DNA from: Hormiphora californensis
Taxonomy: Eukaryota > Animalia > Ctenophora
Direction: 5' to 3'
Assembly: GCA_020137815.1 (NCBI GenBank)
Contig: CM035360.1
Location: 3,472,001 to 3,536,000, forward strand
DNA length: 64,000 nucleotides
The position numbers were made by a program, and so were the translations under genes. The notes beneath the pieces were generated by a model. That model worked only from the letters and a program-made list of their open reading frames with translations, did not search any database and had not been told where the DNA came from. Positions 1 through 64,000 of this stretch are shown one piece after another. The first letter of the stretch is position 1; each line of letters starts with the position of its first letter.

Positions 1-2430
1 CCTCACATTGTTAACCTGACGTTCAAGGCCAAGATTGTGATCCAAAAGAATTCCTAGGGTTTTACCATCTGTTCCACTACATTCACTAGGAGAGATTTCC
101 GTTCCTCCAAAGTTGATAACTGGATCAAAAGAGACTTTGCTTAGAGAACTGCGCTTTCCAAGCAGGATGAATTCCGTTTTTGCCTCATTACACTTCAACC
201 ACTGCCCCACCATCCACTTCTTCACTTTCGCTAGACACTCCTCAATATCCACCTTTGCCTCAGACCAGCCAGCAGCATCCGTAGGAACCAGACTCACGTA
301 GAGCTGGGAATCATCTGCATATAACTTAATCCGGAGTCCATATGGCTCCACAATATCTTGTACAGCCTCAATGTAGAGTAGGAACAAAATAGGACCAAGG
401 AGGGACCCTTGAGGGACTCCACAAAGTAAGGCAAGGGTTTCCGAAAGACAATCACCAACCGAAACTCTAAAAGATCTGGAACTCAAATAGCTTTTAAACC
501 ATCGGAGAGGTTCACCATCCACTCCAAACCGTTTCCGCAACACCTCCAACAGCTTTCCATGGTCAACCGTATCAAAAGCAGCGCTCATGTCTAGACAGAT
601 AAGAGCTACTACGTTTCCTTTATCCATTTCCCCTAGAATATCATCGAACATGCTTGCCAATAGCGTTTCACAACTATGACCAACACGATAACCAGACTGA
701 TGTTTGCCCAAAAGAGAGTTGCGATCCAGGTAATCATTCAGCTGCGTGAGAACAACCTTCTCAAGAAGCTTAGAAAGAAATGGGATGTTCGAAACAGGAC
801 GATAGTTGCTGAGAGCTTCTCGATCTCCATACATATTCTTGATGGTAGGAAAAACAAGCGCCTCCTGGAGAGATTCTGCGACCGAAGACTGATGTAGAGA
901 CTGATTGACTATTGATGTTAATCCAGGGGCCAGATCACCTATACAGTCCTTTACCACCCAAGTGGGTAACGGATCAAGGTCACAATGCTTGCTGGACATA
1001 GACTTCACCAATGAAACAAGTTCCTCCTCAGATATCTCTTTGAATTCCTTCCATGTTGTATGACAGGTTTTTCCAGATTCCACAAAATCGCCAGCTTGCT
1101 GCTGCTCCTCATTGACTTGGGTTCGAATTTTGGCCACCTTTGAACTAAAGAACTTTGAAAAGTCATCCGCCAAGTTCTTGTTGTTGGTAGTCTCAGGAAG
1201 AATCGTTTCCGCTTTTCCCAGGAGTTTCTGTAACTTTCTTTGTAGCTTCTTCGGGTCCCCTTTTGCTGCATCTAGGTCCTCTTTGACAAAAGCTGATCTC
1301 TTTTCCTTGTCCATGTTCCCATAAAGCTTCTTCAGATCATTAAATCTCCGTTTCGCCTCCTCAGTTCCATGCTTCCTCCAGTACCGTTCCGCACTCCTCC
1401 TCTCACGTAGTATTCCTCTTAGTTCCTCATCCCTCCACGGTTTAAACTTTTTCCCTGTCCTCACTCGTTTCCTCGGTACCCGCCTTTCCACTATACTCTC
1501 CAGCCAACGATAGAAGTTCACAATACTCTCCTCTGGATCCCGGCCTAGTTCAAATTCCGCTTTCTGGAGGTCCTCTTTGAATCCTTCCATGTCCATTGAC
1601 TTGTAGTCCATGTATTCTCGAAACATTGATTTCCGCATACAAGAGTTTGACAGGTCCTGTCTCACTTGAAGCCCAAACTGCACCAGAAAGTGATCCGAGG
1701 TAGTACCATTAGGACATATTGTTATGTCTCCTAGGTTAGTTTCCTTTGTGGTTATTACCAGGTCCAAGGTTCCACCAAGTTGGTGAGTAGGTAACAGTGG
1801 TACTCTTTGCTGAAGGTCAAATGAATCCAGAAGCTCCAATAGTTTCCTCGAGTAGAAGTTGTTCTTATCTTGCACCTGGAAGTTAAGATCCCCAGCTATA
1901 ATTGGAGTGCCTTGTTTCATAGCTAGTTCAGAAAGATAGTCCCCAAACTCAGATAGAAATGTTGCCTCTGTGAGTCTTGACTTCGTTGTGTATGGTGGAC
2001 GATAAACATTACAGAGTCTCTTTGGTTGATCTCTGTCACTGATAAGAACCTCTTGCACTTGAAAAGACTTAAACTTTGTCTTCACCGGACACTGTCGAAG
2101 AACTATACCGTCCCGAAAAAGAATTCCTATTCCTCCACCTCCTCTGTCTCCTCTGGGGCATGATAAAATATCCCATCCATTATCCCTGATCTCCTGGAGT
2201 TTCCCAGTATCCGTAGACTTCAAAAAGGTTTCCTGTACGAGACAAATATCACAATCCTCTTCTTCCAGATGCGAAATAACACCTCCAGTTTTGTTTACAA
2301 GAGAACGAACATTTAATGTCCCAATCTTCCAAGTCTTTTCCTGAGCAGTTCCTCTTTGGTCCTCGTCCAGTACATGTTTTTTTCCTCTTTGCTCACACCT
2401 GAAGTCCTCTCCATTAGCCGTGCTCGCTCG
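1..2430 (-). CDS. LINE ORF2, APE endonuclease + reverse transcriptase (partial, open to window edge)
   Basis: Hand translation of the frame from 2430 to <1 shows no stop. Motifs: TLNVRSL, CLVQET, NVYRPP, AGDLNF, LDLV, SDH, NYRPVSN, LDMSAAFDTVDH, GVPQGSLLGP, YADDSQLY. First in-frame ATG only at 1920. Absent from the ORF track, probably because no stop lies in the window. Confidence 0.93.
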
Positions 2431-3551
2431 TTAATGTACGAAGGGCACCACATACTTGAAGCCGTGTGGGTCCTCGCATACTTCTTGTCCTCTCTTGATC
2501 CTCCAACTTCACAATTCACACACTTCATCTTGCCTGTTTCATTGCTCTTCTTCGCTCTGCAATCCTTTGTCTGATGTGTGCCAGCACAAAAGCAGCACAC
2601 AGGATCATCCTTCTGAGGGCAATATACAGAGCCCGCCATGTGACCGAATCCTTGGCAGTGATAACATTGGATCACATGATACCTGTTTTTGACAAAATGT
2701 TGCCGAAGACCTAAATTAAGCCTATCACCACTGCTAGCCAAAAGCCGCCGGATCTCTGGAGCCATCTGGATCACTGCATACCTATCCTTCTTGTTTACGA
2801 ACACCACTTTGAAGGTCTTGTCCTCATGATATAGCTTTCTGATATCCTCGTTTTTGTCCAAAATCGCCGCTAGAATAGCTTCTTTTTCAAGTAGTTCGGG
2901 GCCCAAGTCATTTATCGTCACCTTTGGTTCAAGCTTCTTGGTTTCCTCTGAGAAAAATGACACTGAACAATCCTGTGCAAGAGGAGTCAAAACTTTCTCC
3001 GCTTCCTTCATCTGATCCTCATTAGGGAAGTACAGCCGGGTATGGTCACTGTTCACTCTGGATCTCACCACCGGAATAGTCTTCAAGGCACTTTCCACCT
3101 TTGGTTTGACCACATTCTTCCACTTATCAGCACAGAACGCTGACTCTCCTTCTCCGCTGTTCCCAGTGGTAATGTTCACATAGTGTTTCATCGTAGGTGT
3201 CACCGGTTCCTCAGGCTCACCTGCACCACTACCAACATCATCCTTCCCTTTCTCCACAGGTTTCACTAGTGCAGAGATGGTTGTGACCAGATCTTTGTGT
3301 AACTTTGCAAACGATTCTCTCAGATCAGTTTGGTCTCCAGGAACAGAAAACGGTGCCGTCGCCGGAAGCATTTTGTAGCAGACTTTGAGAAGATCCCACA
3401 ACTGAGGTTTATGGACAGACGACGGACAAACAGCGTCACCTCTCTCTAGACACACTAAAAATTCACTACCCTTATAATTATTGAATACATCACCTGCCAA
3501 CACATCTTCAAATTCACTCTTAGTGATACAACTGTCATACGATTTAGTCAT
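2313..3551 (-). CDS. LINE ORF1, gag-like nucleic-acid-binding protein with CCHC zinc knuckles
   Basis: 412 aa; C-terminal CYHCQGFGH..C, CCFCAGTH..C and CVNC..H..C knuckles directly upstream of APE-RT. Confidence 0.88.
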   Translation of the reverse strand: MTKSYDSCITKSEFEDVLAGDVFNNYKGSEFLVCLERGDAVCPSSVHKPQLWDLLKVCYKMLPATAPFSVPGDQTDLRESFAKLHKDLVTTISALVKPVEKGKDDVGSGAGEPEEPVTPTMKHYVNITTGNSGEGESAFCADKWKNVVKPKVESALKTIPVVRSRVNSDHTRLYFPNEDQMKEAEKVLTPLAQDCSVSFFSEETKKLEPKVTINDLGPELLEKEAILAAILDKNEDIRKLYHEDKTFKVVFVNKKDRYAVIQMAPEIRRLLASSGDRLNLGLRQHFVKNRYHVIQCYHCQGFGHMAGSVYCPQKDDPVCCFCAGTHQTKDCRAKKSNETGKMKCVNCEVGGSREDKKYARTHTASSMWCPSYINERARLMERTSGVSKEEKNMYWTRTKEELLRKRLGRLGH

Positions 3552-3691
3552 CCTAAAACACCCGTTGCACGCCGGCCAACAACAAACTCTTCACTAATAT
3601 CACTCGTAAGTTAAGTTAAAGTAGGCCCAACAGAGATCTAAAAGATTAGAGAATAGATGCTAACACAGTTATCGGATCGATTGACGGCAAA

Positions 3692-3733
3692 CTCAAATTA
3701 ATTTGTTTAAAGTAGTGTTGAAAAGTTTGAAAC
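3692..3733 (-). other. Retrocopied spliced-leader (SL) exon at LINE 5' end
   Basis: Minus strand GTTTCAAACTTTTCAACACTACTTTAAACAAATTAATTTGAG, identical to 27667-27708. Matches the Pleurobrachia/Hormiphora SL as recalled. Followed by TT, not a GT donor. Confidence 0.88.
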
Positions 3734-4233
3734 AAAACTAAACAATTATCAAACAAATAGTTCTAGATGTCAAACATCCATGGCTCTAGAGTCTACCCTC
3801 GCTTTGGAGCTTGGAAAGAAAGTCTCAAGTCACCAAATTAGTACCCCAAATCTAATTGAAACATGAGACAATACTCACAACAGCTGTTGGCAAGCACTAC
3901 AGTTCCCAGCTCAGGTACTTGTTGACAGTGCATGCCAACTGCAAAGCGTGAGTTGGCAAACGATGATGGCCCCCAATAGCGCGGGATAGGGCAACGCTTT
4001 TGACTTTTCAAAAGCGTGAGCGGTGACCCGTGACGCAAGCGCTGAACTGACTCGCTTCACGTAACGACGCGAGCGCGAAGGGCTGCGCGGCGTTTTTTAA
4101 AATCTGGGTGCCTTGTCACGCGCAAATCCAGAATTAGCGCCGCGCAGTCCCGCGCGCCAAATTTTGATAAATAAAAAATGAAATTCGAATCCTTTTTTCA
4201 AAAGTTCCCAAGCAAAAAAGAGGTGTCCCGATA

Positions 4234-4615
4234 AGGAACCATAATAAAGTTCAAGAGCGCACCCCATCCAAGAGCGCACCACCTCCAAAAGACACCACTT
4301 CAAGAGCGCACCACATCAAAGAGAGCTCCCCATCCAGAAGATACCGCGCGCAGGGGACACCACGCGCAGAAGAGACCGCACGCGCAAATACAACGCCGCG
4401 CTGGTCTCTTCTGCGCGTGGTGTCCCCTGCGCGTGGTATCTTCTGGATGGGGAGCTCTCTTTGATGTGGTGCGCTCTTGAAGTGGTGTCTTCTGGAGGTG
4501 GTGCGCTCTTGGATGTGGTCTCTTTTGGGTGTGGTACGCTCTCAGGTGTGGTCTCTCTTCGATCGGGTGTGCTCTTGGGTGCTCTTGGAGGCTCTTGAAC
4601 TTTATTATGGTTCCT
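4234..4615. mobile_element. Foldback MITE with internal subrepeats, TA target-site duplication
   Basis: Termini AGGAACCATAATAAAGTTCAAGAGC / GCTCTTGAACTTTATTATGGTTCCT flanked by TA; long inverted arms built of CAAGAGCGCACCAC-type units. Confidence 0.8.
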
Positions 4616-4692
4616 TATTCTTGAAAAGGTCGGAAAACGTTAAAATCTGGGTGCCTTTCATTCAGTAATTGATTCGTAGTTTTAGCGCGCGA

Positions 4693-4752
4693 CGGGTTAG
4701 GGCTATCCGTTAGGGCCTGGTTAGGGTTTGGTTTGGGGTTATCGGTTAGGGC
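4693..4752 (+). repeat. Degenerate TTAGGG-like tract
   Basis: gggttagggc..gttagggcc..ggttagggtttggtttggggtt..ggttagggc. Confidence 0.5.
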
Positions 4753-5189
4753 TATCGAGAAGGGTCCTCGGCCGCTCTTGGTTTCTTTTGAAAGACGATC
4801 AACACTGATGGCGCTGCAGGCTGCTGAAAAAGTCGCGACAGCTGAAGAACTCGGGACAGTTCGCAGCTGTTTACTTGTCACCAGATCTAACACCTGATCC
4901 AAATTAAGCAGCGAAAAGACCTGATAAATACCTAGAAAAGGCTCCGCTTAGAGGACCCGGGCGGGAAATACTGCATCAAAAACAATATCATCCAAGTAGG
5001 ATAGCGCTATTTAAATGCCCCCTACATGAATTATGACTACATAATCTTGTTGAAAAGCTAGCCGCTTTTAGGAGCGAGGGCTGTTGAGGATGAAAGAGGA
5101 TGTGATGATGAATCTAACTCCCAGCAGCAGAACTTGTGCACTGCTGCACCGTAAATGCGGACAGTTAAAAAGCGGACTATAAATTTATA

Positions 5190-6270
5190 TTTTGTGTACA
5201 GGAAAGACAGGAAAAACACTTGGGGTTTACTTGGACATGAATCTTTCTATGGAGAGACAGGTAAACAGTGTGAAGAGGCAGTGTGGAATGCTCTTGAAGA
5301 ACCTGTGGCAGGTGAATCGCAGCCTGGATATTCCTACTAAAATCCTCCTGGTCAAGCAACTGATTGTTTCTCGGCTTGACTATTGCAACATCTTATACGC
5401 TGGATTGCCAAAGAAGCTTCTTGAAAGCCTTCAGAGGACATTGAACTCGTGTGTGAGGTTCATCTATAACCTTCATGGACACCAAGATGACTATTCTCAG
5501 TATCTTAAGGACACCCATATCCTTCCTATGGAGCAGCGTGTGGAGTTCAAGGCATGTTTGATGGCGTTTAAAATTGTTCATAACCTAGCCCCGGATTATC
5601 TCTGTGACCAAGTACCAGTTGAAGACTTGGAGGCTGTTCGAACCACTCGTGGAACTGCAACGCCTGATCACTACAAGCTTAAGTACCCTAAGCTTTCTAG
5701 TATTAATGCCAACTCCAAGTTGAGAAGGAGGAGACCGTCTGTTTTCCTACCTGAAGTGTGGAATGAGCTCCCCCTGGAGCTTCGATCAGTTGAGTCAGTG
5801 GATCTGTTCAAGTCGAGGTTGAAGACAAGATTGTTTGTGGAAGCATTCGGAGCCAACTGGGGATGAGGTTCCTTGTTTCTCCTGCTTTCATCAGGTATTT
5901 CGCCTAGCTTGTATTTATTTTCTTTTGGTACTGTTTTACCGCTCATGGTAAGGTTTTTATTGGCGTTTTACAGCATTTTTTTTCGAGTGAAGCACGAGTG
6001 GAAGTTATATTTACAGACATTTTCTACCATCTAATGTGGACGTTTTTCAATCTATATCAGTCTGTTATCTCATCTGGACAGTTATGTGAGCCGAGAGTGT
6101 TTAATTCAGTTTAATTCAGTGTTTTGGGCCTACCATTTTTTGATATACGTCTTTAAGTAACCGCTCAGATCGCCTCTCAGTGTCAGTGTCAGTTCTACTA
6201 CCCTGGCCCTGTGAGGTAAGGGCGGCATATAAATAGACATATTATTATTATTATTATTATTGTATTGTAT
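5190..6270 (+). mobile_element. 5'-truncated L2-like LINE (ORF2 C-terminus + 3' UTR + (TAT)n tail)
   Basis: ORF 5192-5866 with KTLGVYLD, SRLDYCN..YAGLP, WNELP..LR, FKSRLKT; ends in tattattattat at ~6240-6262. Homologous to, but distinct from, the element at 1-3733 (GKTLGILLDHNLGLERQVN vs GKTLGVYLDMNLSMERQVN). Confidence 0.88.
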
Positions 6271-7612
6271 TCTCTATCAGTTACCGTTAAGTTTACTCAA
6301 ATTGGCCATGTGGTTGCGTGGCTATAGCCGGTTGAAAAAAGTTGGTCTAAGTGTACTCTTTTGGTAGCCCGCACCTGTAAACAGGCCGCAAGGCACCCAG
6401 ATTATAATCGCGCCCGAAAAGGTCTCTGCTCTGCACCAACCCACACCCAAAGGGGTCTTTAGCACATGGGTAGCACAGAGAGGTGGCTTATGTTTCTATT
6501 CGTCAAAACCGCATCAATGGCCAAGGTTGCTGGTTAAGGGTTGTTGGTGATTGTAAAGATGGAGCTCATGGGAGGTCTTGCCAGTTGACTCTTGTCTTGA
6601 AATCTTATCTTGTAGTACAGAAGGACTACACAGGTTGGGGAGAAGGGCTACTGAAGGGGAGAGCTGCAGTAGTGCACTGTGGTTACTAGTCAATGGGTAG
6701 ATTCAGATTAAGTAATAATGTGGTGTTGCAAAAGTGGGTTATTAGTTCCCGTAACGGGGACAGTTCTTTCTCTCTTTCTCTGCAGTAGACGTCTCAGTAC
6801 ATGAATCACGTTGTCAGAGATAAAAACGTCTTTTGAGAGAAGGAAAACACAAACTACCCGGAGAGGTATTCTTTACTATCTACAATAATATTGTCCATTT
6901 TTTTCTGTCCCCTCTCCCTTTAAACGGTGAGATAGGACCGGTGATATAGCAAAAGCGTGAAGTGAGTGGTTTATGTAGGTGGAAGGTATGATACATATTA
7001 CACTTTATTGAGTAAGTCCCACTCCCCTGACTCAACATATTGCGCCGGGATTCAGCTCAGTTACCCAATATGTGACCCATGAAAAACGATATTGGCCTAC
7101 AAATGTCCACTAGACATGATCCAGCGAGGATTAAGCTATGTAGGTCCAATTAAAACCAGAAAGACCCATTGAGACCGACAGAGGTCTGGAACGGTCCATG
7201 AAGGCCACCCCAATTTGATACTGACCGTTCATTGCTCAATGTTCGACATTGTGTCCCAAGTCCAAGCTTTGATATCAACACTCGAGTGTTGGTAAAAAGT
7301 CCGTTATGTCTAGTCGAGTCCGCGAGTCAGTTTTACGAAAAATTGTTTTAATCTTCTTTTAATTCTTCAATCTCTGGCAAATATTGTTGGACACTGTGTC
7401 AGCTGCATCTAAAAGTTGTTGCACTCCCTCACTCTTATTACGCTACTTATTATAGCGAACTAATCCACGTGGCCACCTTCTGCCTGTTTATTTGAACTGA
7501 TGTCGCTATATTTAGAAGGAGGAACGTTATAGAGCTGATGAGAAGCAGCGAAGACGTTCTCTCTCAAGAGTCCCTGTTAGAGAGAAAGATAGTGCGAAAA
7601 GAAGGAGAGGTA

Positions 7613-7738
<126 letters not shown>

Positions 7739-8287
7739 GGGTTTTAGACTTAATTTCCGGGTTGCACGCTAATAACGACCTGTTATAACTAGACTCTTCG
7801 TTCTAGCAGAAAGATAGAGGGAGCGAGATAAGGATAGAGTAACTGTAAGGCAGTAAAGATTAGAAGAGAGCAAAAAGATAGATAGATATAGAGTTAAGAC
7901 CAATTCCAGTCCTCTCGATCTCTCTCTTTCTCTCTTTCTCTCTGCCATAGCTTCGTTTTATGATGTGCTTTATCTGCTTATCGTGTGAAAAAGTCTTTGA
8001 CCCAGCATAGACATTTGGCCATTTCGCTGTGGGAACATGTCTACCACTTATATATTTTGCTCTTCGCATATTTGATCATTGGATCACTTTTCATTTTGGA
8101 CCACTTCCTGTTACAGTTAGTTTGTATCATAAATCTCTATTTGTAAACTTGCTTTTTTATCTTGCAGATTCTGAATGATACTAACCCTAACTAAATACTA
8201 GCAATATTTTCATTGTTCATGCTCTTTTTTAGTTTGTTCTCAGTTTACGTTTGAACAAGTCAATAATTAACTACAAACTATCTTAGC

Positions 8288-11200
8288 ATGACGACTGTAG
8301 GATTTATAGGAGCGGGTAAGGTAACCCAGGCTCTAATGAAAGGTCTTCTATCCTCTGGAGCCGTCACCCCCTCCAGAATATACGCCAGTTCCAAGACTGA
8401 AGTGTCCCTTCAAAAACTCAAGGTATATTTCAACATAGATATGCTTTTGACGAGATCCCCACAGCAAACGCTGCCTAGCACAGTCTTAGTGGGGGATATT
8501 CGTAACATGTCAAAGATACCAAGAGATCGAATTGCTCACTTACTCTTACACACTGTTACAGCTCATAATATGTAGATTACATTTTCACCTGCTATAGATT
8601 CCTTGTTGAAAAGCTTTTCTACCTCATTCTGTCATCAGGTGTTTGGTGTCAATACCTGTCTGGACAACCTGTGGACAGTTAAAAACAGCAACATAACCGT
8701 GCTCGCTGTAAAACCCATCTCCTTCCCAAAGATTCTCTCTGAGATCGCCCCAGCAGTTGGCCCTAATAACGTGATTGTGTCAGTGGCAGCCGGTGTTACC
8801 ATTGACTCCATTCAGAATGTAAGAATATCAAGAAACAGAATTTTAGCTTGGCAGTTCAAAACTTTGAAAATTTGTTTCTCAAAGAAATGAAATAGTTTTC
8901 TTGTTCTACCAATAATTTGTTTCAGAGATTGCCCCACCACGCCAAGGTTGTGAGAGCTATGTTGAATACAGCTGTTCAGATTAGGGATGGGGCCATCTGT
9001 TACTCAACAGGTAAAATGTTGTATTTTATTTACTATCCGGGACTCGGGAGCCCTCCCCCTCTCAGTCCGGAAGCCCTAACCCCGCCCCTCAGTCCCTGCT
9101 CTTAACGGGTACATTAAGTTTAAGTTGTTTTTACTTTCCAGGACTCGGGAGCCCTAACATTCTATCAATCCCCCTTTTAGTCTGGAAGACCTATCACCCT
9201 CCCAGTCCGTGAGCCCTAACCTCTCTCGCAGTCCATGCTCTTATCCAATGAGTATGAATGGTATATCATTTAGGGGCCAAAAGTTTGTGTTATTTTGGAC
9301 TAAAAGGGTTGCAGGCACAACATATATATAATGCATAATTTAATGCATCATGATTAGTTTTAAATTAATCATAAATTTTTGTAGATAACAAATTCCCCTT
9401 TCTCCACCCATAAACATAGATTGCTGAGACTGATATATTTAGTGTGTGACGTGTTCTCATTATTATAGGAACATGATACTGCAATCATGCCCTCACATAA
9501 TAACTATATCTAATCTTCTGAGTCGAGGATACTCTAGCCCCTCTGGCCTCTATCCTCCATTTTAGCTAGGAATAATGGGTTGGGAAAATGATGGAATTGT
9601 GCGTTATCGATCTTGAGAAATAGGGAAAGACAGTCACATCAGGTCATGAATTATGATAACATACATTCAGTGCAGCAGTAGTTGCCCGCTGGCTCAGCTG
9701 TCATGGAACTTCCTACATTGACTATTCTTAACTCTCTTTATCTCTCTGTCCTTCTCTCCCTCCCATCTTTCTCACCCAAGAGTCAAGTGTGGTTTATGTC
9801 AAAGTAAATGTTTATTTAGTCCACGGAAAATGCACAAATGCATCCACCGAACTGTGCCCTAACATACACCTGGCCAAATATACACCTGGCCAAATTCTTC
9901 AATACCGTCAGTGAGAATGTTTGGGGACCGTTATATTCCCAATGTGAAGGCTATTTTCAAATTTTAAGGTTTTGCTTCCAAATTGTAATGGGTTTGCCTG
10001 TAGATGATGACCCTTGGATACTTTATCCCACTCCCATAACACTTTCCCGCACGACACCTTGACCCTCACAGAACCTGTCAAATGACACCCCTCCCCCCAA
10101 TCCAGGAAAGATACTTTACACCCGCCCTCTCTCCACACCAGGAAAGAATATAGCTGACGCTGACCAGGAGTTGGTACACAGATTCTTCTCCTCTGTCGGA
10201 CTCACCCTTGAAGGAGAGGAGAAGCACCTGGATGCCGTGGTCGGTCTGAGTGGAAGTGCACCTGCTTACGTGAGTACAAATCTTTTCACGGACACAGTGT
10301 CACTTGTCAGGCGACTCAAAGTTATATCTGATTTATCGAGATCTGCAGAATTCAAGACCATTATTCGATTGGTGATCAGCGTTGATCACCAAGCGGTTAA
10401 CTTCTGATGTCATATTTTATGCTGTAAATTAACATTATGATTATGTAGAGTGGCCTCTGTTTGCAACTCTCAATTTATCTCTCTAAGCTGTCCCATTATG
10501 TTTTTACTCGTTGCAACAATAATAGTCTTCTACACGCATGCTGCGTAGAAACAGACAAGTCAATGAAGTTCCAAATGAAGTTGATGTACACTTAATTGGT
10601 TGGTGTATACTTAATTGTTTACTAATTAAACATACACATTCTGCATTCGTTCCAAAGTCTAAACACTCACACACAGCATGTGGAATTATTCACCCTTAGG
10701 GCGAATCATGGTAATTTACACTTTCTCTCTACACGGGGACACGGCGTTTCCAAAAACCCAAACATGCAGCCCCATGAATTATTAGAAGTGATCCCCCTGA
10801 CCCCTCCCATAAATATATCAAGTCATTCTAAGTGCTAACGCCCTGCTCCTCTCAGTTTTACCTGATCTTGGAGGCGCTGAGTGATGCTGGAGTGAGACAT
10901 GGATTATCGAGAGATGTGGCAACCAGACATGCAAGTCAGGCAATGTTGGTAAGTTATTGTTTCGTTTCGTCTTGACGTCTTATCTCTCAAGCTTATTATC
11001 GGTTTAACAAAAAAGATATATGTTATCACTTATCTCTTTCATTTCTACTCTTTCCTTTTCCATTTCTCTCTCTCCCTATATGTGTTTGTCCCTGCTCTCA
11101 CCCTGCTCTCTCTCTATCTGTGTGTAGGGTGCTGCAAGGATGGTGGTAGGAATCCCACGTCAGGGCAGTAAATCCCAACCCCCAGAAGTTGGGTGCCCTT

Positions 11201-11958
11201 ATAAAGTAGGTGGCTCTTGATGCTGTAATAGTTGGTCAGCAACATTTCTCTTATCTAGCCACACAAAATTCTAACCGGACAGAGATACCGTGGGCCTAGA
11301 TACAGGGATACACCAGAGCCGTGCTGAAATGTCTGTGTGCTAGATATGTGAGCTAGAGAGCAGGTACAAACACACAAACCATGGGAGAGAGAGAGGGACA
11401 GACAGACAATCATTGACATTCTCTCATTAGGGGGCAGCGAGGATGGTGCTAGAATCAGGGAGACATCCGGGAGAGGTAAGGAAGACAAATTGTATCACTG
11501 ACATCATATGTTCCCAGTCTCTTGGTTCTCACACGAGAAAGACAGACTGCGTAGCATGGCAACAATTTTCATTCACTGATTTTTTTAAAACCATAGACTC
11601 AACTGACATCATACATCTACTAATGATCCATCGACAAATCAGTTACATATAATGTGCACGTTGATATTGTTTACGTCATACATAGAGATTCAAACACTAT
11701 ATTCTAGGGGGCTAAATGTTGCCGCTACATGCTGTAAATATGCGATCCTATATCACTTTATGATATCCCGTGCATCACAAAGTGAGTGTGTAACCCCTCC
11801 CTCTATCTCTGCAGCTAAAAGACGAGGTCTGCTCCCCGGGGGGTGTCACTATCAACGCGATATACTCAATGGAGAAGGCTGGAGTGAGGGCTGCTATGAT
11901 GGACGCCGTGGATAGTTGTATCAAACGAAATTATGAACTAGCAAGGCTGAACGAATAG
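8288..11958 (+). CDS. PYCR: Pyrroline-5-carboxylate reductase (7 exons, 269 aa)
   Basis: GT-AG exons 8288-8422, 8639-8818, 8926-9010, 10142-10269, 10856-10948, 11431-11475, 11815-11958 join in frame (810 nt). Motifs GFIGAGK, LAVKP, VSVAAGVT, VVRAM.N, GLSGSAPAY, GRHPGELKDEVCSPGG. Confidence 0.95.
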
Positions 11959-12756
11959 TTTTAAATGTTTTCAGTGTGTGTTTGTGTGTTTAGGACTTTA
12001 GGTATAGTTATGTGTTGTGTGTGTGTTGTGTGTGTGTTTCAGTTTGTCGAGATTTGAGAATGTACAAAAGATGATGACGTGTTGACTACTATTTTATTAT
12101 TTTAATCTCGAACTCCTTGGTTTGATTTATATGACTTCATCGGGTGCAAAACTAGCCACCGTGGTGCATATGGAGAGATGACCGGAGAGAAATATAGTAA
12201 AGGAGAGAGAGGGGAGCTAGAGAGAAAGGGGAGAAAACGTAGTGTTTATTCCGTTAGAAAGGTCGTTGACAGGATGTACAACTTCTCTCTCTCTCCACCC
12301 GCCACCCTGAGCTACTACGCCCTGTGTGTCACCCTGTACATTTTGGCAAAAAGAACACGGCGCGGCCCCCGATTGATCTCGGTGAATGAAAAGGAAACAA
12401 CCGTCAGCCACTGCGCGTACGACTCGTGGTTAAGACACACCGAGGTTGAGATCGCGCGTTGTGATTTCATCAACAACCAAGTCGCGCAATCTGGAGAAAC
12501 GCAGGATCTGGACGGTCGTGTGGCAAGTGCTGACGGTTCCCATTTTGTGGGAATGGCGCCCGCGCGTTACTCACAGCTTAGCATTTCAGCCGGCAGAACG
12601 GGCAAATTGAGGACGGGCGAATACGGCCGATAGCTTAGCAGTTAGCAGTTCTAATTTCTGACCATGAGCATGACTGCCGATAATTTGAAATTCATGTGTT
12701 ACTAAATAATTAACTCGGGTATTCTTTAGCACCACTTTAAAACGAGCGAAATAAAA

Positions 12757-13815
12757 CTACAAATCAACTCTCCATAGTCCATCATTTAGATAATGTACAT
12801 TATCAATTCCCACACCCTTGTTTATACTTTTAATCTCTTCAGTCGCCATTTTTGTCTGGCCGATTGCCAACGCGTGCTCTTTTCCTTCTGCGTATATACT
12901 GACCTGATGAGAGAAAGAGTGTTGCGGGATTGAGATGTTATGATCCTTTACGCGGAGACAGAGAGGGTTTAGTTTAGAATTACGAAAAGATTGTTAAGTA
13001 CGCAATTCAGATTTCTTTGCACTACTTACCGGTACATCGTTTATCAGGGCGTCCTCCAGGTCAGGTAGTTTCGCTCCAGGACTAGTCAACCCCGGGCACA
13101 TTATGTGGGCACCACTCAACACAAACTTAATGGCACCTTTATCTACCTGGACCTGGGATAGAGGGAGAAATGTTTGAGTCATGGCACCGATAACAGACCA
13201 ATATCTAGCGGTGACGGTGTCGACCTGAATTGATCATTGCATTGATCCTCAGACCTCCATATTCACGATTATCCCACTCACCCTTGATCGACCGCTCGCT
13301 CTGTCATTTTATGAAACAAAATGCGGTGTGAGCCACACAAGATCTCACCCTAGGAAGAATTGTAGGATACATGTGAAGAAGACGAAGGGTGGGGTAGTAT
13401 GGACCATCTCGCTTTCGGAAAAAGAGGGGTTCTGTTTCCGTTGAAATTAACTCAATGTGCTCCTGACATTTCACGATTTTGAGGATCGACTTTTTGGGAA
13501 GGATCTCTGTTATATATTCCTGGAAGAAGGAAGGATAGTTAGATTTGAAAAAGAAAAGGTCCGATCAATTTACTCTGAAGTCTGAAGTTGTTATTTTCTA
13601 ACCCTCCTTTACCATACGTGGGCCGCTATCTAGGATTGATAAAAAACATCATAATACAATCAACAAACCGAATGTTAAAACTTAAAACTCGTTCTGTAAA
13701 GTACCTGAATATTAGGATACGTCTCAATGAGTTTGTTTCTGAAAGCTCTCTGTACAGAGTTTTTCATCTGATTTGAACCCACAATGCACTCCTTCGCTTC
13801 AAATTTCTTAAACAT
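12757..13815 (-). CDS. MCTS1: Malignant T-cell-amplified sequence 1 / Tma20 (PUA-domain re-initiation factor), 183 aa
   Basis: Exons 13705-13815, 13349-13519, 13030-13152, 12757-12903 in frame; [47 protein letters not shown]. Confidence 0.96.
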
Positions 13816-13995
13816 TTCGCCTAGTTAGGAGAGTTCGTTGTGAAACAGGGGTCAAGGATTGTGTTCAAGTCGATGTATGTACTATTGAGGGAATCGGGGA
13901 GGATCAGGAACAACAAAATCATATGAAAGTGATGTAAAAATTAATAACTTAACACAAACATTTCTCTCTCAAACGGCCGATATATAAAAAGAGTC

Positions 13996-16900
13996 TCAAT
14001 GTTTGATCAACCCAGTCTTGGATATCCCTCCCCTTGCTCCGCGTAACAGAAAATGGGATATCCGATTTGTTAGTTCTCCGTTTTCCCTCTCAAACGCTGC
14101 TTCTATTTCCTGTAAAGAGAGTGTGGAAATTATTAAAACTATTCAATTTATGGAATGTATTCCCATTTCTTATGAGAGCGAGAATGTACACAAACACATT
14201 TATCATAGTAAAACAAATATCTCATAGTTTCTCATATCTCTTCTATGAAACTATAAATATCTTCATGATTTCACACTTCATAGTACCACACTTTACCTCA
14301 AAAGATGGCACATATTTCAGATCCCCGAACGCCCCGACGGAAGGCTTGTTTTTCAGCATCTTCATCACGATTTCCGAGATTTGTTGTGGTGTCACGGAAT
14401 CGATCATTGCACATAGCTCTGGTGCTGTTTTCCGCTGTCCCGATGCTACAACTTGCCTGATGACATTGTATTAGAATATGGGCAACACAAACTTATAATC
14501 AACTTACTCTAAAAAGAGAGAAACTACAGTCAAACCAAAACCCCACCCCTCCGGAAACCAACCTTCCAATATCCTCAAGAATGATGTTCCTGTACTCCAA
14601 ATTCATCAGAAGAGTACTCTTCAGTTGAGTCTTAGCCCTCTCTAGTTCTCCGTGGTTAATTCCCTGGCCCATTTCCTTGAATTGTTTTATCAACACTTGC
14701 ACTAAATCCCAGCCCTACAGGGAGGGGAATTGGATTACTTTCAAATAATTTAAGATCTCAATGGGATACTAACTTGAATTATGTCCACAGGACTCCAATT
14801 TAGCGAGCACCCCGATTTACCGGGCAAGGCACTTTCTACCGAGCATCCCGGTAAATCGGGGTTCGAGTGCCAAGTGTATTTACGTACGTGGTTTGGGTGG
14901 GAGCTGCCATTGATGGTAAACAGACCCGTTTCTTGATATGGGTGGTTTAGTGCCAGGGCACTGTAAACCCAGTGGTACCTGTTTAGGACCTGAATAAGAA
15001 AGGGGGAGATGTATTTTAGGTAATTAAACAGACAGAATTTAAATTGTTATTTTCTAACCCTCCTTTATATTTGGGAGGGTCAAACAAGGCAAAATCCAAC
15101 ACAGATGTAAACTATAACACTGGTTAAGCATGAAATTAATATAATGAAACGGATATATATTACCTGGAGATAGAGCCTGGTGTACATGCCCTTGCCAGGT
15201 CCTCCAGCAGAGAAAGACCCTCCTCCTCCCATTAGGGTGTTGAGAACACAAAACTTCACATACTCATCCGCCTGAAGGAAGGGATGTTAGCAAAATAAGT
15301 GGGGTGAATGGTGATATTAGGAGATTAGGGGGTTGGTAATATTAGGAAACATCAACAACAAAGAAGTGACACATATTTTTCACTGTTGATTTATTAATAA
15401 AATGTGATCCATTATTGAAAGGACACCGTGAGATACCTGATGGGAGGAGCTCTCGAAGCCGATAGCCACGTGGGTGAGGGTAGGTAGTTCCTGAGGGCCA
15501 ATCATGGGTGGTGGGGCGTCATCATGCTTATAGCAGTGACCTCCCGTATACTGCACAATCGGAGATGGGCCACCTAGAAACAGAGAAGTGTAGAAACGAA
15601 AGTATTTCTCAGTTTTTGTAATTTGGTAACCTTGTCCAGACTCTCTGAATGCTATAATTTCTACAGATTATTATCATGCGGCGCACTTAAAACAATTATC
15701 CGAAACTTATCCTGTGTATTAGGTAGCTAGTATATTTATTAGAATATATCTCCCATTACCTTCAGTAAGGTGAGTTGGAAAGTATTTGGCTCCACATTTC
15801 ACCAGTTCCTCGTGATCCACACCGACACCACACAGCACCATTTTAGAGGGCCGGAAGTTGTCTGAGTGGAAGCTGAAAACAAATTTATGATTTGTTTTGT
15901 TTGGGTATATACACCAGTATATTTGACAAAATCAGGAGTCAGATCTGTATTTGATCTACCGCTTTTTTATGAAATAAAATGCGGTGTGAGCACTGAGCAC
16001 ACAAATAAAATCTGCTATAAAATCTAAATGTTAGCATGCACCGGCATACAGTTATAGTGTCACTCTTACCTCAATATATCTCCTCTGTTTATGCTCATTA
16101 GATTCTCAACTGGGCAAATCTTGAAATTACCGACAGTGTTACCCCCATAGGCTGCATGATGGACGCAGTCGGTCACTATGGGTTCTTGATCAGCCCCCAA
16201 CTTGAACATCTCAATTTCACACGCTATACTCTCCCTCGCCTCCTCGATCTCTCCCTCCGAAAACCGGGAGTGTAACAGGGCCTGATTTAGGGGATTGAAG
16301 ATGAAATAATGTCATTCTTTTTACAGTAAATATAGCCCAATTTACGAGGATAGAAGATGGGAGTTTGTAAGAAGTAAGTAGCATATGTTAGCACGGGAAC
16401 GATCAAAAAACAAGTTAGTTTCTCATACCAAGTAGTTACTAGCTGCTGCAGTTACCTGAGACAACACGTCAGTAGCAGTATCCAACCCATCAGAAAGACA
16501 GGAAACTGAGTAAACTGCAACATCCCGGAAATGAAGAGCCTCGGTTATACCGCCGTAGGGTTCCAGAGCTGAAGCCACATGATCAGAGGACTCAAACTTG
16601 GCAGTGCTGCCAAAACTCAGCTTTTCCAGGAAGTGTGCAACACCAGCTTTGTGATTGTTTTCGTTCCTGTAGAGTGATTATTTGATTAGAGGTTTGATTT
16701 GAGGTAAAATTGTATTTAAAGCTAAAGCTTTGCGTACCTTACTAAACTGTTTTATGAATGTTCAATAAATCAACTTTACTATTTCCTACCTTGCCCCACT
16801 CTCAAGAACAACCCCAACACTGCTCATGCCTCCTGACTGTGGTACTGAAGCTACCCGTAGCCCGCTAGGTAGGGTCGTAACTTGTGTTTCATTTCCAATG

Positions 16901-17037
16901 CTACCAGTTGCAAACTTCTTCCCTAGTTCTTGGGCACCGGAGGAGAATGCTTCATTGAGTGGCGGGTGTCCCGTCACACCCGGTCCTCGGGTAGCGAGGG
17001 AGCTGAAGGATCTTGCAGCTAGACTCCAGCTGCGCAT
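13996..17037 (-). CDS. PMPCA: Mitochondrial-processing peptidase alpha subunit (10 exons)
   Basis: Exons 16790-17037, 16456-16666, 16070-16281, 15760-15872, 15437-15573, 15164-15271, 14888-14989, 14563-14714, 14297-14456, 13996-14109. R/S-rich presequence, HFLEKL, glycine loop [33 protein letters not shown]. Confidence 0.95.
14788..14868. mobile_element. Short mariner/pogo-type MITE remnant in a PMPCA intron
   Basis: Inverted ACCCCGATTTACCGGG / CCCGGTAAATCGGGGT. Confidence 0.55.
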
Positions 17038-19027
17038 TCCTAGCTAAAATAATATATAGGAGGTTAACCATGGCTGATGGCATACTTTTCAGTTGTGTCC
17101 TTCGTCAGATCAAAAAATGAGAATTATTTTTAAAGGAATTATCTAGTCGAGTCACCATGGATTACAGTATGTATCCTACTGGGTCCTAAGAGGGTCTCTA
17201 CCTCTCAATTTCAGGCACTTCATTACAGAGTCCACACCACGCGGCCAGGCCAGGGACTATAGTCTGATTCAAATGCCCAGCTCGCAGGCCGCAGCTTCTG
17301 AAATTTTCCCTGGACCCCAAAGCGCATGAGCGGGATACAATACTGAGTCGGTTTACACATGATGGATACGTCGGATAACCTTCTTTTTGCCATTCTCATA
17401 ATCTTTCAGTCCAAAATTTCCATTTTGGATTTTGTAATTTTTGAAACGGGACCCTTTTTGGAATTTTTAATTTTCAAACTTGATATAAGCATTTCAAGCG
17501 CGCGCTTCGCGCGTAAATCTCTTATATGGCAATGTATTTGTTTTAATTCGGCGCTTTACGTTAATAAATAATGTTTATCTCTATTATAATTTGGAGATGA
17601 ACGACGTCGAAGTGGTGGTCGTTCGTTAGGCGGTATCTACGCGACAGACTGCTCCTTCATAAAAACTTGCAATGTGCCCAAAGCTGTGAAGCAGTGGTGA
17701 AATTACGTAACTACGGAAGCTAAGATGGAAGTAGCGCCGCGCACACACAGATGCTGCTCACAACGATTGCTTTAACTTCTACTTCCGCCGCGCGCGTTCA
17801 TGACATGACCAATTCGTCACATCATTTTGTTCATTTTGCTATGGGCACTGATTTAGTTGTTTTGGGTCCTCTTGATGTGTGCTCAATGCTCCTGCTATCC
17901 GATCACATTTCATCTCATCAGAACCCCAGCCCTGTCAGTGTCACATATCTCATCAGCTCTGTACACTGCACAGTGTGACACTGCACACTGCACACTGCAC
18001 AGTGTCACATGTTTAAATTACCACACCCATTCTAAATCAGATGGCAAACCCAAAGCGTTATGTTCACCCGGCCCTCTTTTGTGAGCAGTTGTTTTTACTT
18101 TGCTGGCAGTTTGTGATCATTTCGGAACATAATTTAGCAATTCAGTCTCCATAGTTACCGATTTAGTTACCATGGCAACCATTGAATTGGTGACATATAT
18201 GTGGGAAAAAGAGGGCCACTCGCCGCAGCCGGGTGGTTTATCAAAAAGCCCTTATTTGGGGCGCACCCAATGGGTGCGCTAGTTAAATATAGATTCTGCG
18301 AATGCGATTTCCATAGAAACTTGATTCAGACAAAAACATTTGTATCGCTAAGGAAAAAATTGTAACATTCTTATACGACAATAAATAATCCTTTCAGTTT
18401 CTCGGAAATGAACTTGTTCTTTTTCAACTTCAAGAAACAAATTATTTAAGTTTAACGAGTTGTTTCTTGAAAATGAACAAGCTCATTTCCGAGAAACTTA
18501 AAGAACGAGTTGTTCAACAAAGAAGAGAGTGGAACTCTGCAGGGTTTGAACAAAACAACAAGAATCGTGATATAATTTCACTTTCAGTCAAAACAGAATG
18601 AGCCACTGGACTGAATAATTCAGCTTCCTGCTTCAAGAACTAAAAGATCTTTCGTTCAGCTTGATCCCTTTCCAGATACATCTTTCGGCCGCTTTGCCAT
18701 ATACAAACAGTTTTAAACCTTCACTATCAAAATCCATATCAGAACCAGAAAGTCTTTGTAAAAACAGAAATACAAACACTCGACGCTTTGGCAAACTGCC
18801 ACATTTGGCAGCTGTAAAATCATGCCCACTCTGAGATATATAAAAAAACAGTTCGTACAAAAATAATGATCGTGGGTTTAGCAATATTATTAGAAACACA
18901 ACAAAAAACAAAGTCTGGTAAAGTTTTTCCAGCTCGCACCAGCCACTAAACTCCTCATAAATTATAATCAAAAAGAAAGGGTCTGGAGCAAGCTAAAAAA
19001 GGTTAAATTGTTCAATACAGGTGTACA

Positions 19028-39578
<20,551 letters not shown>

Positions 39579-39738
39579 GGGATCCTTAAGAAAGGATAAA
39601 AATACATCACGTGTCTGGTGCCTATGACATTTTGCCATCTACGGTATTACGAAGGTTTAGACTTTAGCGCTGCATATTCGGCGTACAGAAGTTGCCCCAA
39701 AAACAAATCATGAAATTAGTTTCATGAATCATGACCAG

Positions 39739-40928
39739 TTAGGCCAGTCATTTTTTGTCATTTTGGGGCCGTTTGGTGAACTGAGACATAACAAAGGTTT
39801 TCCACTTGTATTGTACTCCTATGGGGTCCTAGAAACACCAAAAAAATTGTTCACTCCAACCGAGGTGAAGAAAGTGCCCAAAATGGCCACGCCCTTTTTG
39901 CCTGTATTTTCAGCCTTGACCAAAAATAGCAACTTTGCTTTGGATTGGAGTAGAAACGTAAATGAGGGCACTAAAATGTGTAGAATGAGCAGCAGAATCG
40001 ATTGGTACCAAGCAGAAGTCGTTATCTCATCAGGTTCGAGAGATAATTGGATAATTAGGTATGCGCATAACCGTTTTGAGCCATATGGCTATAGCCGCTC
40101 AGGAGCGGTTTCAGAAATTTTGCTTCACAGGAGCTTGTTCAGCATATAAAAATTAGTGGGGGTAACAAATATGAAGTTTTTATTGCATAAGGTCAATGAG
40201 TTATTCAACTTTAAAGATCGAAAAATGGGGGTAAAAAGTCGAAATTTGGTTCATTTTCCTTCATTTTACCCTCATTTTTCGATCTTTAAAGTTGAATAAC
40301 TCATTGACCTTATGCGATAAAAACTTCATATTTATTACCCCCACTAATTTTTATATGCTGAACAAGCTCCTGTGAAGCAAAATTTCTGAAACCGCTCCTG
40401 AGCGGCTATAGCCATATGGAGGCGAGACACTGTGTTGAGACACGCACCATTGCGACGCGCATTGCGACGCGCATTTTGGCTTTGCAACGCGCATTTTGGC
40501 ATTGCGACGCGCACATGCGCGTCGCAAAGCCAAAATGCGTGTCGCAATGCGCGTCGCAATGGTGCGCGTCTCAACACAGTGTCTCGCCTCCATGGCTCAA
40601 AAACGGTTATGCGCATACCTAATTATCCAATTATCTCTCGAACCTGATGAGATAACGACTTCTGCTTGGTACCAATCGATTCTGCTGCTCATTCTACACA
40701 TTTTAGTGCCCTCATTTACGTTTCTACTCCAATCCAAAGCAAAGTTGCTATTTTTGGTCAAGGCTGAAAATACAGGCAAAAAGGGCGTGGCCATTTTGGG
40801 CACTTTCTTCACCTCGGTTGGAGTGAACAATTTTTTTGGTGTTTCTAGGACCCCATAGGAGTACAATACAAGTGGAAAACCTTTGTTATGTCTCAGTTCA
40901 CCAATTAAGCAAAAAGTGACTGGCCTAA
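39739..40928. mobile_element. ~1-kb palindromic foldback MITE
   Basis: Near-perfect inverted arms from 39775 to 40902, centre ~40245; shares internal blocks with 61704-62707. Confidence 0.88.
40418..40591. mobile_element. 174-bp palindromic MITE nested in the right arm, AT TSD
   Basis: TIR GGAGGCGAGACACTGTGTTGAGA; absent from the left arm, which gives the empty site ccatATggctc. Confidence 0.85.
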
Positions 40929-40942
40929 GTGGCGGCTTTAGG

Positions 40943-41652
40943 ACTGTCTGACGGCACCGGCCCGATCTGAGCACACTGAGAGTCAAAACGGGGTCATATT
41001 AATCTGCTTTGAATGTTTCTAAGATTCAAACTCTGTCGGCTAGAGTCGGTTTATCGGGATTATGGTCCGAAATTGCAATCAACATGCCGGGATAGATTTA
41101 AAAACTGTTTATCTGAGGTAGTAGCGAAGCTAGATTGTATCGAGTAGACAATTTTCAGTTTAGAAACTGGGGAAAACATCAGAATTTCAATTTCAAATTC
41201 TGAATTTTCAATTTGTAAAAATTGAAGCGCGAGCGTATTTTTTAAAACCTGGAAATAAAAACTGAAACAAAATTATCGCGCGGCTTAAAGTTTGGCAGCG
41301 TGTTATGAAACTTTTCGCGCGCTTCATTTTGCCCGCAATTTTGCGTCTTATAGGCCGTGAGGGGTTTTTTAATTTTTTTAAAGTTATATTTTTTAACTTT
41401 TAAACTTAAAAAAGTTTTTCAAAAACTGTCCTCTGTCTCGACGAAGTGGTTAAGTCGCACACTTTTTGGCACAATATACATATTCGATCTTTTTGTCTCC
41501 AACCAATTCTCATAATCTCTGCCCTCTGACTCGTCTTGTACGGGTCGCAATCCAGTGCCCGCCTCACTTCTGTCTGACGGTACGGCGTCAGACCCTGTTT
41601 TGATTCTCAAAATGGACAGTGCACTAAGATTGGGTCGCCACCGCCAGACAGG
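40943..41652. mobile_element. Degenerate TIR element; related ~65-bp copy at 60896-60960
   Basis: CTGTCTGACGGCACCGGCCCGATCTGAGCACACTG..AAAACGGGGTC vs GACCCTGTTTTGATTCTC..CAGTGCACTAAGATTGGGTCG..CCAGACAG. Confidence 0.5.
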
Positions 41653-41717
41653 TTCCGTCGCATTACGGTATCGGTCCATCATAAAAATATTAAATGTTAA
41701 TGTTTCTGTATCTAGCG

Positions 41718-49397
<7,680 letters not shown>

Positions 49398-50250
49398 AAG
49401 TGATGATGAAAAAGAAGATGATGATCAAAGAACTGAGGGATATCATGATCGGAAAATATTCGATGTGTACCGGACAATATTCTATGTGTACCATGAGTTG
49501 GGACCTTCCATTATAGTTGTGAAATTATATGTGTTAGTGCGACGTTGTTTCACGCGATTTGAAGGAGGATAGAGCTAATGTTCGATAATATTTTTGTATG
49601 GTGTGCCATCTTGTAGGAATATATCTGAGAGAAATGTAGGTTGCTCCGTTGCTAAATAGTTGATAGCACATATTGGCCTCCCACCCACGACGAGAAAATT
49701 TCGGAAACTCCCTTTATCATTCTATCCTACTCTTCTTTCTCAATAACGCCCCCCGCCATATAATAATCACGAGACAGGAAGTAGCTTCCTAGTTAAATTG
49801 TTATCCCATTTCCGTGCTGTTAAAACTCACATGCTATATAACCGTTCTTCTCCTCGTTAAATTTCACGAATACCATGAAGCGAAGCCCCTCTTTATCTAA
49901 TAAACTCTCACCCAACGAATAATATAAAGTGAAAACCGAGTGATAGCTTTTACCATTAATTCATGTCCTCATTTGTTAAAACCCGGGAGAGGGAGGTAGA
50001 TAGCCTGAACAAGTATGATGACAGAGCTCAGTAAGGAGCCCTAAATAAATCTGCCTTGTTCAACCCTCTCTTTTTAAAAGAAGGTTTAACAACAACAACC
50101 GGATATTTCGATAGTATATTCCCCCATCACACTTTGCTTATTGTTTGTTTAGGGAGGTATGTGTGTGAGTAGGTGTGGCATGCACATTGGTTAGTGATGT
50201 AACACACATAGCAGTATATATATGAGTAAAAATCCTTCTCTCTCTGTCTA

Positions 50251-50381
<131 letters not shown>

Positions 50382-50453
50382 TCTCTCCCTTTCTCCATCT
50401 CTCTCTCTTTCTCACTCTCTCTCCCTCTCTCTCCCTCTCTCAATCTAGATAAT

Positions 50454-51447
50454 CACTGCGCTGGCAAGCGCAAAGGTGACCATCCCCTCCCCCAGCCGCG
50501 CGTGCCAGAATGCAGTAATAACTTTTTTCAGTTTTTAGCCAAAAATGGCATTTTGCGACGCCCATAGCGAGGCCCCCACTGCACCAATCAGTCTGAAATT
50601 TGGTATACAGTGTCCCATAGTCTAGATCTAATGTAGTTTAAAAGGGCAAGTCTCTATCTCTTTTAGTTTTAGAGATATGGCATCGTGAAAAAAGCAATAA
50701 GTGTCCCGGGTCTATCTATGTATCTATCTATCTATCTATGTATGGATAGACGCTATTTTACCAAATTTATAATCGTTTTTGAGAGAAAACGACATAAGAT
50801 AGACACTTCTCGTTTGTTGCATTCGAAAGATAATCGTTTGAATTGTGTAGACGAATAGTTTTCATGTTCTAGGTCCAATCAGAACGTCTTGACAAACTGT
50901 CATAAAGATAAGACATTTTTCAAACCAACCAAATTTCTTTGAGCTCAATTTACACCCTGAAGACGGCTTCTGATTGAAAAACGGAGACCACACTTATGAA
51001 AGATAATCGTCTAAACTTTCAGAAACTATATCGCGAATTTGTGAAACTCTATTTCTAAGGGTCTCAAATCGCGTCTGAAGTGTTAAGACTGTATGAAAAT
51101 AGATATGACGATAGTGCATGTTTCGCCATAGCGACCTCAAATCTTGTCCAATCGATCTCAAACTTGGTCAACCTCTTTATCTAGATGAACCTGATAATAA
51201 TACTTCCCTATCATGACTTAATAACGTCGTGACGTCACGTTATGACGTCACAATGACGTCAAAATAGAAATGTTCTTATTTTAGCGATTCCTGACGGTCT
51301 TTACACGTTATGCTACTTCCAGTCATGTCTTACATTGTATTTCACATCAGAAAATTCCAAAAATATACCCCAATTATGCCAAAAACTAACAGAAATTAGT
51401 TGGCTGGAAAGGTGACCACTTTTGTTGTCAAACTGACACCTTTGCCC
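50454..51447. mobile_element. Possible Helentron-associated (DINE-1/HINE-like) non-autonomous element
   Basis: Small hairpin GCGC-TGGCAA-GCGC plus AAAGGTGAC at one end; AAAGGTGACCA..GACACCTTTGC inverted pair at the other; internal (TATC)n microsatellite. Confidence 0.45.
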
Positions 51448-53221
51448 GGCCCGGGTTACGGATATCATCGATGGGGTAAATCAGGGGGTAAATTAGGGGG
51501 TTTGAGAAGAGAGATAGAGAGAGAGAGAAAGAGAGATAAAGAGAGAGATAGAAATTAGAGAGGGAAAGATAATGATGAAACCCGGAGAGGGCAAAGGTGT
51601 CAGTTTGACAACAAAAGTGGTCACCTTTCCAGCCAACTAATTTCTGTTAGTTTTTGGCATAATAGACGATAGCTGTTAACTGTTATTGAGAAAGTTAATG
51701 GAAATATGGAAGATATTATGCTCACGTCTCATTTGTATTTTCCATACGCCCATCTAACGTAATTTTATGTGAATTAATTATGATACTATCCAATTAACAC
51801 GTGAGGCAGAAATAACGAGAAAATGAGGTTATTATTAAAAAGTACTAGGTATATGAGGGAGAGCGGTGTTTTATTTTTATTTGTTGTTTTTTTGTACCCC
51901 ATATCATGACACTGTGTTAATCACATTTCTTTTGTTTCGCTCACTGAATTGATTTTAACAACCCTTTAACAATGATGTCCTTGATTCTATTTCTACAGAT
52001 TGACCTAACAAATCAAATGTTGAGTAATAACAACAGCAATGCTTGTCGGTAATACCCCTATCATAACCGTATGCTGAAAGAGCTACGCCTAGCTGCTGCC
52101 AGAGCATTGGCCTGACCCATTCTCGTTTCTCTCGGAGCGCGCGAGAACTGTGATCAGAGCATTGGCCTGACAGCCTAGCTGCGACTGCAATTGCAGGGTG
52201 CAGCTCGTCTGGAAAAGGCCACATGTCTCTCATTCGAACCACGTTTCATAACAATTGCTGTCTCCTCAAGTCGTCAGCTTCACCCATTAAAAACTAGTGA
52301 TAGTGGAGAAAACCAAATGATATGAATCCGTCACATTATTATGTGAAACGAAATGCTGCAGTCCCGACTTCGTGAGGGATTCTCGATCGTGTGGCTTCTC
52401 TCCAAGCATTCAATTTAAATGTGACTTATATGGTTGTACTATGTAACTATCCGTCAGAAGTTTCGAAGTAGAGAATGATATATGTCGAAATAACGGGGAT
52501 TCTTAGAAAACTGAAATGAGCTGACAAGTTTTATCTCAATCTCATTAAAATGGCTGATGAATCCCATGATCGGACCAATCGCATTAATTAATCTGTCACG
52601 TCCCGCGTTCGATAAGTTTAAGTTATCGAATACAGGACTTATCGGATAAGTTTTATTCAGTATCGGATAGGTTTTATTCAGTTTTATTCATTATTGGGTC
52701 GCACTCCCATCGCCAGACAGCTCGCACTTCAACATATTATATTGTCCATATCCTAGTCAAATATTGCCTTGCTCGACACTCTCTCAAGTTGTTGAGTACC
52801 TACTCCTCACTCGACAACTCTCAAAGATTGTTGAGTAACATTTAACAACTCAAAGAGGGTCAGAACATACAGGTCTAGTATAATGGTCTACTACTTCTAT
52901 ATCTATACTACTTCTAGAATGATCTATATAGTAGGCTATTAGATATGCATTTGTCGCCCTCGCAGCTCTAAGGATTCGTACACAATTGAATGCTCCGCTA
53001 AATAGAATCTCTCTCGACCATGCAGTTTTACTTACTTAGCACTTCCCCTTTGAAAGATGATCACTGATCAGAGTTTCAGTTGATCTTACAGTTAAGTGTG
53101 TTTAGGCCAGGAGTAGTGTCGACGCCCCTGTCGACGGCGGCCGTGCGGCTCTCGCAAATACAGTGTAAGCCACACAAACATTGCAGCTTGCTCTCACCAG
53201 TCACCACGCCCCGCACATAAC

Positions 53222-53446
53222 AAGTTCCACACACATCACCCTTCTTCTGGCCTGCCCCCGGAAATGGGGCAAATATACAACCTGTAGTCCCGGGCTGTGT
53301 ATTGTGTACACACGACACGGTGGAGAGTTCTATCATAGAACTCTCCACCGTGTCGTGTGTACACAATACACAGCCCGGGACTACAGGTTGTATATTTGCC
53401 CCATTTCCGGGGGCAGGCCAGAAGAAGGGTGATGTGTGTGGAACTT
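53222..53446. repeat. Perfect 225-bp palindrome (112-bp arms, 1-nt spacer)
   Basis: AAGTTCCACACACATCACCC...GAGTTCTAT-C-ATAGAACTC...GGGTGATGTGTGTGGAACTT. Confidence 0.95.
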
Positions 53447-53480
53447 CTATGGCAGGTCCGCTCCTCTCTCTCTCGCTCTT

Positions 53481-53511
<31 letters not shown>

Positions 53512-56177
53512 TTCTCCCTGTCTCACTCACTCTCTCTCTCTCTCTCCCTTTCCATTTTCCGCCATGGATCTCTCCCTCACTCTCTCTCCCTCACTCTCAC
53601 CCACTTTCTCTCTCCAACTCCCTCCCTCCAGTGAGTGTGATACGGTAACGTGTTCGTTGTCACGTGTTACCCCACGTGACACATCACGCGGTACCCTCTC
53701 CTCCTCCCTGATTGGTTGATATGAGGTCACGTGACAAATCACGTGATACAGGGTGACTCTGACCGCGCACTCACTTTTACCAAATGTAGCATAAGCGTTT
53801 GTGCGATTCTCTCTCCCTCTTACTTGCCTGTGCCTCTCTCTCTTTTTCGCTCGCTTTCTCTCTCTCACTCTCTCTCCATCTTTCGCTCTCCATCTATCTC
53901 TCTTCCCGGGGAGAGTCTCCCTCAAGCGAATAGAAGGGGATGAGGAGTCGGTAGGAGAGAGATTTTCTTTGTACCACTTTATTGACACACATTATATGTT
54001 CGTTATACCTCCAATAAGCTTTTTTGCAAAGCCTCCGCCCTTGTTGTAATTGCAGTTGTTTTTGGGTGTGCATGTGTACCGGCGGGGACCACGCCTTATC
54101 ACCATCCTTGTGTACAAAGTCGCGGATGTTAGTCTTTCCCGCGCCGCGCAATGTATTTTGTGTGTACAATTGTGTATTTGAACTGGGTTCCCCGGACTTT
54201 GCAAAAAGTGTGTATGCAGTATGTACCGTGTATTTGTGATTCTCGCCAGACATTCCGAAATGATTTTAATCTTCATTGTTATGGTTTGTTTTCACGAGAT
54301 ATTCTTGATTGTTTTCATGCTGCATCTTTGTTTTGTGAGAACCTGCTGCTGTGTTTGAGAAAATATGGTCTGGAGGGGGTGGATAGAGAAAGCCGGAGGG
54401 AGAGAGAAGGAGGGGAGAGAGAGGGAGAAATCGACCTTGCGATTGTACTTCCTATTTACACGCCACCCGGCCTAGAGAAAGAGAGTGAGAGAGAAAGAGA
54501 GTAAGAGAGAGAGAGAGAGTGAGAGAAAGAGAGTGAGAGAGCTCCTCCAAATTTGTATTTTCCTTATCTTCTCTTGTTGTAGCTGTCGTCCACCTCTCTC
54601 CCTCATCACTTTTACCTCTATAATCATTTGCTGGCCGGCTTTGTGGCTTCTATTTTGACATCTGTTAGGCAGCCCATTTCTTTTTGGACTCGGGCCGGGG
54701 GCTGTTCTAACCCTCCTTTACATTTGTGTAAAAGGAGGGCGGAGCTCCAGAAAAGGGGGTCAAGCTAGGCAAGGTCAAGCTAGGCAAGTCGGGGGAGGGA
54801 CTGTTCAAATAAATAAAAATATTTTCCATAGTTAGTAGTAGTGATACCGATTTATTGTCTTATTTAGACCCTCCCGGCCGCAGGTTTATGAGTCAGTCAC
54901 ATAGAAAAGGGTACAGTGATATCACTTGATATTATTTATATATTTCTCCAGAATTCTGTTACCTTTTATTTGTTGCAGTTTTATAACATTATCGACCTGG
55001 ATATGCTATTCTCCCCTACCGTTCACGTTGGCCATTCCATTTCTCCTCTCGGTTTCCTGTTGTTGACTAAGGGGTTACTAAACAAGTCTCGTGGGTCTTT
55101 CCATTCTCTCCCCAACCCCCGGTCTTGTTGGCTCTAAACGGGCCCCTCTAAACACCCCAATTCCAATACTATCATCCTCCTTTAGTAGTTGTCGGTCGTT
55201 TAAAAGTGTTCACTGGACTCTATCATTGATAAACTTACTCCACTCCACACTGAGCTCTCGGAGATTCAAGATAAATTTATTCCTGCCGCGATCAAAACTA
55301 TCATTGCAAGCTCTTCAATATTATTCTCTTCAACCCCATCCTCTCAAATCCAACTTTGCATGTATGTATCTGGTATAATATTATAATAATAGTAGTGGGT
55401 ATCTGAGCTGTTATATCTTGAATTTTGGATCTTAGTACATACATCGTGTTATATGCGTCAGAGTGCAGGACGTCTACTCACATACACACACATATGTGAG
55501 TAGAAAGCCAAGACTGCAAGATATACATGTAAAGTTAATTTACTAAGCTGTAGTGTTGTGCTGCAGGGTGTGGTCCATGCTGCTGGGTTATATAGCTGTA
55601 CTGAGAGAGCTCACAAAGAGAGAGAAGTGTTGTCTGGGTGTTGCATGAAGCTTTAGTAAAGTGAGTGTCTAGACAATAACTTCTAGATATTATTTTCTAG
55701 ACAAACGTCTAGAAGTAGACACAGAATGTGTCCGATCCTAATCTTCACACTTTTGTGATTCGTGATTTAATGTCGGGCGTGATTTCGATGAGTCGATGTG
55801 CGAAATGATTTGCTAACTTTTCAATTCCAACTTCTTCTAGTGCCTTCGCTTGTTCGCAATTTGAGGCTCAAGTTATGATGATCTACATTTTCCTTAACTC
55901 TGTTATATCTTTGAGTAGCATGAATCTTTATATGAAAACGAATGTTGCAATCTAATATCTTTGATCTAAAACCCACCTTTGCAACACCCTAGAAACACCT
56001 TGGACCCCCACCCTTAACAAAACACCCTTTTTATAGCAGATACAAAGTCAGATCTATCATTATAAATCTCGGAAACTTCCAGCAACTAATATTGAAACGA
56101 GATACAACCAACCAACTGCAACACATATCTTCTTCTACCGCTGACTACAATTCCTCAGCAACTGTTACCACATTCAT

Positions 56178-56578
56178 ATGTACGGGGATATCTTGACAGC
56201 GTTTGAACCTGATTCGTTACGGTAAGTGCAGTTAAGTAGTAGTAATCGTTATTTTATAGTCTTCATCTAGATTTTCACACTTTAATATCATCATACTATT
56301 ACTTAAACTTTTCACACTGTTCGAACTACTCATTATGACCACAACATTTCCATATTGTGACGACTGTTCATGATAACCCTCTCGGTGTTTTTTAGTAAGG
56401 GGTGTGGGAATTCAACAACTCAGTGTTCTGTAGTAGAGATGGGTGTGACAGAGAGAACCCATACTTGGGTTAACATTACACTCGGTATACTACAGTGGGG
56501 TCACGCCTAATATATTGGAGAGGGGTACAGAAATAGTTAGGCTTAGGTTAGGCTTGTAAGAGCGACAGAGAGAGCGAC

Positions 56579-56637
<59 letters not shown>

Positions 56638-56895
56638 GAGTAAAATAATGAAGATATGATAGTATTTGGTGTGATGAGTATCAGTAAGTGAAAGTGACAT
56701 GGCGTTGTGCAACATTTGCAGTTATTGCACATCTCTCTTGCCCCTTTGCTAAAAAGTGGTTGATATTTGATGATCAGAGAGAGAGAGTGGGGTGTTCGAG
56801 GGAAGGGAGAGTTTTTCTTGTCATCCTTCAATTTCGCAATATCACTGCTGGACAGATCCATTTGCATAAATCATAGTGCACGTAACAGCAGCTGC

Positions 56896-56967
<72 letters not shown>

Positions 56968-57593
56968 CAGGGAAGGGGTATTGCGCAATGTGCAAATCAT
57001 CAGATTCCTCTCTTATCTAGTGGAGATTTGTTGAGTAAGTCGAGATGGGTGTGTTTTGTTGGCGGAGACGCTCACATTCCAAATCCCAAAACCCTAATCT
57101 GAAGCGTAGGGTCGAAACTCGAATCTAAGCTTAATATTAAGAGTCGAACCTTGCAGATTCATCAGAATGAAGATCCTGAAAGGGCAGTACATTTTACAAA
57201 TGTATTTGCTTCACATCCATTTATGCTTGCCTCTCGTTCCCTCTCCTTCTAGCTCTATTTCCCAATCTCTCCCTCTCTTTCTAGCTCTATTTCCCAATCT
57301 CTCACTCTTCCTACTTTCCTACTCAATCCTCAATTTCTCGCAGTAGGGCGTGTCGAGTGAGTGGGCAGGAGAAATGAGAGTGATTGGGAATTCGCGGAAA
57401 AAAGGGAGGTGGTTATAAGAGAGGCCTCAGAGTAATTGGATTGTCTGCTGTGTATGGTGTCAAAGGGAGGTACGGGATGGTGATTTGAACCCAATTTGTC
57501 GAATTAATTGGGCAATTAGGTATTCTCAGAATCAAACACGCACATTGTCGCTATGGGGGTCCACGCCCTTGTGTCATTTGAATACCTCCTCTC

Positions 57594-57631
<38 letters not shown>

Positions 57632-58747
57632 CCTCCCTCTTCTTTCGATTATTTAACCAATCAGCACTGTCATTTTGGGGAGAGGAGGGTATGTTGCAAC
57701 AACCAGAGAATCATACAAAATACATCACGGGTTTTTGAGCTGTCGATATATTGCCGCGGTGCGTGCGGTGGGATAGAATGTCAAAGATAGTTAACTTTTC
57801 CCATGTCAATAACCTTCATGTCATCTCCCCGGCTCAAGTTTGTCCTAGCAAGAAATGCAATGACAGTTATCGGATTCAATGATTATTCCTAATTTGGGCG
57901 AGTTCTTACAGCTCACATATAATGGGTAACTTTGTTCTGATTCACGGCACCAGACCCTTTTTTCATCCTCAAGGGTGCTCAAATCAGGCACCACTAGACA
58001 GAATTTTGTTTCAGTAAAATGCTAAGTGGAGGTAGAAAGGTGGTACGGACCAGTGACCGGTGGGCGGCGACTATTAAAAGCCGGTCATGGATGATAGAAT
58101 GCTGGCGTTCCTTTCATAGCCACCTTTATCCAGAATAAAAAATTCAAAATGTTGTTCGGGATGTTTTATGAAGGAGCACTCCCTGGAGAGCCGCAGGTTG
58201 CTGGGGAAATCCAATTTGTCCCCCTATCTAATTCACGCCCTGTGACCCGGCTTACACACACATTCGGACCATTCACATGCTGCTCCGATGGCGAGAGAAT
58301 GATTGGGAGATGGGAGATGGAGGGAAGAGAGAAAGAGAGAGAGGGCTGAGGGAAGAGAGAGATGGAGGGAAGAGAGAAAGAGAGATACAATGACAAAAGG
58401 AAGAGAGAGATAGAAGAGTTCCTATAAAAATGAATCTGGAGGGAATACAAAAATGAGGTTGTGAAACGCGATACTTCAGTACGGTGCGGCAAAAGTTATT
58501 TTAGTTCACAGTTTGAGAAATGCTAAGTATGCACCGTGAGAGTATTTTTTCGTGCTTTCTGTGTCAGTCACATTTACATTTCTCAAAAAACATGATGTTT
58601 GACCGCTTGTGTTGTAACATAGCGATGAGTGAGGGGCGTTGCTCCGTAAGAAAGTGAGTAATTTTAGAGATGTAATGATGTTTGAGTTAGCATTAGTGTT
58701 ATTGGGTTAAATACGAGTTTCTGTGTTTTTCTCTCTCTTTTTCTCTC

Positions 58748-58782
<35 letters not shown>

Positions 58783-58783
58783 G

Positions 58784-58862
<79 letters not shown>

Positions 58863-60340
58863 CCTCTCTCCCTCTCTCTTTGATGAACAAACCTTACCCA
58901 CTTGACAAGGCGAAGAAGAGTTTGACATCTCGTTCTGAAGAGACATAGGGTGTGTTTGTCTAATTGTGTCTCTCTATCTCTCCATCTCTCACTCTCCATC
59001 TACCTCCATCTACCTCTCTCTCTATCATTATATCTCCCTATCTTTCTATCTCGAGACCTACATATCTCTTTCTAAAGTTTCTCTCTCTTCCACACCCAGT
59101 CACTTTCAGGGTCACGTGCCAGTGATGGGTTAATTTGATTGGCTGATGGGCTTTTCTCTCTATATATCTCTCTGTTTCTCTCTCTATATCTCTCTATTTC
59201 TCTCTCTCGGGTGGGGTTAATTACAACCTGCTCCCTGCAGAACACAGTGCAGAAAACATCAGCTCCAGGGAGAGAGTGAGAGAGAGAGAGAGTTTGTGTG
59301 AGAGAGAGAGAAATATTAAGAAAGAGAGAGAGAATGTTCTGGTGCTGCAGGGCGCGGCTACAGTAATGGGGTAGAAGATAGCTACTGGGATGTGTTTCAC
59401 AGTGTCTCGAGCTAACACCTTGGTCCAACACAAATATACACACACTAAGTAGGACACCGCCCTAATATAACCGGCACAGATGAAGCCATCCTAGTTACCA
59501 CCTTAGTTACCACCTTAGTTACCACCTTAGTTACCACCCTAGTTACCACTTTAGCTGCCATCGTAGTAATAACACCATATCATGCAATGATAGAATATTG
59601 CACCCAATTAACCAGTTACACCCACAACCGGTGTTTTTCAGTATAATTCTAAACCCAATTAACACACTATCACAACGGCCAATTAACCCAGTGATATTAT
59701 TTTCAGTATCGATGAGCTGGCGGACATAATAGAGTGTGAAAGGGGCACTCTTCTAATTGACACACGACCTTTCCTTGCCTTCAGACAGGCCCATATATTG
59801 GGTGAGTTCGGTGTGTTTTCACCTAGTTATTCACATAGTTTCACCTAGTTACGGGTTACCTGTTGGTTTAATGGCTGGTGGTTACGGTGGCCAGGGAGGG
59901 GGGTATGTTTACACCAGCAGCTATGTGTGGTGATTGTTATACCATTTTTAACCCCCACTTCATTTGACAGGTTCAATAAATTTGTACGTACCGCCATTGT
60001 TGTTACGGCGGTTACGGAAGAACGGTTGCAGCAGTATTGAGAAGATTACGAACTGCCAGGATATCAAGAATCGACTTAGTAAAAGGTATGTGTTTCTTTT
60101 TGTCGTCATTTTATTTGTGTGATTATTATTTAGCTAGATCTCGTCGGTTCTGAACGTATGGCAAGATGTTAGCTTGTGGGCGATTGCTTTCTGTTATGGT
60201 TGCATGTACACGCGATCCTAGCCTTGGGGGGGGGGACGCGGGAGGATGGGACGTAAGATGCATGTAAATGTATGGATCTTGGCTTCAGCCCAGCTCACTT
60301 GTTTTCTAATATCTTACCCACCCACCCTCTCTCTCTCCCC

Positions 60341-60381
<41 letters not shown>

Positions 60382-63300
60382 CTCTCTTTTTCTCTCTGTC
60401 TCTCTCCCTCTCCCTATTTCTCCCTCATGGTAGTACACACCCTTTTTCACCCTTTGCATTACCTCACCACCATTACTCACTATGTGTGTTCTAAAGTAGA
60501 GAATGCGCTTCCATAGATAAGAACTGTATATATAGACGAATATTTCTGAGTACCTAAGGTATGCCTTCTTTTTCTCTCTTTTGCCAAAGCAACAAAGTCA
60601 CCGATCGTGATAGTGGGTGGTATTGAAAACCGAATTGAAAAATGAAAACCATTTAAAAATTTAGATATTGAAGTTGAATATTGTCTACCCTACCAGCCTC
60701 CTAACCCTCTTATTATCTCCCTAACCCTCTAATTATCTCCCTATAGACACGATGTCCCAGTGGTGGTATACACTGACTCAGCCAGTAACAGATCATGTCC
60801 CCTGAACCTTAGAACGGTAGTGGATGCACTCATGGGAGACTGCCATAAACTATACGTGCTGGAAGGTATTGGACAATAGTCAAAACCTGTCACAGCCTGT
60901 CTGGTGACCCCATTTTGATTCTGACAGTGCGCTCAGATCAGGTCGGCACCACCAGACAGGTCGCGAATGAATATTAACTGTCACATATTAAAATTAACTG
61001 TCACGTATGAAAATGAACAAATGTCAGCATTGGTTTTCAGACAGAGTTATGCTAAGAGCTCCCCAAGTCTGAAAAAACTAATTTCTAAACCCGTTTCAGA
61101 CCCTTTTGACGATTTCTCGACGTTCTACCCCCACCTGGTAACGGTGGAAACAGTTAAACACTGTGTCAGCTCACTTCCAGGCTCCCTTGATTCAGATAAA
61201 CTCTCCGCCAGATCCCGATCACCCCGCTCAGCTTCATTAATTGGTGAGAGACACAATCTGACATAAAGAATTTGTACGTCAGAAGGGGGTACTTGTGTGA
61301 CGTCACAAGTGACAAGACCTGATTCTTGGAACGAGTGACGTCATAAACTGGTGTCGTGTGAACCTGACAATATTATATATTCGCATTTACTATGACTATC
61401 AATCATTGGGAAGGTGTATTTGATTGGGACATATATATAGGCTTGTATGTAGAACATAGAAGTAGCCTACTTGTAGTAGCAATTATGCCATGTATTATTT
61501 TCTCAAATTTTACTGACATAACGTTTTTTTTAGGTTCCAACAGACCATCGGAGATCATGCCTTTACTCTTCCTGGGGAATGAACGTGATAGCTCGGACCT
61601 TCACTTGCTGAGGAAACTGGGAGTCAGTAAGGTAGGAATATGTAAAGGGGTGGTTTGAGATATATATCAGATCTGCTCATCAACCCACTAATACTATGTA
61701 TTATAGTAGGGACGAATCTCTTATAAAAAGAAGTGGCTGACTCACTATTTGGTGGAAAGCAAATTCCGGTTGTAACCCACCTATTTTGACCCGCTGAACA
61801 CGATCCCGTTCATAGGTAAGGTCGCAAAAGTGAAGAACATGCCCAAATTGGCCACGCCCTTTTACCTGTATTTTCAGCCTGTAGCCAAAAACATAAATCC
61901 TCTTAGAATAGGAGTAGAGACAAATCTGAGGGCACTAAAGTGATCAGCGCCCTCGCATTAGTGGGGGTAGGTGCTGGAATTAAGTCTCTATCTCATCTGG
62001 TTAATTAGATAATTGGATAATTAGGTTTGCGCATAACCGTTTTTTGGCTATATGGCTATAGCCACTTAGGAATGGAATAGAGACTTTTCACTGGCGCCAT
62101 TTTGTAGGCAGTAGCCAAGTTATGGGGGGTCGACGTCGGACTTTTAAGCTCTATCTCCAACCGTTTAGCCGTTATTTGGCTTAAACGATGCTCAAAATCG
62201 GGCTTTTTACCGTTTTTCGCTCATTTTGAGCATCGATTAAGCCAAATAACGGCTAAACGGTTGGAGATAGAGCTTAAAAGTCCGATGTAGACCCCCCATA
62301 ACTTAGCTATTGCCTACAAAATGGCGCCAATGAAAAGTCTCTAAACCATTCCTAAGTGGCTATAGCCATATAGCCAAAAAACGGTTATGCGCAAACCTAA
62401 TTATCCAATTATCTAATTAACCAGATGAGATAGAGACTTAATTCCAGCACCTACCCCCACTAATGCGAGGGCGCTGATCACTTTAGTGCCCTCAGATTTG
62501 TCTCTACTCCTATTCTAAGAGGATTTATGTTTTTGGCTACAGGCTGAAAATACAGGTAAAAGGGCGTGGCCGATTTGGGCATGTTCTTCACTTTTGCGAC
62601 CTTACCTATGAACGGGATCGTGTTCAGCGGGTCAAAATAGGTGGGTTACAACCGGAATTTGCTTTCCACCAAATAGTGAGTCAAAAAATTAAGATTCGTC
62701 CCTACTATTACTAAGGATGAGGTCATGCTAATAAATAATTCAAGATTTGTCACTGATGAATCACTATTCTTGATTCTCTGCGGGTGGCCACTTCAATTTA
62801 ACTTCTCGTTTTAGAACTTTACCAAATTTGGTTCTTTACAACGCACTAACGATGTCATTGGATGCATTGATAACTACATAATGGCTGGACATGGTTATCA
62901 TGAGAGATAGAGAGAAAGATGGAGAGAGTGTGTGTGAGGGTGATAAAAGTTACGTAGTTGAATCCGTTCAACATTTTTGTTCTAAAACGTTGGCCACCCG
63001 CTATGAATCAGGAATAGTGATTCTCGGGTGACAAATCTTAAATTATATCATCATGATCTCATTCTTAGTGGTTAGAATTGTAGAGGGTGATCATCACGCG
63101 TACTATAACACTAGCACACATAACAATGTACATATGTGAGTGTTTGGTAACAAAGTTACCCCTCCCTTGCCAGCGCAAGGGGTTGTTTCGTAACCAATGT
63201 GAGTACAAGAGCGAACTTTGGATAAGATCTCTCTCCCGAGACTGTTAATCGACTAATATTTTCACCCCCTCAGGTGTTAAACGTGTCACGAAACTGTGTA

Positions 63301-63400
63301 AACCATTTCCCGGATTACTTTGAATACATGAACCTCCCAGTTGAGGACAGGGTATATGCTGATATATCACAACATTTCAACAAGGCACTACACTTCATAG
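56178..63400 (+). CDS. Dual-specificity MAP kinase phosphatase (rhodanese/CH2 + DSP), 3'-incomplete in window
   Basis: Exons 56178-56221 (tentative), 59707-59801, 59971-60085, 60747-60865, 61100-61243, 61534-61631, 63274-63400. [24 protein letters not shown]-like [34 protein letters not shown]. The catalytic HCxxGxxR exon is not in the window. Confidence 0.9.
59492..59550. repeat. 12-bp minisatellite (TAGTTACCACCT)x~5
   Basis: Direct inspection. Confidence 0.85.
61704..62707. mobile_element. ~1-kb palindromic MITE with GTAGG termini, TA TSD, in a DUSP intron
   Basis: TAGTAGGGACGAATCT / AGATTCGTCCCTACTA; near-perfect arms from 61738 to 62683, centre ~62210. Confidence 0.9.
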
Positions 63401-64000
63401 GTAAGAAATAGGAGGGGGAGTTTTGAGGAGGATTGGGTAGTATTGAGACTTTAAAACGGAGTCCCCAGACTGGGGTAATTATGATAGTGGGCAGGTGAGT
63501 AGAACTAGATACTGATAGTGGTGTTCCAACAGTTGGGAACTGAGTTCCAACAGTTGCACTGGGAACTGTGTCTCTAGCTTTCTTGTCTGTCTGGGGGGAG
63601 GAAGAAGAAACATGTCAGGGGGGTGTCGTAAAAAATTCGACGGGGGTGGGGAAGGAGACGATCGAAAGAGAGGGGACGGGGAGAGAGACCATCGAGAGAG
63701 ATGGGGCGGAAGGGGTGGGAAGAGAGAAGACATAGTGAGGTACTTTGCTTTCCAAACTGTCATATTAAAATGATGGAATGATAATGATTGATGAAGAGGG
63801 AGATACTCACATCAAAACTGCGTCGTCTGTAAAGCCCGATTAAAGGTTGACAAGATACCTAAAACTTTTCGTATATCGTCTTATTTTGATTTATCATTAA
63901 TTTTCAGCATTTTTTCAGAATTTTTTGTCGGCTAGAAAAAATTCGAAATAGGGGGTCTACCGATATTGTCAGCACTGGTTTTACTGGGCACACTCACTGC

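Follow-up and report, generated by a model that had tools for sequence, protein, structure and literature searches.

The window, a 64,000-nucleotide stretch of the Hormiphora californensis contig CM035360.1 (assembly GCA_020137815.1, forward-strand positions 3,472,001 to 3,536,000), carries two LINEs on its minus strand, here called LINE A and LINE B, each headed by the same short sequence, together with a truncated LINE copy and a fold-back element that LINE B interrupts. The features are as follows, with positions counted from the first letter of the window.

1 to 2430, minus strand: ORF2 of LINE A, with an AP-type endonuclease and a reverse transcriptase (RT) identified with Pfam; incomplete, being open to the left edge of the window
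2313 to 3551, minus strand: ORF1 of LINE A, 412 aa, with three C-terminal Cys/His zinc knuckles; 26 homologues were found
3552 to 3691, minus strand: 5' UTR of LINE A, 140 nt, abutting the last base of the spliced leader (SL); the same junction occurs in metagenome contig L007
3692 to 3733, minus strand: 5' end of LINE A, consisting of 42 of the 43 nt of the SL exon; identical to 27667-27708, to the published SL and to the exon in metagenome contig L022
about 5195 to 6260, plus strand: 5'-truncated copy from another family of the LINE A clade, with a 3' UTR and an (ATT)n tail and no SL
22435 to 27871, no strand assigned: fold-back (long inverted repeat) element, its right arm broken by LINE B
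23212 to 23214, no strand assigned: 3-bp target-site duplication on the 3' side of LINE B, seen against the uninterrupted fold-back arm
23215 to 23234, minus strand: 3' tail of LINE B, two copies of a 10-nt unit
23346 to 26216, minus strand: ORF2 of LINE B, 956 aa from its first ATG, with endonuclease, RT and a CR1-type C-terminus
26360 to 27622, minus strand: ORF1 of LINE B, 420 aa, in which PHD-like and CCCH-like Cys/His clusters were recognised by eye
27667 to 27709, minus strand: SL exon heading LINE B, 41 nt specific to the insertion and 2 nt common with the target duplication
27708 to 27710, no strand assigned: 3-bp target-site duplication abutting the SL at the 5' end of LINE B

The 42-mer at the head of both elements is the comb-jelly spliced-leader exon, with which two unrelated LINEs begin. 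Its minus-strand sequence equals bases 3-44 of the Hormiphora SL as printed in PMC8527503, which by itself would place the window most likely in a pleurobrachiid ctenophore, and it is identical to the exon of an SL RNA gene in L022, where it is followed by a GTAAG donor, where the fold is stable (z -3.87), and where the SL RNA gene (693-830) and 5S rRNA (263-381 and 1041-1159) share a 778-bp tandem unit. Rfam contains no model matching this SL RNA. In the run that best matches the window, a loose end 5' of the SL resembles the L022 upstream DNA over 21 bases, as judged by eye. Besides this SL RNA gene, in which a GT donor follows it, the exon also heads many unrelated mRNA-like contigs (23 of the 34 described below). 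Over its 43 nt it contains AG at positions 1-2 and 42-43 only. A 25-nt SL core, allowing up to three mismatches, matched the window twice, compared with 0.00 matches in 100 shuffled versions, and each of the two is followed immediately by a minus-strand LINE with two ORFs. The copies in the window are not SL RNA genes, as a GT donor, SL intron and SL-gene upstream DNA were all sought and not found: immediately after the SL, LINE A reads TTTGCC and LINE B reads GCGCGC, matches to the intron do not exceed 7-8 nt, and matches to the upstream DNA reach 6 nt.

LINE A leaves the window at its left edge, so that its 3' end and target duplication lie outside. Its ORF2 gave Pfam matches to RVT_1 (1e-26) and Exo_endo_phos (2e-11). 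The same family occurs at a second site in L007, which is 92% identical in nucleotides over 3,749 bp and 95% identical in ORF2 amino acids, and which has the same SL junction; 94 of 95 aligned bases agree over the first 100 of the 5' UTR, whereas the 5' flanks are unrelated (11 of 37 bases alike). The junction position is common to the LINE A clade. The SL plus the LINE A 5' UTR has an unremarkable fold (z +1.18), and the first AG in this UTR is 31 nt past the SL. Counting from the SL, a conserved GTGTYAG lies at +31 to +35 both in the window (3661-3691) and in L003, L007, L008 and L034, and the same L2-type heads have no AG in the first 20 nt after the SL; this motif is possibly a second trans-splice acceptor or a promoter element. 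Contig depth in run X7 was about 900-5,400 per bin over LINE A and 16 in the bin 3934-4140, values that fit a multicopy family ending near the SL and that are not a copy number. In run X22, which is RNA by guess and was available as contigs only, the SL was covered and LINE A had no depth, though contigs of this kind show presence and not absence.

LINE B lies within the right arm of the fold-back element, which allows its insertion to be read directly, with the intact left arm (22435-22893) as a stand-in for the empty site. The inverted repeats pair 22435-22598 with 27708-27871 (98%) and 22596-22893 with 22917-23214 (99%), and by comparison the insertion spans 23215-27707, or 4,493 bp, with a 3-bp duplication, two of whose three bases also match SL bases 1-2. 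Because the SL is inside the insertion and flush with the duplication, it came with LINE B and was absent from the target. The fold-back element itself has arms of about 460 bp, and its inner part starts with CACTA. LINE B has a 5' UTR of 44 nt, and the fold of the SL plus this UTR is modest (z -2.52); its ORF2 is complete, with the frame open further upstream of the first ATG, and it ends in a simple-repeat tail next to the short duplication, as expected of an APE-type LINE of the CR1 group.

A preference of the LINEs for inserting into SL RNA genes or SL-like sequence, which would make the SL flanking host DNA, has some precedent in the SL-exon-targeting non-LTR elements described in PMC4640811, and the hundreds of genomic SL copies given in PMC8527503 would offer targets. 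The SL-less empty site of LINE B speaks directly against it and refutes SL-gene insertion for this element. In addition, SL-gene upstream DNA does not precede any of the elements and no SL intron follows within 6 kb of a head, and the endonucleases are of AP type and not restriction-like. For these reasons we consider a target-site preference very improbable as a source of the heads.

The two LINEs are distant from each other, with ORF2s 24% identical over 769 aa and 29-30% in the RT part, although endonuclease and RVT_1 domains are found in both, and each has the ORF1 plus ORF2 with AP endonuclease and RT of the APE-type CR1 group; the same layout is found in contigs L007, L008, L015 and L034. 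We take LINE A to be presumably L2-type from an L2-type ORF2 C-terminal motif (SRLDYCN...HILP...WNELP), present in the related copy at 5237-5866, and LINE B to be CR1-type, presumably, from the motif at its own ORF2 C-terminus; both are working labels from these motifs. Type I ORF1s, with an RRM and CCHC knuckles, are found in L2, CR1 and Jockey lineages (PMC4120745), so that the ORF1 type cannot separate L2 from CR1.

An earlier note on this DNA had described 3692-3733 as identical to 27667-27708 with similarity stopping sharply on both sides, and this is correct, as these are the only two copies in the window and self-BLAST extends the match to just 45 nt at 97.8% identity. Its description of two unrelated LINEs with divergent RTs agrees with the ORF2 comparison, and its statement that both 5'-complete LINEs in the window are SL-headed holds for A and B. 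As to its different ORF1 types, the three conserved Cys/His knuckles of LINE A and the PHD/CCCH-like clusters of LINE B are visible by eye, but the corresponding Pfam matches are below threshold (zf-CCHC_6, E 0.032, for A; FYVE_2, E 0.015, for B). The 5'-truncated copy that it placed at 5190 and called SL-less was also recovered, at about 5195-6260 and with no SL. This copy is 63-70% identical in amino acids to three LINE A-clade relatives, and with L008 and L015 it has the (ATT)n end seen among members of that clade; having been shortened by about 3 kb, it has no head at all and says little on full-length copies. A tblastn search with 14 LINE-related queries gave no further LINEs in the window.

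Several other repeats were observed in the window. The segment at 4762-5190, which precedes the truncated LINE copy, reaches a depth of about 1,900-2,100 in run X7 and is thus multicopy there; it has no LINE homology and is probably another repeat. Over 4141-4761, two runs show a very high contig depth. Long palindromic, MITE-like elements lie at 61738-62683, 39735-40932, 53222-53446, 4231-4618 and 34494-34736; the first two are related (about 73% nucleotide identity), and 39735-40932 looks nested.

Public contigs were scanned by exact match to the last 29 nt of the SL, and all 34 matches, which were in metagenome contigs, were examined; there were no matches in viral contigs and none in the genome contigs searched. 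The 34 comprise 23 contigs resembling SL-capped mRNAs, the one SL-RNA/5S array, seven LINEs, which came from seawater samples, and three contigs with single ORFs. The first group starts at the SL (at most 7 nt upstream) and continues into non-LINE ORFs, 21 of the 23 having a Pfam family at E of 1e-3 or less, so that they look like SL-capped mRNAs. Two SL-capped contigs, L009 and L010, have a second, unrelated downstream ORF (ribosomal proteins) and are probably assembly chimeras, the alternative being dicistronic transcripts.

Six of the LINE contigs are near LINE A (L003, L007, L008, L015, L021 and L034, with ORF1s 43, 90, 45, 47, 34 and 44% identical to that of A), and L020 is near LINE B, its ORF1 being 34% and its endonuclease 47% identical in amino acids. 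Beyond the A/L007 family and B, they thus add five SL-headed families of L2 type and one of CR1 type. The three single-ORF contigs, L016, L031 and L032, are SL-headed as well, and two have simple-repeat tails. Pfam gave no classification for their ORFs; in the Atlas, L032 is near unnamed ctenophore clusters and L031 near PHD-bearing clusters, and a LINE-ORF1-like identity is a candidate, unproven reading. L016 over its whole length and L032 at 462-1621 each have one ORF of about 330 aa, 27% identical mutually, with no ORF2 and with simple-repeat tails, and the Atlas has unnamed ctenophore clusters of a similar kind. These two are candidate ORF1-only, non-autonomous LINE derivatives of a HAL1-like kind.

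SL heading therefore recurs in at least two LINE clades and in many families. The earlier note had proposed that it is not a one-off accident, and the second site in L007 together with the further SL-headed L2- and CR1-type families bear this out, so that its interpretation, which extended to SL capture as a general property of LINE mobilisation in this genome, is supported in part. Selection by SL match leaves LINEs with no SL or a diverged SL invisible, and the contig counts accordingly give no SL-headed share. In a quick ORF1 tree of 33 proteins (seven SL-headed rows and 26 database proteins represented by protein sequence alone), the seven SL-headed rows fall on four separate, well-supported branches, and an outlying four-row branch and one single row contain none of the seven. 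A protein search of viral contigs for LINE A relatives, independent of the SL, gave 32 pattern matches, none of which was confirmed.

Could the 42-mer instead be a dispersed repeat in its own right, a coincidence or a product of misassembly? Short-read contigs can misjoin and may be chimeric at a 42-nt repeat, and in three of the ten element contigs (L008, L015 and L031) the SL is preceded by at most 6 nt. L008, L015 and L032 showed no clear target duplication, but contigs of this kind may join the ends of different copies. Chance, however, would give about 5e-16 pairs of identical 42-mers, and the SL-to-UTR junction of LINE A is reproduced in the independent contig L007. The eight contigs with at least 17 nt upstream of the SL consist of the SL gene array, five clear LINEs and two ORF1-like contigs, with no SL-headed cellular retrogene among them, and thus all seven that are not the SL gene run into a LINE or an ORF1-like frame. 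The earlier note had named a dispersed repeat beside random sequence as the finding that would count against it, and this was looked for in the eight flanked contigs and not seen. At the level tested, the repeat, chance and artefact readings are refuted, and we regard them as scarcely credible.

The structure of the heads was compared across 12 elements, namely A and B in the window, the seven LINE contigs and the three ORF1-like contigs. All 12 stop exactly at the end of the SL exon, and they match the SL gene over 42, 43, 40, 41, 42, 43, 35, 41, 42, 42, 41 and 38 nt; ten of the 12 have lost 1-8 nt of the SL 5' end, and the shortest measures 35 nt. Outside the 29-nt search pattern, the 5' portion of the SL matches up to the start of each head, while invariance of the last 29 nt is built in by the exact-match search. 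No SL intron was found in the 12 heads (longest match 7-11 nt), no SL-gene upstream DNA before them (3-7 nt), and no second or tandem SL relic within 400 nt of any head (9 nt). The SL is invariant across families whose ORF1s are 34-47% identical, and the 100 nt after the SL align at 59-69% between A and five clade members, which is no closer than unrelated pairs come with the same aligner (36-71%). Directly after the SL, a textbook TTTYAG is retained in L016, L020 and L032. The base following the SL is T in eight of the 12 elements, compared with four of 23 mRNAs, though the elements are not independent. L016, L020, L031 and L032 also have a common 5' UTR motif in the first 45 nt after the SL, with a hairpin-like CCCC...GGGC; its carriers have unrelated ORF1s, and in three of them TTTYAG comes straight after the SL.

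An exact SL 3' junction in all 12 elements, and the position of the SL inside the insertion for LINE B, which has the sole empty site, are the marks of a retroposed trans-spliced RNA. Twelve exact exon-end joins with neither intron nor upstream DNA argue against an accident, a dispersed repeat or SL-gene insertion. Since an exact exon-end junction lacking the intron marks trans-splicing, the heads very probably derive from trans-spliced LINE RNA. A different route to the same structure would be a template jump, in which the LINE RT passes from the 5' end of the LINE RNA to SL RNA or to an SL-capped mRNA. U6-L1 chimeras arise by such jumps, and a jump would likewise keep the head identical to the host SL. 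Both kinds of template are abundant, with SL on 56% of Iso-Seq reads (PMC8527503). Jumps would hardly be expected, however, to place all 12 junctions at the exon end with no remnant of intron or mRNA, nor to fix the LINE side of the junction within a family, as in A and L007, and the sole 5'-truncated copy in the window has no SL. We consider a template jump improbable, and trans-splicing of the LINE RNA itself is taken as the starting point for what follows.

With moderate confidence, and from comparison of sequences, we lean toward a mechanism in which the LINE RNA is leader-spliced by the host before reverse transcription, likely anew in every copying round. A genomic LINE copy would be transcribed from upstream, through host or read-through transcription or from a weak promoter. 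The spliceosome would then put a fresh capped SL at the AG ending the DNA copy of the SL, so that the old leader is replaced with no tandem relic left, and ORF1p and ORF2p would reverse-transcribe the SL-capped RNA, stopping 0-8 nt short of the cap, and integrate the product. With AG as the last two bases of the exon, each new copy would bear an acceptor at the same junction, and the head would renew itself, always matching the current SL of the host. Such renewal is consistent with the presence of the host's current SL on families of very different age, with heads that are always near full length though most copies lose a few 5' bases, and with the shared junction and different flanks of A and L007 and the four separate ORF1-tree branches. 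The absence of tandem relics is also expected, though equally so if the head were fixed. Against renewal, the acceptor would have to be GAG, which seldom serves as a 3' splice site, and TTTYAG is retained in three heads and GTGTYAG in five L2-type heads, so that the copied RNA was not spliced at the best-looking acceptor. The 29-nt invariance produced by the search design, the possible chimeras and the short upstream sequence of three of the ten contigs also reduce the weight of the comparison.

The weak acceptor and the retained motifs would be accommodated if the SL had been captured once per LINE lineage by trans-splicing and then transmitted as part of the element's own 5' UTR, transcribed from the DNA copy with the help of a promoter inside the element or in the SL itself, and preserved by selection for its effect on transcription or translation. 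A fixed head of this sort explains the exact junction and the retained TTTYAG and GTGTYAG without a GAG acceptor. The nematode SL exon may act as an internal promoter. A promoter role is also proposed for the DNA-encoded SL relics of dinoflagellate retrogenes (PMC5585692). A fixed head would nonetheless need several captures and then no drift over 35-43 nt while ORF1s diverged to 34-47% identity, and the shortening of ten of the 12 heads by 1-8 nt, with none below 35 nt, fits resetting better than cumulative erosion. We therefore judge a fixed head to be on the whole unlikely, though deserving of serious weight, and retain repeated leader splicing as the preferred account.

LINEs must restore their 5' end in each copying round, and known LINEs use internal promoters or ribozymes. 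That LINEs of two clades or more, and of many families, have the host SL as their 5' end suggests a third way, host trans-splicing. More tentatively, and as a suggestion on which we remain nearly evenly divided, full-length CR1-group LINEs of pleurobrachiids may as a rule need no promoter-defined 5' end, with read-through RNA being SL-trimmed and capped at the AG of the SL copy; the 5' end would then be a self-regenerating splice site evolving with the host SL, and most dispersed ctenophore SL loci would be LINE heads that form a dated fossil record of host SLs. The elements may account for many of the hundreds of leader copies scattered in comb-jelly genomes, and LINE heads may inflate SL-gene counts and 'shared first exon' gene models. 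Conversely, the SL is a simple tag for full-length LINE 5' ends in ctenophore assemblies, and two questions can be tested directly, whether the heads follow the SL of each host species and whether extinct SL variants survive in old copies.

Among known systems, small-RNA-headed retroelements include tRNA-, 5S- and 7SL-headed SINEs, snRNA-headed SINEU and U6-L1 chimeras. The present elements resemble these in starting with the sequence of a host small RNA, but here it is joined at the splice donor boundary, and the elements code for proteins and are for the most part autonomous. CRE and SLACS insert at SL-gene targets. With NeSL, they share with the present elements an SL exon beside a non-LTR element, but they have a restriction-like endonuclease and insert into SL genes. 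SL-gene targeting in nematodes is described in PMC4640811. The elements described here have no restriction-like endonuclease and no SL-gene insertion; they are APE-type CR1-group LINEs that bring the SL to unrelated sites.

Schultz et al. 2021 (PMC8527503) report 718 leader copies in the H. californensis genome and 491 in that of Mnemiopsis leidyi, which the accessible text treats as spliced-leader loci and mapping artefacts, with no link there to LINE 5' ends. The dispersed sequence is the same, and the present results offer a concrete reinterpretation of both sets, as dispersed copies here head LINEs and the genuine SL gene belongs to a tandem array together with 5S rRNA. No title or abstract found in the literature search presents an SL as the integrated 5' end of LINE families, with subscription journals and Repbase reports lying outside its coverage, and the parts seen of PMC5890265, PMC10282587 and PMC12460157 contain nothing on SL-headed LINEs.

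The closest parallel is in dinoflagellates, where retrogenes with DNA-encoded SL relics are described by Song et al. 2017 (PMC5585692, citing Slamovits and Keeling 2008). There, as proposed here, trans-spliced RNA was reverse-transcribed and integrated with its leader, and the available text also discusses re-splicing at an AG within the relic. The dinoflagellate cargo, however, is cellular genes whose relics decay or stack in tandem, whereas the cargo here is autonomous LINEs whose heads are near full length and never tandem (n=12). In Hydra, an SL is present on about 30% of TE Iso-Seq reads (PMC12220107, in the part accessible), which indicates that TE RNAs are SL trans-splicing substrates in another animal; that case concerns RNA, while in the comb jelly the SL is the integrated DNA 5' end of LINE families.
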